The notes below the pieces were generated by a model, which was not told the DNA's origin, made no database searches, and saw nothing but the letters and a program-made list of their open reading frames with translations. A DNA stretch of 64,000 nucleotides from a bacterium (GTDB lineage Bacteria > Hinthialibacterota > Hinthialibacteria > Hinthialibacterales > Hinthialibacteraceae), in the NCBI GenBank assembly GCA_963662285.2, contig CAXXMV010000006.1:96001-160000 (forward strand), given 5' to 3'. Shown piece after piece: positions 1 to 64,000 of this stretch (within the stretch, counting starts at the first letter, position 1; each line of letters starts with the position of its first letter). A program made the position numbers and the translations under genes.

Positions 1-1
1 T

Positions 2-94
2 CACCAGGTTGGTTCCGTGCAGTTCACCTGGTTCCGTGATGTTACTCTCGAAACAACCGGTCCAGTTTCCGTCTCTCATTGGGAACTGCATTAA
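2..94 (+). CDS. 3' end of a CDS truncated by the window edge, ending ...TLETTGPVSVSHWELH*
   Basis: Frame 2 is open from base 2 to TAA at 92-94 and is followed by a terminator. The ending matches the terminal motif of the two serine hydrolases. Confidence 0.8.
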   Translation, partial: HQVGSVQFTWFRDVTLETTGPVSVSHWELH

Positions 95-141
95 GATTTA
101 GGCCATATTTTTATGCTGTAATATATATTATGTAATTATTC

Positions 142-177
142 AAAAGCCCTCTTCCTTTGTGGAGAGGGCTTTTTTTT
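142..177 (+). terminator. Rho-independent terminator
   Basis: AAAAGCCCTC-TTCC-tttgt-GGA-GAGGGCTTTT stem followed by a T-run. Confidence 0.85.
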
Positions 178-449
178 ATGACAAATTTTCTGCTGATATT
201 GTTCTCTGTTTAACTTTTTTTGCGGTCTATCGAATCTATAAATGAATTCAGGAGGGATTCTTTTGACCTGGATTATAAATTATTCCTAAATATTCATTAA
301 ACCGTACTTATTTATTCTCAAAAGGTACAATAAATATATAAGAGTCTGAGTTGAGAACAATTCTGAATGGAGAGAAATAATTTAATCTGTTTAAGAAAAG
401 AAAAATAAAAACTGCAAATATTATTGTATTACTTTAGGATGTTATAGTT

Positions 450-3400
450 ATGCTTATATCATTCATCAACAATATCTCATTATTACTGGCATTAAGCATT
501 TGTCATTCCTTCATTTTGAAGCGTTGGAAGCCCGATACCTTACCCTATCAAATCACCTCTGGAATCCTGTTTGGCTGTATAACTATCGCGGGAATGATGA
601 ATCCATTCGTGATGACCGAAGGCATCATTTTTGATGGGCGCTCTTTCGTTGCAAGTATTGCCGGGCTAATGGGGGGATCCATTACGGCGATTATTGTAGT
701 TCTCATCGGTGGAGCTTACCGGATATGGGGGATTGGCGGTGGTGGGGCGTTAATGGGAGTTTGCGTATTATCAACATCGGCTGGCTTAGGCGCTTTATAC
801 CGTTATTGGAGAAGCGACAAGCCGGAATTCATTACTCCTTTATATCTCTACTGCTTTGGCGTAATTGTTCACATTACCATGATTTTATGGATGTTCACCT
901 TACCTGCAGATAAAGTATGGATGGCAATTTCTAATATCTCTATACCGGTAATGATAATTTTTCCAATATGTACTGTTGTTCTTGGAAAAATGCTTTATGA
1001 ACAGATTATTTCTTTATCTATGCAAATAGACTTAGAAAAAAGCGAAGAGAAATACCGTGAACTAGTAGAACATGCCAACAGCATCATATTGCGATTGGAT
1101 ATAGCTGGGAACATTAAATTTTTTAATGAATATGCTCAGAAATTTTTTGGTTATTCAGAGGATGAAATAATTGGCCGTTCGATTATTGGAACAATAGTAC
1201 CGGAAACAGAAAGCACTGGCCGTGATCTCAGTAAGATCGCGGAACAAATTACCAATAATCCTGATAAATATTCAGTAAATGAAAATGAAAATATACGAAA
1301 AAATGGAGAACTCGTCTGGATCTCGTGGACTAATAAGGTGATTGTTGATGAAAATAATCAACCAACCGAACTTCTTTGTATTGGTAATGACATAACCGAA
1401 CACAGGCAGGCCGAAGAATCATTGCGTAAGAGTGAACAACAATACAAAATCCTGGCGGAGAATGTAACCGATGTTATTTGGACTGCTGATATGAATCTTC
1501 GGTATACCTACATCAGTCCTTCTATTAAACAACTAATAGGTTTTACTGTTGAAGAGCATATTTCAAAGACTATCGAGCAGATGATTACCCCTGCATCTTA
1601 CGATTACGCTATGAAGGTATTTGCGGAAGAACTTGCCATAGAAGCGACCGAAAATAAGGACTTGCACAGGTCACGGACGCTGGAAATCGAGCAATTCTGT
1701 AAAGACGGTTCAACCATCTGGACAGAGGAAAAATTGGTTTTCCTGCGCGACGAATCTGATCAGGCGGTAGGGATTCTAGGGGTTGCGCGAGATATAACCG
1801 AGCTCAAGCGTGCGGAAACTTATCGGCAACTTTCCTCAGAAGTGCTTTCCATTCTTAACGAGTCAGCGGGATTACATGAGGCTATCCAGCGTGTCCTTGA
1901 AGCCATCAATCTGGTTACGAATTGCGATGCCGTAGGAATCCGTCTGAAATCAGAAGAAGACTTCCCGTATTTCGTGCAACATGGTTTCTCGAATGATTTC
2001 CTGCTTACAGAAAACACATTACTGGTGCGCGATCCGCAAGGTGGAATCTGTCGCGGCCCCGATGGCAAGGTCAGTTTGGAATGCACCTGCGGCTTGGTCA
2101 TTTCGGGGAAGACGGATCCGTCGAATCCGTCTTGCACTCCGAGAGGGAGTTTTTGGACCAATGATTCATTTCCGCTTCTCGATCTACCTGAATCAGATGA
2201 TCCCCGGATTCATCCACGCAACCAGTGTATCCACGAAGGCTACGGCTCGGTTGCACTGATACCCATTCACGGCGATCAACAGATTGTCGGCATTCTGCAA
2301 CTGAACGCCTTCAGGAAGAATTGCTTCAGTTTCGATGCAATCCAGTCGCTCGAAACAATCGCGGGTCATTTAGCCGTAGCATTGATGCGTAAGCAGGCCG
2401 AGGAAGCGCTGCGGATTGAGAAGCAATTGTCCGAAGACTACATAAACAGTATGCCGGGGTTGTTCTATGTGTTCGATGAAAAGCGATTTATCAGATGGAA
2501 CAAGGAATGGGAGAAAGTTACAGGCTACAGCAATGAGGAATTGGCCGTCAGGTATGGTACGGATTTCTTCGAAGGCGAAGATAGGGAACTCATTGAAGAG
2601 CGAATGTTGAAGGTCTTACATGAGGGCGCGGCGGAGGCTGAAGCGGAATTGGTAACAAAACATGGTATACGCATTCCCTATTATTTCAACGGATTACGTA
2701 AAGAATTCGATGGGAAACCATATATAGTCGGTTTAGGAATAGACATAACCGAGCGCAAGAGGACGGAAGCTCAACTTAAGATGCAGGCTCTTGTTCTTGA
2801 TCAGATTGATGAACACATAACGATCACTGATCTTTCTGGTGTTATAACTTATGTTAATAACGCGCAGAGCCGTATATTGGGCGAATCAATGGATAAATTC
2901 ATTGGGGAAACCACGAATATCTATGGGGAAGATCCTGAACAAGGCGCTACCCAAAAAGAAATTTTAGAAAATACTCTTCGAGATGGTTCATGGCGTGGTG
3001 AAGTGGTAAACCTGACTTATGATGGCCGCAAAGTCGTTATGGATTGCCGGACGCAAGTAGTACGAAATGAATATGGGAAAGCCATCTACTTGTGCGGCAT
3101 TGCATCTGACATCACCGAGCGCAAGCAGACCGATGAGGCATTGCGAAATAGCGAGGAAAAATTCCGGACAATAGCTGAAACATCGCCATTGGCAATATAC
3201 ATGTCGGTTGGAATAGAGCAGAAAGCCGAATACATCAATCCCACGTTCATAAAATTATTCGGGTATACCTTGGAGGATGCGCCAACTGTGGCAGATTGGT
3301 GGCCCAAGGCCTATCCCGATGAAACCTACCGCAGGCAAATCGTTGCTGAATGGCAACGCAAGGTTGAGAAAGCCATTGAGACAAAATCAGAAATTGAGCC

Positions 3401-4661
3401 GATGGAAGTTGTGGTTACTTGTAAGGATGGGTCGAAGAAGAATATCTCATGGGGTTTCATTTCCATAGGCAAACAGAACTGGGCTTTCGGCCTGGATCTG
3501 ACCGACCGCAAGCGTGCAGAGGAAGAATTATTGAAAGCCCGTAAACTGGAATCAGTTGGAATCCTCGCTGGAGGAATTGCGCATGATTTCAACAATCTTC
3601 TAATGGCAATCGTCGGTAATATATCATTAGCAAAAGCACTTTCCGATTCACCGGAAAAAATTAACGAGTGTTTATATGAAGCGGAAAAAGCAACCAATCG
3701 AGCGCAAAACCTGACTCAACAATTGCTCACTTTTTCTAAAGGCGGGGCGCCGGTCAAAGAAAGCGCGAATGTTGTTGACCTGGTTAAAGAAACAGCGGCT
3801 TTTTCCCTCAGAGGATCGAATGTTACTTATGATTTTGATTTTCCTGATAACCTTTGGCAAGTTGAGGTTGATAAAGGTCAGTTCAGCCAGGTTATCCAAA
3901 ACCTGGTTATCAATGCCGATCAAGCTATGCCGGAAGGTGGAACTATCTATATTAAAGGAGAGAATATCGCCATTTCGTATAAAGATGAAAAGCACGACTC
4001 TTCTCTACAGGAAGGAGATTATGTAAAACTCTCGATCAAAGACCAGGGAACTGGCATTCCCAAGGATCACCTGCAAAAGATATTTGATCCCTATTTCACC
4101 ACAAAACAGAAGGGTAGTGGATTAGGATTAGCCACAACATATTCAATCATAAAAAATCACCAGGGAGATATAACCGTAGAATCCCAAATCGGAGCAGGAA
4201 CAACATTTACTATTCATCTTCCTCGTTCATTCAAAGAGAGTTTGGCGACTCAAGAAACAGTCCAGGAAGAACTCTTAACAGACCAGGGGCGTATATTGAT
4301 CATGGATGATGAAAAAATGATCAGAGATGTCGCGGGCATGATGCTCGAACATATCGGTTATGAAGTTGACTTTGCCGAGGATGGATACAAAGCCATTGAA
4401 AAATACCTGGACGCACTCGAATCCGGTAATGGATTTAATGCGGTCATTATGGATTTAACAATCCCCGGAGGCATGGGAGGTAAGGAAGCCATACAAAAAC
4501 TATTAGCAATTGATCCACAAGTCAAAGCCGTTGTTTCCAGCGGCTACTCTAATGATCCAATAATGGCGGATTATAAAAAATATGGATTTTGCGGAGTAAT
4601 CAGCAAACCATACGTCATAGAAGATTTGGCGGTAACTTTGCAGAACGTAATACATAAGTAA
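450..4661 (+). CDS. Hybrid sensor histidine kinase (LytS/YhcK-type 5TM receptor, 5 PAS, GAF, HisKA, HATPase, REC)
   Basis: N-terminal TM region with IFDGRS, repeated DITE-RK PAS ends, H-box LAGGIAHDFNN, N-box NLVINA, DQGTG and GSGLGL boxes, receiver ILIMDDE...IMDL...SKP. Confidence 0.95.
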   Translation: MLISFINNISLLLALSICHSFILKRWKPDTLPYQITSGILFGCITIAGMMNPFVMTEGIIFDGRSFVASIAGLMGGSITAIIVVLIGGAYRIWGIGGGGALMGVCVLSTSAGLGALYRYWRSDKPEFITPLYLYCFGVIVHITMILWMFTLPADKVWMAISNISIPVMIIFPICTVVLGKMLYEQIISLSMQIDLEKSEEKYRELVEHANSIILRLDIAGNIKFFNEYAQKFFGYSEDEIIGRSIIGTIVPETESTGRDLSKIAEQITNNPDKYSVNENENIRKNGELVWISWTNKVIVDENNQPTELLCIGNDITEHRQAEESLRKSEQQYKILAENVTDVIWTADMNLRYTYISPSIKQLIGFTVEEHISKTIEQMITPASYDYAMKVFAEELAIEATENKDLHRSRTLEIEQFCKDGSTIWTEEKLVFLRDESDQAVGILGVARDITELKRAETYRQLSSEVLSILNESAGLHEAIQRVLEAINLVTNCDAVGIRLKSEEDFPYFVQHGFSNDFLLTENTLLVRDPQGGICRGPDGKVSLECTCGLVISGKTDPSNPSCTPRGSFWTNDSFPLLDLPESDDPRIHPRNQCIHEGYGSVALIPIHGDQQIVGILQLNAFRKNCFSFDAIQSLETIAGHLAVALMRKQAEEALRIEKQLSEDYINSMPGLFYVFDEKRFIRWNKEWEKVTGYSNEELAVRYGTDFFEGEDRELIEERMLKVLHEGAAEAEAELVTKHGIRIPYYFNGLRKEFDGKPYIVGLGIDITERKRTEAQLKMQALVLDQIDEHITITDLSGVITYVNNAQSRILGESMDKFIGETTNIYGEDPEQGATQKEILENTLRDGSWRGEVVNLTYDGRKVVMDCRTQVVRNEYGKAIYLCGIASDITERKQTDEALRNSEEKFRTIAETSPLAIYMSVGIEQKAEYINPTFIKLFGYTLEDAPTVADWWPKAYPDETYRRQIVAEWQRKVEKAIETKSEIEPMEVVVTCKDGSKKNISWGFISIGKQNWAFGLDLTDRKRAEEELLKARKLESVGILAGGIAHDFNNLLMAIVGNISLAKALSDSPEKINECLYEAEKATNRAQNLTQQLLTFSKGGAPVKESANVVDLVKETAAFSLRGSNVTYDFDFPDNLWQVEVDKGQFSQVIQNLVINADQAMPEGGTIYIKGENIAISYKDEKHDSSLQEGDYVKLSIKDQGTGIPKDHLQKIFDPYFTTKQKGSGLGLATTYSIIKNHQGDITVESQIGAGTTFTIHLPRSFKESLATQETVQEELLTDQGRILIMDDEKMIRDVAGMMLEHIGYEVDFAEDGYKAIEKYLDALESGNGFNAVIMDLTIPGGMGGKEAIQKLLAIDPQVKAVVSSGYSNDPIMADYKKYGFCGVISKPYVIEDLAVTLQNVIHK

Positions 4662-4916
4662 AACTCATCATAACCATAATTCCTGCTTATCTTGCAAAAA
4701 GGCAACCACCTGTTATAACGGATGGCTCTGTTCTTGACTTGTATCTCATAATAATGATAAAGTCCAAGAGAGCGTCCATTTTTTTCAAGAATAATCTTAC
4801 TCGCAGTTTAATTTTTTCTTATGTTATCTCCCTGGCCTAGTCTTTGTTATATTGCCTGTTGACGGTATTAGCCAGAGGCTGCCAGGATATACTTCGCCTG
4901 TTGAGATGAGCGAACT

Positions 4917-7900
4917 ATGAAAATAAAATATAGAGTTTTTATACTAATGCTTGTTTTAGTTGTACTGATTTCCGCCATCTATTCATACCAAAGTTATGTC
5001 ATGCAACGGAAATTATTGATGAAAGGCATTGATGAGAAACTTTATGTTTCTGCAAAAATGGCTCAGGCAATCCTGCCGCTGGATTATCACGACCGTATTG
5101 TCGATTCCACTTCTGTTTCAAAAAAAGAGTATGATCAAATTGTTGACCAGTATAACAAACTCTGCGTCGATCTTGATATAGAATACTTATGGAGTCTGAT
5201 GAAGGTCAATGGAAAAATCGTTTTCACATCATCCACCTCTCCTGACAAAAATGTAAACAACCAAAAACAAGCCAAGTTCTTCGAAATTCATACCAATCCC
5301 GATGCCTACAAGCAGGCTTTTACAACTCAGGAACCACAATATCAGATCATTATTGACAAATGGGGTAAGCTCAAGAGCGTCCTGATTCCCTTCCGAGACA
5401 GACATGGAAGACCATACTTATTCGGCGCATGCGCCGAATTATCAGAAATTGATCAGTTGCTAAATCAAAGTATTGAAGACTCGGCGTTTCTTGCTTTGGG
5501 ATTTCTGATTATTGGATCCATTTTCAGTTATATGTTTGCCAACCTGCTTTCTAAACCATTCAGTAATCTAACTAATGAAACAACAGAAATCGCATCAGCC
5601 CGACTGGACGGAATAATTGAGGAAAAAGGTTCTTATGAACAGGTTATGCTTGCGCGTAGTTTCAATCGCATGAGTTTGGTAATAAAGGAGAGAATCGCAG
5701 AACTGAAGAAGAGCGAAGAAAACCTGTATACCACCCTCAACTCTATCGGAGACGCCGTAATCTCCACAGATACCGAAGGCGCTATCACCCACATGAATCC
5801 GGTTGCCGAGAATCTCACCGGCTGGATGCTTGCAGAAGCGCAAGGCAAACCACTGACTGAAGTCTTCAATATTATCAATGCCAAGTCCAGGGAACCTGCA
5901 GTCAATCCGGTAAAAAAAGTGCTGGAAAGCAGCGAGATCGTTGGACTAGCCAATCACACTTCGCTCATCAGAAAAGATGGAACGGAATACCAGATCGCCG
6001 ATTCCGCCGCTCCCATTCGGGGCGTCGATAACGCTATAAACGGCGTTATTCTGGTTTTCCGGGATGTGACTGGCGATTACCGGTTGCAGGAACAACTCAA
6101 GGAAATCAACGAGAAATACCAACGCCTCGTCAGCAACTTGATCGGAACGTTTCTATACCGGCTTAATGTTAACGGAGTCTTCGAATACGTATCGCCGTCA
6201 ATCACCAAAGTCCTGGGCTACACCCAGGAAGAATTCTGCAAGCATTTCTCGACCTATCTTACCGACAATCCCATAAATCAGAAATCTCTTGAATTCTCAG
6301 CGCTAAGTCTACGTGGAATACAGCAACCGAGGTATGAACTCGAGATTTTCGCAAAGGGGAACGACATACACTGGCTAGAGGTTTCGGAAAGCGCAGTTCG
6401 AGATGAAAATGGGGAAATCGTGGCAGTGGAGGGTGTGGCCCATGATATCACAGAACGCAAACGATCCGAGGAGGAGCTCAGAAAAAGTCAAGACAAACTG
6501 ATGACCATCATTGATCAAGCCCCGGTCATGATTGATTCTTTCGACGAGAGCGGCAAGTGCCTGATTTGGAATGCAGAATGCGTCAAACGATTGGGGTGGA
6601 CTGCTGAAGAAGTTAACGCTGCGGATAATCCCATGGCCTTGTTTTATCCTGATCCAGAGATTCAGAAGCAAGTCTACATGGCATTAGAACTGGCTGACGG
6701 CTCATTCCGGGAATATACCCTCCAAACCAAGGAGGGTTCTACTGTTGAACAAGTCTGGGCGGATTTCCGCTTGCCCGACGGCGCCATCATCGGCCTGGGG
6801 TACGACATCACCGAGCGCAACCAGGCCGAGAGAGAGAGCGTAAAACTACAGTCGCAGTTAGCCCAAGCGCAGAAGATGGAATCCATAGGACGGCTGGCAG
6901 GCGGAGTGGCTCACGATTTCAACAACATGCTGTCAGTTATTCTGGGCTACGCAGAGATGGCCCAGAAACGGGTGGATTCTTCACAACCACTCCATGCAGA
7001 TCTTCAGCAAATCGTGAAAGCCGCCGAACGTTCCGCCGATCTTACCCGGCAACTGCTGGCTTTTGCCCGTAAGCAGACCGTTTTACCCAAAGTCATGAAC
7101 CTGAATGACGCGGTTGAGGTAATACTCAAAATGTTGCGCCGGCTCATTGGTGAAGATATAACCCTGGCCTGGATGCCAGGATCGGAACTATGGTCTATCA
7201 AGATGGATACCAGCCAGGTTGATCAGATTCTGACGAACCTGTGCGTCAATGCCCGCGATGCCATAACCGAAGTGGGGAAGATTACTATCGAGACGGATAA
7301 CTGCTTCTTTGATGAAACGTACTGCGCCGGACATGCTGGATTTGTCGTCGGAGAATATGTATTACTCGCTGTGAGCGATAACGGCTGCGGCATGGATAAG
7401 GAAACTCTTGCTCAAATATTCGAACCTTTCTTCTCTACCAAGAACATTGGTGAAGGCACTGGTCTGGGATTATCCACCGTCTACGGCATCGTTAAGCAAA
7501 ACCACGGATTCGTCTACGTATACAGCGAACCGCACCAGGGAACTACCTTCAAAATATATCTGCCCAGGTACAGGGACAAAGCCGGAACGTTACCAACTGA
7601 GAGAACAACGGAATTGGATCTCAGCGGCGGAGAAACTATCCTGTTGGTTGAAGATGAACCGTCGCTACTGATGTTGAGTACAAAAATGCTCGAAGAACTT
7701 GGCTATAGGATTCTGGCTGTGGGATCGTCGAGTGAGGCCATCGAACTGGCAGAAAAACACGCCGGTGAGATTCATCTGCTGCTGACCGACGTGATCATGC
7801 CAGAAATGAATGGTTGGGATCTGGCCCAAAACATTCTTTCACTTCACCCAGATATGAAGGTATTTTTCATGTCCGGCTATCCGGCCAATGTCATCGCTCA

Positions 7901-7997
7901 TCACGGCGTACTGGAAGAAGGGGTCAATTTTATTCATAAACCCTTTTCAATACAGGATATGGCAACCAAAATACGTGAAGTGCTGGATAATGATTAA
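4917..7997 (+). CDS. Hybrid sensor histidine kinase (periplasmic sensor, HAMP, 3 PAS, HisKA, HATPase, REC)
   Basis: Two TM helices flank a periplasmic domain. HAMP LARSFNRM, H-box LAGGVAHDFNN, GTGLGLS, receiver ILLVEDE...LTDVIMP...HKP. Confidence 0.95.
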   Translation: MKIKYRVFILMLVLVVLISAIYSYQSYVMQRKLLMKGIDEKLYVSAKMAQAILPLDYHDRIVDSTSVSKKEYDQIVDQYNKLCVDLDIEYLWSLMKVNGKIVFTSSTSPDKNVNNQKQAKFFEIHTNPDAYKQAFTTQEPQYQIIIDKWGKLKSVLIPFRDRHGRPYLFGACAELSEIDQLLNQSIEDSAFLALGFLIIGSIFSYMFANLLSKPFSNLTNETTEIASARLDGIIEEKGSYEQVMLARSFNRMSLVIKERIAELKKSEENLYTTLNSIGDAVISTDTEGAITHMNPVAENLTGWMLAEAQGKPLTEVFNIINAKSREPAVNPVKKVLESSEIVGLANHTSLIRKDGTEYQIADSAAPIRGVDNAINGVILVFRDVTGDYRLQEQLKEINEKYQRLVSNLIGTFLYRLNVNGVFEYVSPSITKVLGYTQEEFCKHFSTYLTDNPINQKSLEFSALSLRGIQQPRYELEIFAKGNDIHWLEVSESAVRDENGEIVAVEGVAHDITERKRSEEELRKSQDKLMTIIDQAPVMIDSFDESGKCLIWNAECVKRLGWTAEEVNAADNPMALFYPDPEIQKQVYMALELADGSFREYTLQTKEGSTVEQVWADFRLPDGAIIGLGYDITERNQAERESVKLQSQLAQAQKMESIGRLAGGVAHDFNNMLSVILGYAEMAQKRVDSSQPLHADLQQIVKAAERSADLTRQLLAFARKQTVLPKVMNLNDAVEVILKMLRRLIGEDITLAWMPGSELWSIKMDTSQVDQILTNLCVNARDAITEVGKITIETDNCFFDETYCAGHAGFVVGEYVLLAVSDNGCGMDKETLAQIFEPFFSTKNIGEGTGLGLSTVYGIVKQNHGFVYVYSEPHQGTTFKIYLPRYRDKAGTLPTERTTELDLSGGETILLVEDEPSLLMLSTKMLEELGYRILAVGSSSEAIELAEKHAGEIHLLLTDVIMPEMNGWDLAQNILSLHPDMKVFFMSGYPANVIAHHGVLEEGVNFIHKPFSIQDMATKIREVLDND

Positions 7998-8056
7998 GTT
8001 TTTTTTGTATAGCAATTTAGGATGGCTTATGCCTGATCGACCCATCAATTGATTTA

Positions 8057-8686
8057 TTACGGCGACGCTTGCTCTATGGAATCACTGTTTGCTTTATTTT
8101 CCAGACTCTTCACCCAGCTCTGTGGATAGAGTCCGTATGATTCAACCTGTTGGCCGGTTTCATTAAACAGATCAATCTTCATCAGCCCTTCATTGTCCAA
8201 TCCGATCAAGCCCCTTCGCTTCTCATGATCATCAAACAGCGAAATATGCGGAACGCCGCTTTCCTTCAAACCATATACCGAACGCATTCGACCCTGGTCA
8301 TCGAAGAATTTCAGTAAGGGATAACCTTCCACACCCACGCCGAAATGGGCGCGGGGATTCTGCATCTTATCCAGAATAGTAATTGCTGATGATCCAAGTA
8401 TCACCCGGTATTCACCGTCATCTCCGGTAACAATGTATTGCCGGGCGGTAAGGGATTTTTGTGAAGATAGCATAAAGGTGATAAGAAACGCAATCACCAA
8501 TATAATTGCGGTTCCACACAACGAAATCGCCGTAATTAGAAGACGGTTTCGTCGCTCCAGTTTGGAAACACGCGACTTGGCAACCTGCAACTCACGCGCA
8601 ATGACTTTAACGGCAATATTTATGTTGGGCTTTTTTAACATATTTATACTATGACGAAACAGTAAAAAGTTAAAAACTGCTTTCAT
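8057..8686 (-). CDS. Hypothetical single-TM protein with coiled coil and short beta repeats
   Basis: 209 aa ORF with coiled coil RVSKLERRNR, one TM, then repeats of roughly [IL]x[LF]xDxxxxxR. The start is uncertain. Confidence 0.75.
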   Translation of the reverse strand: MKAVFNFLLFRHSINMLKKPNINIAVKVIARELQVAKSRVSKLERRNRLLITAISLCGTAIILVIAFLITFMLSSQKSLTARQYIVTGDDGEYRVILGSSAITILDKMQNPRAHFGVGVEGYPLLKFFDDQGRMRSVYGLKESGVPHISLFDDHEKRRGLIGLDNEGLMKIDLFNETGQQVESYGLYPQSWVKSLENKANSDSIEQASP

Positions 8687-8933
8687 GATTTCAACAATTT
8701 GTAGATATTCAAGGTTGACTCATACGAAATATAGTGTGAGTTTCGTCCTACATCCACTTTTAGCCGACTCATCATACTATAGCGCTTGCCCATTGCATAC
8801 GCCAATTGACCTCTTCAGATTGTTAAAAAAATTGCAAAAAATAGAGCGATTCTCAAAATGATGTTCGTTTATTATCACGTTTAGTCTTTGAATAAGAAAG
8901 TTATTATATAAACTTCTCTAACAGGGAAATAGA

Positions 8934-9169
8934 ATGAATGATTTCTCATCGTACTCATCAGAAATCAATTTCATCCTGGCCGTTCTTCTTAAAGTAACAA
9001 TTGTTCTTGGTATAGCGTGGATGGGAGCCTGTCTCGCTACAATCTTAACCAACAAGATCACCGATAAAAATGTCTCGCTTCAGGCATGGACGACTATGTC
9101 TCCAAGCCGGTCAATTCCAAGATTCTGGTTGACATGATGGAGAAATGGCTTCCCAAATCTGACGTATAG
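8934..9169 (+). pseudogene. Chimeric remnant: hydrophobic N-terminal fragment joined to the C-terminal fragment of a receiver domain
   Basis: 8934 onward gives MNDF...LLKVTIVLGIAWMG. A different frame at 9068-9169 reads [33 protein letters not shown], a typical end of a hybrid-kinase REC domain, preceded in frame by a TAA. Confidence 0.75.
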
Positions 9170-9187
9170 CGCCAAAATGATACCATC

Positions 9188-9565
9188 ATGCCAACGAACC
9201 GGGAAGATAATATCTTCGACCAAGCCAATTTCATGAATCGTCTGCTGGGGGATGAAGAACTCGCCCAAGAGGTGATCGCCATATTTCTCGACGACATCCC
9301 GCTTCAGATCGCTGCAATCCGGGAAACTATGCAGCATGAAGACGCGGCTCGAATTAAGCATCAAGCCCATAACCTGAAAGGCGCCTCGGCCAATATGAGT
9401 GCAGGAGTCTTGCGGGAACTCGCATTCCAAATTGAAACAGCAGCCAAAACCAACCATTTAGAACAAGTTAAATCTCTCCTTAACCAATTTGAAAATCAGC
9501 TGGAGATATTAAAAACAACTTTGAACAACCTGGGCTACCTGGCTGCGCCTGAAGACAGTCAATAA
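9188..9565 (+). CDS. Hpt (histidine phosphotransfer) domain protein
   Basis: AHNLKGASANMSA motif and RLLGDEELAQEVIAIFLDD. Confidence 0.93.
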   Translation: MPTNREDNIFDQANFMNRLLGDEELAQEVIAIFLDDIPLQIAAIRETMQHEDAARIKHQAHNLKGASANMSAGVLRELAFQIETAAKTNHLEQVKSLLNQFENQLEILKTTLNNLGYLAAPEDSQ

Positions 9566-9689
9566 AAAGGACTGCTCGCGATAAATATTCCGATATTTTC
9601 ACATCCCCTCTTCATTTCATCCCGTAAAATATGTTAGTATGAAACCTGTAGAATCTAATTCATCCATCAATTCAAGCAGGATATTCACC

Positions 9690-10322
9690 ATGAGAAAGCA
9701 AGCCTTCACTTTGATCGAATTACTAATTGTAGTCGCCATTATCGGCATCCTGGCGGCGATAGCGGTTCCCAATTTCCTCAACGCGCAGGTGCGGGCGCAG
9801 ATCGCGCGGGTGCGCAGCGACATGCGCTCCATCGCGGTAGCTTGCGACAGTTACCGGCTCGATAATAACGCATTCCCCTGGCCTATCCGCAACGGGCAGG
9901 TATGGAATACATCCAATCACATCGGCAACTGCATCGAACTAACCACTCCAGTGGCTTATCTCTCCACCGTCATGATGGAAGACCCCTTCATCCCGCAACG
10001 CTTCTGGCAGGATTTCAGCGCTAACCGCGCTCATCCCTCCTACGTCTACGTCTCTTACCGGGGCGACTGGGGAGTCAAATGGGGCGCCAGCAGCGCCGGA
10101 GTTCCGGTCGGAGACCTGCCCAACGGCTTCGGCCTCACCTCGCAAGGCCCCGACGGAACCGATTCCGGCGGCGTCCACTGGCCTCTGCAAGTCAAATACC
10201 TCAACAACATCCAGGCCGCCAATAATTCCCTATACCAACCATCCAACGGCCTGCGCAGCCTGGGAGACATAACCCGCTACGGCGGAGACGTCCCCGCCCC
10301 CGCAGTGTTAGGCGGCGGATGA
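9690..10322 (+). CDS. Type IV pilin/pseudopilin-like protein (prepilin N-terminal cleavage/methylation domain)
   Basis: MRKQA|FTLIELLIVVAIIGILAAIAVPNF class III signal. ATG 9690 is preferred over the ORF-track start at 9639. Confidence 0.93.
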   Translation: MRKQAFTLIELLIVVAIIGILAAIAVPNFLNAQVRAQIARVRSDMRSIAVACDSYRLDNNAFPWPIRNGQVWNTSNHIGNCIELTTPVAYLSTVMMEDPFIPQRFWQDFSANRAHPSYVYVSYRGDWGVKWGASSAGVPVGDLPNGFGLTSQGPDGTDSGGVHWPLQVKYLNNIQAANNSLYQPSNGLRSLGDITRYGGDVPAPAVLGGG

Positions 10323-10373
10323 TATATCATGATTAATTTTGTCTAAATCAGGATTGTATATAATCGGATATTT

Positions 10374-10709
10374 GTAGGGGCGTCCTTCATGGGCGCCAGA
10401 TCTATCCCACGTCCTAGGTATTGAATACACCAACGTGAAATCATAATCAATGGGCGCCAAGGGCAAGAGCGCAATGTGTCCAGCCCTTGATCAAGCCACT
10501 AACGATAGAGTGAAATTGTTTAACTTAATGGCTGGGTGGCAAGGGCAAGAGCGCATTGCGCTCAGCCCTTGATCAAGCCACCACTGATAGGATGAAATTC
10601 CTTAACTTAATGACATTGCCTTCATGGGCGCCCGATCTATCCAACAACCAGAGTATTGCATACACCAAAGTATAATCGTAATCGGGCAACCATAAAGGAT
10701 TGCCCCTAC
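10374..10709. repeat. Composite REP cluster: inverted GTAG-type REPs (10374-10397, 10684-10709) enclosing two CAAGGG-hairpin repeats (10452-10490, 10534-10572)
   Basis: GTAGGGGCGTCCTTCATGGGCGCC at the left and GGGCAACCATAAAGGATTGCCCCTAC at the right, with internal duplicated segments. Confidence 0.85.
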
Positions 10710-10787
10710 ATGGCTTCAATCCCACTGGGATCGATCCAGAACGAAGCCATCCAAAAGCATTGCAAATCAAGAAAGATTGTTTAACTA

Positions 10788-12251
10788 ATGACAAGCAAAA
10801 TTATTCCTAGAAGAAAACCGTTGCAGGCCAACATCGGCGTCTTCGGAGTTGGCCACGAAACCTATTGGCCTCAGTTTGATGGTTTGTTGGATGAACTGAA
10901 CAGGAAGAAAGATATTTTTATCAAAAAATTGAGCTTGTACGATGTAACCGTGACCGATTTCGGCATCACCGATAACGCCAAAAGCGCTTATGCAATGCTG
11001 CCAAAACTAAAGGCGGCGAATCTGGATTTGATATTTTGCGATATGCTGACCTACGCCACTTCGAGCACCTTTGGAATTATCATACGCGAAATGGATGTTC
11101 CCATTGTATTGGTGGCGCTCCAGCCGTTGCAGTCTTTGGATTATAAAAAAGCATCGACTTACATGCAACTGTGTAATGATGATTTATGCTCAGTTCCAGA
11201 ATTCACCGGAGTCGCCATACGTATGGGGAAAAAGGCGCCGCATTGTATTTTAGGAGTATTGGAAAATGATCCAATCGCCGATGCGGAGATCTCCGATTTT
11301 TGTCAAATCGCCAAAGTCATGCACGATCTCAAAGGCGCCCGAATCGGTATGATGGGGCATGTTCTGGAAGCAATGCTTGATATGCACTCCGATCCCGCCA
11401 TGTTCACAGCTGGTTTCGGCTGTCATATCGTTCAGACTGAGCCGCATGATGTTTACCGGCATTACAAAAATATTACTGATGCAGAAATCAAAATCGAGTC
11501 GGCCAGGATTCTGGATTTTTTCGATACTCCCGAACCAAAATCCGATCCAATCACGCGCAAATTGACTGACGAAGATTTAACAACCGCCGCCAAGGTTTCT
11601 GCTGCCCTAAAAAAGTTTATCGGGGAAAAAGAACTGGATGGTCTGGCCTATTATTATGAAGGTGAACCCGATTCAGAGTTGAGAAAAATGGTGACAAACT
11701 TCATAGTAGGCAACTCGATGTTAACCGCCGCCGGATTTCCCATGTGCGGAGAGTTAGACCTGAAGACCTGCATTGCCATGTTGATAATGGATCGCCTGGA
11801 TATCGGAGGCAGTTTCGCTGAATTCCACCCTATCGATTTCAAGGAAGGATTCGTTCTGGTGGGGCATGACGGGCCGCATCACATTAATATCGCTGAAGGC
11901 CGTCCGGTTTTAAGAAGCCTGCTTAAATATCACGGCAAACCCGGTTGTGGAGCGAGCGTCGAGTTCAAAATAAAAGAAGGTCCCATAACCATGCTGGGTA
12001 TAACCAGCACCTATGAGGGTAAATTCAAATTTGTCATTGGCGAGGGAGAATCGATGCACGGCCCAATCCCTCCAACCGGAAATACCAACACCAGAGGATA
12101 CTTCAAACCCGATATCCGCACATTCTTAAAACGCTGGGTAGCAGAGGGACCAACCCACCATTATGCACTGGGCATCGGGCGCCATGCGGATACTATTCAG
12201 AAAATTGCCGGTTTCCTGAATATCGAATCGGTTATTGTTGGAAGAGATTAG
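10788..12251 (+). CDS. L-arabinose/L-fucose isomerase family protein
   Basis: Metal-ligand motifs GELDLK, SFAEF, GHDGPHH and GPTHHYALG, in a sugar cluster. Confidence 0.85.
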   Translation: MTSKIIPRRKPLQANIGVFGVGHETYWPQFDGLLDELNRKKDIFIKKLSLYDVTVTDFGITDNAKSAYAMLPKLKAANLDLIFCDMLTYATSSTFGIIIREMDVPIVLVALQPLQSLDYKKASTYMQLCNDDLCSVPEFTGVAIRMGKKAPHCILGVLENDPIADAEISDFCQIAKVMHDLKGARIGMMGHVLEAMLDMHSDPAMFTAGFGCHIVQTEPHDVYRHYKNITDAEIKIESARILDFFDTPEPKSDPITRKLTDEDLTTAAKVSAALKKFIGEKELDGLAYYYEGEPDSELRKMVTNFIVGNSMLTAAGFPMCGELDLKTCIAMLIMDRLDIGGSFAEFHPIDFKEGFVLVGHDGPHHINIAEGRPVLRSLLKYHGKPGCGASVEFKIKEGPITMLGITSTYEGKFKFVIGEGESMHGPIPPTGNTNTRGYFKPDIRTFLKRWVAEGPTHHYALGIGRHADTIQKIAGFLNIESVIVGRD

Positions 12252-13726
12252 TGAGGCTTGATATGGGACCGGGATTGGCAATTTTTATAGTATTGGGTTA
12301 TTTTGTTTTCTTGCTGGTTATTTCATATTTCACATCCAAAGACAGTAGTTCAAGCGCATTCTTCATCGCCAACCGCAGTTCACACTGGTTTCTGGTCTCT
12401 TTCGGCATGATAGGTGCGGCGTTATCGGGCATCACATTTATTTCCGTGCCCGGCGAAGTCTCCGTCACCCAATTCGCTTATTTCCAACTTGTCATCGGAT
12501 ACGTTTTAGGAATCGCGCTGGTTGCTATTGTCTTACTTCCATTATATTACAAATTAAATCTAGTATCGATTTACACTTTTCTCGATCAACGCTTCGGCTT
12601 TTGGTCTTATAAGACCGGAGCGGTCTCTTTTTTCATTGCGCAAAGCATGACATCAGCTTTCAAACTTTACCTGATGGCCAGCGTTTTGCAAATTTCTTTT
12701 TTCAATGCATATCACATACCTTTTTACGTCACTGTTCTAATAACCATTCTTCTAATATGGTTATACACATACCGTTCGGGGATCAAGACCATTGTATATA
12801 CAGATATTCTACAAACCACTTTTCTATTGCTGTCAGTTGTCATCAGCATCTATGTGATCGGAAAAGAACTCCACTTATCGGCTGTTGGTCATGTACAGAA
12901 TTTCCTGGATTTCAGCCAATCCACCATGTTTATCTGGGATTGGAATTCAAAACAGAACTTTTTCAAATATGTATTCACCGGGGCTTTCATGACTCTGGTG
13001 ACCAACGGACTCGATCAAAGCATGATGCAGAAGCACCTTACCTGCCGTAATCTGCGCGAATCACAAAAGAATATGTTTTGGTTTGCGGTTATGTTGCTCC
13101 TGGCCAATATTATTATTTTGTACCTGGGTCTTCTTCTGGTGCAGTACGCTGATATCAAAGCCATTCCCATTCCGGGAAACAAAGACGACCTATATCCATT
13201 GTTGGCCATAAATCACATGAGCCTGGCCGCTGGAATATTCTTCCTTATCGGAATATCCGCCGCCGCCTATTCCAGTTCAGACTCGGCGCTGACAGCGCTG
13301 ACCACATCTTTCTGCATCGATTTTCTGGGTTTCTCCAAAAAGGATGACAATAACATAACAAAGCGCTGCATGATTCATTTAGGCATCGCTCTTTATTTGT
13401 ATGTGCTGGTCATAAGTTTTCATCAGATAAAAAGCGCCAGCATCATCAGCGCCTTTATTACAGCTTCGGGCTATACCTACGGACCATTGTTGGGATTATA
13501 TGTACTTGGCATTTTCACCCGAATACGGGTGAGAGATGCATTCGTACCATTCATCGCATTATTATCTCCTGCCATTTCGTACCTTTTTTACCTGAAATCA
13601 GAAGAATGGTTCGGGGGATATAAGTTTGGCTACGAAATTTTAATCCTCAACGCCGCTTTAACAGTTTTGGGATTGATAATTTTCAAACAGAAAAGAAACA
13701 GTAATCCGACTACCCAGGATGCATGA
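12251..13726 (+). CDS. Sodium:solute symporter (SSS) family transporter
   Basis: About 13 TM segments; FFIANRSS, SGITFISVPG, GLDQSMMQK and AAAYSSSDS motifs. Alternative ATG at 12263. Confidence 0.93.
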   Translation: MRLDMGPGLAIFIVLGYFVFLLVISYFTSKDSSSSAFFIANRSSHWFLVSFGMIGAALSGITFISVPGEVSVTQFAYFQLVIGYVLGIALVAIVLLPLYYKLNLVSIYTFLDQRFGFWSYKTGAVSFFIAQSMTSAFKLYLMASVLQISFFNAYHIPFYVTVLITILLIWLYTYRSGIKTIVYTDILQTTFLLLSVVISIYVIGKELHLSAVGHVQNFLDFSQSTMFIWDWNSKQNFFKYVFTGAFMTLVTNGLDQSMMQKHLTCRNLRESQKNMFWFAVMLLLANIIILYLGLLLVQYADIKAIPIPGNKDDLYPLLAINHMSLAAGIFFLIGISAAAYSSSDSALTALTTSFCIDFLGFSKKDDNNITKRCMIHLGIALYLYVLVISFHQIKSASIISAFITASGYTYGPLLGLYVLGIFTRIRVRDAFVPFIALLSPAISYLFYLKSEEWFGGYKFGYEILILNAALTVLGLIIFKQKRNSNPTTQDA

Positions 13727-13728
13727 AT

Positions 13729-13927
13729 CCCCTCTCCCACCGGGAGAGTATGGGTGCCAAGGGCAAGAGCGCATTGCGCTCAGCCCTTGATCAAGCCACC
13801 ACTGATAGGATGAAATTCCTTAAGTTAATGACATTACCTTTTATGGGCGCCCGATTAGCCCGTAGGCTCGATAATTGCAAAAACCAAATAGGATTCATAA
13901 TCGGGTAACCACAAGGGTTACCCCTAC
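13729..13927. repeat. Composite REP cluster (CCCTCTCCC hairpin, CAAGGG-hairpin element 13752-13855, reverse GTAG REP 13903-13927)
   Basis: 13752-13855 is nearly identical to 10534-10636. The cluster ends in GGGTAACCACAAGGGTTACCCCTAC. Confidence 0.85.
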
Positions 13928-14051
13928 AGTTATTGGATAATCGTTACCAATAAATATTATTAAGGAATATTATTTATATGACGTTTCCTTTGGCGATCTT
14001 ATTGAAGTAAAAGATGTAGATAAAAATCAGCACGCCGGGATACGACCAGGT

Positions 14052-14090
14052 GGGCGGCAAGGGCAAGAGCGCATTGCGCTCAGCCCTTGA
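14052..14090 (+). repeat. CAAGGG-hairpin-CCCTTGA repeat
   Basis: GGGCGGCAAGGGCAAGAGCGCATTGCGCTCAGCCCTTGA. Confidence 0.9.
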
Positions 14091-14131
14091 TTAAACCGCC
14101 TATTATAAGGTAAGGTCGATACTAAAAAATA

Positions 14132-15478
14132 ATGACTAAAAACACAAAACCCATCTTCATGGAAACAGAACGCTCTTTCCAGGAATCCTTCCAAAAAACG
14201 CCAACTTTCATCATCCGCGCTCCCGGACGCGTAAACCTGTTGGGCGAGCATACCGACTACAATGGACTGCCAGTGCTGCCTATGGCCATTGACCGTTGCA
14301 TCGTTATCGCGGGATGCGCCAGAGATGATCAAACAATTCAAGCCATATCTTCTCATCACCAGAATGAGTCAATCACTTTTGATCTTCGCCACTCTATCCC
14401 CAAACATACCCAGGGACACTGGGTCAACTACGTCAAAGCAGGCATCCAGGGCGTCATTTCAAATATTTGCAAAGATGATCAAATCAATGACCTCAGTGGT
14501 TGTGATATTTTCCTATCAGGGGATATCCCGCCCGCATCAGGGCTATCCTCATCATCCGCATTGGTAGTGGCCTCAGCCCTGGCTTTGCTGCATGCCAATC
14601 AAATCACCTACGATCCCCACGTGCTGGCTGAGTGGATGGCGGAGGCGGAATGGTTTGTAGGAACCCGTGGTGGAGGCATGGATCAGGCCGCCTGCCTCTT
14701 GGGTCGCGCCGATCATTTACTCAAAATCGATTTCTTCCCTCTTAAAGCCAATCCGGTTCCCTGGCATCCCGATTATTCAGTGGTGATATGCGACAGTGGA
14801 GTCCAGGCCAAAAAAACCGAAGGAGCGCTGCAAGCCTACAACCTCCGGTCAGCCGAATGCCAACTGGCCAAACTGCTATTAAATAATTATCTCGACAAAT
14901 CAGGAAAACCCATTTCAATCAACCGCCTGGGCGACTTATTGCACCCCCCTCATTCCTATACTTACGACGACCTCAATCAGTTAATCCAACATGCCCTGCA
15001 AGATTCTTATGATTTAGAAGAGATTATTTCAATATTAGCTAACGAGAAGGCAGCGCTTGATATTCTCAACGATTGCTCCATTCCAGCAGACGCCAATCAA
15101 CAATTTCACTGCGGCAAACGATACCGGCACATTGTTACCGACGGGCAGCGCGTTGAACAAAGTCAGGATTTGTTGCTCAATCAGGATATGCATAGTTTTG
15201 CAAAATGCATGCGCCTTGGACACCAAAGCGCACGGGATGATTTCGAAATCTCATGTCCAGAATTAGACCAACTAGTAGAACTGGCATTACAAAACGGCGC
15301 CATAGGCGCCCGCTTAACCGGCGCCGGATTCGGGGGATCAACCGTAAATATAGTTCATAAAAAACAAATCGAAAGTTTCACAGAAAAAATGCAATCAACC
15401 TACTATCAGGATCAATCCAAACCAACCAAAAATTCCATCCTCATAACCAAGCCATCCAATGGAGCTGAATCAGTTTAA
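14132..15478 (+). CDS. galK: Galactokinase-like GHMP sugar kinase
   Basis: APGRVNLLGEHTDYNG, PPASGLSSSSA, GGMDQ and GARLTGAGFGG motifs. The exact sugar specificity is unproven. Confidence 0.88.
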   Translation: MTKNTKPIFMETERSFQESFQKTPTFIIRAPGRVNLLGEHTDYNGLPVLPMAIDRCIVIAGCARDDQTIQAISSHHQNESITFDLRHSIPKHTQGHWVNYVKAGIQGVISNICKDDQINDLSGCDIFLSGDIPPASGLSSSSALVVASALALLHANQITYDPHVLAEWMAEAEWFVGTRGGGMDQAACLLGRADHLLKIDFFPLKANPVPWHPDYSVVICDSGVQAKKTEGALQAYNLRSAECQLAKLLLNNYLDKSGKPISINRLGDLLHPPHSYTYDDLNQLIQHALQDSYDLEEIISILANEKAALDILNDCSIPADANQQFHCGKRYRHIVTDGQRVEQSQDLLLNQDMHSFAKCMRLGHQSARDDFEISCPELDQLVELALQNGAIGARLTGAGFGGSTVNIVHKKQIESFTEKMQSTYYQDQSKPTKNSILITKPSNGAESV

Positions 15479-15500
15479 TAAAGGCGCTTCATTTGTCATA

Positions 15501-16916
15501 TCAATTGATAAATGTTTTTTTGGTTTCTTCTATCCTGGCTTTAAAATCTATACAGGTGTCATAAAGATTTTCCTGAATACCTTTCTTGTAAGGATTGACA
15601 TATCCTAATGCTTCCTCGATATGTTCAAGAGCCGTATCGATATCTCCGTTTTTTCTGGAAATTTTAGATAAATAATAATAGACAATTGCTTTCAAAGTGT
15701 CATCATCGGTTTGATCCAGAATTTGCTGATAGAATTCAACTAGTTTATCTTGAGGCATTGTCGAAGATATTGAATGGAAATATATTTGCGAACAGTTTGC
15801 GGCTGCCAGAGTGCCTGGGAAATTATCCATAACAAACCTGCATATCTCCAATCCTTTTTTTCCTTTACCGCTATTCACCAATCCTATTTGCTGCATATCA
15901 TACAAACTGGCAACGCTTTCAACCGGTAAATCCTGCTTCATCGAATCATCTTTGAACCAGTCGCTTTCAATCAAAAATGAAGCGAATTCATCCATATTCT
16001 CCATCTTTCTTCGCTGAATCAAGAGATCCCGCGCCAGCCTCAGCGCCGAAGCGATGATCTTTTCATCCTTGCCTTCATTGCGTTTCATGAATTTGGTGAA
16101 AGCGGCTTCAGCGGCGGGGAAATTCACGCCTTGCTTGTATAGGATGGAGGCTTTGTAGAGGGGAATGTGCTTGTACTCGCGGTGTTCTTTCTTTTTCGAA
16201 AGCAGAACATCGATTTCATCCAATATGCTAACCGCTTCATCGGGGTATCCATCTTCTGCCATACACAGTGCTTTGGCGATTCGGGTGAATATCGGCTTAT
16301 CAGTGATATCATCCAGGCGTTGGGACACATCATCCACCACTGATATCGAAGGATCATGGTTCTTGGCCATGCGCAGAAGGGTCAGGAATATCTCCAGAGA
16401 TTCCTCTGCGCCCAGGTAGTTCTTGTATTTATCCAGACCGGCGATGCGGTTGAATTCCAGGATGCATGATTCAGCCATGCGGCCGCTTTCGATTAAACTT
16501 TCACTATAACGCAGCATGGCGTTATGCCAGTTATTGCTGATAGCGTCCTGGAAAAAAGGTTTCGCCAGGTCCCATCGATGCAGACGGGTCAACATTTTGC
16601 CCCATGCCAACATGGCTTCCCGGTGCGCCTCACCGTCAACCGGTAAACGTTTCATGGCCGATTCAATGGCGTTCAATGTCTGTTGGTTCTCGTCCTTATT
16701 GGTGGCGTATCGAATTGCATCCTGCACGGCTTCTTTGATTACCTCGATATCACCAGCTTTCAGCAACATCTCATTGGCATACAGAAAGCGCTCGTATGAC
16801 CGTTTTACCAGGCGATGCTGCTGGTATTGCTCAATCCCAATCACATCATCATCTGCCAGGGCAATACAAGAAGAACAAATAAATAACAATACCAATGAGT
16901 AATACATAAAACGCAT
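15501..16916 (-). CDS. Secreted TPR-like helical repeat protein
   Basis: Sec signal peptide (...CIALA|DD) and TPR-like helices such as AIVYYYLSKISRKNGDIDTALEHIEEAL. Confidence 0.75.
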   Translation of the reverse strand: MRFMYYSLVLLFICSSCIALADDDVIGIEQYQQHRLVKRSYERFLYANEMLLKAGDIEVIKEAVQDAIRYATNKDENQQTLNAIESAMKRLPVDGEAHREAMLAWGKMLTRLHRWDLAKPFFQDAISNNWHNAMLRYSESLIESGRMAESCILEFNRIAGLDKYKNYLGAEESLEIFLTLLRMAKNHDPSISVVDDVSQRLDDITDKPIFTRIAKALCMAEDGYPDEAVSILDEIDVLLSKKKEHREYKHIPLYKASILYKQGVNFPAAEAAFTKFMKRNEGKDEKIIASALRLARDLLIQRRKMENMDEFASFLIESDWFKDDSMKQDLPVESVASLYDMQQIGLVNSGKGKKGLEICRFVMDNFPGTLAAANCSQIYFHSISSTMPQDKLVEFYQQILDQTDDDTLKAIVYYYLSKISRKNGDIDTALEHIEEALGYVNPYKKGIQENLYDTCIDFKARIEETKKTFIN

Positions 16917-16983
16917 GATAATACACCTCGTATAAAATATTAATACAAATAATTTTTCAGGTCACAGAACAACGCGCCGTTTA

Positions 16984-17012
16984 AACATATAAAGAAAGAT
17001 TATCGGCGTCAA
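16984..17012 (-). promoter_or_regulatory. Putative sigma70 promoter for the TPR gene
   Basis: Minus strand TTGACG-N17-TATGTT, about 70 nt upstream of ATG 16916. Confidence 0.5.
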
Positions 17013-17165
17013 GCATAACATTATAAACAATAATGCAATAATAATTTATAATATGCATTATAAGCAACTGTATTGATGAAATAAGATGCGCATTACCTAT
17101 TGATTGAAGATAAGGTAAATATGAGTTTTTTGATTATCAACCTTAATAATCAAACTTGAAAAAAC

Positions 17166-17191
17166 AAAAAGCCCATGAAAATGGGCTTTTT
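17166..17191. terminator. Bidirectional terminator (ends the 17918-17238 gene)
   Basis: AAAAA-GCCCAT-GAAA-ATGGGC-TTTTT. Confidence 0.85.
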
Positions 17192-17237
17192 GGAGGGGAT
17201 ATTTGATGATAAATAAAAAATAATTTTGCGAATCGCT

Positions 17238-17918
17238 CTAATTAACTGAAATATAATCGGGCGTTATAAAGAGTTCTCCTTCGATGAATCCAAGGGCTTC
17301 GTAGGCGCCTCTGAGCGTCTCCAGAGCATCTTCCACCACTCTTCGGTGTGGAAAGAGCAAGGAATCACTTGTGCAAGCCTGGATCACCTTCTGCTTGGCT
17401 ATACGCATGCCTTTTTTTACAAATAGGGTATAGATGAACATAAGGCGTTTTTTCATGGCTTCGTCATCTTCATAGACCAAAGCCTGTTTTAAGGGGAAGA
17501 GAACTTTTTCTCTTTCCTGAGGAGAACCCGGATCATACCAGGAGGTTACCTTACTGGCCACTTCATCTCGAGCCAATTGAAGAAAATAACCTAGTTGTTT
17601 ATCCGATAGAGGACTTTGGCTGCGGGCGAATCTACGCAGAGTATGATTCAAGGCTCTTCGAAGAACTCGCGGTTCTATATCATACCCGTAATGGCCTAAA
17701 TGCAGTTTTTTGAAGTAGCGGGTTAAGTTTTTTAAAGATAATAATATTTCATCCACCAACAGAAAAGCATGTTTTTTGGCAAAAGATTTTGCTACAGGCT
17801 CATCAATCTTCCATTCACGGGTCAGATATACTTTTAATCTTTCCCGGCGTTGCAGTTCATCAGCTGAAGGTCGTCGTCGCTTTTTCGGTTTAATTGAAGA
17901 AAGAACAGTTTCCTGCAT
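17238..17918 (-). CDS. Hypothetical basic protein adjacent to the origin gap
   Basis: 226 aa ORF with a GAGGAG RBS upstream and a terminator downstream. No family recognised. Confidence 0.8.
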   Translation of the reverse strand: MQETVLSSIKPKKRRRPSADELQRRERLKVYLTREWKIDEPVAKSFAKKHAFLLVDEILLSLKNLTRYFKKLHLGHYGYDIEPRVLRRALNHTLRRFARSQSPLSDKQLGYFLQLARDEVASKVTSWYDPGSPQEREKVLFPLKQALVYEDDEAMKKRLMFIYTLFVKKGMRIAKQKVIQACTSDSLLFPHRRVVEDALETLRGAYEALGFIEGELFITPDYISVN

Positions 17919-18379
17919 GAATATTACTCCTCATAATATGCGCAAGCAATTCAGTGCTTCCATTAGAAAGTCTGCATAAAAACGCTCTTGTTCGCGTGAT
18001 TATCAACGAAAAATTTGTTAGAGCGATTGTCAAAATATGTTCGTTCCTTATCATGTTTGCTCTTCATAGAAGCAACTATTTTCTGGTTTCTACGAATCGC
18101 CAATCAGAACATTATTATGACAACTACTCAAGAGCCGCTCAAAAACGGATAGACTCCCGTTTTTCGCAATAACCGCTAATAGTTATGCTATTTTATTCTA
18201 AACCTCCTTTAAAAGCATGATAAATAATAACTTATACAACAAGCCTCTTCAATATATAAGTAATTGCATATCATGAATTTATACATTGATCACAATCAAG
18301 ACCGATTTTGTTGTGGATTAAAGGAAAGAAGCCAGAGAAAATGTAATAACTTCCAATAGCAATTAATAAATACACAACC

Positions 18380-18540
18380 AAAAAGGGTCTTCCTCATTTA
18401 TGAGACCCCTCAACTCAGAAAAAAAACATAGGAAGGAAAATTCACGCCAGCCGGAAAAGATATTTTATCCCGTATTCACTTTAGTTAAGCAAGTTAGCGC
18501 CGTGATAAAAGACCAATAATTACCAGTATGGCGTCTCGAC
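18380..18540 (-). ncRNA. Candidate small RNA (about 160 nt)
   Basis: Bounded by a minus-strand TTGACA-N18-TATTAT promoter (18547-18576) and a GGGTCT...AGACCC hairpin plus T5 (18380-18408). No convincing ORF inside. Confidence 0.5.
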
Positions 18541-18546
18541 GAGGCT

Positions 18547-18576
18547 ATAATATCAAATATTATAATACGTTGTCAA
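18547..18576 (-). promoter_or_regulatory. sigma70-type promoter with extended -10, overlapped by an 8-3-8 palindrome
   Basis: TTGACA (18571-18576), TG-A-TATTAT (-10 at 18547-18552), and TATAATAT-caa-ATATTATA at 18546-18564. Confidence 0.55.
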
Positions 18577-18759
18577 TCATTATTTTTACATATATAAAAA
18601 AAATCGCTTAACCTGAATAAATTAATTGCTGATAAATCAAGATTTGTATTAAATAAGTTATTCTTCTGGCCTTAAAAAGCCCATTAAAACAAGCTCTTTT
18701 CAAATAAAAATGCTCATGTTTGAACATATTTTCGAGAGACTTTCTATTAAGCCCATCCC

Positions 18760-19570
18760 AAGAGTTATACACAACCTGATTTTGAGTAATTTATTTTTTG
18801 AGGATTATAAATTGATTATTACCTGTGGATAACTCTTGGAGGGTCATAATAACCTGTAGTTATATTATTATATTTTCCAGTTTTCTTCGCCAAAAACCGG
18901 CAAAGTGCGCTTATGGAATTCAATCAATGATAAAGCAATGTATATCAGAGAGTTATTTATTAACAATAAATTTTATCGATTCAATATACGATTGTATTCT
19001 TCAGAAAAATATAGACTTGAAATAAACCTCACCTGAAGTAAGCGTATAAGCGATTTATAAGTTTTGTTGATTCAGTCTTCTAATCTTTTTAATATCTGCA
19101 ATATCCAATTTTCTGTTTTAAAATAATAAAAAATATTTTTGCGCTATAAATCTTCCTTATCCAGATAGTTAGTGAGATATGACTGACAGGATATAAATAA
19201 AAATGTAAAAAGGGTATTGCATCAGTCGTTCTTGGGTGCAACAATAGAATCTCAATCATCCATAAGGTCTTGGATATCAATCTGTTAGTAACCTGTGTAT
19301 ATCTATGTTAGTTTAGCTGTGGATAAGCCTGTGGATGATTTGTGTGTTGTTTGTGTGTTGTTTGGAGGAAGGCGTATTCTTTTGGGAAAGATGGTTGCCA
19401 ACCCTTGGTTAAGATCGATTCCTGAATATGATTTGATTAAGCCCTGTTACAACCTAATGTTATTTTGTGGTGTTTTGTTTTTCTGAATAATTGGCGCAAA
19501 GTTCCGGAATTTTCGGATAATTGTTTGCTGCCAACAGAACTGATTTTGTTGGCTATGTGGATCATTTTGC
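18760..19570. other. oriC: Probable chromosomal replication origin (oriC) / dnaA promoter region
   Basis: Consensus DnaA boxes TTATACACA 18765-18773 and TGTGGATAA 18824-18832 and 19318-19326, several degenerate boxes, very AT-rich, immediately upstream of dnaA. Confidence 0.8.
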
Positions 19571-19657
19571 CGTAATTTATACCGTTAATACTGTGAAATG
19601 TGATAGATATGCCATTTGAGAGATGCTGATGATTTAAGACATAACTACGGAGGACAA

Positions 19658-21067
19658 GTGATGGCATCTATGCAAACGTCCCTTGAAAAGAATGATGTAC
19701 AAATTTTGTGGCGTAACGCAGAGAATGTGCTTCGAGACCGGATTCCCGGTAGCGAGTTGAATGGCTGGTTTGATGATGTACATATAAGAAATTACGACGA
19801 TGATTGCGTAGTTTTAGCTGTTCCAACCAACAGTCGTCGTGAACATATATTAAAAAATTTCCGCCCTGTATTGGCTGGTATTTTTTCTGATATCTTGAGA
19901 AGAGAAGTTGATGTTGACGTACAACTGAAAAATGATTTTACCATCGGGTCTCAACCAAAAGATTTTGCTACAGGAAATCAAGAAAAAAAAGCGCGAGATG
20001 TGCAGGATAATGATCCTGCTCCGGTTAATGGTTCGGTTCTGCGTTTTGAACCGATAAATTCACAGTATGTTTTTGATACATTTGTTATCGGTTCCAGCAA
20101 CAAAATGGCTCATGCGGCTGCTGAAGCGGTATCCCGTGAACCGGCGCAGTCATACAACCCCCTGTTTGTTTATGGCGGTGTAGGGCTGGGAAAAACGCAC
20201 TTAATGCAGTCAATCGGCAATGAGATATTAAAACTGCATCCCACTAAAAGGGTTGCGTATCTTTCTGCTGAGTTGTTTGTAAATATATTCATCGACGCTA
20301 TTAAGCGTAATGAACGGCTCTCTTTTCAGACAACTTTTCGTAACATAGATGTATTGTTGATAGATGACATCCATTTTCTGGCTGGCAAGGAAGGGACTCA
20401 GGAAGAATTCTTCCATACCTTCAATGCTCTGCATAACCGGCATAAACAGATCGTTATATCCAGCGACCGGCCTCCCAAGGATATTCCTACTATCGAAGAC
20501 CGGCTGCGGTCGCGTTTTGAGTGGGGATTGATAGTGGATGTCGCGCCGCCTGATTTTGAAATGCGTATGGCCATTTTGCGTCAGAAAAGCGAAAACCTGG
20601 CTTTGAATATCCCGGATGATGTTCTGGAATATATCGCTCATAAAATCCGGTTCTCCATCCGTGAACTGGAAGGCGCGTTGGCCAAAATCACGGCGCATAC
20701 CCGTTTCACCAATGATAGTCTGGACGTTGAGACCGCCGGGAAGTTACTGGGCGAGATTTATAGCCGGCCGGTTAAAGAGATATCCATCGAGAAGATTCAG
20801 CGTAAAGTGGCTGATTATTTCAACATTAAACCTTCTGATATTATCGGAAAAAGCCGCTCTCGTTCTATTGCGCGGCCCCGTCAGATCGCCATGTATTTAA
20901 GCCGTAAGTTAACCCGGCATTCGTTCCCCGAAATTGGCACTTTCTTTGGCAATAAGGATCACACAACAGTTCTTTTTGCTTTCAACAAGATCGAAAAGGG
21001 TATTGAAGAAGACAACAAACTTAGAGAAGTCATTAATCTGATTTCTGATTCATTCTCTAAATTTTAA
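19658..21067 (+). CDS. dnaA: Chromosomal replication initiator protein DnaA
   Basis: YNPLFVYGGVGLGKTHL, DVLLIDDIHFL, QEEFFHTFN, RLRSRFEWGL, RQIAMYL and KDHTTV motifs. GGAGG RBS before GTG 19658/ATG 19661 (the ORF track starts at 19616). Confidence 0.99.
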   Translation: MMASMQTSLEKNDVQILWRNAENVLRDRIPGSELNGWFDDVHIRNYDDDCVVLAVPTNSRREHILKNFRPVLAGIFSDILRREVDVDVQLKNDFTIGSQPKDFATGNQEKKARDVQDNDPAPVNGSVLRFEPINSQYVFDTFVIGSSNKMAHAAAEAVSREPAQSYNPLFVYGGVGLGKTHLMQSIGNEILKLHPTKRVAYLSAELFVNIFIDAIKRNERLSFQTTFRNIDVLLIDDIHFLAGKEGTQEEFFHTFNALHNRHKQIVISSDRPPKDIPTIEDRLRSRFEWGLIVDVAPPDFEMRMAILRQKSENLALNIPDDVLEYIAHKIRFSIRELEGALAKITAHTRFTNDSLDVETAGKLLGEIYSRPVKEISIEKIQRKVADYFNIKPSDIIGKSRSRSIARPRQIAMYLSRKLTRHSFPEIGTFFGNKDHTTVLFAFNKIEKGIEEDNKLREVINLISDSFSKF

Positions 21068-21184
21068 AGTGTTTACAAAAGCCGATGTAATAGTATTTTG
21101 AAGTTATGCATCCATTTTATAAAGCCGGTAAAGAGGTTTTGAAATTCACTTCAGGCGCTTTATACGGGGCTAACGTCCCAGGGT

Positions 21185-21220
21185 ACCGCACTTGCCGTTT
21201 TGTGAGTGCGGTTTTTTTTT
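21185..21220 (+). terminator. Rho-independent terminator downstream of dnaA
   Basis: ACCGCACTTGC...GTGAGTGCGGT stem followed by a long T-run. Confidence 0.88.
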
Positions 21221-21306
21221 CTCCTGAACTGGTTGACAGATAGCCTCGATTTATGACAATACATTCATCAATTTTGGCTTTATGTTCTCAAAAAGGAACT
21301 CTTTTT

Positions 21307-22548
21307 ATGATCAAATATAGTCCTGATTCTTTATTGAATCTTCTGCAAGTACTTTATCCTGAATGGATTGATAAAATAAATCCAACGGATGATGCATCCA
21401 TGTTTTCTAAAGACCGGATTCAATCTTATCTGGAAATGAACCGGGAAGACTTACCCGAAGAACCGTCTACTAATGATGAATTATTGCAGATCATGGCTTT
21501 GCTGCCCAACCGGGAGATTCCATGTCAACCGGACAATCCCGTAGCAGTTATACTGGCCGGAGGACGGGGAACCCGCATGGGAGAAGAGATCAAGCAGAAA
21601 TCCCTGTGCCCCATCCTTGGTAAACCGGCGTTGCTGCGCTCGATTGAGATGTACCGTGAGTTTGGCGTAGAGCATTTTATCATAATTGTCGGCGCTGGTT
21701 ATAAGGATGTGATCTCCTGCCTGGGCGCCGATGCTCCCAATATAACCTATTTGTTGCAAGAAGAGCAATTAGGTACCGGACATGCAGCGCGATTGGCGGC
21801 GCGGTATCTGCATCAGGCTGGATACCTGGGCAGCGTGCTGGTTACGATGGGCGATAAGTATATTACTCACCATGGTTTAAGAGAACTGATTCGCGAAAAT
21901 CCGGATATTTCAGTAGAACAGCCCGATCTGACTCTGGTGACCGCTTCCAAACAGGCTTGGCCCGATTCAGGACGGGTGGTGGTGGACGACAGGAACCACG
22001 TCTGTGCGGTAATCGAAAGACCTGACCTGGTGCAAAGGCAGTTGATTACTGATTTTTATCAGTGGCCTCAAAATCCAGTATCTTGCAAGTCATTTAAGCG
22101 TCATGCCATCGATATGTGGGATCGTCCCAACAAACTGCGCAAAATCCTGGGCGCTTCCTTTTGGGATGGCTTGGATCAGCATGATAGTATTTTGAAGGAA
22201 AAGGCCTGTTTTCCGCTTGATAAAGATCAACTTGAGTTTCAAATCTCTGATTCAATAAGGCTTACGGCGTCCACTATAGAAGATCAATGCCATCAGGTTA
22301 ATATTTCGGTCTATATCTTCGGGGCGCAGGCTTTGTATGATTCGACTGGCCGTTTGACATCAAATAACGCTCAAGGCGAACTTTATCTGACCGATGCGGT
22401 CTTTGATCTGACCAGCCATCATCATTCGGATGATTATCATATTAAGGCGATTATGATGCCGGGAGATTATGACGTCATGGGATTCAACACGCTTGAAGAA
22501 CTGGCTCAAATCGAACGCCGCTTATTGGTCGCTGCTCAAATTACTTAA
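21307..22548 (+). CDS. Sugar-phosphate nucleotidyltransferase (GlmU N-terminal-like, no acetyltransferase domain)
   Basis: VILAGGRGTRM, QEEQLGTGHA and NNAQGELYLTD motifs. ATG 21307 has an AAGGA RBS (the ORF track starts at 21253). Confidence 0.85.
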   Translation: MIKYSPDSLLNLLQVLYPEWIDKINPTDDASMFSKDRIQSYLEMNREDLPEEPSTNDELLQIMALLPNREIPCQPDNPVAVILAGGRGTRMGEEIKQKSLCPILGKPALLRSIEMYREFGVEHFIIIVGAGYKDVISCLGADAPNITYLLQEEQLGTGHAARLAARYLHQAGYLGSVLVTMGDKYITHHGLRELIRENPDISVEQPDLTLVTASKQAWPDSGRVVVDDRNHVCAVIERPDLVQRQLITDFYQWPQNPVSCKSFKRHAIDMWDRPNKLRKILGASFWDGLDQHDSILKEKACFPLDKDQLEFQISDSIRLTASTIEDQCHQVNISVYIFGAQALYDSTGRLTSNNAQGELYLTDAVFDLTSHHHSDDYHIKAIMMPGDYDVMGFNTLEELAQIERRLLVAAQIT

Positions 22549-22676
22549 AAAAAATATTTACAAAAAAAAGAATAATTTGCAATAAAACCATTATAATATC
22601 CTCATTATATTCTTTTATGGAAGCCCACAAAAAATCTCGAATGGATTAAGCCATTCAGAAACAGGGGTATGACATA

Positions 22677-23009
22677 ATGTTGGATATTCACAAAAGGGAA
22701 GTTGGAACAGTATCTGTATTGTCATTGGATGGAGAACTTGATTTGGAAGGCGCCCAGAACCTGAAAATCTGTCTCTCCTGTTTGTTTCAAGAAGCGACCA
22801 AGAAAGTTATTATTGACTGGACGGATGTTGACCGGATCAATTTCGCTTCACTGCAAATGGTAACACGTCCTATGAAGGATTTGGTTACTAACCGTCCCAT
22901 GGCTTTTTGCGGAATGTCAGACGCCGTCAAAAAATCCCTCAAAACGGTTCCTTTTTATGACAAGATAAAAGAATTCGATTCAGAAGACCGGGCGCTTACG
23001 CGTTTGTGA
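22677..23009 (+). CDS. STAS-domain anti-sigma factor antagonist-like protein
   Basis: VLSLDGELD...VIIDWTDVDRINFASL, 110 aa. Confidence 0.85.
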   Translation: MLDIHKREVGTVSVLSLDGELDLEGAQNLKICLSCLFQEATKKVIIDWTDVDRINFASLQMVTRPMKDLVTNRPMAFCGMSDAVKKSLKTVPFYDKIKEFDSEDRALTRL

Positions 23010-23125
23010 TAATCAGCGTTATGCAAGTTAATTTTGATGGAGTGGTAAGGCTTAATAATCTGCTTTACCATTAAGATGCGTTGCGTCCATTCTTCCCGCA
23101 AGGCGCTTTCGGTATGATGTCATGA

Positions 23126-25357
23126 TTGATATCTAGCATCATACCGGAGGAGAATGAATTGATTCTGCTTTATTCCGCTACATTACTATTAAGCGCCGGA
23201 TTACTCTTTTCGATTCAGCCCATGTTTTCCAAGATGGTATTACCTCTTTTCGGGGGGACTCCCGGAGTATGGAATACCTGCATGTTTTTTTATCAGACGG
23301 CGCTGCTGGCGGGATATGCGCTGACTCATTTCTCTATCCAAAAACTGGGCGTGAAACGGCAGGTGGTGTTGCAGGTCGTCCTGGTTGCCACCGGGTTTTT
23401 ATGTCTCCCCATCGCGGTTTCTCTACAAGGGATGCAACTGACCGGGCAACCCGATATAGGGCTGTTGATAATATTAATCCTCTCTATTGGTTGGCCTTTC
23501 CTTATTATTTCGATGACGGCGCCCATGCTGCAACGCTGGTTCGCCCATAGCGCTCACACCGATGCCCATGATCCATATTTTCTCTACTCGGCCAGTAATG
23601 CGGGCAGTTTGATTGCGCTGCTCTGTTATCCAATTTTGATTGAGCCGTTATTGCCATTATCCATGCAAAGCCAGATATGGAGTGTGGGCTATGGATTGTT
23701 GACCGTTATGATATTGTGCTGCGCGGTTATGGTCTGGCGCAGCCCCGGTGGCTCTGATGCGGTTCATGATGAGCCGCAATCTGAATCAGAGCAACGCAGT
23801 CCGGATTTCATTGACCGGATATATTGGTTTCTGCTGGCTATGGTTCCCTCTAGTCTGCTGCTGGGTACCACTACCTACCTGACCACTGACGTAGCCGCTA
23901 TACCGCTGTTATGGGTAACGCCTTTGGCTATATATATGGCCACATTCGTGATCGTCTTTGCGCGCCGCCCCTGGTTGAGCCGTGAAACCATGCTTAGGAT
24001 TCAACCATTTATTCTGATTCCTCCCATTATGTTGATCCTATGGGGCAAGAAGGTTCCCATTTTTGTTAACTTTCCTATCCATTTAACTGCGCTGTTCATT
24101 CATGCCATGGTCTGTCACGGGCAGTTGGCCAGGAAACGTCCCCATGCGCGTCACCTGACCGGGTTTTATCTGTGGATCGCGGCGGGCGGCATGGCGGGTG
24201 GATTGTTCAACGCTCTGATCGCTCCCTATGTTTTCAAAACTACTCTGGAATATCCCCTGGCTATCATGGCCGTCGCTTTACTGCGCCCCGGCTTTATCAG
24301 CGGGACGCCCAGAACGCGGCGTTACGCCTATGGTTTGATTTTAGGATTATTCATTTTACTGAGTGGGCCGTTAGCTGGCGACCGTGAGGTTATTTATCAT
24401 TTCGGCATGATCGGCATATTGATCGCGTCATCGGTATTCGCTGGATATTTCTATACCTTGGTCAACCGTCCCATCGTGCTGGGCATTCTGTTCAGTATCG
24501 CAGTATTCGCTGGACTACAATTCAATGACTCGCAACAGAAAGTACTGCACCGCGACCGGAGTTTCTTCGGGCCGCTGCATGTGCGTTACGATCCAACCGA
24601 CCAATACGCATTGTTCTACCATGGCACAACCCTGCATGGGGCGCAGGGGCGCTTTGGCGGGGAACACAACAGGCCGTTGACCTATTTCACCGTCTCTGGT
24701 CCATTGGGGCAATTGCTCTATACGCTGTATGAACACCCTAAACCGAGGAATATCGCCATAACCGGATTAGGGGTGGGCAGCATCGCATGGTATGGCAAAT
24801 CCGGCGACCTAATTGATTATTATGAGATCGATCCACTGGTCGAGCAGACGGCCCGTGATGAGCGTTTCTTCTCGTTTCTCAAAGACTGTCCGGCGCAGGT
24901 CAGAACCATCATCGGAGACGCGCGTTTGACTTTAGCCCAGGCGCCGGATCACTCTTATGATTTGATAATTATGGACGCCTTCAGTTCGGGATCGATCCCG
25001 GTGCATCTGCTGACCCGCGAGGCGTTCGATATGGCGCTAAGTAAAATGAAAGATGATGGCTTATTGATATACCAGATCACCAACCGCTTCATCAACCTGG
25101 AGCCGGTGCTAGGCGCCTTGGCTGAAGAGAATGGATTAACCGCCATAATCCAACGCCATGAAAAAGTTACTGAAGCGGAGAAGAAAGCCATGAAAATGCC
25201 GTCGGTCTGGGTAGTGATAGGCCAGCCCGGCAAAACCATGGATATTCTCAAAGGCGCTCACGGGTGGCAAACGCTCGAAGCAACTCCCGGTTTCAATGCA
25301 TGGACCGATGATTATTCCAACCTGCTCAGCGTAATAAGAAGGCCCCGTTGGGATTAA
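23126..25357 (+). CDS. Membrane protein fused to a spermidine-synthase-like SAM-dependent domain
   Basis: Multi-TM N-terminus (LPLFGGTPGVW, PYFLYSASNAGS); C-terminal GLGVGS, YEIDP, GDARL, DAFSS and WTDDYSN motifs. Confidence 0.9.
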   Translation: MISSIIPEENELILLYSATLLLSAGLLFSIQPMFSKMVLPLFGGTPGVWNTCMFFYQTALLAGYALTHFSIQKLGVKRQVVLQVVLVATGFLCLPIAVSLQGMQLTGQPDIGLLIILILSIGWPFLIISMTAPMLQRWFAHSAHTDAHDPYFLYSASNAGSLIALLCYPILIEPLLPLSMQSQIWSVGYGLLTVMILCCAVMVWRSPGGSDAVHDEPQSESEQRSPDFIDRIYWFLLAMVPSSLLLGTTTYLTTDVAAIPLLWVTPLAIYMATFVIVFARRPWLSRETMLRIQPFILIPPIMLILWGKKVPIFVNFPIHLTALFIHAMVCHGQLARKRPHARHLTGFYLWIAAGGMAGGLFNALIAPYVFKTTLEYPLAIMAVALLRPGFISGTPRTRRYAYGLILGLFILLSGPLAGDREVIYHFGMIGILIASSVFAGYFYTLVNRPIVLGILFSIAVFAGLQFNDSQQKVLHRDRSFFGPLHVRYDPTDQYALFYHGTTLHGAQGRFGGEHNRPLTYFTVSGPLGQLLYTLYEHPKPRNIAITGLGVGSIAWYGKSGDLIDYYEIDPLVEQTARDERFFSFLKDCPAQVRTIIGDARLTLAQAPDHSYDLIIMDAFSSGSIPVHLLTREAFDMALSKMKDDGLLIYQITNRFINLEPVLGALAEENGLTAIIQRHEKVTEAEKKAMKMPSVWVVIGQPGKTMDILKGAHGWQTLEATPGFNAWTDDYSNLLSVIRRPRWD

Positions 25358-25414
25358 GGATTATTACTTTTTATACTCCCACGACGCGGTTATAGCGCCC
25401 TCACAATAACATTC

Positions 25415-28402
25415 TTATCGCATTTGCGTCATCAAATAATTGAATGGAATTTCAGGATTTTTGGCGCCAGTTAGAGATAATACTCTATCGCTTTCGCCCA
25501 TCTCAGAAATGTGAAGCAAATTAAATAACCATACCGGCTTGGTTTGCTTATTGTCAGTCTTTAGCATTTCCCAAGGTATGGAGATTTCCAGGGATTTCGC
25601 GCCAGAGTTAGGATCATCATTCAAATTATAAGCGGCTTGAATCGATAGGGCTTCATCATTGGGCGAATTAGGGTGATTATTTTTATGCGCAATTTTTTCC
25701 ATGAAATCTTTAGGCAGAATTTCCTTGAGCCATTCAGGCATTTCCTCAGATAACAGGTCATCAGGAGAGAAAGTATTCTTCGATTCACCCTTAAATGTTA
25801 ATCCAAGAGCATCAATCACCCGCGTTTGAAGGTTAATTTGCGGTTTTAGAGAATCTTCCTGCTGCTTTAGATCGACCGAGATTTGCATAACATTGCTGTA
25901 ATCGCGTCCAGGGCAAAGCATAACTTTAATCTGATCGTCCTCGTGGATATCTCCATCAACATAAAGATAAAGATTCGTAGAATCGCGCAGCATACGAAGA
26001 CTTACCTCTGAATCCGATTCACCCATTTTAAGCGGCAATGCCTGAGATTTCCGCCATCCATCTTCTTCCATGAGGCCATCAACCGTAACGGGCGTTTCAA
26101 CCGCCGCAACATTGATTACGCTTTCCAGCGTTCCACTCGAAGTTAAAGCCGATTCAGCGTTGGCGGCCATCGGTAACCAGCCATCGCCAGCATTAATGCC
26201 GGCGGCTTTGTTGAAAAGAGCAGCGGCGATAGACGCATTTCCCGCATCGCGTTTCGCCAAAGCAATGCCGAATAATGCTGCGCCTTTATCGATGCGTTGC
26301 GTCTTGGCAGCCCATTGATTTACCCGCTCAATAATCCGCTCAATGTTATCATCATCAATAATGATTTCGCGGTTTACCAGGGATGCGGTTTTGGGCATTT
26401 TTTCCATCACGCTATCATAAACTTTCAGCGCGGCGTCCTTGTCGCCCATTGTTTTATATAAATTACCCAATTTCGACAAGTAGCGGTCATCTTCCGGGAA
26501 GAACTCAACCAATCGTGAATACAAACGGGCGGCGCGTTCGTTATCATCCGATTTACTGCACCAGTCAGCCCAAAAAGCGACCAGGTCTTTAGCGCCCAGC
26601 GATATTTTCCGCTGCGACATAAAATCAACCGGCGGAACGATGCGAAGGTCGTTGATTAATTGCACTTCGTTAGAAACGATTTTATCCGGTTGGATTACCG
26701 AATGCTTCACTGTACCTTTAAGCACCTGCCAACAACTCATCAGATAGGCGGCGCGGTCTAAAACAAAAGATGGCAATGTGCGAAGTTCATCAGGCAAACC
26801 AAAAGCGAGGTCAGGAATAGAACCCATCTTGCGCATCGCCTCTCGATAAGCGTAGAATTCAGATTCGTTATCCTGGAAAGACATCTTATTTGCAGGCATC
26901 ACAGCAACATCATTCAAAAAACGGTATTGCCGGTTTCTTCCAATGCCGCTGCGTACGCCCGCTTGAATATCGAGCATTTCACGGATCATGTTGGGCCGGG
27001 TTGCCAGAATCATTACTTTGTCATGGATGCACCAGCTGGGCGCAAAAGGAATCAAAGGTATAGGTATTGTCAACGAAGAGATTTCCTTTCCCAGATAGGT
27101 CTCGGTTTCAATAGAAAGGGATATCTGGAATGTCTTGGTAATGAGAGAGGCCAGTTTTTCTATACCGCGAAGAGCTGCGTCGTGGTCTGTAATTTCCAGC
27201 ATGGAGGCGCCCTGGTTGGTGGCAATAATCGTTTCCAGATCCATAGCCGGTCTCATGGTGCACCATGAATCTCCCATCCAGCTAAGAATATCCTTCTCAA
27301 TCGAGAATTCATTCTCCTCTTCCCATTGGCTGATTCCAGTTAAAAATTCCTGAACCGGTTTCACATCTTTAAGCAAACTGTGGCCTAAAGCCCAGATATC
27401 TTTCGGGCCGAAAATGTTTCCGCTGGAAACTGTACCGACTTTACGGGGTAGATATTTTTCGAAGATAAATGGAACCGGCTTGCGGTTAATCATTTGCTGT
27501 AGGACTTCATTCTCAAACGAAAGATTAAACCTGGTATGAGATACAGTATTTAAACGATCCTTATCATCGATCCATTGGGCGGATGAGTAAGACTTAAAGG
27601 AATGCATAAAAGCCAGAACGCTTTCTATGATGGGCATCGCCTCATCAATATCATTGAAAGCATCGAAATGCTGCATGGATTTAAGGTTCTTGGCTAAGTA
27701 TTCCCCGGTCTGGCCGATCTTGGCGTAATTGGCGAAGAAAGTATAAGAACGTTTTTCGGGCAGTTCGGACATAGCCTCCTTATAAACATCCAAATCAGCC
27801 AGAAAGCCTTCTTCATCTTCCAGGCGGTCTATGGCATCCAGTAAGAGATGCTTGCTGTTGGCGATCATCAAGGTAGAATCTTTTATGGCAAAGGCCAAAT
27901 CAAGTCCAGGCAGAGTTAAAGGTCCATAGAGTGAATAAATCAAATACCCATAATATTCATCCTTAACGCTGTGAACCGGAGTAATCAGTTGGTCGATTTC
28001 TTGCAGAAATGAGCCTAATACCTGTTCAGCTTTTTCGGGATCGCTCACTTCAGTGATGTATAATCCCCTTCCAGGGATGGGGATGCCTTCTAACAGAGGG
28101 AATAGAGCGAAAGACCATTTGTCGCCCGAAAAAATTTCGCTATTCTCTTTGAAACCGCTTTTCTCAATTATCGTCTGGAATTCTTCCTTCAGCACCCGCC
28201 ATTCAAGGATGTCATCCATTAAGGAAAACCAATTGTCAAAAGCCTTATCATAATTGGGCAATGGGACTTGAAAAGATTTGTCGCATCCCCAATAAAACAT
28301 GGCATTGGAGGGCGTCATCCGGTCAAAGGGACTACCGAAAGCAGTCGAAGTTAAAAGCGCTCCATAACATACAAATGCAATAAGACGAATGCGCCATCGC
28401 AT
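25415..28402 (-). CDS. Large secreted protein (DUF3352-like region, TPR repeats, C-terminal CBM9/DOMON-like domain)
   Basis: Signal peptide after a GGAG RBS (ATG 28402), TPRs (LGNLYKTMGDKDAALKVY), and VTVDGLMEEDGW...DSTNLYLYV...LEISIPW. The DUF3352 call is from resemblance only. Confidence 0.7.
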   Translation of the reverse strand: MRWRIRLIAFVCYGALLTSTAFGSPFDRMTPSNAMFYWGCDKSFQVPLPNYDKAFDNWFSLMDDILEWRVLKEEFQTIIEKSGFKENSEIFSGDKWSFALFPLLEGIPIPGRGLYITEVSDPEKAEQVLGSFLQEIDQLITPVHSVKDEYYGYLIYSLYGPLTLPGLDLAFAIKDSTLMIANSKHLLLDAIDRLEDEEGFLADLDVYKEAMSELPEKRSYTFFANYAKIGQTGEYLAKNLKSMQHFDAFNDIDEAMPIIESVLAFMHSFKSYSSAQWIDDKDRLNTVSHTRFNLSFENEVLQQMINRKPVPFIFEKYLPRKVGTVSSGNIFGPKDIWALGHSLLKDVKPVQEFLTGISQWEEENEFSIEKDILSWMGDSWCTMRPAMDLETIIATNQGASMLEITDHDAALRGIEKLASLITKTFQISLSIETETYLGKEISSLTIPIPLIPFAPSWCIHDKVMILATRPNMIREMLDIQAGVRSGIGRNRQYRFLNDVAVMPANKMSFQDNESEFYAYREAMRKMGSIPDLAFGLPDELRTLPSFVLDRAAYLMSCWQVLKGTVKHSVIQPDKIVSNEVQLINDLRIVPPVDFMSQRKISLGAKDLVAFWADWCSKSDDNERAARLYSRLVEFFPEDDRYLSKLGNLYKTMGDKDAALKVYDSVMEKMPKTASLVNREIIIDDDNIERIIERVNQWAAKTQRIDKGAALFGIALAKRDAGNASIAAALFNKAAGINAGDGWLPMAANAESALTSSGTLESVINVAAVETPVTVDGLMEEDGWRKSQALPLKMGESDSEVSLRMLRDSTNLYLYVDGDIHEDDQIKVMLCPGRDYSNVMQISVDLKQQEDSLKPQINLQTRVIDALGLTFKGESKNTFSPDDLLSEEMPEWLKEILPKDFMEKIAHKNNHPNSPNDEALSIQAAYNLNDDPNSGAKSLEISIPWEMLKTDNKQTKPVWLFNLLHISEMGESDRVLSLTGAKNPEIPFNYLMTQMR

Positions 28403-28623
28403 AATATAACTCCTAGGTTTGTTGACTAAGTTTTGCCTTTTCATTGCCGTAAGACCTCAGGCTTTCAAACAGCTAATCACAGATGCCCAAAGTATTTGCG
28501 CATCAAAATCTTATGATTTGATAAAAATCCTAATTATCTATACTCACTACTACTGATAAAACGCACTTTATTTTGACAATTACTCTAGTACTCTGACCAA
28601 CTAATTATGTCGGGCGACCTCGT

Positions 28624-28659
28624 CCCCTCTCCCCACGGGAGAGGGTTAGGGTGAGGGGA
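28624..28659. repeat. CCCTCTCCC-type palindromic REP
   Basis: CCCCTCTCCCCACGGGAGAGGGTTAGGGTGAGGGG. Related partial copies near 13729, 35902 and 40551. Confidence 0.75.
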
Positions 28660-28700
28660 AATTACAGAAAACCACCTGACAAAATAAACTGGTCGTACTA

Positions 28701-29513
28701 CTAAATCACAGAAATAAGCGTAATCAATGATGCGCCAAGTCCAAGCGCCAATTGCTTTACGCCTGTTCGAGCCAAAAGTTGATTAGCGGATAAAGTTATG
28801 GCTTCACCGCTATCCGTCGCTTTATCCGGTTGCGATCCGGCGGAAGTAAACGCCTTTAAGGCAATACCCAGATCGGCTGTTTGAGGTATAGCGGAAAGAG
28901 TCTTGCCAATTGGTTGACTCTTCTCTCTGGCATAATCAAAACCACTGCTGAAAGCCGACTTAGCGTAACCGGTTGCAGCGATAAGCACCTGCTTTTGCGC
29001 CTCATCGACGACAGGTTCTTCATTATCAAGGTCAATAGTAGGTTGATCATGGATATCGTCAGTGATTACTCCCTTACCTTTGCCTGTTTCAACATCAGAT
29101 TTGCCGTGGTCATTATTAATAGCAACCATCGTCGGTCCCTGATCCATGGGGGCTATCGACGAAAATACGCCGAAGATAATTAACAAGCCAGCCAAGCCAG
29201 CCAAAAGATTGCGCGGCATTAGCATCCAATCCCAGATGGAGATCGATTGTTTTCTATGGGTCTTCTCTTCTGTGATAAGCCGTTCGTGGATGCTGGTCAG
29301 GTTATTATTTAATAACTGATCGAACCGGTCATCGTCCAAATCAGAATCGAGAGCGCTTTCAAATCGCTTAAAAACATCCAGCATACGCTTATCGCTCTGG
29401 TTTTGTTCTAGTTGGGCTTCGATCTCAGCGCTTTTCTCTCGATCAAGCAGTCCATCGTAATAAAGCGAAAGATCGTGTAAATCCGGTTTCTGTTTTTGAT
29501 TCATGATGCTCAC
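28701..29513 (-). CDS. Anti-sigma factor (single TM)
   Basis: Directly downstream of the ECF sigma gene. LSLYYDGLLD...IEAQL resembles a ZAS-like fold lacking Cys, followed by a TM. Confidence 0.8.
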   Translation of the reverse strand: MSIMNQKQKPDLHDLSLYYDGLLDREKSAEIEAQLEQNQSDKRMLDVFKRFESALDSDLDDDRFDQLLNNNLTSIHERLITEEKTHRKQSISIWDWMLMPRNLLAGLAGLLIIFGVFSSIAPMDQGPTMVAINNDHGKSDVETGKGKGVITDDIHDQPTIDLDNEEPVVDEAQKQVLIAATGYAKSAFSSGFDYAREKSQPIGKTLSAIPQTADLGIALKAFTSAGSQPDKATDSGEAITLSANQLLARTGVKQLALGLGASLITLISVI

Positions 29514-29523
29514 CTTCGGCCGC

Positions 29524-30237
29524 TCAAAGGCTAATCGGGCCGTATTCTTCTTCCAATATAGGTTGCAAAATTTTCATTAATTTTTTTCTGGCTGCAAAAA
29601 GAGTCGTGCCAACGGTTTGTTCAGTGCTGTTCATCACTTCAGCGATTTCTCTGAGAGAGAAGCCTTTTACGCTGCGCAGGGTCATCGCCATACGCTGTTG
29701 TTTAGGCAAGGTTTCGATTGCACTCAATATTTTTTCCTGAACCCATGTTTCGCTCATTTTATCGTCCGGGCGCTGTGGTCCTTCCATATCGCTTGCATCC
29801 GCTAACGCCTGAAAAGCAGAATCCTGATGATCCATCGCCGTTACCCGTCCCGGTTTACGTTTCCTTAAGTAATCAATACTCAAATTGTTGGCCGTCGTAT
29901 ATAGCCAAGACTTTAAACTCTTGTCTTCTTTTAGTTTATCAAGCGAACGGTGCAATCTTACGAATGTTTCCTGCAACACGTCTTTGGCATCGAAATCGTC
30001 ACGAATCATTCTAAATATGAATACTAACAATGGTCGTTCATAACGTTTAACCAGGTTGTTGTATCCCCGGATATCGCCATCTTTCCACTGACGCAGCAAT
30101 GCCAAGTCAGTGGAGTTCGCCACCTCACTCATAGAGGATACGGCAGGGAATGATACAGCTGAGATTGCATTCATATCAGATTCTTCGGGATGATCCCCGT
30201 CGTTACTCCTAGAATGATCCGATTTTTTAGGTTTCAT
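29524..30237 (-). CDS. ECF-type RNA polymerase sigma factor
   Basis: Region 2 DAKDVLQETFVR...KSWLYTTANNLSIDYLR and region 4 LPKQQRMA...SLREIAEVM. The start may be further downstream. Confidence 0.95.
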   Translation of the reverse strand: MKPKKSDHSRSNDGDHPEESDMNAISAVSFPAVSSMSEVANSTDLALLRQWKDGDIRGYNNLVKRYERPLLVFIFRMIRDDFDAKDVLQETFVRLHRSLDKLKEDKSLKSWLYTTANNLSIDYLRKRKPGRVTAMDHQDSAFQALADASDMEGPQRPDDKMSETWVQEKILSAIETLPKQQRMAMTLRSVKGFSLREIAEVMNSTEQTVGTTLFAARKKLMKILQPILEEEYGPISL

Positions 30238-30309
30238 AATGATATACGAATGCTATCAAGATTATTTTTAATAATTTTAATAATTTTAATAAGTTCATAT
30301 TAAAATTAT

Positions 30310-31703
30310 GCCTCTTCAAAAAAATCTGTGGGTGAAATTTGGTTCTGGTAAATCGCCAAGTGTATGATATAAGGCGATTTCCAGCGCTTTGTAGGTTCGA
30401 AAACCGTACGCCATTTTGGTAGTCACTTTGGCCTTGTTGTTTAAGCCTTCCACCACTCCAGAAGAAAACTCCTTTTTCGCCCGAAACCAGTTCAAAATCA
30501 GTTCGCGATGGTTGCGCAGCATCTTGGCCACTTTCTTCATTGGTTCGATTCGCGAGCGCATGGTTTTAGTACACCACTGATCCATGAAGCGTCCAGCCCA
30601 CCATGCTGATTTATATTCCCAGAAAAATTGAAATTCCTCTTTGAGAAGATAACTTCTCACCGTGCGCAGATTATATCGAACCACGTTGGCTAATTTATCG
30701 ACCTGCTTGACTGTCAAATTATCCGGGTCGTTTCAGAAACCACCAGCGACTTCCTTTTAATACCGGTTCTAATCCCTTGGCCTTCAATTCACGGGATTCT
30801 CCAGCGCGGACTTGATCTATGGCTTTGTTCATATGAGCCATGATGTGAAACCGATCCAATACATTCAGCGCGCTTTTGGCTTTTTTGCGAATGACTTTGA
30901 GATAAGCTTTCCACATATCACTGCACACAAATTCCAATTTTTTTGAACGTTCTTCCCCGAACCATCTGAAGAATTTCAACAGTGTTTTGATCTTTCTTTT
31001 TTCCCCGATCCACAGCAGCCGTTTGCAATTCTCATTGATTTGATATACCACTGTCACATACTGATGTCCGCCGCCCCATTGCATTTCATCGATTCCAATG
31101 GCGGTGATTCCTTCCAGGTTCACATGCTGGCGGCCCCATTCTACCGCCCGTTCAACCGAATGAAAAAACATTGTACCAACTTGTTTGAAATGCTTCCGCC
31201 ACTTGGCTCCAACTCATCCGCTTGGCCCAGCTCGCCAAGAACCATTGATAGATATGCGTTAATTCATGTTTACCATCGGCCCAAGGTACCTTTTCAACTT
31301 TCACTCCCACAGCGGTGACAATTCACGCGGCGCATGGCATAGATCAGGAATACGGTTAATCCCCATATCGGGATAAACTCAAATCGGCGCGCATCTAATC
31401 TGTCATAACCTGATCCTTTTTCTCCGCAGCATGAACATATCGGGCGGCTTTTGACATGAGCACGGACTTTTACCTCTATGGATGTTTTACCATTCCATTC
31501 ACCAAATTTGCTAGAAGCATATACATACCCCTTGATTTTATGAACACGATTGAGGATTCTAATGACATCCATCCGGTTTCCTCCTGGTTGATGATTTTTC
31601 GCTGATTTCATTCTTTCAGGATAAGAGACCGGATGTCTTTTTTATACCTCTACTATTCGAAGTATTTTTGCTATCATTCACCCACAGATTTCTTTATAGA
31701 ACC
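30310..31703 (-). mobile_element. ISL3-family insertion sequence (defective)
   Basis: Imperfect IRs GCCTCTTCAAAAAAATCTGTGGGTGAA / GGTTCTATAAAGAAATCTGTGGGTGAA and an 8 bp target duplication AAAATTAT / AAAACTAT (1 mismatch). Confidence 0.92.
30316..31572 (-). pseudogene. Frameshifted ISL3 transposase
   Basis: Three ORF pieces: zinc finger CSCCG...CHRCG; IGIDE, CSDMWKAY and LDRFHI; SSGVVEGLNNKAK...AYGFR. Confidence 0.92.
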
Positions 31704-31720
31704 AAAACTATTAATTTCTT

Positions 31721-31746
31721 TGAAAGAAATATTGTATTTATACGTA
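31721..31746 (+). promoter_or_regulatory. Putative SigW-like ECF promoter upstream of the ABC operon
   Basis: TGAAAG-N16-CGTA. Confidence 0.5.
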
Positions 31747-31925
31747 TCATTATATAATTACGCTGAAATTCTTGAATGAAAATCATTCATAAACGTCTAT
31801 TTCAGTGGATATTATTTCAATAATACGATAATAATACATTTAAGAACGAATTTTCAGTTTTTATAAAGGTTTTTAAAAAAGTTTTTATCAAATTACTCTA
31901 CCTGACATTTATTGTGTAAAAAATT

Positions 31926-32903
31926 ATGGAATCAAAACTGGCGCTGCAAATATCAAACCTATCCGTATATTTAGCTTCAAAAGAAATTTTGAAAAATGTT
32001 ACTGCGGAGATGCCCAAAGGAGCCATTGGGCTTCTTGGTCCGAATGGAGCGGGTAAAAGCACCTTGCTTAAGACCATGATGGGCTTTTTAAGAGTACATA
32101 ACGGCTCCATACGCGTTCTGGGCTTCGATCCGCAACGCGAAGGAGCGGAAGTCAGGCAGCGCATTGGTTATATGCCCGAAGACGACACTTACATCCCCGG
32201 TATGACAGCGGTTGAGTTTGTATCTTATTGCGGCTTGTTATGCGGTCTGCCCCACAAGGAAGCCATGCTGCGCGCCCATCAATCGCTTCATTATTGTGGA
32301 CTGGGCGAAGCCCGTTACCGAACTATCGACACCTACTCGACTGGCATGAGGCAGAGGATCAAACTGGCGCAAGCTCTGGTGCATGACCCGGAATTGCTTT
32401 TTTTAGATGAACCAACCAATGGCCTCGACCCGCAAGGACGCAAGTCTATGCTGGATCTGATCCGGGAAATAACCCGGAACAAAAATATATCCGTCATTCT
32501 TTCCAGCCATCTGCTGCATGATGTCGAAACGGTCTGCGACCAGGTATTGGTTCTATTTCAAGGCACGGTCGCCACATCCGGCCGGATTGAGGATTTAAAG
32601 CGCATAGCGCAGGCAGCATACGAAATCCGCCTCAAAGGCGACGCTGATTCGTTCATTGATGCTTTGGCTCAAAGGGGCATTGATTGCCAGACCAAAAAAG
32701 ACAACATGCTTCAAGTAAAAATACAAGAAGAAACCGGGACGGAGACGCTCTTCCAGGCCGCACAGGACGCAGGCGTTCAAATCCGCCACATGGCTAAAGA
32801 AGAGATGACTCTTAAAGAAATATTCTCATCCGCCATTCAACAAACCAATGGCAATCAAAACGAATCCACAACCGAAATTAATCAAGTTAATAGCCAGAGC
32901 TAA
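31926..32903 (+). CDS. ABC transporter ATP-binding protein
   Basis: GPNGAGKST, YSTGMRQR and LFLDEPT motifs. Confidence 0.96.
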   Translation: MESKLALQISNLSVYLASKEILKNVTAEMPKGAIGLLGPNGAGKSTLLKTMMGFLRVHNGSIRVLGFDPQREGAEVRQRIGYMPEDDTYIPGMTAVEFVSYCGLLCGLPHKEAMLRAHQSLHYCGLGEARYRTIDTYSTGMRQRIKLAQALVHDPELLFLDEPTNGLDPQGRKSMLDLIREITRNKNISVILSSHLLHDVETVCDQVLVLFQGTVATSGRIEDLKRIAQAAYEIRLKGDADSFIDALAQRGIDCQTKKDNMLQVKIQEETGTETLFQAAQDAGVQIRHMAKEEMTLKEIFSSAIQQTNGNQNESTTEINQVNSQS

Positions 32904-32917
32904 GGAGGTCATGCATC

Positions 32918-33805
32918 GTGCCGGTCTATGAACAGACCTATTCGCATTACGAAGGAGAATACCGCCCCCGATCATTGGCATGGACGCTGATCGCCCGTCG
33001 GGGAATTATACAGACATGGCGCAAGAAATGGTTCCGCATCATTCTTATGTTCTGTCTAGCGCCTTTTATAATCATGACGCTGAGAATCTATCTGGCGTCA
33101 AATATGGAGTTATTAAATCTTCTCGAATTTAATACCTCCGCCGTCAAGGATATTCTCAATATTGACGAGAAATTTTATCACACATTTCTCCTTATACAGA
33201 GTTTCCCCTGTTTTTTGATGACCCTATTCACCGGGGCCGACCTGATCGCTTCCGACCGTCGGACTAAAGCGTTGACGCTTTATCTTTCAAAGCCCATAAC
33301 GCGGCTCGATTACCTGTTCGGCAAGGCTTCGATACCATGCTTTTACCTATACCTGGTCTCGATGATCCCCGGTCTGTTTCTTATGTTCTTCTATGCTTTC
33401 TTCAACGAAAACTGGATGTATCTATGGGAGAACCGCCAGATCGCCGGTCGGATCGTTTTACTTTCCCATGTTTATATTATCCCGATGATAGCCTTGATAC
33501 TGGCTATATCGTCAATGACGCGGTCGAAAGTCAGCGCCGTAGTTATGTTCTGCGTTATTTCATTCGTACCCGATACATTGGTTAATATTCTATACAATCT
33601 GGTTCAAGAGACCTGGATCAATCCGGATTACTTTTCTCTGTTTTCGTTAAACACGGTTAATCGGCAACTTGGCGCTGTATTGTTCAAGCAGGAGATACCC
33701 TACGACCTTCATTGGGGATGGTATGTTTCAGCCCTGGCAGTCCTGGTCGCCCTTTGCGGACTGATTCTTAACAAGCAAATCAGAGCGGTGGAAGTGGTGA
33801 AATAG
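32918..33805 (+). CDS. ABC-2 type permease
   Basis: About 6 TM, LYLSKPITRLDYLFGK, and an AAGGAGG RBS before GTG. Confidence 0.92.
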   Translation: MPVYEQTYSHYEGEYRPRSLAWTLIARRGIIQTWRKKWFRIILMFCLAPFIIMTLRIYLASNMELLNLLEFNTSAVKDILNIDEKFYHTFLLIQSFPCFLMTLFTGADLIASDRRTKALTLYLSKPITRLDYLFGKASIPCFYLYLVSMIPGLFLMFFYAFFNENWMYLWENRQIAGRIVLLSHVYIIPMIALILAISSMTRSKVSAVVMFCVISFVPDTLVNILYNLVQETWINPDYFSLFSLNTVNRQLGAVLFKQEIPYDLHWGWYVSALAVLVALCGLILNKQIRAVEVVK

Positions 33806-33809
33806 AACT

Positions 33810-34730
33810 ATGGCGTATATAGAGATTAAAAACTTATCCAAATGGTATGGTCAAGTACTCGGCATAAGCGGCGTTACCGCCCGCATCGAACCGGGAGTAA
33901 CCGGGTTGCTCGGTCCAAACGGCGCCGGGAAAAGCACCCTGCTCAAAATCCTTACCGGACAGATCAAAGCTGATACCGGGGGAGCGACGATTGGCGGGAT
34001 TCCCGTCTGGAATCATATTAAATTATATGAAATCGTCGGTTTTTGCCCTGATATGGAAAAATTCTACGAACGTCTGACTGGTTTAGAGTTCCTGACCTAT
34101 ATGGCGCGGCTGCATGGCATGTCAAAATCCAAAGCGATGCAAACCGCCCGTGATACGCTGCATACCATGGGTCTGGACGATGCAGTTAATAAACGGATCG
34201 GAGCTTACAGCAAAGGGATGCGCCAGCGCGTCAAGTTCGCTCAAGCCATTATGCACGACCCGGAGGTTCTCTTTTTAGACGAACCAATGCAGGGCATGGA
34301 CCCACTGGGACGCTTGCAGACTGCCGAACTTATCCGCGATTATGGTCAAAGAGGCAAAACCGTTGTGGTCTCCAGCCATATCCTGAACGAAGTGGAAGAC
34401 ATGACCAATACCATTCTGGTTCTGAATCATGGTCAGCTGCTGGCTGAAGGCGACGTTCACGAAATTCGCGAGTTGATCGATGAACAACCGCGCCATGTGC
34501 GCATCACCACTCCTGAACGCAGAAAATTATCCAATATCCTGATCGGCTTCCCCGAAGTTCAGACTATCAGTTTCGAGGACGCTCCAGACGAATTGATGGT
34601 GCAGACCATGTCGCCGGATGCATTCTATCAAAGACTGCCCGATCTGGTAATGAAAGACAAAATTACCATAGAACAAATATCCACTTTGGATGATAACCTT
34701 GAATCAGTATTTGATTATCTGGTGAAATAA
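33810..34730 (+). CDS. ABC transporter ATP-binding protein
   Basis: GPNGAGKST, YSKGMRQR and LFLDEP motifs. Confidence 0.96.
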   Translation: MAYIEIKNLSKWYGQVLGISGVTARIEPGVTGLLGPNGAGKSTLLKILTGQIKADTGGATIGGIPVWNHIKLYEIVGFCPDMEKFYERLTGLEFLTYMARLHGMSKSKAMQTARDTLHTMGLDDAVNKRIGAYSKGMRQRVKFAQAIMHDPEVLFLDEPMQGMDPLGRLQTAELIRDYGQRGKTVVVSSHILNEVEDMTNTILVLNHGQLLAEGDVHEIRELIDEQPRHVRITTPERRKLSNILIGFPEVQTISFEDAPDELMVQTMSPDAFYQRLPDLVMKDKITIEQISTLDDNLESVFDYLVK

Positions 34731-34731
34731 T

Positions 34732-35565
34732 ATGAATGTCCAAGCCCGTATCCTGTATCCCTTAACAGCGCTGGTAACTACCAATACCAAAATGTCGCTA
34801 TTCAGCCGCAAAGCGTTCTTCCCCGGCTTGATTGCCTCATTCCCCCTGGGATTGGTAATAATGTTTCGCATCTTATGGATCATCTGGGGAGCGCCGAGCG
34901 ACGATCCGGAAGCAACCGATGCTTTTTTAATCTATTCAATGTTGTGCGCCATGATGTACATGCAGTTGATTATCCCTCTACTATCTCTGCTTAAAGGCAT
35001 GGGAACCTTCACCGAAGAGATCGAAGAAGGCACGCTGATGTTTCTCCGCCTGCGGCCGGCGCCGCGCAGCATCATCATAGCGGGAAAATTCTTATCCTAC
35101 GTAATTACGACTACTGTATTATTGATAATATCGTTATGGAGCGTGTATACCATACTCAGCACCATACCCGGCGCCGGAATGTTTCTGGGAGACCTCAAAG
35201 TACTTATCAAAGACACCTGGGTGCTTGTTTTAGGGCTGGTCGCCTATGGCGCGGTTATGATGTTAATCGGCACGTATTTCAAACACCGCATTATGATCGG
35301 CGTTTTCGTGCTCTTCGTCTGGGACGCATGGGCGGCCTACATCCCCGGTTCAGCGCACAAGTTCACCATCAAATATTACATGCAATCGATTTTCCCCCAC
35401 CAGAGGGAACAGACCATAGTAGAATCACTGCTGACCAATAATCCCCCGGCCTCAATGACCGCCTCAATCATCACCCTGCTATGCATAGCCCTGGTAAGCA
35501 TATTCCTGACATCCCTGGCCTTCCAGTTCAAAGAACTAAGCAGCGGACAGGAGAATGAGAGTTAA
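34732..35565 (+). CDS. ABC-2 type permease
   Basis: About 6 TM and EEIEEGTLMFLRLRPAPRSIIIAGK. Confidence 0.92.
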   Translation: MNVQARILYPLTALVTTNTKMSLFSRKAFFPGLIASFPLGLVIMFRILWIIWGAPSDDPEATDAFLIYSMLCAMMYMQLIIPLLSLLKGMGTFTEEIEEGTLMFLRLRPAPRSIIIAGKFLSYVITTTVLLIISLWSVYTILSTIPGAGMFLGDLKVLIKDTWVLVLGLVAYGAVMMLIGTYFKHRIMIGVFVLFVWDAWAAYIPGSAHKFTIKYYMQSIFPHQREQTIVESLLTNNPPASMTASIITLLCIALVSIFLTSLAFQFKELSSGQENES

Positions 35566-35604
35566 CACAGGTTTCAATCTAACACTCCTATCAACCATAA
35601 ACAC

Positions 35605-35830
35605 GGGTGCCAAGGGTAGTGTATTTTCTACCCTTGACGACAACTATATAGAAATTGAATAATTTCTATAATTATTTATCTTTTTTTATAGAATTATTGA
35701 CATATGGTTCCAACTACCCCAACTTTAAATTTAATCATAATTCTCTTTATTCAGTGAAACCTTGATTAAATTATCGAAATATAAGGGGTGAACTCAATCA
35801 AGGGCAGAAAATACACTGCCCTTGGCACCC
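35605..35830. repeat. Inverted pair of CAAGGG-hairpin repeats flanking an AT-rich core (REPIN/MITE-like)
   Basis: GGGTGCCAAGGGTAGTGTATTTTCTACCCTTGA (35605-35637) and its near reverse complement (35798-35830). Confidence 0.85.
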
Positions 35831-35988
35831 AATATTATCCTATATTCAGATAATTTGATTTCTCATAATCTCCCCTATTGATATTTGTGGGTAAAGATCA
35901 GCCCTCCGGAAGAGCTAGGGTGAGGGGACAAAGCGCAAAAAAACATGGATATTTTAACCACCCCAGCAGCGTGTCCCATCGTCTAATG

Positions 35989-37095
35989 CTAAAATCCCCA
36001 AAACACCTTAGACAGCAGGAACATAACATCGGGAGGATTCTGATATCCGACTGGCCCGATAAAGATAGAGTAGATGCTTACTACCCCGAAAGCGGCGCAC
36101 CACACGAACAGGATGCGGCGCAATGTTTTATCCTCAATGGGCAGACAAAACGCGGGCAGCATCATGAAATACCAGAATTGCGCCATCTGACTGGAGCGTA
36201 CCATAATAACAAAAACAATGGGCGCAACCCAGGGAATCACGCATTGGGTGCGTTTGATTCCATAGACGCAGAAAAACAGAAATCCTATCGACAAAAACAA
36301 ATGAGTATAAATCAAAGGCATCGGGAAATGCACAAAGCGGGTGGGATCATCAATTATCCAGGATAGTGGATTAACCGGCGGAACATATTGTTTTTCCATT
36401 AGATGCTGTGGATAACCGCCGAAAAAATGCGCCGCGACGCTGGGTAGAAAACTCACGACGCCCCAGCCCAATTCACAGGCCAGACGCTTGGGCTTTTTCC
36501 ACGACATGCGCTGCACAAACACCAGACCGAGAAACATGGGGAAGAGTTTGGTCTGCACAGCGATGCCAATAAGCCCATAAGCCCAGGGCTTCTTCTTCAT
36601 CAAAGCCCATAGGGCTAGCACCGTCCAAAAAATCACATAACCTTCAAACTGCCCTTCGCGTGAAGTATACCAGATGCTGATCGGATTCAACCAATAAAGC
36701 AGACCCAACCACCGGTCGCCGCTGGCTTTACCGATGATCCACGCGCCTAAAACATCGAACAAAGTTAAGATAATCTTTCCAAAAGCCAATGATGTGCTGA
36801 TGGCGGAGATTACAGAGAAGAGCAGCAGCGTCATCGGTGGATATGTATAATGGTAGTTATGCCACAGAAACTGGCAGGGCCAGGGCGAAAGATCGAACGC
36901 CGTCATATCGTAGAGCGCAAAGCCATAGATGGGGAAAGCCTTGCCGAATCCGATATTACGCATTAAATCAGTTGTATATGGGGTCAAAAGAAAGCAATAG
37001 GTCAAACGCAAGGCCAATCCTGCAACCAAAAGCGCGACGAACAATACGTCCCATGAAGACTTGAAGGTAAACAGATGGTTCTTTTTAAGGTTCAT
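35989..37095 (-). CDS. GT-C fold membrane glycosyltransferase (GT87-like)
   Basis: TTDLMR, YTYPP, LNPISI...EGQFE and IAVQTKLFP motifs; multi-TM. Confidence 0.75.
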   Translation of the reverse strand: MNLKKNHLFTFKSSWDVLFVALLVAGLALRLTYCFLLTPYTTDLMRNIGFGKAFPIYGFALYDMTAFDLSPWPCQFLWHNYHYTYPPMTLLLFSVISAISTSLAFGKIILTLFDVLGAWIIGKASGDRWLGLLYWLNPISIWYTSREGQFEGYVIFWTVLALWALMKKKPWAYGLIGIAVQTKLFPMFLGLVFVQRMSWKKPKRLACELGWGVVSFLPSVAAHFFGGYPQHLMEKQYVPPVNPLSWIIDDPTRFVHFPMPLIYTHLFLSIGFLFFCVYGIKRTQCVIPWVAPIVFVIMVRSSQMAQFWYFMMLPAFCLPIEDKTLRRILFVWCAAFGVVSIYSIFIGPVGYQNPPDVMFLLSKVFWGF

Positions 37096-37146
37096 AACTC
37101 GAAATTGAAATCAAAATATATATATAATACTCTTCTATTTTGCAGT

Positions 37147-38007
37147 ATGTTTCTAATATTAAACTGGAATATGCTAACGACTCCAGCCGCATGGAGCGTT
37201 GAAGCGCTCGAACCGGAGATGATCAGCATCCCGGCAGGAATATTCATTGCCGGATCATCCGATTACGAACGCTCCATATACCGCGTCCCGCATCACGAAC
37301 CGGCGCATCATATTATCTATCTCCCCACCTACCAAATTGGACGCACTGAAGTGAGCAACAACGAATACGAGCGCTTTATCAATGACGGTGGATATGATAA
37401 CCAGGCATTCTGGTCAAAAAAGGGCTGGCAGGCGCGAACCACTAATAATTGGGTCGCTCCACGATGCTGGAACGATAAGGATTACCGGGGAACCAGAGGC
37501 GAAAATTTCCCGGTATGCGCTATCAGCTGGTATGAAGCAAACGCCTATTGCCGATGGCTTTCCAGCAAAACAGGAAAAGCCTTCCGCCTGCCCACTGAAT
37601 GGGAATGGGAAAAAGCGGCGCGGGGAACGGATGGCCGAATTTTCCCCTGGGGCGACCAATGGGATAACCAGGCCAGCAACTGGTTTGGTTATCTGGGCGA
37701 AGTGATAAAAAACAAGAAGGACGTCGATGGTTATAGAGGAGTAGCGCCGGTTGGTTCTTTTGAAAAAGGCAAAAGCCCCTGGGGTTGTTACAATATGGCG
37801 GGGAATGTGATGGAATGGTGCCAGGATGAATGGATCGATGGCGCCAACCGCTACCGGGTGCTGCGCGGCGGTTGTTTCTTTTCTAACAATCACCGCTTAA
37901 TGCGATGCGCCCGGCGCGGGGGAACCTATCCTGATATCGGCCATGTTTATTGGGGAATTATCGGCTTCCGGGTTGCTATGGATGACCAAAACGAGAAGGA
38001 AAACTGA
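37147..38007 (+). CDS. FGE-sulfatase (SUMF1/EgtB/PvdO) domain protein, probably exported
   Basis: TEVSNNEY, FRLPTEWEWEKAARG, NMAGNVMEW and GFRVA motifs. ATG 37147 is preferred over 37075. Confidence 0.92.
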   Translation: MFLILNWNMLTTPAAWSVEALEPEMISIPAGIFIAGSSDYERSIYRVPHHEPAHHIIYLPTYQIGRTEVSNNEYERFINDGGYDNQAFWSKKGWQARTTNNWVAPRCWNDKDYRGTRGENFPVCAISWYEANAYCRWLSSKTGKAFRLPTEWEWEKAARGTDGRIFPWGDQWDNQASNWFGYLGEVIKNKKDVDGYRGVAPVGSFEKGKSPWGCYNMAGNVMEWCQDEWIDGANRYRVLRGGCFFSNNHRLMRCARRGGTYPDIGHVYWGIIGFRVAMDDQNEKEN

Positions 38008-38010
38008 CTT

Positions 38011-39777
38011 GTGACCAACCAGACTTTCGAAAAAAATCTGCAATGCCTGCAAAAACGCTACCCCGACTACGCGGAAGCGGTGCGTCAGAAGGACGTCGAC
38101 CGAATCACTACCGGGATCAACCACGATTTAATCCAAAATTGGCTGCAAAAAGCATACTCTCCCAACAAGCAGCAGGCCGTACTGCTGGGATTAGCCAATG
38201 GTTACGTCATAGAACAACTTCAGCAGGTTTTTGCTCCGCATTTTTTAGTCATCATCGAAAGCGATTTCAAAAACCTTACTTCAGCCATGCATCACATAGA
38301 CCTGTCAGACGCGCTGAACGATGAATCATATCACTGGATAGTGGGCTGTCACCCCGCTCAAATCGAAGAAGCGCTGCAATACGTCAAATCGAGATTGGCG
38401 GCGCATGGATTTCAAGTTTTAAGGACGCCCACCGCCAATCAAAGCGAGATACTCTACAATGAAGCCATCCTGAAAAAGTTGCCCGAAATTATTGAGCGAG
38501 AGACCTTCAGCCTGCGCGCATTTCTGGCCCGTGGAACAGGAACCCAAAGCAACATCGCCAGCAACCTGCCCATTATTATTGATGCTTACCCGTTAGACGC
38601 CGTCATACAAAAATTCCAGAACATGCCCGCCATTATCACCGCCGCCGGGCCGTCGCTGGATAAAAACGTCGACTTACTTGCAGGTCTGGATAACCGGGCG
38701 GTATTATTGTGCGTCGATACAGCAGTTCGAACTCTGCTTCCCAAGGGAATTCATCCCCATTTCGTCGTCACGTCCGATCCGACTCCTGTAAATGCCAAAC
38801 ATTTCAATGATATAACATTGCCCGAACAAACCTTTTTCGCTTTCGCCCCCGACGCCTCTCCCAAGGCGATAGAAAAATTCAAAGACCATAGCCGTAAACT
38901 ATGCCTTTTCGATAACAGCAACTGGTTCAACGAGCATTACCGTAAGCTGATGAATCTCCACAAACTGCTTCCCCGCCCTATGCATGTAGGCGAAGCGGCT
39001 ATCCGGCTGGCCATAGCGATGGGATGTGATCCTATCATATTGGTTGGACTAGACTTAGCGCTGCCATCCAACTCACAAGCAACTCACGCCGCCGCCAGCG
39101 CCCGTGCGGCGCGCATCGTGTCCACTGATAATAACCATATCACCATAGAAGATGAAACGGGAACAACCATAAGCCATGATATAACCACGGTTCCTGGAAT
39201 CGACGGCAATCCTGTTTTAACTTATTACTCGTTCAAGATGTATCTGGATGATCTGCAAAATATTATCCAGGCAACGCCCAAAAAGTGGATTGACGCCACT
39301 GAAGGCGGCGCCTTGAAAGCGGGATGCATCAACCAGTCCCTGCAAGAAACCCTGGCTCAACTTGGGAAATCCATAGACATGGAAAAGCGCCTGCAAAGCA
39401 TGGGTAGGAGTTCAGTAGAACTAAGGCAGAACTGTATTGCATCATTTGAAACCAGCGTAAATCTGCTTAAAGAACTTGAAACAAACATGCAGAAATCCGC
39501 CGCCGGAGAATTATCCCTGGATGACGCAATGCAAACCTGGCATACATTCCTAAAAGACCCGGACATCCGCGCCCTGCTCGATCACGCCGCCTTCCCGTTT
39601 CGATTACAGCCCCACATAGACAAGATTGCGGATGACGGAAAAATGGAATTCCTGCGTCTACGAGCTGGAGAAGCCATAAATATCATCAAAATTTTTATCG
39701 CTTTATGGGATGATGGTTTACGTCAATGCAGGAATAGAAAAGACGGGTGGCAAGGGCAAGGCGAAGCCAGCCCTTGA
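38011..39777 (+). CDS. Motility-associated factor (Maf)/DUF115 glycosyltransferase-like protein
   Basis: FEKNLQCL, AIITAAGPSLDKN, GIHPHFVVTSDP, MGCDPIILVGLDLA and IDATEGGA motifs. Confidence 0.88.
   Translation: MTNQTFEKNLQCLQKRYPDYAEAVRQKDVDRITTGINHDLIQNWLQKAYSPNKQQAVLLGLANGYVIEQLQQVFAPHFLVIIESDFKNLTSAMHHIDLSDALNDESYHWIVGCHPAQIEEALQYVKSRLAAHGFQVLRTPTANQSEILYNEAILKKLPEIIERETFSLRAFLARGTGTQSNIASNLPIIIDAYPLDAVIQKFQNMPAIITAAGPSLDKNVDLLAGLDNRAVLLCVDTAVRTLLPKGIHPHFVVTSDPTPVNAKHFNDITLPEQTFFAFAPDASPKAIEKFKDHSRKLCLFDNSNWFNEHYRKLMNLHKLLPRPMHVGEAAIRLAIAMGCDPIILVGLDLALPSNSQATHAAASARAARIVSTDNNHITIEDETGTTISHDITTVPGIDGNPVLTYYSFKMYLDDLQNIIQATPKKWIDATEGGALKAGCINQSLQETLAQLGKSIDMEKRLQSMGRSSVELRQNCIASFETSVNLLKELETNMQKSAAGELSLDDAMQTWHTFLKDPDIRALLDHAAFPFRLQPHIDKIADDGKMEFLRLRAGEAINIIKIFIALWDDGLRQCRNRKDGWQGQGEASP
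39745..39777 (+). repeat. CAAGGG-hairpin repeat forming the last codons of the Maf gene
   Basis: GGGTGGCAAGGGCAAGGCGAAGCCAGCCCTTGA; the terminal TGA is the stop codon. Confidence 0.85.
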
Positions 39778-39865
39778 GGCATACTCAGTAACTATCGAAA
39801 TTATGCAATCGCTGATAATATAGAGGTTTACAACCGTATTAACGCATGAAATATTGAGAATTGTT

Positions 39866-40426
39866 CTAAAAATTAATTGCCTTGATTTCCAGATTGGTTA
39901 TCTCTGGAGGAAGTTCGACGAAGCGGTCTACCAAGCCAAAGGTCTGCACGATTTTACCTGCAATCGAGATGAAACCCCGTGGAATCCAGATATTTATGTT
40001 ATGACCATGATGCCCGCCTTCTTTAACATGGATTTTCAAAAATCCTTGCGAAGCGGCGCTGGATGAGGTTAAAGGTTCCACGTAAATCCTGATATTATCA
40101 TCACCGGTAATACGCACTAAATCCTCGCCGTTCATGGTTTTAAGTTCATCAGTTATCATTCCCGGCGTAAGTTCCAATTCATGGCATAATTTACGGATTT
40201 CTTTGGGCATTACATTGAATGAGGTTTTGAGTAAAGAAAGAGGGATGGATACGTGTACTTCATCCCCATGATGTTCTTTAACTTCAATAACTAATAGGGC
40301 GTCACCGAAAATAGGCGCCGAAGAGACCGCGAAGACGCCAACGCCGCACACAATCATTAATAGAAAGAGTATCAAACCAAAGCGAATTAATTTTCTGATT
40401 CTTCTCATCATGATAAATCCCTCCAC
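39866..40426 (-). CDS. Hypothetical exported/membrane-anchored protein with an internal duplication
   Basis: N-terminal hydrophobic segment; twice [IH][EH]VKE..H...[VI].[VI].IP. GGAGG RBS before the MM at about 40411. Confidence 0.8.
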   Translation of the reverse strand: MEGFIMMRRIRKLIRFGLILFLLMIVCGVGVFAVSSAPIFGDALLVIEVKEHHGDEVHVSIPLSLLKTSFNVMPKEIRKLCHELELTPGMITDELKTMNGEDLVRITGDDNIRIYVEPLTSSSAASQGFLKIHVKEGGHHGHNINIWIPRGFISIAGKIVQTFGLVDRFVELPPEITNLEIKAINF

Positions 40427-40451
40427 TCATTTTTAACTGCTTATCTACTAA

Positions 40452-40477
40452 TACGTGAGCAGGAGGTATTTATTTCA
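40452..40477 (-). promoter_or_regulatory. Putative SigW-like ECF promoter
   Basis: Minus strand TGAAAT-N16-CGTA, just upstream of the 186 aa gene. Confidence 0.55.
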
Positions 40478-40667
40478 AAAACATCAGAAAATCATGTTTA
40501 AAAACGACAATATTGTTGGTTATTCTTTTGCACGGGCGCCTACTATCAACCCTCTCCTAGCCTCTCCCAATCTTGTATGAACCGGGCACATCCTTTACAG
40601 AATAAACCGGGCACATGGTTTACACAAGTCGATACTAAGAACCGACCAGAAGAAAGGAGTCGGTTCG

Positions 40668-41879
40668 ATGACTTGGAAGGAAAACAGTGCCATGGATGCA
40701 AGAATGAAATTTATTGCGGATGTCCTCCGCAAAGAAGACACACTAAGCGCCTTATGCCAAGCATATGGCATTAGTAGACCAACCGGATATAAATGGATCA
40801 AGCGCTATCAGGAAGACGGTCCTGGTGGATTGGAGGAGCGATCCCGGGCGCCCCATACCCAAGCACTAGCCGTTTCTAAAGAGACCGAAAAAGAAGTGAA
40901 GGCTATGCGAAAAAAGTTTCCGCACTACGGTCCTAAAAAATTACGGGTGGAACTGAAAAAAAAGGATGCGACGAAGCACTGGCCGGCAACCAGTACGATT
41001 GGCGAGATACTAAAACGCAAAAATCTGATTGTCAGCCGCAAGCAAAAAGATCGCGCCAAACCAAGTGGTGAAGCGTTAACCGAATTCGACCAAGTGAACC
41101 GCGTATGGTGCGCGGATTTCAAAGGAGATTTTCTAACGGGAGACGAACATCGATGTTTCCCTTTAACCGTATCGGAAGGGGCTAGCCGCTATTTACTCTG
41201 CTGCCAAGGCATGCAAGAAACCAATGGCGCATTGGTACGCGTAATTTTCGAGCAGATTTTTCGCGAGTATGGTTTACCAGAAGTCATTCGAACGGATAAC
41301 GGGGCGCCCTTTGCGTCGACCGGAATCGGAGGGTTAACCAAATTATCCGTGTGGTGGATAAAACTGAGAATTTATCCAGAACGAATCCAGCCGGGTCGGC
41401 CTCAACAAAATGGCCGTCATGAGCGAATTAACCGGACCTTGAAAGCAGAGGCCATTTCTCCACCAGCGCCAACGCTGCGTGAACAACAAAAACGTTTTGA
41501 TCAATTTCAAAAAGTGTACAACGAAGAGCGGCCTCATGAGAGTTTGGGACAACGACCTCCCGCGCAGTTGTATCAACCCTCGCCGCGCGTCTATTCAGGT
41601 AAAGCGCCGAATTGGGAGTATCCAGAGACCATGCAGGTGCGCTAAGTGAAAACCCATGGTGAAATCAGTTGGCGAAGCAAGCATTGGTATTTGGGGGAAG
41701 CTTTGGGAGGTGAATTGGTGGGACTAGAGGAATTGGAAGAGAATAATTGGCGCATTAGTTTGGGTAACGTGATTCTCGGTTGGTTGAATATGTCAAAAGG
41801 TGAGGTGGTGCGTGAATTGTCTTTGAGACGCATCAATCATCCAAAAGCAATCAGTCACCCGGCAGTATGTCCCAGGTAA
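40668..41879 (+). pseudogene. IS481 transposase interrupted by an in-frame TAA (41643-41645)
   Basis: HTH (GISRPTGYKW), WCADFKG, IRTDNGAPF, PQQNGRHER and YNEERPHESL. The same frame continues VKTHGEISW...LGEALGGELVGL after the stop. Confidence 0.9.
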
Positions 41880-42005
41880 AAAATGAGCTAGGGAAGTATC
41901 AAGATGATGAATAATTCAGGTATTAATTTTCCTGAGATTGAATCCAGATCGTCTCTTTTTCGAGAAAATCAAAGAGCGCACGGGTGAAAAAAAAGGTGGC
42001 AATAT

Positions 42006-42207
42006 CGGGGGCGCCGCCCCCGTACCCCCGGAGTTTTTTTAGGCATTAGCACAAACTCCAGATAGTATGCAAAAAAAAGCAAAGGGACGGTTCTAAATCC
42101 GTCCCTTTAGCGACTATCCGTCGCCCGTGCACCAGGATATCCCTTGACAGGTTGCTCTCCAGCAGAGCCTGTCTCCGTTTCTCCTGGTGATAATAACTAT
42201 CGGATAG
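42006..42207. ncRNA. Candidate structured RNA/ssDNA element in the IS481 3' non-coding region
   Basis: At least five complementary helices seen by eye (see findings). The strand is undetermined. Confidence 0.5.
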
Positions 42208-42491
42208 CTCGAAATAATCTGTAGAAAAAGAAGTAAAAAAACAGTTCTAGCAAGTAAGCAATTCAGAATACGTTGATATACCTGAAAACGGATTATCTCT
42301 TTAAAAAAACAGATAAGTTGCCATAATTTTCGAGACAAAAGTGTAAACCATGTGCCCGGTCTAAAGTGTAAACTATGTGCCCGGTCATTCACAAGAGGGG
42401 GTTGTTTTCAGTAACTTCCGTTTTCTGATTTACGTAATAATCAATAGTTTAACTGCCGTTTTTAGGTTTATTCAACAATTTGGAGTTAATA

Positions 42492-43664
42492 ATGACAAAA
42501 CCAGAATTGAGAATAGTATTAACAGTATTTTTGACAACAATCCTCACGCTCAACATTTCTGCGCTTGAATTCGATCAACCTCTACCAGAGTCGCTTACCA
42601 AACAATTTCAAGATACACTGAATCAATATACAGAAAAAATAAAACCCGGATATATTCCCGGATATTCCGCCGCCGTCCATATCGAAGGAATCGGAATGTG
42701 GATTGGCGTTACCGGAAATGCTGTGAAAGGAGAAACAATCAGGACAGACGAGGGAGTAGAATACCCGGGCGCAATCCCTCTACAACACGGAGATCAATTC
42801 CATATTGGAAGCCTTACTAAACAGTTCGTTTCTGTTGTGGTATTGCGTCTTATGGAAGAGGGCAAACTAACTTTGGATGACACTCTGGAGCAGTGGGTTC
42901 CAGGTGGTATAGTAGCCAACGCTGAACTGATCACCATACGTCAATTACTAAGCCATACGAGTGGAGTATACGATAACACATCAGTACCAGTTTTTTTTAA
43001 TACTGTTAAACTCGATCCAAATTCGCCCGGCACGGCCAAAGAAATAATCGAATACGTAAAAGATAAAAACCCCAAATTTTCTCCTGGACAACCAGGACAG
43101 TTCAGTTACTCAAATTCAGGATACACCCTCCTCCACATGATAGTTGAAGCAGTTACGGGAAAACCTTTTGTAGAAGAATTCCACAGACTCGTGACTCAAC
43201 CACTAAACTTGAATGAAACTTATTATGGCGGTTTTGAAGAAATTACTGATTACTCTACTCTGGGCTATGAAGGAAGTAAGGTTGTATCAAATGACATGCA
43301 TTTATCATGGGCTGCGGGTGCGGGAAACATAGTCTCCACCGCCGACGACGTTTGCCGTTTCGCTTCAACGATATTCGGTGGATATTATCTTCAACCGGAA
43401 ACACTAATAGAAATGACTACTCCCATTGAAAACAACTATGGCCTTGGAGTTGGTGTTGCAGGAGAAGACTGGAAATACGTATTTCATTCAGGTAGTATTT
43501 TTGGATTCTGCTCAGATTTTATATATAATGCGAATTGTGGGATCACGGTGATTTGTCTTCAAAATTCATCATCGACTAATAATACGCGTAACATTAATAA
43601 TAAGTTCTTAAAAATATCCTTTGAATGGATTGAAACCTCAGTTCAGGAATGGTCTCTGTATTGA
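42492..43664 (+). CDS. Secreted serine hydrolase (beta-lactamase/D-Ala-D-Ala peptidase family), copy 1
   Basis: Signal peptide, SxxK (GSLTK), LLSHTSG, YSN and HSG motifs; ends ETSVQEWSLY*. GGAG RBS before ATG 42492. Confidence 0.93.
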   Translation: MTKPELRIVLTVFLTTILTLNISALEFDQPLPESLTKQFQDTLNQYTEKIKPGYIPGYSAAVHIEGIGMWIGVTGNAVKGETIRTDEGVEYPGAIPLQHGDQFHIGSLTKQFVSVVVLRLMEEGKLTLDDTLEQWVPGGIVANAELITIRQLLSHTSGVYDNTSVPVFFNTVKLDPNSPGTAKEIIEYVKDKNPKFSPGQPGQFSYSNSGYTLLHMIVEAVTGKPFVEEFHRLVTQPLNLNETYYGGFEEITDYSTLGYEGSKVVSNDMHLSWAAGAGNIVSTADDVCRFASTIFGGYYLQPETLIEMTTPIENNYGLGVGVAGEDWKYVFHSGSIFGFCSDFIYNANCGITVICLQNSSSTNNTRNINNKFLKISFEWIETSVQEWSLY

Positions 43665-43885
43665 TGTATACTTAGCGTTAGTTTAACTATTTATTGACAT
43701 CTTTGCTGAATCGCCTAATATCAATATAGAGATATAATAAAACCGCGGGGGGCGGAAAACTTATATCAAAATTCATTAATCAAAATATAACGAGCTGATG
43801 ACAATGGTTTACAACCATTTCCCAAAGGACATTTGCGTCATTCATTTGACATTGGCAAGTTATATTTTATGAAAGGAACTAGAAA

Positions 43886-44482
43886 ATGAAAATTATCGGC
43901 GTTAATTGCAGTCCCAGAAAAGGTCAAAGCACATATCAGGCGCTTGAAATCAGCATGGGCGGTATAAGGGAAAAATATCCAGAAATAACCACAGAGATTA
44001 TTGAACTGGCGGGACGGGATATTCAAGGCTGCGTCGGGTGTGGAGCATGTAAAAAGGAATTGAAATGTCAGATTGATGATGATTTCAATTCTCTGATTCC
44101 ACAATTAGCCGATCAAGAGATTATTGGTATGATAATCGGCTCTCCCGTCTACCTGGGAACAATGACATCCCAATGTAAGGCATTTTTAGACCGCAGCTGT
44201 TCTCTTCGCCGTAATGGCTTCCTTTTCCGCAACCGGGTCGGAGCGGTGCTTGCGGTAGGCGGCATAAGGAATGGCGGACAGGAATTAACCATCCAGGCCG
44301 TCCAGGCGTCATTGCTTATTCACGACATGGTCATCGTAAGCGATGGCAACGATACAGCCCATTTTGGCGGCACATTATGGAATGCCGCCGATAAAGGTTT
44401 AGATAGTGATGAGTTCGGCGTAAAACTAGCCAAAAATGTTGGACTAAGAGTCGCTGAAGTTGCAATGATGATGCATAAATAA
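43886..44482 (+). CDS. Iron-sulfur flavoprotein / NAD(P)H-dependent FMN reductase family
   Basis: SPRKGQST, CVGCGACKKELKC, GSPVY and RNGGQE motifs. Confidence 0.92.
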   Translation: MKIIGVNCSPRKGQSTYQALEISMGGIREKYPEITTEIIELAGRDIQGCVGCGACKKELKCQIDDDFNSLIPQLADQEIIGMIIGSPVYLGTMTSQCKAFLDRSCSLRRNGFLFRNRVGAVLAVGGIRNGGQELTIQAVQASLLIHDMVIVSDGNDTAHFGGTLWNAADKGLDSDEFGVKLAKNVGLRVAEVAMMMHK

Positions 44483-44531
44483 TTATTCCAAGCCGTCTTA
44501 TTTATTACAGTAACATGTTTAAGAAAGATAA

Positions 44532-44627
44532 CCGTATTCGCGTCATCAGATAACTGAATGGACTCTCTGGATTTTGGGCGCCGGTAAGAGATTGTACTTT
44601 TTCACTATCACCCATCCGGGAAACATG
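44532..44627 (-). pseudogene. Remnant 3' tip of a homologue of the 25415-28402 gene
   Basis: Translates to HVSRMGDSEKVQSLTGAQNPESPFSYLMTRIR versus HISEMGESDRVLSLTGAKNPEIPFNYLMTQMR (21/32 identical by hand count). Confidence 0.88.
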
Positions 44628-44685
44628 CTTAGACAATTGCTGACAATCGCTCTATTATCATTTATTCAAAAATTAGGAGTTCATA

Positions 44686-45858
44686 ATGATAAAACCAGGA
44701 TTCAGAATAGTTTTCACTGTATTTTTGACAGCAATCCTTCCGGTCATCACGTCTGCGCTTGAATTCGATCAACCTCTACCAGATTCGCTTACCGAACAAT
44801 TTCAACATACCCTGGATAACTATACACAAGATTCAATACCCGGTTATAGTCATGGGTATTCCGCCGCCGTCCATATCGAAGGGATAGGAATGTGGATTGG
44901 CGTCACTGGCAACGCGGTAAGAGGGAAACGAACTGCCACAGACAACGGGACTGAGTACCTGGGCGCAATCCCCCTGCAACCCGGAGATCAATTTCATATT
45001 GGAAGCCTCACCAAACAGTTTGTTTCTGTTGTGGTATTACGTCTTATGGAAGAAGGCAAACTAACTTTGGATGACACTCTGGAACAATGGGTTCCCGGCG
45101 GTGTAGTAGCCAACGCCGAACTGATCACCATCCGTCAATTGCTTAGCCATACGAGTGGAGTATACGACAACACGGCATTACCAGAGTTTTTTAGTACTGT
45201 AACAATCGATCCAAATTCGTCCGGTACTGCCAAAGAAGTGATCGAATTTGTAAAAGATAAAACTCCAAAGTTTTCTCCTGGACAAGAAGGAAAGTTCAGT
45301 TATTCAAATTCCGGATACACGCTCCTCCACATGATAGTTGAAGCGGTTACAGGGAAACCATTTGTAGAAGAATTCCACCGGCTCGTGACTCAACCGCTCA
45401 GTTTGAATGAAACCTATTATGGCGGCTTTGAAGAAATGCCTGATTACCCCACTCTGGGCTATGAGGGAAGTGGAGTTGTATCAAAAAACATGCATTTATC
45501 ATGGGCGGCGGGTGCGGGCAATATAGTCTCTACTGCAGATAATGTCTGTCGTTTTGCCTCCACGGTATTCGGTGGATATTATCTTCAACCGGAATCTTTA
45601 ATCGACATGATTACTCCCATCGAAAGCGACTATGGACTTGGTGTTTGGATTATAAATGGAAATGGGAAATACATATTACATTCTGGTAGTATCTTTGGAT
45701 TCAGATCAGAAATGATATATAATGCGAATCATGGGATCACGGTGGTTTGCCTGCAAAATTCATCGTCGACTAATAACACGCGTAAAATCAATAGCGAGTT
45801 CTTAAACATATCCTATGATTGGATTGAAACGGTAGTTTATGAATGGTCTCTTTATTGA
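44686..45858 (+). CDS. Secreted serine hydrolase, copy 2
   Basis: Paralogue of 42492-43664 with the same catalytic motifs; ends ETVVYEWSLY*. AGGAG RBS. Confidence 0.93.
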   Translation: MIKPGFRIVFTVFLTAILPVITSALEFDQPLPDSLTEQFQHTLDNYTQDSIPGYSHGYSAAVHIEGIGMWIGVTGNAVRGKRTATDNGTEYLGAIPLQPGDQFHIGSLTKQFVSVVVLRLMEEGKLTLDDTLEQWVPGGVVANAELITIRQLLSHTSGVYDNTALPEFFSTVTIDPNSSGTAKEVIEFVKDKTPKFSPGQEGKFSYSNSGYTLLHMIVEAVTGKPFVEEFHRLVTQPLSLNETYYGGFEEMPDYPTLGYEGSGVVSKNMHLSWAAGAGNIVSTADNVCRFASTVFGGYYLQPESLIDMITPIESDYGLGVWIINGNGKYILHSGSIFGFRSEMIYNANHGITVVCLQNSSSTNNTRKINSEFLNISYDWIETVVYEWSLY

Positions 45859-45875
45859 TTTTCGCCTATCATAAA

Positions 45876-45911
45876 CGCCAAGGGCAAGACTGCAATGTGT
45901 CCAGCCCGTGA
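45876..45911 (+). repeat. Degenerate CAAGGG-hairpin repeat
   Basis: CGCCAAGGGCAAGACTGCAATGTGTCCAGCCCGTGA between convergent genes. Confidence 0.75.
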
Positions 45912-45956
45912 TGCTATTTTTTCGTTTTTATGAGAATTGGTATTGTATATTTCCAT

Positions 45957-46724
45957 CTAGTTTAATGTGCGGTTGCGAGATGCGTCGTTGAGGATATTGT
46001 TATCCTGTTCTATTAATTGGCGCATTTTTTCCACATCTTCCGGCGTGCCGATGTCTCCCCAGAAACCTTTTAGGGGTACGGCCAGAATTTTCTTTTGGTC
46101 TTCGATCATGAGGCGAATGGCGTCGGGTAATTCATATTCACCTCGCGGCGAGAGTTTGACCTGTTTTATATAATCAAAGATAGACGGTTGAAAAGCGAAC
46201 AGACCGGAATTGTTCCATTTTGAGGTTGAAGAACCCTGGGGAGGTTTTTCGATGATTTGGGTTATTTGCTTGGTGTTTTCATCGAAAAAAACAGCGGCGC
46301 CCTTGTAGGGATCGTCGATCTGATTGACGCACAGCAGCCCATCTGCTTGTGCAGTTTTCCATATATCCAGAACTTGAGGATAGTTGATGGGATTGGTGAT
46401 TATGTCGCCGAAGGTTAACAAGAAGGCATCATGTTTTACATAATCTTCAGTTACCCGCAAAGCGCCCGCCGTGCCATCAAGAGATTCCTGGCGAACGTAG
46501 GTCATCGATAGGCCGAAAGACTTTCCATCTCCGAAATGGTTCTCGATCAGGTTGGCATGGTAGCCGGTTACTATGACGAATTCGGTGATTCCCGTACTTT
46601 TAATGGAGTCAACGATTTTTTCCAGAATCAGTTCTTTACCGATGTCTATCATCGGTTTGGGTTGATTGTCAGTTAGATGGCGCATGCGGGTTCCGCGCCC
46701 GGCTGCTAGAATAACGGCTTTCAT
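45957..46724 (-). CDS. Sugar-phosphate nucleotidyltransferase (NTP_transferase family)
   Basis: MKAVILAAGRGTRM, PKPM, SPRGEYELPD and WGDIGTPED motifs. Confidence 0.92.
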   Translation of the reverse strand: MKAVILAAGRGTRMRHLTDNQPKPMIDIGKELILEKIVDSIKSTGITEFVIVTGYHANLIENHFGDGKSFGLSMTYVRQESLDGTAGALRVTEDYVKHDAFLLTFGDIITNPINYPQVLDIWKTAQADGLLCVNQIDDPYKGAAVFFDENTKQITQIIEKPPQGSSTSKWNNSGLFAFQPSIFDYIKQVKLSPRGEYELPDAIRLMIEDQKKILAVPLKGFWGDIGTPEDVEKMRQLIEQDNNILNDASRNRTLN

Positions 46725-46745
46725 ACAGGTATCCTTTTCTTGAGG

Positions 46746-46901
46746 TTAGAACTTTTCTTTAGTAACATCAGGTTTTTTGAGGTCTTTGAGCATAATGAGG
46801 ATATCGAAAAAGCCTTGAATAATCACCCACACGCTCATAATGCCAAAAGCGGTGACGCTGATGAAAAAGACGTATTTCCAGAGAATCATCCAAAAATCCA
46901 T
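46746..46901 (-). CDS. 51 aa small membrane protein coupled to the SSS transporter (not in the ORF track)
   Basis: MDFWMILWKYVFFISVTAFGIMSVWVIIQGFFDILIMLKDLKKPDVTKEKF*. The ATG overlaps the transporter stop (TAATG), with AAGGAG upstream. Confidence 0.8.
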   Translation of the reverse strand: MDFWMILWKYVFFISVTAFGIMSVWVIIQGFFDILIMLKDLKKPDVTKEKF

Positions 46902-48490
46902 TATTTTGTCTCCTTAAGAGGTTCCTGCATTTGATTGTTATCAGGCCAGATAAGCGAGCCGAAAATCATGGCCAGCAGGCTTAAGCCCAGGGCGGATAAT
47001 CCCATGACGGGGGCGGTTAGTTCGAAGCCGAGAAGATTTTCAATGTATTGGTAATTTAAAAGGTCTCTGATTTTGCTAAGTCCTAAGATGGCGCTGAAGC
47101 CTGAGATTAACGCGAGGATGGCGCCGGTTGAACTGGCTCGTTTCCAATATAGACCGAAGCCAAGAACCGATATGGCCCCGGTGGAGTATATTGCTCCGGT
47201 GATTCCCATGTATTCCCAGATATCGTCTGAGCCTTCATACCATAATCCCCAGATCACTATGTAGATACCGATTAGTATCATTACAAATCGGGTTAAAAAG
47301 ACTTTGCCTTTATCGCCTAAAGGTTTTCCCTGACGTAGGGGATTGATGATATCCAACACGATAACCGATGACCAGCAGAGCAGGTAACTGTCGTGGGTGG
47401 ACATAAACGCGGCGATCATGGCGGCGGTTACCAGACCCAAAAGCCCTGTGGGAAGGATGTTGGCCAAAAAGATAGGCATGGCGTAAAGATTATCAAGAGC
47501 CTTGGCGCCGTTGGTAGGATTGAAGGCTTCCTGGAAAACTCCACCAGCGGTCATGATAAACACAAAAGCGGCGATACCTAAAAAGTAGGGGATCAGGAAA
47601 CGGATCAAAAAGGATAATGAAGAGAACATATATTGCCGTTTCACTACACTGGTGTTGCGCGCCGACAGAGCGCGGGTGACGGCTGTAGGCCAGATAGCGC
47701 AACTGACCAGACCGAGCACCGCCTGCCAGCTCATATAAGCCGGTCCGAAGCCGCTGCCTTTTACGGTAGGATCAAAACCGGATTCTCCTTTATGCTGCAT
47801 GACAACTTCGACCATAGCGTCCCAGCCGAAATTCTTCAGGCATAGAAAAACCACCAGCAAAAGTCCCATGGACAAGACCGTGAATTGGATGTAGTCGGCT
47901 AGAACCACCGAAACCATGCCGCCGAGGATGGTGTAAAACAGGATCAGAACAATCAGAGTAATCATTACGATAGGCAATAATCCGCCGGATGGATCAATGC
48001 CGGTTACGCCGACCACGAATTGAGAACCGATTTTGAGGAATAAGCCCATATTAAGGATTCCGCCAAATGCCAACAGAATGCCGCCCAGGATACGGGTTCG
48101 TCTGCCAAAGCGTTTCTCATAATATTCGGGGATGGTCATTACTCTGGTTTGCCGTAATCGCACGACAATGAAACCGGAAGCGCCGACTATAAAGGTTACG
48201 ATGCAGGCGATGACCGCGATATGAAAAGCGGCAAAGCCGCCTGTGAACCCTTTCTGCGCTGAATACATAATAGTAATCAGCCCCATCTCCGTGCCGGTCA
48301 TGGTGGCGACCGATAATGCCGTGCCCAGGTTACGACCCGCCACCATGTAGTCGCTGACGCCTTTGATGAAGCGGCTGGCGAATAAACCTATGAAAACAGA
48401 GATAGAGACATACCCGATGACGATGCACCAGTCTAAAGTGGTAAATGAACTGCTGGCAAAAACCGATTGTATTATTTCATTTGATTCCAT
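46901..48490 (-). CDS. Sodium:solute symporter family transporter
   Basis: DYMVAGRNL, TIPEYYEKRF, GGMVSVVLADYIQ and AAFMSTHDS motifs. Confidence 0.94.
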   Translation of the reverse strand: MESNEIIQSVFASSSFTTLDWCIVIGYVSISVFIGLFASRFIKGVSDYMVAGRNLGTALSVATMTGTEMGLITIMYSAQKGFTGGFAAFHIAVIACIVTFIVGASGFIVVRLRQTRVMTIPEYYEKRFGRRTRILGGILLAFGGILNMGLFLKIGSQFVVGVTGIDPSGGLLPIVMITLIVLILFYTILGGMVSVVLADYIQFTVLSMGLLLVVFLCLKNFGWDAMVEVVMQHKGESGFDPTVKGSGFGPAYMSWQAVLGLVSCAIWPTAVTRALSARNTSVVKRQYMFSSLSFLIRFLIPYFLGIAAFVFIMTAGGVFQEAFNPTNGAKALDNLYAMPIFLANILPTGLLGLVTAAMIAAFMSTHDSYLLCWSSVIVLDIINPLRQGKPLGDKGKVFLTRFVMILIGIYIVIWGLWYEGSDDIWEYMGITGAIYSTGAISVLGFGLYWKRASSTGAILALISGFSAILGLSKIRDLLNYQYIENLLGFELTAPVMGLSALGLSLLAMIFGSLIWPDNNQMQEPLKETK

Positions 48491-48728
48491 ATCTTACTAT
48501 CTCCCTGTTCGTTGTTAAGCAAATACATGTAATGAGATTCTCAGGAAAACCTGCTCAAATTTTATTTCAACATGTTTTTATTAATAATGCTAGGCGGGTG
48601 TTGATTCATTGAAGCGCTAATCAGAAAATTATCTGAGTAAGTTGCTAGTGACATTGCAAGTTAAATATGTTTATATAACAGATGAGAAATTATAAAATAA
48701 CATATTTGCGCTATAAGGAAAAATCATC

Positions 48729-50282
48729 ATGCTAAGAAAATTTCAACTTTCGCTTTTAGGTTTAATTGCTTTTTCTCTATTGTCAGTATCGGTCTGGTCT
48801 GGAGAACCGGATTTGCGGAATGCATTTATCATCAACGAGGATAATAGTCATTTCTATGGAGGGCGCGAAGCCGACCAGATGACATTGAAGGGGCTTCATG
48901 CTTTCGTAGATCAATACGCCGATACGGCGGTGACGCATCTTTTTTTGTGTCCCAATTCCATGCGCGCCAGTTTCCGCAGCAAAACCCGTGAAGCGATATG
49001 GGATTTGGTTGAAGGTAAATACCATTCAAGCGCTTGGACTAACAACGCCCGTTTGCTCTATAAAAGCGGCTTGGATCCCTATGCCGTATGGATTGACCGT
49101 TGCCGCGAGAAGGGTCTCTCGCCCTGGCTAACCATGCGCATGAATGATATTCACAGCGTGGATGAACCCTCTAACTTTATGCATTCTACTTTCTGGCGCA
49201 ATCATCCTGAATTCTGGCGGGTTCCCAACGGCTCCGCTTCACCCTGGCAGAACCGGGCTATGAACTATGCTCATAAGGAAGTCCGTGAACATCAGATGTC
49301 ATTTGTGCGGGAACTGTTGGAGTGCTATGATCCCGACGGTTTGGAACTGGACTGGATGCGTTTCGGCTGGCATTTCACTCCTGGCAAAGCTAAAGAAGAA
49401 GGCAAATATCTCGATGATTTCGTACGCGAAGTCCGCCAGTTAACCAAAGCATGGGCCAAGAAACGCGGTCATGACATACTGCTAAGCGTACGCGTACCGG
49501 CGCACCCTGATGCAGCGGCTGGTTTGGGTATGGATGGCGTTCTTTGGGGCAGGGAAGGTCTGGTTGATATGCTGGTTCCATGTCCTTTCTGGGCTACTTC
49601 AGATTTTGATATTCCAGTAGAACTGTGGAAAGAACGATTGGGAGACAAGGCGCAATCAGTCGTTATTGCTCCCGGTCTGGAGTATAACGCGCGTCCCTGG
49701 CCGGGAGGCGAGGCTGTAGCCAATTCGTTGTCATCCGCCTATGGTTTTGGGGCGTCCGCATTATCGCGGGGGGCTGATGCATTATATCTCTTTAACTGGA
49801 TGGATTCAGAAACGCGACCCGTGACTAACGATTCTTACCGGACGCTCTTGGAACGTGGTTTGGGATCAGATGTCGTATCTAAAACAATGCGCCGCCATCC
49901 AGTCTGTTTCCGGGATACGGTTCCAGAAGGTTTTCCCAACGGAGTGGCTCTTCCAGTGGAAGGTCCAGATGGGGGAGAATTTTCTATCAACATCGGCGCC
50001 AAGCCTTCTACCGGTAAGGTATGGTTGATTGCCGGATTGGAGCAGCGGGAAGGTATATCTGAAGCAGCGTTTACTGCGAAGATAAACGGCGTTGAAGCGC
50101 CAGCTGTTGTTGATTTATCTTATATCAAGGATATTGGCGGAAAATCAGCACGGGGAATTCGGTTCCTTTGTCCGCTAAGCGCCGTCCGTGATGGATTCAA
50201 CCAGATTGAAATCAAACAAAAACCAGGAACTCCAGCGCAACGCATTGTCTGGTTTGAGGTGCGGATTGATCCGTCATTGTAA
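48729..50282 (+). CDS. Secreted glycoside hydrolase-like TIM-barrel protein (GHL10/DUF187-like)
   Basis: Signal peptide, NEDNSHF, MRMNDIH, YDPDGLELDWMR and ADALYLFN motifs. Confidence 0.7.
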   Translation: MLRKFQLSLLGLIAFSLLSVSVWSGEPDLRNAFIINEDNSHFYGGREADQMTLKGLHAFVDQYADTAVTHLFLCPNSMRASFRSKTREAIWDLVEGKYHSSAWTNNARLLYKSGLDPYAVWIDRCREKGLSPWLTMRMNDIHSVDEPSNFMHSTFWRNHPEFWRVPNGSASPWQNRAMNYAHKEVREHQMSFVRELLECYDPDGLELDWMRFGWHFTPGKAKEEGKYLDDFVREVRQLTKAWAKKRGHDILLSVRVPAHPDAAAGLGMDGVLWGREGLVDMLVPCPFWATSDFDIPVELWKERLGDKAQSVVIAPGLEYNARPWPGGEAVANSLSSAYGFGASALSRGADALYLFNWMDSETRPVTNDSYRTLLERGLGSDVVSKTMRRHPVCFRDTVPEGFPNGVALPVEGPDGGEFSINIGAKPSTGKVWLIAGLEQREGISEAAFTAKINGVEAPAVVDLSYIKDIGGKSARGIRFLCPLSAVRDGFNQIEIKQKPGTPAQRIVWFEVRIDPSL

Positions 50283-50312
50283 TAGTTAATCTTGTTTGTC
50301 TTGAATTCATAT

Positions 50313-50347
50313 GGTGTGGGCTAGACCGTTTTAGCTCACACCACCTG
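50313..50347. repeat. Palindromic REP/terminator between convergent genes
   Basis: GGTGTGGGCTAGA-ccgt-TTTAGCTCACACC. Confidence 0.65.
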
Positions 50348-50354
50348 CTATATC

Positions 50355-51509
50355 TCATTGCTGGACATATTGCCCGACCTTGATCACTTGATTGATGTCG
50401 CCTTCGGGGGATAGGATGTCGCCGACGTTGAGGATCATCCGTCCATTGCTTTGCTGTTCGATCTGCTGCGCCCAGGCTATGATTTCGGCGTCGGGGCGGT
50501 GGGTCATGAAGAGGGATGAGGGGATGCCGCAGTATGCGAATAACTGATCGCCCAGGGCGTCACTCAGTTGGGCTGCGCTGTAGTTGCTCATTGGCGCTGG
50601 CGTGCAGCCATCCAATAAATCAAACTCGGTCTGCGAGAAGAGTGGAAGCAGCGCGTGGATATTGCCATCAACGTGAGTGGATACGGTTTTCCCCGCACGG
50701 TGTAATATTTCACAGGCTTCACGGTAGATAGGGATGCAGTACTTGTGATAATAGGGCGGGGCGATTAAATGCTCGTCGGCGTGATCGCTGATGATGACGA
50801 TGCGCGCATCCGTGCTGGCGGCGGCTTTTATAGTTTCGAGAAATGGTTCCCTCATGCCATCGAGAAAGCGTTCCACCTTGCGCTTTTCATCCTGCAGAGC
50901 GTATACGCCATTGAATAGCCCCATGGCGTCGTGGATGAATGTTCCAAAAGGCGACCGGCCAATGGGGATATCTATAACGCCTAATTCTTTTAATGCATCC
51001 AATGCTTTTTGTATGCGATCATGCCGCACTTGAGTCGTGTTGTGTTGCGCCGCCCATAGAATCACGTCCAGGTCGTCGACGATTTTAGCGAAATGTTCAG
51101 TTATGCAATAACTGCCATCCGCCGCCAGGGTGCGGATTTGACGAATGGCGCCTATCGGAGTGGATATTTCAGTGGTTTCACGCCGTCTCTCAACCGTTAC
51201 TATACGTTCATATCCATCGGCGCTTTGATCGCGCCATTCGTATAAATGGATTGGACAGCCCCAGCCGAAATTTCTATAGAAATCCAGCAGCGTCCAATCC
51301 TGGAAGCATTCGGGCATATCATGGTTATGCTGATGAAATGGATCATCATCATAAATGATCTGCCCCGGTTCAAATTGTTGTGGCGCCCCGGGAGGCGTCC
51401 GCCGGGCTTTATACCAATCAGTGATATCAGGAAAAAAAAGAATACGTCCACGGTGATTGCCGTTGAGCAGTTGGAAGAAACGTTGGCGAAGCGTTTTGTC
51501 TTTGGTCAT
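50355..51509 (-). CDS. Uroporphyrinogen decarboxylase/methyltransferase (URO-D/MtaA-like) family protein
   Basis: Typical C-terminal barrel: IAPPYYHKYCIPIY, THVDGN, DGCTPAP and ILNVGD. Confidence 0.75.
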   Translation of the reverse strand: MTKDKTLRQRFFQLLNGNHRGRILFFPDITDWYKARRTPPGAPQQFEPGQIIYDDDPFHQHNHDMPECFQDWTLLDFYRNFGWGCPIHLYEWRDQSADGYERIVTVERRRETTEISTPIGAIRQIRTLAADGSYCITEHFAKIVDDLDVILWAAQHNTTQVRHDRIQKALDALKELGVIDIPIGRSPFGTFIHDAMGLFNGVYALQDEKRKVERFLDGMREPFLETIKAAASTDARIVIISDHADEHLIAPPYYHKYCIPIYREACEILHRAGKTVSTHVDGNIHALLPLFSQTEFDLLDGCTPAPMSNYSAAQLSDALGDQLFAYCGIPSSLFMTHRPDAEIIAWAQQIEQQSNGRMILNVGDILSPEGDINQVIKVGQYVQQ

Positions 51510-51547
51510 TGTATTTATCCGCGTTATGGTTGTTCGTCAACGTTGCT

Positions 51548-51645
51548 CTTGGCGCCCGTCAATGTCATTAAGTTAAGTTATTTTCATTCTGCAATGGGTG
51601 GTTTGATCAAGGGCTGACCGTAATGCGGTCTTGTCCTTGACACCC
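51548..51645 (-). repeat. Reverse copy of the long CAAGGG-hairpin element
   Basis: Reverse complement reads GGGTGTCAAGGACAAGACCGCATTACGGTCAGCCCTTGATCAAACCACC...AACTTAATGACATTG. Confidence 0.85.
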
Positions 51646-51680
51646 GTCTTGGCGTCCGTCATTAAATCCACATACTCCAA

Positions 51681-52952
51681 TTATACCTCTCGCTCAATCT
51701 GTTCAAAATAATCTGAAACATTAACCACGCGGTTCTCTATACGCGCCTGCTCTGCGGCGAAGACCAGCAGATGGCTGTTGCGCGATTCCAGGGCTGATGC
51801 AGTGACCTTATCCGGCTGGTTATTGCGTACCAGATCAATGAAATCGTGGATCATCAGCGTGTCGCCGCCGCCGTGGTCATCGTCAGGCCCGCCAGTATGG
51901 CATACTTCACTTCTGCCATCGCTGTAGTAATTAACTTCCAACTCACGTTTTTCCAAAAAGCCGCGCACAGTGGCTTGAGAGGCGCAGACGCGCAGGGTGC
52001 GGACATTATCATGGGAATGCCCATGCATATTGAATCCGATGGTTAGCCCATCTTCATAATTCAAACTGGTGAGTTGGTGGTCGACTATATCATTGTCGCA
52101 ACGGAAGACGCAGCGTCCATAGGGGCCTTCCTGCAAAGCCTTAAAGCGCCCTTCATAGGTCATATCTGAGGATATGACGCAAACTGGCCATTCGGTATTA
52201 TCGCCCAGGTACATCTTGATAGCAGAGTATGGGCAGGCGGCTTCCCTGGGGCATCCATCAGTGCAGCGTTGGGGGATGCTATCATCTACCCGGTCTGAGC
52301 GGAAATGAGTCAACGAGCCAAACGAAGAGATGCTCTGAGGCAGTCTTCCGGTTAACCAGTATAAGATATCTAGATCGTGGCAGGATTTAGAAAGCAATCC
52401 CGGGCTGCTTTTGGCATGGTTTCCCCAATTACCCCTGACGAAACTATGGGCGTAATGCCAGAAGGCAATGTTTTCATTATGCATTATGCTGATAACTTGG
52501 CCGGTATCGGGTGAATCAAGCAGTTGCTTTAAGCGGACGAAGAAGGGGTTGTAGCGCAGCGAATGACAAAGTTGCAGAATCTTGCCGGTTTGCTCTACTT
52601 TCCGTGCCAGTCGTACGCAACTGATGGCATCGGTGGCCATAGGTTTTTCAAGCAGGATGTGATAGCCCGCATCAAGCGCGTTCATAGTGGATTGGAAATG
52701 ATCCCTGTCCATGGTTGAGTTGATAAGAACATCAGCCAATTGCGGCTTATCAAGCAGCTCCTGCCAGGATTCAAAAACGTTTTCAGGCGGGATGGAATGA
52801 TCCTGAGCGAAACGTTCTCTTCGTATGGGATCAGGTTCCGCCACCGCGACGATTTTCAGGTTATGCGGATAAAATTTGGCGTATCCCCCGAATGTGCAAT
52901 ACCCCCGCATCCCCGCTCCAAGTAAGACTGCTTCTATAGGTTGAATTGACAT
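51681..52952 (-). CDS. Gfo/Idh/MocA family oxidoreductase
   Basis: LLGAGMRG, LLEKPMA, HSFVRGNW, KSCHDLD and HGGGD motifs. Confidence 0.93.
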   Translation of the reverse strand: MSIQPIEAVLLGAGMRGYCTFGGYAKFYPHNLKIVAVAEPDPIRRERFAQDHSIPPENVFESWQELLDKPQLADVLINSTMDRDHFQSTMNALDAGYHILLEKPMATDAISCVRLARKVEQTGKILQLCHSLRYNPFFVRLKQLLDSPDTGQVISIMHNENIAFWHYAHSFVRGNWGNHAKSSPGLLSKSCHDLDILYWLTGRLPQSISSFGSLTHFRSDRVDDSIPQRCTDGCPREAACPYSAIKMYLGDNTEWPVCVISSDMTYEGRFKALQEGPYGRCVFRCDNDIVDHQLTSLNYEDGLTIGFNMHGHSHDNVRTLRVCASQATVRGFLEKRELEVNYYSDGRSEVCHTGGPDDDHGGGDTLMIHDFIDLVRNNQPDKVTASALESRNSHLLVFAAEQARIENRVVNVSDYFEQIEREV

Positions 52953-52993
52953 AATAAATACCCCTTAATAAATGCTTGCGTGATATAGTAAGC

Positions 52994-53106
52994 GTAGGGT
53001 GGATCAGCCTTACCGACCCACCAAAAATCCACCATATCCAATTAATCACCTACCTCCGCGTAGGCGTAGTTTGATCCGGTGGGTCATAAAACGCGACCCA
53101 CCCTAC
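52994..53106. repeat. Inverted pair of GTAG-type REPs (REPIN-like)
   Basis: GTAGGGTGGATC...GACCCACC (52994-53022) and GGTGGGTC...GACCCACCCTAC (53078-53106). Confidence 0.82.
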
Positions 53107-53202
53107 GGAACTTGGATAATATAGTTGGACTATATACAAAGATTTATACATGATATAGATATATAGCGAAAGATTTGGGATTATTTTTTTTTGAGGTAAA
53201 AA

Positions 53203-54183
53203 ATGAAACCGGAAGAAATTGTACGACGAACCATAGAATTCAAAACGCCGCCGCGTTTGCCTTTTTACCAAAGCGTGATGAACGATATTCCCAGCGATGT
53301 TTTAGAAATCCGGGAAATGGATAGAGCTAAAGCAGGCTGGTTCTTTGATAGGCCGGGGATGGATGACTGGGGCTGCCGCTGGGCTATAACTGAGATCAAG
53401 AATATGGGGCAGGTGGTAGATCATCCATTAATGGATCGGTCGGCAATTGATAGTTTTGTTCCCCCTGATCCACACGATTTATACTATTATGAAAGAATCG
53501 ATCCGCTCATCAAACAGGCTAATGACCGCTACGTCGTCATTACATGCCACTTTAATTTGATAGAGCGCTTGCACATGCTGCGAGGCTTCATCGGCGCCAT
53601 GGAAGACTTTTACATCGCTCCAGAACAGACCAACCACTTGCTGGATATGATTCTGGAGAACCGCTTGGGACACCTGGAGGAGATTCATCGGCGCTATGGA
53701 AATGCGGTGCATGGCATCTTTTTTACGGACGACTGGGGGACTCAGAAAGATATATTTGTCAGTCCGGATATTTTTGATCAGTTCTTCAAACAACGCTATC
53801 AAACATTGTGTGATGCAGTTCATGGATACGGCTGGCATGTGATTTTACATTCATGCGGTAAAATCAATAAACTGGTTCCGCGCTTCATTAATTTAGGCGT
53901 TGACGTATTGAATATGCAGCAGCCTAGAGCCTATGGTTTAGTGGAGTTCGGCGAGCAATTCAAGGGTAAAATATGCTTCCTGACCACGGTGGATATCCAA
54001 ACCACGCTGCCGCGGGGCATCGAACAGGAAGTGCGGGAAGAGGCGAATTTGATTGTGAAACATTGGAAAGTTTCAGAAGGCGGATTGATAGTATTCAATT
54101 ACGGCGACCCGGAAGCCTTGGGCATCCCGCTGGAAATGACGCCGATAATGTTTGATGAGTTCGTTAAGTTAATGTATTCTTAG
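53203..54183 (+). CDS. URO-D/MtaA-like family protein
   Basis: DDWGCRW, LRG...MEDFY, TDDWGTQ, LHSCGKI and VDIQTTLP motifs. Confidence 0.88.
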   Translation: MKPEEIVRRTIEFKTPPRLPFYQSVMNDIPSDVLEIREMDRAKAGWFFDRPGMDDWGCRWAITEIKNMGQVVDHPLMDRSAIDSFVPPDPHDLYYYERIDPLIKQANDRYVVITCHFNLIERLHMLRGFIGAMEDFYIAPEQTNHLLDMILENRLGHLEEIHRRYGNAVHGIFFTDDWGTQKDIFVSPDIFDQFFKQRYQTLCDAVHGYGWHVILHSCGKINKLVPRFINLGVDVLNMQQPRAYGLVEFGEQFKGKICFLTTVDIQTTLPRGIEQEVREEANLIVKHWKVSEGGLIVFNYGDPEALGIPLEMTPIMFDEFVKLMYS

Positions 54184-54234
54184 GTTGTCGCCTGATCTGT
54201 TAATCATATCCTTGATATATGAAAGGCCGTTATC

Positions 54235-55155
54235 ATGTCTAATAAAACCAATCGTAGAGAATTTCTGAGTAAATCCATTCAAACCAGCGCTGCCGTATTG
54301 GCTTTTACTATGCCGGGCGGATTGACGGCAGCCAGTTCTACCACAGAACCGGGCAGTAATGCAAAGTGGCAAATAGGCTGTTATACCCGCCCGTGGGATA
54401 AACACGATTACCGCGTCGCCTTGGATTCAATAGCCCAGGCGGGCTTCAAACACGCGGGATTAATGACCTGCAACTCTGAGGATAGATTGGTCGTTTCTGT
54501 AAAGACTTCTGAAGATGAAGCGGTTCAAATCAATGAAGAGGTCAAAAAGCGAAAACTAGAGATTGCTTCGGTATATGGCGGCGGCATTCCAGTTAATGAA
54601 TCTCTGCAAGCGGGAATCGATGGCTTGAAGAAATTAATCGATAATTGCGCCATTGTGCAGTCGAAAACCTTGTTAATGGGCGGTACAGGCGATGAGAAAC
54701 TTTACGATGTTTATTACAAAGCCATTGCTGAATGCTGTGATTATGCAGCCGAAAAAAAGGTAGGCATCACCATTAAACCGCATGGCGGCATGAATGCCAC
54801 CGGGCCGCAATGCCGTAAACTGATCGAGAAACTGAATCATAAGAATTTCACTTTATGGTATGATCCCGGCAATATCTTCTATTATTCAAATGGCGAACTC
54901 AATCCAGTAGATGACGCCAAAACGGTTAATGGATTAGTAAGCGGCGTTTGCATCAAGGACTATGTGCATCCAAAAGAAGTTGCTGTAACGCCGGGCGCCG
55001 GGCAGGTGGATTTCCCCGCTGTTATGGCGCAACTTCAGAAAGGCGGGTTTACTCATGGGCCTTTGATTATCGAAACCTTAAAACCGGGAACCCTGAGTGA
55101 AATAAACCAGCAAGCCAAAATAGCGCGGAAGTTTGTTGAAGGATTGGTTTTATAA
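54235..55155 (+). CDS. Tat-exported sugar phosphate isomerase/epimerase (xylose isomerase-like TIM barrel)
   Basis: TNRREFL twin-arginine signal, IKPHGG, YDPGN, IKD and GQVDF...LIIE. Confidence 0.88.
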   Translation: MSNKTNRREFLSKSIQTSAAVLAFTMPGGLTAASSTTEPGSNAKWQIGCYTRPWDKHDYRVALDSIAQAGFKHAGLMTCNSEDRLVVSVKTSEDEAVQINEEVKKRKLEIASVYGGGIPVNESLQAGIDGLKKLIDNCAIVQSKTLLMGGTGDEKLYDVYYKAIAECCDYAAEKKVGITIKPHGGMNATGPQCRKLIEKLNHKNFTLWYDPGNIFYYSNGELNPVDDAKTVNGLVSGVCIKDYVHPKEVAVTPGAGQVDFPAVMAQLQKGGFTHGPLIIETLKPGTLSEINQQAKIARKFVEGLVL

Positions 55156-55228
55156 AGATATATCGGATCAATACATAAAAAAATAATGTATATCAACAAG
55201 GTTATGAGCAACAAATAGCGAGGTTCCA

Positions 55229-56623
55229 ATGAACAAACAAATATCCATTGCAATATTGTTGATTTTCGGATTGCTCAGCAGTGTGTTCTGCCAGGAAACC
55301 ATTACTGTTCGTCCGAAAGAGATCAATGACGTCCTGATTAATCCCGGCATCGGCTTCATGACCTTTCAGCGCTTTAACGGCGATGATTTGAATAAAGGTA
55401 AATCATGGACCGAAGGTTTCCCGATAGACTATCAGAAATTCGATGGAAATTTGGAAAATAAAAATCATCCAGCAACATCGCTGGCCTATTTTCGGATTTA
55501 TTGGAAATATGTAGAACCGGAACAGGATAAATATCGCTGGGATCTATTCGACAAGGCATTGGAAATTGCCAAAGAACGAGGGCAATCCTTATTGCTTCGA
55601 ATCGCGCCGTATGGAACAGGTGATGACAGAGATGTTCCTGACTGGTATCGCAAAATGGTTGGCGCCAAAAATGATTGGCCGGATAAGAAATGGCAGGTCG
55701 ATCCGGAAGACCCTAGATACGTTGAACATTTCGGTGGATTGATCCGCGACTTTGGCCAGCGTTATGATGGCCACCCCAACCTGGAAAGCGTCGATGTCTC
55801 CATTGTCGGCGCCTGGGGCGAGGGCGCCGGATCAGATAAGTTGTCGCCGGAAACGCGGCGTGCTCTGGTCGACGCTTATCTCAATGCATTTAAAAAGACT
55901 TCATTAATCATGTTGCTCTCAGACGCCAAAACCAATAGGTATGGAATTTCTAAAAGGGATGTCGGCTGGCGGGTTGATTGCCTGGGCGATATGGGCGGAT
56001 TCAGCGCGACCTGGAATCACATGGAGGATTATTACCCTCAGGCCATCATCAATTTCGGTATGCGAGACGCCTGGAAAAAGGCGCCGGTGTCACTTGAGGT
56101 TTGTTGGGTGCTGCAACATTGGAAAGATGAAGGCTGGGATATCGATAACATCATTGATGAATCCCTGAAATGGCATATTTCCTCATTCAATGCAAAATCA
56201 TCTCCCGTTCCAAGTGAATGGAAAGAACCAGTTGATCGATGGCTTAAGCGAATGGGTTACCGCTTTGTTTTAAGAAAATTCACCTATCCTTCATTTGTTA
56301 AAGCGGGAGAAGAATTAACTTTCACCAGCTGGTGGGATAACAAAGGCGTTGCGCCCTGTTATAAACCATATCCCCTGGCCTTTCGTATAAAGGATAAAAC
56401 CCGCCAATGGATCATCTATTCTGACGCTGATATCCGAACATGGTTGCCGGGAGATAATCTGTATGATGACGCAGTCAAGGTTCCCTCCGGTATTCTGGAA
56501 GGCGAGTACAATTTAGAAATTGCTCTGCTTGATCTGTATAGCGAGCAACCAAAAATCCAACTAGCCATCGAAGGAAAACAAGAGGATGGCTGGTATCCAT
56601 TGGGATGCATAAGAGTCAATTAA
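55229..56623 (+). CDS. Secreted DUF4832-containing glycoside hydrolase-like protein
   Basis: Signal peptide, LINPGIGF, GAWGEG, WRVDCLG, MGYRFVL and NKGVAPCY motifs. Confidence 0.8.
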   Translation: MNKQISIAILLIFGLLSSVFCQETITVRPKEINDVLINPGIGFMTFQRFNGDDLNKGKSWTEGFPIDYQKFDGNLENKNHPATSLAYFRIYWKYVEPEQDKYRWDLFDKALEIAKERGQSLLLRIAPYGTGDDRDVPDWYRKMVGAKNDWPDKKWQVDPEDPRYVEHFGGLIRDFGQRYDGHPNLESVDVSIVGAWGEGAGSDKLSPETRRALVDAYLNAFKKTSLIMLLSDAKTNRYGISKRDVGWRVDCLGDMGGFSATWNHMEDYYPQAIINFGMRDAWKKAPVSLEVCWVLQHWKDEGWDIDNIIDESLKWHISSFNAKSSPVPSEWKEPVDRWLKRMGYRFVLRKFTYPSFVKAGEELTFTSWWDNKGVAPCYKPYPLAFRIKDKTRQWIIYSDADIRTWLPGDNLYDDAVKVPSGILEGEYNLEIALLDLYSEQPKIQLAIEGKQEDGWYPLGCIRVN

Positions 56624-56637
56624 TAATAGTGGTAAAT

Positions 56638-56727
56638 GGTGGGCTACGCTTCGCTTTTAGCCCACCCTACCTGTTTCCTCTACGAACTGGCTTAGATGGG
56701 ACACGCTGGCGCTTTGTCCCATCCTAC
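56638..56727 (-). repeat. Two tandem GTAG-type REPs
   Basis: GGTGGGCTA...TAGCCCACCCTAC (56638-56670) and GATGGGACA...TGTCCCATCCTAC (56695-56727). Confidence 0.82.
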
Positions 56728-56751
56728 TTTGTATGATCAGAGAATGACATT

Positions 56752-59700
56752 ATGAATAGCCGTAATCACTTGTGCAATGATAAATTAATCCAACGAATCG
56801 CGGTTGGATTTTTTATTGCGTGGCTCATGCTTCATGCAGCATGGCGCTTGATGGATCATACTCCACTGCGCGGCGACCAGACTTTCTATACTCTGGGTGC
56901 GGTTCATATATTAGAACATTGGGATCAATCATGGCCTGAGTTCCTAAGTGAATTAAATGATGTGACGGCGACGCGCATCCGGCCTCCGGGGGGCAGCCTG
57001 CTCTTGGCGCCGTGGCTGGCCTTGTTTGATAATGATTTGCGCTGGGCGGGACTCGACACGGTTTTGTGGCATGCAGCGACTTTGTTATTGCTGTTTCTGT
57101 TGGGCAAGAGGTTATTTGATTCAACTACCGGATGTTTGGCTGGAGTTTTTTTTCTGGCGCTTCCTTTAATATATACTACGCGGGTTGATCCTGAATTTTA
57201 CTTCTTTACCTTGCTGCCGCTGGCGCTTTTATGTTGCACTCATTTGTGGGATGAAAGCGGCCTGCGCTGGTGCTGGCGGCTGCTGATGGGATTGGTTGTC
57301 GCATTCGCATTGCTGACTAAATGGGTCTTTGCCGTATATCTGTTAGGCCCGATGCTTCTTATGTCGGTTGTTCTGAATCTACGCATACAGTATAAGACGG
57401 TTAACCTTAGAAAGGCGCCGTTTTGGATTGAAATGGGATTGCTTACGGCGCCAGTAATACTAGTCGCCTTATTATGGTATTGGCCCAACCGTGCGGCGCT
57501 GGCGGAGGCCTTTGAGCAGATTGCCAGTATGCGCCAGTTTACGCCTTTTCATGATGGATGGCGTTGGTCTGTTCCATTGCATTATCCATCACAATTGCTT
57601 TTGCAGAATAAGATTGCGCCTGCGTTTTTTATGCTGGCTGGATTGTGTCTGCCGCTGCTGCCATCGAAACTATTGAATAGAATCGGTTGGCGTCCTTTTT
57701 CGCCCCATGACATTTATGGATATAGATTATTGATGTCCAGCGTCGTAGGCGCCTGGCTTTATTTCAGCGTTAGATATGAAAACGTCCCGGTCAAATACGC
57801 CTTTGCATTATTACCTGTTCTGTCGATTTTGTCTGTTGCATGGCTCAAGATGATTTGCGCAGGCAGACTCAAGAATTGTCTGGTAGGATTGCTGCTGATT
57901 TACGCCGCATGTTGTTCGGTCTGGATGCATTTCGCCCCGTTATCGCTGCTGGGCGAGGCCAAACTACCCCGAACAGTACAGATTGATCTGAATAATTATG
58001 TTTTAAGATACACGGTTCCGGTCAGCCGTCCTCCGCATCGCGAACAATGGCCTATGGATGCTATTGCCCAGACTATCGAACGACTGGAGAACGGCAACGG
58101 GCAAGCAGCGCAGGCGGCGGTGCTGCCTGATATATATTATTTCGACTGGCGCAATATGGGTGTGGCTCTTAAACTGCGCGGGCTTGATATGGACGCCGTT
58201 GCATTACCGCCTAAAAACGGATTGCTGCGTCTGATCAATGCGCGTTATATCATTGCCAGCCGGGGTCAGGTCACCCGTTTTTCATATCCCCATTTTGAGC
58301 AGGATCCCAATCATCGCATCGCGGTTCCCTTAAACCGGCTTATCGATAACGCTCCGGCCTGGTTCGGGGATCATTACCGGATGGTGGGGCGCTTTGATAT
58401 GCCCTATGGCCTGTCGGAACTGCAATTGTTTCACTTGGAGAAATCGCACGACGTCATATCGGCGAAAGCGTTATGCAATTTCTGGATCAGTTATAATTTG
58501 AATGACTCCGATGCCTGGGATCAGGTCGCCAAAGTCTGGGCTATGCTCTTAAACCAACCGCGCCTGAATCGAGCGCAATCCATTAGCGCTTTCTTAAAAG
58601 ATGGAAAGCAATCTAATGCGTCGATTTCATCTCTCTATAATATTATTGGAAAATATGAGAACCTGGTTGCTCTACTCGAAAAGTCCGATGCTGGTTCAGA
58701 TATCCTGCCCTATGAAGAACTGCAACTGGGCAGCCTGGGTGCTGATGCTGCTAGTTTAAAGTTATTAAAGCGTTGCGCCTCCGGGAAAAGTCTCTGCGCT
58801 TGGAAAGCAGCGCAATTGCTAGGGCAGCGCTGTTTGGAGCAAAACGACCTTGAAGAATCAGAACATTGGTTCTTACAATCCTGGAGATCTCAGCGCGACA
58901 GGCCGGAAATGCTGCGCCAGTTGGCGCAGATCGCCAGCAAGCGTAAACAACCGGGTTTACAAAAATTATATAACAGCATCGCCCAAAACAGCGAAGCATT
59001 ACTTAACAACAACCGGCGTCCCCTGTTTTATCAAAAAGCCGCTAACGCGCTGCTTGAGGCTGGTATGAATCAAGACGCCTTATGGTATGCCTATCAGGGA
59101 TTCACGGCGGGGCTTAACCGGCATCCCAATACATTGCCGTTGCATCGCGCCTTGCAGAGAAATAATCTATCTTTGCCGGATTACGAAACGCTGATGCTTC
59201 CCCTGGAGCGCATGACGGTTGATAATGATTCAGCCAGAGTTATATCACTGAAAACCGGGGATTCCTATGTTTTTTCATTTCTTAATCTGGATGGCGGTAA
59301 ATACCGCTTATACTGGGATCATGTGATCAAAGATTCTCCAGTAACCTTCTCATTCTCTCTGGATGAAACCATGCTGCAAACCCGGTCTTTCCAAAATGAT
59401 GATCCAGGCGTCTTTGAATTTGATTCAACCCTATGGGGCGACCGGCTGCGCATTGATTGCATCGAAGGTGAAGCGGTGTTGAGCGACGTCTTTCTGCAAC
59501 GTATTGAGACGGAGATTCCCTTCGTGGATTGGGATGGCGAATTAAACGTCAAAGGCAAGGGCTATCATGCCGCCCAACTGGATGCGGTTAACGGTTTTTC
59601 TTTTATAACTGACGGCGATTGGGTTCGCTTGAATTTCACCAAACATACTGATCCCCGCGCCTGGGATAAACTAATCATACAAGCGCAGGGCTTATGGACC

Positions 59701-59940
59701 GAATCAGCAACCCTGACCTGGATAGTCAGGGATGAGTCTAAACAGGATATTGAGATCGAAACCCGTCAAGCGCTGTTACCAGAGCCGGGAAAAGAATCTG
59801 TTATCGTGTATTTTCCTAGTGCGGTGCGCAAATATCCCTTCCTGCTGGGATTACGCATCCATTTTGAAAAACTACAACCAGAAGAGCGTCGATGCGTTAA
59901 TAAATTGAGATTAGTTCGTCAACCTGAAATGGTTCAATAA
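56752..59940 (+). CDS. ArnT/PMT-like GT-C glycosyltransferase with long periplasmic TPR and beta-rich extension
   Basis: RGDQTFY, RPPG, LGKRLFD...AG and ALLTKW motifs; about 12 TM, then TPR-like helices. Confidence 0.8.
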   Translation: MNSRNHLCNDKLIQRIAVGFFIAWLMLHAAWRLMDHTPLRGDQTFYTLGAVHILEHWDQSWPEFLSELNDVTATRIRPPGGSLLLAPWLALFDNDLRWAGLDTVLWHAATLLLLFLLGKRLFDSTTGCLAGVFFLALPLIYTTRVDPEFYFFTLLPLALLCCTHLWDESGLRWCWRLLMGLVVAFALLTKWVFAVYLLGPMLLMSVVLNLRIQYKTVNLRKAPFWIEMGLLTAPVILVALLWYWPNRAALAEAFEQIASMRQFTPFHDGWRWSVPLHYPSQLLLQNKIAPAFFMLAGLCLPLLPSKLLNRIGWRPFSPHDIYGYRLLMSSVVGAWLYFSVRYENVPVKYAFALLPVLSILSVAWLKMICAGRLKNCLVGLLLIYAACCSVWMHFAPLSLLGEAKLPRTVQIDLNNYVLRYTVPVSRPPHREQWPMDAIAQTIERLENGNGQAAQAAVLPDIYYFDWRNMGVALKLRGLDMDAVALPPKNGLLRLINARYIIASRGQVTRFSYPHFEQDPNHRIAVPLNRLIDNAPAWFGDHYRMVGRFDMPYGLSELQLFHLEKSHDVISAKALCNFWISYNLNDSDAWDQVAKVWAMLLNQPRLNRAQSISAFLKDGKQSNASISSLYNIIGKYENLVALLEKSDAGSDILPYEELQLGSLGADAASLKLLKRCASGKSLCAWKAAQLLGQRCLEQNDLEESEHWFLQSWRSQRDRPEMLRQLAQIASKRKQPGLQKLYNSIAQNSEALLNNNRRPLFYQKAANALLEAGMNQDALWYAYQGFTAGLNRHPNTLPLHRALQRNNLSLPDYETLMLPLERMTVDNDSARVISLKTGDSYVFSFLNLDGGKYRLYWDHVIKDSPVTFSFSLDETMLQTRSFQNDDPGVFEFDSTLWGDRLRIDCIEGEAVLSDVFLQRIETEIPFVDWDGELNVKGKGYHAAQLDAVNGFSFITDGDWVRLNFTKHTDPRAWDKLIIQAQGLWTESATLTWIVRDESKQDIEIETRQALLPEPGKESVIVYFPSAVRKYPFLLGLRIHFEKLQPEERRCVNKLRLVRQPEMVQ

Positions 59941-59950
59941 GTTTATTAAT

Positions 59951-61138
59951 ATGAAAATACTATTCCTAAATCATAACCTGGCTGGCCGGGGGACTTATTT
60001 CCGCTGTATGGGCTTCGCCCGCGAGCTGGTTAAACGCGGACATCAGGTCGATCTATGGACCGTATCCACTGAGCGGAATTTCCAAGGAACCTGCGTGGAA
60101 GAAGACGGCGTCAATATCTGGCATACTCCGCGCTGGGGTAAAGTGGGGCGGCATGACGGCGGCTATGCCTTGGTCGATAATATCGCGAGGTTCTTCGCAG
60201 CCAGTGAAGGCCGTTGGGATGTAGTGCACGCTTTCGATCACCGGCCCAATGTATTATTGCCCTGGCTCTGCCTTAAAATGAAAATGCGCTGTCTGCCCGG
60301 TAATAAAACTTTGTTCGTCTCTGACTGGTGCGACTGGTGGACGGCGGGAGGTATAACCACATCACGCCGCCGTTTCCCCATTATCGACCGCATCGAGCAG
60401 CGCATCGAAGAAGGCAGCAAACGCTTCTCCGATGGCGTTACAGTGATCAGTTCAGTGCTGCAACAGCGGGCTATTGCAGTCGGAGTGAATCCCGACTGGC
60501 TGCATCTGCTGCCATCCGGGGTGGATATCGAAAAATTCCCCGAAATGGATAAAAAGACCTGCCGCAAACTGATTGGCTTGCCTGAGGATAAACCAGTATT
60601 GGGATTCATCGGTTTTTCGTTGTGGGATATGGAACTGCTGGCCAATGCCTTTGAACAAGTCAAAAAGCAGATTCCCCAAGCCGTGCTGCTGGTGATCGGC
60701 GGCGGGGTGGAAGAGAGCGCCAACGATATATTTAAGCAGAGATTCAACATTGGCGTAGATGTCTTTCTGCCTGGAGTGATCCCATTTTCTGAGGCGCCGA
60801 AATATCTGGCAGCTTGCGATATTCAACTGCTGCCCATGGAAGATAACCTGGCCAACCGCGCGCGGCTGCCCAATAAATTATGCGACTATATGGCTTCAGG
60901 ACGCCCCATAGTAGCGTCGAATGTGGGCGAGGGTGGCGATATCGTCAGAAAGAAACAGATCGGTTTGGCGGTGGATGGTGGTGTGGAAAATTTCGCGGAG
61001 GCTTGCGCGGTTTTGCTGCTAAATGATAATCTAATTAGGGAGTATGGCGGAAGAGCGCGTAATGCCGCCAGGACGGAATATTGCTATTCCCGGCTAACTG
61101 ACTCAGTTTTAATGTTTTATGAACAATTGCATAAATAG
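59951..61138 (+). CDS. Glycosyltransferase family 4
   Basis: MKILFL, ELVKRGHQV, PSGVD and PNKLCDYMASGRPIVASNVG motifs. Confidence 0.93.
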   Translation: MKILFLNHNLAGRGTYFRCMGFARELVKRGHQVDLWTVSTERNFQGTCVEEDGVNIWHTPRWGKVGRHDGGYALVDNIARFFAASEGRWDVVHAFDHRPNVLLPWLCLKMKMRCLPGNKTLFVSDWCDWWTAGGITTSRRRFPIIDRIEQRIEEGSKRFSDGVTVISSVLQQRAIAVGVNPDWLHLLPSGVDIEKFPEMDKKTCRKLIGLPEDKPVLGFIGFSLWDMELLANAFEQVKKQIPQAVLLVIGGGVEESANDIFKQRFNIGVDVFLPGVIPFSEAPKYLAACDIQLLPMEDNLANRARLPNKLCDYMASGRPIVASNVGEGGDIVRKKQIGLAVDGGVENFAEACAVLLLNDNLIREYGGRARNAARTEYCYSRLTDSVLMFYEQLHK

Positions 61139-61262
61139 TAATGATATTTTTAAAATTGCCATGTGATGTTCTTGAGAATATTATATAATAGCTTTATTGT
61201 ATTATTGTTGAGCAAATTTTTTTACCTATTTAATTCGATTTAATCTGCTAAGGGGTGGATCA

Positions 61263-62333
61263 ATGCCCAAAAAGAAAACTCTTTGGAAACGTGATTTTCC
61301 GTGTCTGGTATGCGAGACTCCGATGATAAACTATCAGTTTATGACCAAGAGTCAGACCATAGTTTATGATGAGTGGATGGTGGCGCATACCCATTCTATT
61401 GGCGAGTATGAGGAATATCCCGAGACGCTCAAGACCTCGGTCTGCCCGGGCTGCCTGACATCTTCCAATGAATATAACTATGGGGTGGATTCGCTGAAGA
61501 CTTTTACCCGCAATCCACGCAAGAATACTCAGATCAAGGAATTTTACCAGAATTGCATTGAAGAGCGTTTCAAGTTGTTATCCTCTGAATTCTATAGATT
61601 CGAAAGAGAGAGCGCGGTTCTGGATAAGAATAACAAACGTCCCCCCAATACGCGGTCCAAAGCGACTTTTGAAAAAATCTGGTCTCAGAGAGAACAGTAT
61701 GGCGTTCCCTTTTTTACTTTTATGCTTCAGGAACCGCGTGACTTAGTGACAACCATGGTCTGTTTTGCTTTGGATCGTTACTGTCAGATGGTGCGTATCT
61801 GTTATAACTATGACGTCGAACCGGATAACTGGGAATACAATACTATAGCAGATACTCTTGAGCAGCATTTCCGTGATGAACCATTGAGTATGAAATCGCC
61901 TGAACCGCGTTTTTATTATATTGGAATCAATTATCTACAAGCCATTGAATTTCTGGAGGAACTTAATAAAACGCTATATGGCGATGACGAAGAAAAACAT
62001 AAAGATACTTTTGAAGAGTATTGGAGAGACGCTTATCGTTTTATGAAACTGAGTTTTGATAACGATGACCTCAGCGCTATTCCTCTCGAAATGAAAGACG
62101 CTGGTATGAACCTGCTGATGGCGCGTTTGCATCTTAAGTTCAATGCAGGAGAAGATGCTCTGAAATGCCTGAAATTCGCCAAGAACTATGCTGATAACCG
62201 CATGAAATCAATATCCAGCACCAACCAACAGACATTCGTTAATGATGTTGATGCTTTGGCGGCAAAATACCTTAAAAAGCCTGAAGAAGAAGAGAGTGAA
62301 GAAGGTGAAGAGGGTGAAGAAGGTGAAAAATAA
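61263..62333 (+). CDS. DUF2225-like zinc-ribbon/helical protein with acidic tail
   Basis: CLVC...VCPGC Cys pairs, helical C-terminus and an EEEESEEGEEGEEGEK tail. Family call from resemblance only. Confidence 0.65.
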   Translation: MPKKKTLWKRDFPCLVCETPMINYQFMTKSQTIVYDEWMVAHTHSIGEYEEYPETLKTSVCPGCLTSSNEYNYGVDSLKTFTRNPRKNTQIKEFYQNCIEERFKLLSSEFYRFERESAVLDKNNKRPPNTRSKATFEKIWSQREQYGVPFFTFMLQEPRDLVTTMVCFALDRYCQMVRICYNYDVEPDNWEYNTIADTLEQHFRDEPLSMKSPEPRFYYIGINYLQAIEFLEELNKTLYGDDEEKHKDTFEEYWRDAYRFMKLSFDNDDLSAIPLEMKDAGMNLLMARLHLKFNAGEDALKCLKFAKNYADNRMKSISSTNQQTFVNDVDALAAKYLKKPEEEESEEGEEGEEGEK

Positions 62334-62439
62334 TTAGTTATTCTTCTTGCTCTTAAGTCTTTAAGATTCGCCCTCATCCTGGTTCTCTCCCGGAGGAATA
62401 GGGGGCTTGGTTATTCACCCTAACTTAAGGAGATATTTC

Positions 62440-62997
62440 ATGAATCGTCATGAAACGATTTTACGCCGGGATGATGTACTTCTTTTGGTTATTGATTATC
62501 AGGAAAAATTTATCGGAGTTATGGAGCATAGCGACTCGGTCACATTTGAAATAAAAAGACTGACTCAAGGGATGAATCTGTTAGATGAACCGGTATTGAT
62601 TACCGAACAGTATTCTCAAGGATTAGGTCATACCATATCAGAAATTGTTGAACAATGCAGAAATGCTTCAGTGATTGATAAAATGACCTTCAGCTGTTGC
62701 GGCAAGGAGGAATTTTGGCGAATACTCCAAGACTCTAAACGCAAACAGCTGATTATTACCGGCATCGAAACCCATGTATGCGTATTACAGACTGTGCTCG
62801 ATCTGCTGGCTAATGGCTATCAGGTGCATATCCCTATTGACGCTACCTGCTCGCGATCCGATTCGAACCGTGATAATGCCCTGCGCCGCATGGAAAAGGC
62901 CGGGGCTATTCTAACCAACTCTGAATCGGTTTTATTTGAATTGTTGGTCGAAGCGGGTACTGATGATTTCAAGAAGGTAAGAAAATTAATCGTGTAA
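62440..62997 (+). CDS. Isochorismatase family hydrolase
   Basis: LLVIDYQEK, TEQY..GLG.T, KMTFSC and GIETHVCVLQT motifs. AAGGAG RBS before ATG 62440. Confidence 0.94.
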   Translation: MNRHETILRRDDVLLLVIDYQEKFIGVMEHSDSVTFEIKRLTQGMNLLDEPVLITEQYSQGLGHTISEIVEQCRNASVIDKMTFSCCGKEEFWRILQDSKRKQLIITGIETHVCVLQTVLDLLANGYQVHIPIDATCSRSDSNRDNALRRMEKAGAILTNSESVLFELLVEAGTDDFKKVRKLIV

Positions 62998-63364
62998 GGA
63001 TATAACTTAGGGATATAAATATCTCTACCTTACTGTCCCAATCCAAAAATCCACCCCATCAATCAATCCACCCGTCTCATACCAAGCAATCACAATATGT
63101 TATGAACATATCAATGAAATGATCCTACGCGAAAAACACGTAAGTTCAATGTTTGCAGTACGTATTAAAAATGCGAGGCGCCGGGGTCTACAAAACCATT
63201 GAATGACGCAGGAACCATTTCAAAAAATTAATTCTTATAATTGAGATATAATCTATAATGAGGAATAGTATTTTTATCAAATTTCAAATCTGATTTTGGG
63301 ATGTCTTTTGATTATATACTCGGCCACGTAAATATGTTTTTCGAGAAAGGAATCTTAAGAAATC

Positions 63365-64000
63365 ATGAACCTTATTTGCAAAATTATCGTTGTTTTTTTA
63401 ATCGGATTGGTGCTTACGCCATCCTTAAGCGCCGTAGACTTTGGGGATTTAGATCAAAACATCAATACTAACGAATTAATACCAGATGCCAATTTCCGTA
63501 CGGCAATTGAAAAAATCATGGGAGTACAACCAGGTGAAAACATTGCTCTCGGCGATGCAATAGAAAAAGAAGGTTTTCTTGTTGTGACTGATATAGATAT
63601 TAAGGACCTTACAGGCTTGGAGTATTTCCCCAATATATCGTCCTTATATTGCAATAATAATCAGATTGAAGAGTTGGATTTAAGCAATAATTTGAATATA
63701 GAAAAAATTTATTGCGCTAATAATACAATTCAGAATATTATTATCCCGGAAAATTCCAAATTGAAATATCTGTATTGCATGAACAACAATTTAGTCAATC
63801 TCGATTTGAGTAATGCGAAAAATCTGGTTGTCGTAAATGGCCGCGACAATCAACTGGAATCGATTAACCTTAATGGTCTATCGAATTTGGAAAGGGTTTA
63901 TCTCTACAATAACAACTTAACTCAACTTGATGTTACATCCAATCCGGACTTGAATTATTTGAGTTGCTTCAATAATAATTTAAGTGAATTGAACGTCGAT
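63365..64000 (+). CDS. Secreted internalin-like leucine-rich repeat protein (truncated by the window edge; not in the ORF track)
   Basis: MNLICKIIVVFLIGLVLTPSLSA signal, IPDANFRTAI cap, IKDLTGLEYFPNISSLYCNNNQI, then roughly 21 aa LRRs open to the end of the window. Confidence 0.92.
   Translation, partial: MNLICKIIVVFLIGLVLTPSLSAVDFGDLDQNINTNELIPDANFRTAIEKIMGVQPGENIALGDAIEKEGFLVVTDIDIKDLTGLEYFPNISSLYCNNNQIEELDLSNNLNIEKIYCANNTIQNIIIPENSKLKYLYCMNNNLVNLDLSNAKNLVVVNGRDNQLESINLNGLSNLERVYLYNNNLTQLDVTSNPDLNYLSCFNNNLSELNVD

Follow-up and report, generated by a model that had tools for sequence, protein, structure and literature searches.

A short C-terminal tail on exported proteins of Hinthialibacterota and Sumerlaeota is a candidate sorting or recognition tag

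Proteins of the bacterial genome G000, a member of Hinthialibacterota/OLB16, share a C-terminal tail with the nine-residue consensus T-x-V-x-[DNE]-W-[SEM]-[LI]-[YFH], sometimes followed by one polar residue. The tail is position-specific, modular, and conserved, it has a recognizable class of cargo and a defined taxonomic spread, and the genes encoding it are linked to genes for pilins. With somewhat better than even confidence, we interpret it as an undescribed short modular C-terminal sorting or recognition tag that would be read in trans after Sec export, with a pilin-dependent route being possible.

The tail came to attention in the window, i.e., the whole 64,000-nucleotide stretch that was analyzed (G000:C6:96001-160000), where a sequence-only reading proposed that three proteins share their C-terminus. 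Translation bears this out, with all three tails in register with the stop codon: the gene truncated at the window start (2-94, forward strand) ends in FTWFRDVTLETTGPVSVSHWELH followed by the stop, and two secreted hydrolases end in ETSVQEWSLY and ETVVYEWSLY (Table 1). In full, the truncated gene (G000:C6:94382-96094) encodes a secreted protein of 570 aa with an N-terminal signal peptide followed by a DUF1349-like, a DUF11, and a second DUF1349-like domain. As also stated in the sequence-only reading, it does not resemble the hydrolases outside the tail, the best BLASTP E-value being 1.5 and thus not significant. The gene directly upstream of it (C6:93118-94029) likewise ends in TSVKNWSLY. The LRR protein starting at 63365 (873 aa), which had been named as a further possible carrier, ends in DIFDLDLFE and is without the tag. 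Directly upstream of the first hydrolase lies an ORF of 325 aa (40668-41645, forward strand), which has a near-identical N-terminus at C1:1154693-1155766 and a family of approximately 23 members; it resembles an insertion-sequence transposase and lies next to the duplicated hydrolase genes.

Table 1. Positions of tagged proteins, a pilin paralogue, and secretin-domain genes (window coordinates unless a contig is given).
Feature	Position	Strand	Support and remarks
C-terminal add-on TTGPVSVSHWELH and stop codon of the 570-aa DUF1349-DUF11-DUF1349 protein	53..94	+	Translation, homologues, AlphaFold2
Tag core PVSVSHWELH of the 570-aa protein	62-91	+	Translation; gene start upstream of the window, G000:C6:94382
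Secreted beta-lactamase-fold serine hydrolase	42480..43664	+	PF00144, E = 4e-47
First hydrolase: likely start ATG; tag TSVQEWSLY; stop	42492; 43635-43661; 43662-43664		Profile score 26.0
Paralogous hydrolase, 80% identical to the first	44686..45858	+	Tag TVVYEWSLY at 45829-45855; profile score 22.9
GspG-like pilin paralogue	9639..10322	+	TIGR02532 and GspG, N-terminal region only; no tagged gene adjacent
Secretin-domain genes, G000	C1:566030, C6:776419, C6:877401, C1:1223889, C7:12065, C3:300794, C3:301848, C8:420434		

Genome-wide, the pattern W.[LIMV][YFHW]-stop ends 130 of 5193 ORFs, where the frequency of these four residues at internal positions (895 in 2,085,225) would predict 2.2; the ORF set was defined by a crude, home-made heuristic (at least 100 aa, first ATG/GTG/TTG as start, nested ORFs removed). 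A 10-residue profile placed 163 ORFs above a threshold that is reached by 0.05% of random internal windows, and approximately 170 profile matches lie at or within 2 residues of the C-terminus compared to 22 elsewhere. At a profile score of at least 12, 144 matches were exactly C-terminal, 25 were followed by 1 residue, 1 by 2 residues, and 1 by 6 residues, and just 21 were located at least 54 residues from the end, in approximately 2.08 million positions. Among the 130 tails, T occupies position -9 in 85, V or I position -7 in 119, D, N, or E position -5 in 87 (38, 27, and 22, respectively), S, E, or M position -3 in 92 (47, 27, and 18), L or I position -2 in 109, and Y, F, or H the last position in 129, with W at -4. 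The tag is preceded by a few small or polar residues and, before these, by the hydrophobic end of the preceding domain. Since all synonymous codons are used at the conserved positions, with Ser encoded by both TCN and AGY, and each of the three stop codons is used, selection acts on the peptide. Stop codon usage after the tag is nevertheless uneven (TAA 83, TAG 35, TGA 12), TGA being approximately three-fold under-represented (12/130 compared to 27% genome-wide, where TAA, TGA, and TAG end 2575, 1412, and 1206 genes, respectively).

In 25 of the G000 tails, an extra residue, mostly E, D, N, Q, or K, follows the aromatic, so that not all tails could be recognized strictly through the carboxylate of an aromatic last residue. 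This variant and a sub-family that ends in W-E-L-[FLM]-K, represented by these G000 proteins and by the homologues P0146, P0148, P0149, P0153, and P0154, may reflect different reader specificity or trimming.

The sequence-only reading anticipated that the motif would be enriched on proteins with signal peptides and would extend beyond the window paralogues, and both were found. A signal peptide was called for 118 of the 130 tagged proteins and for 2123 of the 5063 other ORFs (Fisher p = 1e-30), using a crude and permissive home-made heuristic that is positive for 42% of these other ORFs. A hydrophobic span after residue 60 is present in only 3 of the 130 tagged proteins compared to 831 of the 5063 others, and the 169 profile-positive proteins include 3 with TAT-like and 7 with lipobox-like N-termini. 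After their tails had been trimmed off, the 130 carriers fell into 74 single-linkage BLAST groups, the largest with 40 members. A sample of 42 carriers, consisting of representatives of different groups with 250-900 aa plus the window proteins, was searched against Pfam. While 23 of the 42 were without a match, the others contained CBM9, LamG, papain C1, S15 peptidase, FG-GAP, beta-helix, DUF11, DUF1349, and beta-lactamase domains, as well as a tyrosine phosphatase with LRR, an MtrC-like multihaem cytochrome, and a periplasmic-binding-protein fold. These domains are typical of extracellular enzymes and binding proteins.

Comparison with homologues characterized the tag as an add-on of 13-15 residues past the end of the conserved domain. 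In the hydrolase alignment (A3), at least 22 of the 70 non-window homologues end at the position aligned to residue 379, 15 residues short of the P0002 C-terminus, and the tail was found on 1 of the 118 non-window homologues listed (P0005, 32% identical). Other hydrolase homologues carry at the same end a T9SS CTD (P0064, P0083), RTX repeats (P0010, P0025, P0029, P0115), or DUF3471. For the 570-aa protein, the tag or a variant of it, including W-E-L-[FLM]-K and extra-E forms, has been kept by 28 of the 33 close homologues (37-100% identical) and is found in 0 of the 36 distant ones; those distant homologues with a recognizable DUF1349 ending stop directly after the last strand (F-D-x-V-x-V). 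The AlphaFold2 model of the 570-aa protein, computed from an alignment including tagged homologues (mean pLDDT 92.5), places the last strand at residues 547-559 and residues 561-570 in a coil with a mean pLDDT of 49, and the tail of this protein is therefore modeled as disordered, with no packing against the carrier predicted. The model of the hydrolase (mean pLDDT 91.6) extends the terminal helix through the tail, with a pLDDT of 91 for residues 381-390 in a region that is backed by just three sequences of the alignment. Thus, the tail is not predicted to be free in every context.

With respect to taxonomic range, the tail had been described as lineage-specific. This description is to be widened to two phyla, Hinthialibacterota/OLB16 and Sumerlaeota. 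Using a strict DNA pattern for T-x-V-x-x-W-x-[LIMF]-[YFH]-stop with the reversed pattern as a control, 61 matches compared to 1 control match were obtained in G000, and matches were present in 34 of the 35 genomes of its phylum, which is identified as Hinthialibacterota/OLB16 by the names of homologues. Close homologues of the 570-aa protein are listed by NCBI under Candidatus Hinthialibacter sp., Ca. Hinthialibacter antarcticus, Ca. Omnitrophota, and "bacterium"; PMC9324843 states that OLB16/Hinthialibacterota were once assigned to Omnitrophota. The number of matches per genome differs by family, from 10-61 (f1), 8-28 (f3), and 3-10 (f2) to 1-18 (f6), with 4 matches compared to 2 in the control for f5 and 0 for f4 (G001, 84% complete). 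In the second phylum, a relaxed pattern gave 41 matches compared to 1 control match in a Ca. Sumerlaeales genome, and 36 and 31 matches, compared to 3 control matches each, in other strong genomes. The set of 75 Sumerlaeota genomes is patchy, with 15-41 matches in ten, 5-14 in many, and 0-1 in 20 genomes, and the consensus of the tails is S-[SA]-V-x-[DNG]-W-x-[LI]-Y. Single genomes of Verrucomicrobiia, Planctomycetia, Aminicenantaceae, Fimbriimonadales, and Thermoanaerobaculaceae yielded nothing above the control.

The architecture of the tag differs from all curated bacterial C-terminal sorting signals. In agreement with the expectation that no existing model of a sorting signal would match, a search of 32 tails of 40 aa against NCBIfam, which includes CTERM and LPXTG models, returned only weak matches to IS66 TnpB and DVU2496 at E-values of up to 10 (HMMER filters drop many weak matches), and no Pfam model covers the tail in the 42 sampled full-length carriers. 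Likewise, no description of the tail was found in the literature, including the paper naming Hinthialibacterota, within a coverage of open-access main texts and abstracts; the terms "C-terminal", "sorting", and "secretion system" gave no match in PMC9324843. The LPXTG/sortase, PEP-CTERM/exosortase, GlyGly-CTERM/rhombosortase, and MYXO-CTERM/myxosortase signals resemble the tag in being short, C-terminal, lineage-restricted, and shared in a many-to-one relationship by dozens of unrelated proteins with signal peptides. However, in sortase-type signals a transmembrane helix and a basic cluster come after the motif, and a dedicated membrane enzyme carries out the cleavage, whereas here the motif itself forms the last 9-10 residues and extends to the stop codon or to the last residue but one. 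Having neither a transmembrane helix nor a basic tail, the tag does not belong to the tripartite sortase/exosortase class, and the assertion of the sequence-only reading that no membrane-anchored class fits is upheld.

Other signals are similar to the tag in single aspects. The T9SS CTD (Por_Secre_tail, PF18962) is also found at the C-terminus of Sec-exported hydrolases and binding proteins, but it is a folded domain (75 positions in the Pfam model), unlike a nine-residue tail with predicted disorder, and PF18962 has no match in the 42 tagged proteins. Type I (RTX) substrates combine the lack of a signal peptide with upstream RTX repeats, in contrast to the largely signal-peptide-positive carriers of the tag, and RTX repeats (PF00353) were not matched in the 42 carriers. 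The beta-signal of outer membrane proteins, which has hydrophobic residues at -1, -3, -5, and -7 in the last strand of a beta-barrel and a terminal aromatic read by BAM (a YxF end is read by the DegS PDZ domain), shares with the tag an aromatic end in register with the C-terminus; however, the tag has S/E/M at -3 and D/N/E at -5, and its carriers are soluble enzymes and binding proteins. The WxL cell-wall-binding domain of Gram-positive (Firmicutes) surface proteins also places W-x-L near the C-terminus but is a full domain of approximately 150 residues with two WxL motifs. The eukaryotic PTS1 (-SKL) and KDEL signals are very short, lie at the extreme C-terminus, are bound by a soluble or membrane receptor, and have no cleavage-type architecture; as kingdom, compartments, motif, and receptors all differ, they offer an analogy only. 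A precedent for a soluble, Sec-exported protein with a disordered peptide at one terminus is given by TcpF/CofJ, for which, according to PMC10120004, it was experimentally shown that a type IV pilus recognizes a disordered N-terminal export signal through its minor pilin TcpB. This type of signal fits the linkage to pilin genes described below, but it is N-terminal with one substrate per system, whereas the tag is C-terminal on approximately 170 proteins and is connected to pilins here through gene linkage. A disordered terminal segment as in TcpF is predicted for the 570-aa protein, in contrast to the hydrolase tail, which is modeled as helical.

That pilin-like proteins might be partners of the tag had been suggested from the window, and tagged genes are indeed enriched beside genes for GspG-like pilins. 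G000 encodes approximately 110 of these pilin paralogues (found by a regular expression), which are approximately 207 aa long, start with a prepilin-type N-terminus (GFTLIELLIVVAIIGILAAIAVPNF...), and have a globular part that is conserved; GspG and pilin models match just their N-terminal region. An immediate pilin neighbor was found for 20 of the 130 tagged genes, compared to 5.5 +/- 2.1 in 500 random placements (maximum 15), and the corresponding rate of 15.4% exceeds that of other proteins with signal peptides (6.4%, p = 0.001) and of the remaining proteins (2.9%). Conversely, 25 of the 201 non-pilin neighbors of pilin genes are tagged, compared to 3.3% of all ORFs, and no homology family has more than 6 members among these neighbors. 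Tagged and pilin genes are co-oriented in 18 of 21 pairs, with gaps of -3 to 250 nt in 17 of these and 810 nt in one, and the pilin gene lies downstream of the tagged gene in 12 of the 18. The linkage was reproduced in three further genomes, two from the phylum of G000 (G037, G038) and one from Sumerlaeota (G035), where 14 of the 110 tags have a strict-pattern pilin start no more than 3 kb away, compared to 4.9 expected (Poisson p = 5e-4). Within 20 loci of the Sumerlaeota genome, partly chosen with knowledge of the pilin sites, the pilin family is the sole recurrent non-tag neighbor, with 10 genes in 8 loci. Furthermore, among loci fetched with the pilin alignment, tag-like ends occur beside pilin genes in 9 of 38 (L080-L117), chiefly from metagenome-assembled genomes titled "bacterium" or Sumerlaeota; the 42 loci from other lineages (L118-L159) show none. 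In both phyla, tagged and pilin genes are often found in apparent operons.

This association with pilin genes is a new observation that could be reproduced in both phyla. It involves a minority of the genes, as most of those with a tag are without a pilin neighbor (15% have one) and pilin genes also adjoin untagged secreted proteins. The expansion of the pilin family is itself phylum-wide, with 34-107 strict-pattern matches in most genomes and the fewest, 15, in the one tag-less genome. In neither phylum, however, do the numbers of pilins and tags go together. Across the phylum of G000, pilin and tag counts gave a Spearman rho of 0.30 (p = 0.08), with individual mismatches such as 55 pilin matches with 1 tag (G029) and 107 with 10 (G003). 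Tag-poor Sumerlaeota genomes have as many pilin matches as tag-rich ones, and the tag-free genome G036 has a full-length pilin relative. In 19 loci of low-tag genomes (G002, G027-G031), only the pilin family recurs, with 8 genes in 6 loci, which is approximately what its abundance predicts for that range. Co-folding of the pilin globular domain (A1, residues 28-202) with an alignment of 40-residue tails (A2) gave a score of 0.00, which weighs neither way.

In the search for components that could read the tag, 8 secretin-domain matches, two of them in adjacent C3 ORFs, were identified in G000 together with at least 3 T2SS-like clusters as well as Tad and type IV pilus clusters. The contexts of the secretin genes were T2SS-like, Tad, type IV pilus/MSH-like, and TPR-fused, and, in the cluster on C1, two adjacent ORFs (L160:6049-7503 and 7521-8762) share the secretin N-domains and the secretin domain between them. 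In Sumerlaeota, secretin domains are present in all 75 genomes, with fewer in the tag-rich ones. The GspD N0 domain (PF21305), considered as a marker of a tag-reading T2SS, was discarded, being present in 3 of 10 tag-rich genomes (at least 15 matches) but in 18 of 20 tag-poor ones (at most 1 match). This distribution implies that any pilin-based machine involved is not of the canonical GspD-N0 type. The T9SS CTD was also rejected as a mutually exclusive alternative to the tag, with matches in 3 of 75 Sumerlaeota genomes, a count that may be too low, as there was also no match in 14 control genomes. None of the approximately 10 PDZ-containing ORFs of G000, a complement that looks ordinary, could be convincingly linked to the tag: the 59 proteins encoded near the 8 secretin-domain matches (7 regions) showed no PDZ domain, and there were just two weak matches (E ~1e-3) beside tagged genes. 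Apart from the pilins, the other neighbor families in G000 are only large generic ones, such as oxidoreductases, sulfatases, and sensor kinases. The additional proposal of TPR proteins as partners found no backing, as no link to the tag emerged; this includes the TPR protein of the window (25415-28444, reverse strand), which has 1009 aa with DUF3352 and TPR repeats and may be the one that the sequence-only reading was referring to.

From these observations, we infer a sorting role in which the tag would be appended after the last structural element of unrelated, soluble, Sec-exported proteins. Once the signal peptide has been cleaved, an envelope component could recognize the free and flexible tail in trans and would direct the protein beyond the periplasm, either for release across the outer membrane or for surface display. 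A pilin-based machine, related to type II secretion or type IV pili, would be the most likely route, and is favored because tagged genes in two phyla recurrently share the orientation of single GspG-like pilin genes. Substrate recognition by such machines is described as poorly understood in PMC10120004 and PMC12369372. The more specific proposition that the tail acts as an export signal that is linear, general, and transferable, serves a pilin-based machine, and is read by members of the expanded GspG-like pilin family or by a partner of theirs, is put forward tentatively, and we regard it as rather unlikely in this strong form.

Docking and PDZ-type processing are the main alternatives to this reading. 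The same tail could instead act in retention, with its Trp, Leu, and Tyr residues holding exported proteins non-covalently on the cell surface, i.e., on the outer membrane, a glycan layer, or a scaffold, in spirit like a miniature dockerin or a cell-wall-binding motif. A cargo rich in carbohydrate-binding and degradative domains would gain by staying on the cell, the tail is aromatic with predicted disorder and lacks a cleavage-type architecture, and the extra residue on some tails would be tolerable for a surface-binding motif. However, nine residues are very short for stable anchoring, no receptor or scaffold family recurs among the neighbors, and an export signal fits the same data equally well, so that we consider docking a doubtful explanation, albeit one to be kept in mind. 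A reader might also be sought among periplasmic proteases or chaperones that bind C-termini (PDZ-containing Ctp/Prc or HtrA-type proteins), in which case the tag would signal maturation, quality control, or degradation, being trimmed or setting the time of turnover. PDZ domains recognize hydrophobic or aromatic residues at the very C-terminus, where the tag is located, and PDZ-containing ORFs are available in the genome. A PDZ ligand would present the free carboxylate of a hydrophobic last residue, with a class-specific residue two positions before it; the last residue is Y/F/H in 129 of the 130 regex-defined tails, and the position two before it is mixed S/E/M. Moreover, a precedent exists in the T2SS of Vibrio cholerae, in which EpsC's PDZ domain is needed to secrete one substrate, as given in PMC12369372. 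Against this stand the ordinary PDZ complement without a clear representative in secretin clusters or, beyond the two weak matches, beside tagged genes and the residue beyond the aromatic in 25 of approximately 170 tails. In addition, a degron on approximately 3% of the proteome that is conserved in close homologues would be harder to rationalize, rendering this explanation improbable. Finally, the tail might be no signal at all but a convergent structural cap or end-of-domain motif, or a nucleotide-level feature of the stop codon (terminator or termination context). The helix that AlphaFold2 extends through the hydrolase tail and the scarcity of TGA stops in tagged genes would agree with this, but the tail occurs on unrelated folds beyond conserved domain ends, is predicted to be disordered in the DUF1349 protein, uses all synonymous codons and three stops, and is carried by proteins with signal peptides, and the explanation is therefore largely refuted and very improbable.

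Short C-terminal tags have led to new envelope machinery before, namely to sortases, exosortases, rhombosortase, and myxosortase, and the tag described here likewise points to unknown sorting machinery. In two uncultivated candidate phyla, which are apparently specialized in polymer degradation, it marks approximately 3% of the proteome, and it allows the extracellular or surface proteome of both phyla to be predicted from sequence. If the link to pilins is true, substrate recognition by pilin-based secretion would become directly testable with a defined peptide, and if such a machine reads the tail, machines of this kind would have their first signal that is defined by sequence and serves an entire secretome.

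Follow-up and report, generated by a model that had tools for sequence, protein, structure and literature searches.

A probable family of structured small-RNA genes carried at the 3' side of transposase genes in unrelated insertion sequences

Why does an insertion sequence (IS), a type of element usually described as carrying only movement functions, hold a multi-helix stretch of non-coding DNA past its transposase gene? The question is raised by a locus in the window, the stretch of bacterial DNA of 64,000 nucleotides that was analysed here. An earlier note had described about 460 bp of non-coding DNA between the transposase gene and the right end of an IS481-family element, and had proposed that the paired segments within it form a functional RNA. 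Judged from sequence comparisons, the element in the window is probably one copy of a widespread family of structured small-RNA genes that are carried as passengers of insertion sequences and that we did not find catalogued.

The host element, here named IS-A, has the following parts.

40574..42394, plus strand: IS-A, an IS481-family insertion sequence of ~1.82 kb, delimited from its copies, flanks, Pfam domains and ends
40574..40626, plus strand: left terminal inverted repeat, which contains an internal direct repeat (AACCGGGCACAT twice)
40668..41879, plus strand: transposase gene of 403 codons, with its stop codon at 41877-41879
42342..42394, plus strand: right terminal inverted repeat

IS-A is found in five near-identical copies in the genome. 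The left boundary is placed right before TGTATGAACC, where the flanks of the five copies diverge. The transposase has the Pfam domains rve, rve_3, HTH_32 and LZ_Tnp_IS481. In the window copy, the frame is interrupted by a nonsense codon at 41643-41645 (CAA to TAA); two of the five copies are intact, and the other two have a different nonsense codon. The non-coding stretch extends ~460 bp from the stop codon (41877-41879) to the right inverted repeat (42342-42394), as had been claimed, and the RNA sequence within it is identical in all five copies.

Anatomy, conservation and strand of the predicted RNA gene

The predicted structured RNA gene is ~190 nt long and is placed on the minus strand, from about 42195 to 42000. 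It lies 150-310 bp past the transposase stop codon and is convergent with the transposase gene. Read in the sense direction (the minus strand of the window), it is composed of the following features.

42196..42225, minus strand: promoter-like block proposed from conservation, with a -35-like TCTACA (42225-42220), an 18-nt spacer and a -10-like GATAGT (42201-42196)
42130..42189, minus strand: conserved 5' domain, supported by covariation and scoring 92.3 bits with R1, a covariance model of the 76-nt RNA core
42189-42182 with 42137-42130, minus strand: helix P1
42181-42174 opposite 42145-42138, minus strand: 8x8 internal loop, GAAACGGA opposite AAGGGATA
42173-42168 with 42151-42146, minus strand: helix P2, about 5 bp
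within 42167-42153, minus strand: CUC bulge and helix P3 (UGCU-GGAG-AGCA)
42049..42130, minus strand: long second hairpin (-36.2 kcal/mol, z -5.4)
within 42049..42130, minus strand: helix P4, GCAC/GUGC plus GGAUAGU/ACUAUCU, around P5
42108-42081, minus strand: helix P5 (AAAGGGACGG/CCGUCCCUUU), followed by a U8 tract (42080-42069); terminator-like
42031..42046, minus strand: unpaired, near-invariant 3' box AUGCCUAAAAAAACUC (AUGCCUnnAAAAACUC at 42046-42031), from the alignment of 69 sequences
42006..42022, minus strand: G+C-rich hairpin past the box (CGGGGGCGGCGCCCCCG), with a distal U8 tract (41996-41986)

The region 41990-42215 folds at -85.8 kcal/mol as the plus strand (z -5.60) and at -92.4 kcal/mol as the minus strand (z -5.81), and on each strand none of 200 dinucleotide shuffles folded as well. 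Several pairings listed in the earlier note are present as it gave them: CGGGGGC/GCCCCCG at 42006-42022, GATAGT/ACTATC at 42061-42118 around AAAGGGACGG/CCGTCCCTTT, and CACCAGGA/TCCTGGTG at 42130-42189 around GACAGG/CCTGTC. The innermost hairpin, which had been read as GCT-CTCC-AGC, is corrected to UGCU-GGAG-AGCA, the version that covaries. GGAGTTT/AAACTCC (42030-42059) can be found in the window, but the hairpin is peculiar to this copy and relatives have the conserved unpaired box in its place. The proposed alternative partners CTATCCG (42114) and CGGATAG (42201) both exist; their pairing, however, is copy-specific, and the CGGATAG region is the promoter-like block in relatives. The minus-strand TATTAT at 42190-42195, offered as a possible promoter sequence, is there (ATAATA on the plus strand) but is probably not a promoter -10, because the conserved upstream block puts the -10-like GATAGT at 42201-42196.

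In the 5' domain, the internal loop (GAAACGGA opposite A(A)GGGAUA) is nearly invariant among relatives, and one cross-loop C-G pair is changed to U-A in one sequence. P3 has four base pairs closed by a GGAG tetraloop, with the RNAalifold consensus UGCN-GGAG-N'GCA. The second hairpin is more variable. Relatives folded singly give a median z of -5.0, and by eye most sequences have a 4-bp closing helix, a 3x3 loop of GAC opposite NGA, an A/U-rich helix and a G+C-rich tip. The 3x3 loop of P4 probably forms tandem G-A pairs; a kink-turn was considered for P4, but the sequence is off the consensus, and a tandem G-A loop seems more likely. MAFFT and RNAalifold did not yield an alignment of this hairpin on all 69 sequences, and RNAalifold recovered only the 4-bp closing helix in a sub-alignment of 37.

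A terminator scan of the window returned a single site, on the minus strand at 42109-42080 plus CTTTTTTTTG (T8). The features of an intrinsic terminator, a G+C-rich hairpin directly followed by a U run, are found in the P5 sub-element only and not in the rest of the RNA. By a loose criterion, a U run follows P5 in 42 of the 69 relatives and is absent in 27. A transcript that ends at P5, of about 120 nt, would be without the 3' box, as P5 precedes it. The box itself has seven positions invariant in 69/69 sequences and six more identical in at least 90%. This strong conservation is seen although the box lies beyond the terminator-like hairpin. The G+C-rich hairpin at 42006..42022 is likely the end of a long form of the RNA. 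Read on the plus strand, this hairpin and the T7 run at 42034-42040 may also terminate transcription of the transposase gene. By eye, most relatives outside the Bacteroidota have another G+C-rich hairpin past the box. A likeness of the box to a segment of 5S rRNA was also considered and was dropped after Rfam gave no 5S match.

Selection on the structure was examined in an alignment (A4) of 69 sequences made by MAFFT and fitted to no structure. From this alignment RNAalifold recovered P1-P3 on its own. Standard pairs fill 93.5% of the paired cells, as against 77.0% in shuffles, and double changes occur at 14 of the 17 pairs. The covariation score is 0.517 versus 0.185 in shuffles, and none of 500 shuffles scored as high, a count that is not a probability and looks too strong because the sequences are related and many come from multi-copy ISs. 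The stronger arguments are the number of distinct pair types and the slid controls, in which the partners were moved by 1-3 columns and the score was at most 0.082. The model-fitted alignment gives the same picture. Compensatory changes in the helices together with invariant loops across phyla indicate purifying selection on structure. The claim that this is a conserved, covarying and structured non-coding element is supported.

The earlier note had guessed at transcription from the minus strand, and this is supported by several lines of evidence. In the sense reading, paired positions contain 156 G-U cells against 93 A-C cells. In 58/69 sequences the second hairpin folds more stably in sense than in antisense, by 5.5 kcal/mol on average; for the core alone, the strand preference by folding energy is not significant (41/69, p 0.13). 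The sequence just upstream of P1 varies with host lineage while its distance to P1 is kept. Strict promoter patterns were tried on 101 distinct upstream regions. The Bacteroidota-type TAnnTTT(G/A) is found in 29 of these; TAnnTTTG upstream of Bacteroidota copies is presumably the Bacteroidetes -7 promoter element. Ten regions have TTGAC-N16-19-nAnn(A/T)T, one group of copies having near-consensus TTGAC-17-nAnnAT boxes, and seven have the type-1 block of the window's closest relatives, in which the promoter-like block is kept as CTnCAG...CCGATAnT. The remaining 55 regions match no strict pattern, with many near-matches by eye. The block in the window scored below the threshold of a promoter consensus scan. 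Because of the G-U excess, the stability of the second hairpin, the terminator-like site and the lineage-specific upstream boxes, the element most probably gives rise to an RNA transcribed from the minus strand.

The sequence is not protein-coding. Stops are present in all three sense frames in 51/69 sequences, and by eye, variation is not concentrated at third codon positions. A small open reading frame starting at the AUG of the box was rejected, as its third codon is UAA in several copies.

Distribution among insertion sequences and phyla

Relatives of the element are found within the same genome. Sensitive blastn with the non-coding stretch returned a 79-nt copy of the CACCAGGA...TCCTGGTG hairpin with 86% identity at C8:769320-769397, located at the 3' end of an IS21 element. 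About 20 weaker copies are located in IS-B, a second IS481-like element of ~1.5 kb that is present in at least 18 copies. The transposases of IS-A and IS-B share 36% identity. In IS-B the RNA lies immediately past the stop codon of the transposase gene and has the orientation of that gene, whereas its orientation in IS-A is the reverse. A fourth variant of the RNA stands alone at C8:756393-756468. When the four variants are compared, the outer two helices differ by compensatory changes and the loops are unchanged. In total, R1 has 25 matches in this genome (5 in IS-A, 18 in IS-B and 2 solo). As a side observation, IS-A and IS-B both insert into one type of REP-like palindrome.

A remnant of a transposase gene was considered for the copy at C8:769320-769397, which follows an open reading frame fragment (MASHFNREQQ...). 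This was rejected on account of the compensatory helix changes, the lack of a third-position excess and its place at the 3' end of an IS21 element.

The IS-A transposase has no close homologue among 60 related genomes at E <= 1e-40; only IS-B and one 38%-identical gene (G013) were returned. The locus of this 38%-identical relative (L158) has no RNA, even with the R1 filters off. The 3' regions of three IS481-like elements were thus compared: two carry the RNA, one in antisense (IS-A) and one in sense (IS-B), and the third is empty. This pattern argues that the RNA is a separately acquired cassette and not an ancestral IS481 feature.

Among 61 genomes (this genome and 60 relatives), R1 matches are found in 22, including 13 of the 19 other genomes of the same family, and they extend to some other orders and classes and to one distant lineage. 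An exact pattern with 23 specified bases, run on one-genome-per-species contigs, returned at least 105 stretches. When R1 was applied to 80 of these pattern loci, there were 80 matches in 79 loci, one of them matched twice, and the match in L062 was beyond the E-value limit. The record titles of the pattern matches include many Bacteroidota (with the genera Tenacibaculum, Chitinophaga, Segetibacter, Ferruginibacter and Sediminibacterium among them) as well as Acidobacteriota, Planctomycetota (including Brocadiaceae and Pirellulales) and Chthoniobacterales. They also include Cloacimonadota, Armatimonadota, Sumerlaeota, Delongbacteria, Zetaproteobacteria, Syntrophales/Desulfobacterales and a Roseateles bin. 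One carrier is a named strain, Oligosphaera ethanolica DSM 24202 (L069). Grouped, we take these titles to represent ten or more phyla, with labels that come from metagenome bins and may in some cases be wrong. A plasmid collection and E. coli genomes gave no match, and viral contigs gave 0 exact pattern matches.

The genes next to the RNA were identified in two steps: ~44 neighbouring open reading frames were scanned against Pfam and NCBIfam, and all neighbours were then compared by blastp with the labelled ones. Of 112 R1 matches, which include some duplicates and weak matches, 65 have a labelled transposase gene within 600 nt. The other 47 are at contig ends, in remnants or beside unlabelled genes. 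The 65 transposases belong to five families: the IS256 Zn-binding variant (NF048019; 30), rve-type IS3-like (24), IS21 with IstB (5), IS110 (4) and IS481 (2). The RNA is convergent with the transposase gene in 49, co-directional and downstream in 14, and otherwise arranged in two, both doubtful. It is on the 3' side of the transposase gene in 63/65. No TnpB or IscB was found among the ~44 open reading frames scanned against Pfam and NCBIfam; the other neighbours were compared with transposase seeds only, which would miss these proteins.

In the IS256-variant elements of Bacteroidota, the reverse complement of the box serves as the last transposase codons (...EF(F/L)KA-stop), and the second hairpin lies directly 3' of the transposase stop codon. 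Outside these elements the box is non-coding and is equally conserved.

Taken together, the promoter-like boxes of the RNA match the host lineage, the helices covary, the position on the 3' side is fixed and the family of the transposase is irrelevant. The earlier note knew the RNA from an IS481 element and offered a targeting RNA as one option. The RNA is not specific to IS481, as it is also carried by IS3-like, IS21, IS110 and IS256-variant elements, and its sharing among five transposase families argues against a targeting RNA for one transposase. The RNA is unlikely to be a cofactor of any transposase, because the five enzyme families that carry it include both DDE and DEDD enzymes. One fold in many IS types and phyla, in multiple copies and with lineage-matched boxes, implies selection for a transposase-independent function.

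Known RNAs and possible functions

E-value-mode cmscan against Rfam 15 was run on positions 40400-42500 of the window, L019, L020 and L007, positions 1150-1650 of L035 and five Bacteroidota loci; these comprise the window region, IS-B, two solo loci, a 'type 2' locus and the five Bacteroidota loci. No family matched the element at its gathering threshold in the scanned loci. The overlaps that did occur are at chance level: ROSE_3 (14.8 bits, gathering 43, E 7.9) and CcsR1 (13 bits, gathering 65.3, E 8.6) in the window, and mir-26 (19.8 bits, gathering 57, E 0.86) on the opposite strand of L102. Other weak Rfam matches fall outside the element. A search of the literature in full text, which included the conserved 19-mer, returned no description of the RNA.

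Small RNAs encoded by insertion sequences are well established. RNA-OUT of IS10 and art200 of IS200 are transcribed opposite the transposase gene and restrain its expression; each is found in one IS and overlaps its own transposase mRNA at the 5' end, where translation starts. The RNA described here differs in being on the 3' side in 63/65 cases, sometimes co-directional and common to unrelated ISs, and it does not overlap the translation start of its own transposase mRNA in antisense. The bridge (seek) RNAs of IS110/IS1111 and the omega RNAs or reRNAs of IS200/IS605 are structured RNAs in non-coding IS ends. Their programmable loops or guides vary with target and donor, and each serves one recombinase or nuclease family. 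Here, by contrast, one invariant set of unpaired bases occurs with different protein partners. IS110-type elements make up only 4/65 of the hosts, and the loop bases stay the same across element families, unlike those of bridge RNAs. Against an omega RNA or reRNA, no TnpB or IscB is among the ~44 open reading frames, and most copies point inward to the transposase gene (49/65). A two-way intrinsic terminator is resembled by P5 with its flanking A and U tracts between convergent RNA and transposase genes, but such a terminator leaves the 5' domain, the tandem-GA-like loop of P4 and the invariant 3' box unaccounted for.

The nearest precedent found is Ssr9/MITEPpu9 of ISPpu9, an IS110-family element of Pseudomonas putida KT2440 (PMC12288879). 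The Ssr9 gene is located 3' of the transposase gene inside the IS and encodes a small RNA from a promoter of its own; solo copies exist, and transposition does not require it (PMC12288879). Only three P. putida strains and a single IS are reported to have it. Copies of the end boxes of this IS lie on either side of Ssr9, which is complementary to the Asr9 RNA of the same IS, and the authors interpret it as a selfish hitch-hiker that may have a role in regulation (PMC12288879). Compared by description only, the two share the position 3' of a transposase gene inside an IS and the existence of solo copies. Unlike Ssr9 as described there, the RNA in this study spans five families of IS and many phyla, the bases conserved in it are not peculiar to any one IS, and by eye no copies of IS ends were seen to flank it.

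To our knowledge, each of the known IS RNAs (RNA-OUT, art200, omega, bridge and Ssr9) belongs to one IS lineage and serves the enzyme of that lineage. In the present case, one fold is shared by IS481, IS3-like, IS21, IS110 and IS256-variant elements of Bacteroidota, Acidobacteriota, Planctomycetota and others, often in multiple copies (25 in this genome). It is a concrete and testable candidate for a general interaction between insertion sequences and their hosts. The family would add a large entry to RNA catalogues and would improve the annotation of 'non-coding' IS ends. We consider it a real possibility, though somewhat short of probable, that this is a new class of compact and perhaps doubly pseudoknotted RNA that acts as a ribozyme, as a sensor or as a decoy for a universally conserved cellular machine, spread over at least ten phyla in five or more unrelated IS families and giving the IS or its host a transposase-independent benefit. 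If so, many insertion sequences would be vehicles for an RNA gene rather than minimal, transposase-only elements.

As to how the RNA may act, we tentatively propose a compactly folded passenger that would work with no particular transposase. The 3' box may dock on the internal loop (AGGGAU with AUGCCU) and on the GGAG loop (GAG with CUC), giving a doubly pseudoknotted fold with an A-run along the P2-P3 stack. The complementarity between AGGGAU and AUGCCU amounts to 5/6 pairs, with a G-G mismatch at the centre. A double change turns this mismatch into U-A in L048, and in L027 it is replaced by G-C. Only these two sequences change in the direction that favours the tertiary pairs, and L047 favours an alternative C20-G56 pair. 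Covariation cannot test such contacts because they join nearly invariant bases.

The RNA could then act on the 3' end of the transposase transcription unit through convergent transcription, antisense pairing and two-way termination. Two-way termination would insulate the IS from outside transcription and end the transposase transcript, and read-through past the terminator-like hairpin would make the RNA antisense to the 3' end of the transposase transcript. The 14 co-directional copies are not antisense to their own transposase, so antisense pairing alone cannot cover all cases. By another route, the RNA may bind a cellular partner conserved across phyla. The near-invariance of the unpaired bases across phyla suggests that the RNA either has a universal partner, be it a ligand or a core protein or RNA of the cell, or adopts an intricate tertiary fold. 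This combination, a transposase-independent RNA with a docking fold that regulates or insulates the transposase 3' end or binds a cellular partner, is doubtful as a whole, and there is no alternative that we favour more.

The 5' domain could instead bind some universal ligand or protein as an aptamer, and binding would decide between stopping at P5 and reading through. Where the genes are convergent, read-through would enter the transposase gene in antisense; where they are co-directional, it would leave through the IS end, or pass over the junction of a circular IS form into the transposase gene. Near-invariant loop bases across phyla with covarying stems are the usual pattern of an aptamer, the layout is that of a promoter, a structured domain and a terminator-like hairpin, with the U run present in 42/69, and the conserved box beyond the P5 hairpin makes it appear that read-through transcripts matter. 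On the other hand, riboswitches normally precede the gene they control. No conserved anti-terminator pairing was found either, the AAGGGA:UCCCUU of the window being lost in relatives (by eye), P5 is without a U run in 27/69, and nothing points to a ligand. We regard a sensor or attenuator of this kind as improbable.

A self-cleaving ribozyme, in which the 5' domain, perhaps with the 3' box docked, would trim transcripts that read into the element or set the ends of the RNA, is less probable still. Known small ribozymes are similar in their small size, invariant loops, pseudoknots and links to mobile DNA, and the present RNA is small, has invariant loop bases and a possible double pseudoknot, and is associated with mobile DNA. 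It would have to be a new class, because no known ribozyme family was matched. No cleavage site can be identified, however, and an RNA that binds protein could have these features just as well.

It is very unlikely that the element has no function as RNA and is copied along with IS ends as a terminator pair or insulator, or as a DNA palindrome that forms a single-stranded hairpin or a protein site. P5 with its U tract does resemble a terminator, the folding energy of the core is without strand bias, and the placement of the second hairpin right behind the transposase stop codon in IS256-variant elements would fit a shared two-way terminator. Yet invariance of 8x8 loops and a tetraloop across phyla is not a property of terminators. 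The lineage-specific promoter-like boxes at a fixed distance from P1, the excess of G-U over A-C cells and the sense-stable second hairpin also speak against this explanation.

A role in guiding or targeting the transposase, in the style of bridge or omega RNAs, is largely refuted by the distribution and can be given hardly any weight. The location in a non-coding IS end and the shared REP-like target of IS-A and IS-B would fit it. Against this stand the association with transposases of five families that differ in chemistry (DDE and DEDD), unpaired bases that are constant while element ends and targets differ, the opposite orientations in IS-A and IS-B, the relative at L158 without the RNA and the absence of TnpB and IscB from the ~44 open reading frames.

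Scarcely credible, too, is a decaying remnant of a mobile element or a nested MITE without a selected function, or a short coding gene: the RNA behaves as a movable cassette, with a solo copy at C8:756393-756468 and 47/112 matches without a transposase gene nearby, but its compensatory changes and invariant loops, the stops in all sense frames in 51/69 sequences and the UAA at the third codon after the box AUG in several copies tell against it, and by eye no terminal inverted repeats or target-site duplication were seen at the cassette borders.

Two further candidates were rejected. A frameshift stimulator, suggested by A-rich slippery sites ahead of the RNA in IS3-like orfA remnants, does not fit, as most copies lie past the end of the transposase gene. 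A chromosomal housekeeping or 6S-like RNA was considered for the 'type 2' copies. RF00013 (6S RNA) matched nothing at the IS copies, the proteins flanking the 'type 2' copies are unrelated, transposase C-terminal fragments precede these copies, and the genome has its ordinary 6S RNA at C2:1539357-1539540 (66.3 bits).

Insertion sites of the IS481-like elements and probable decay of IS-A

IS-A, the IS481-family element of the window, and IS-B, a second IS481-like element of the same genome (G000), both lie within REP-like palindromes that follow the pattern CCCCTCTCCCC...GGGGGAGA(GGG). The occurrence of both elements in the same type of palindrome suggests site-specific insertion into a repeated extragenic palindrome.

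Flanks and further copies of the elements
Window 40540-40573 and 42395-42412: REP-like palindrome flanking IS-A
G000 C6:654008 and 655515: REP-like palindrome flanking IS-B (example)
G000 C1:607793, C1:1154693, C2:75832 and C6:695579: further copies of IS-A

The full 403-codon transposase frame is retained in only 2 of the 5 IS-A copies. In the window, the gene carries a CAA to TAA nonsense change at 41643-41645. Another nonsense change, GAA to TAA at codon 358, is common to two of the remaining copies. Because so few frames are complete, IS-A looks to have been recently active, with decay now under way one copy after another.

Ends and junctions of IS-A

At G000 C1:606300-607800 (loci L004 and L165), a copy of IS-A adjoins a truncated IS-B end, and the IS-A left repeat stands in place of the IS-B left-end sequence. 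The two elements are nested or adjacent at this position. Elsewhere, the IS-A right end is found as a solo remnant that lacks the structured RNA and lies beside the end of a gene (G000 C1:1212782-1212869, L006); it is ~91% identical to window 42273-42361.

On the plus strand, window 42300-42327 holds a promoter-like site (TTTAAA-16-CATAAT plus an upstream TG) that is directed out of IS-A, toward a 394-codon ORF (42480-43664). This is a possible outward promoter, treated here only as a lead since shuffles of the same region yield 1.0 such sites by chance versus the one found.

The RNA in other settings

The RNA is ~220 nt long in four Acidobacteriota and Chthoniobacterales records (L072, L068, L080 and L127), where extra hairpins between P5 and the 3' box account for the length. 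Because the core and the box are unaltered in these records, insertions are tolerated in the middle of the RNA. In another locus, L091, a copy of the 3' box in reverse complement (TGAGTTTTTTTTAGGCAT, ~2497-2515) occurs immediately upstream of the promoter region of the RNA and may be the trace of another partial cassette in inverted orientation.

A long ORF lies upstream of a solo copy of the RNA (L020, G000 C8:755700-758800). Read by eye, its start shows a CPKC...CDNC motif of zinc-ribbon-like form, after which come what look like a TIR-like segment and an NTPase (GKAGIGKS); by this inspection the ORF resembles an anti-phage STAND-type protein.
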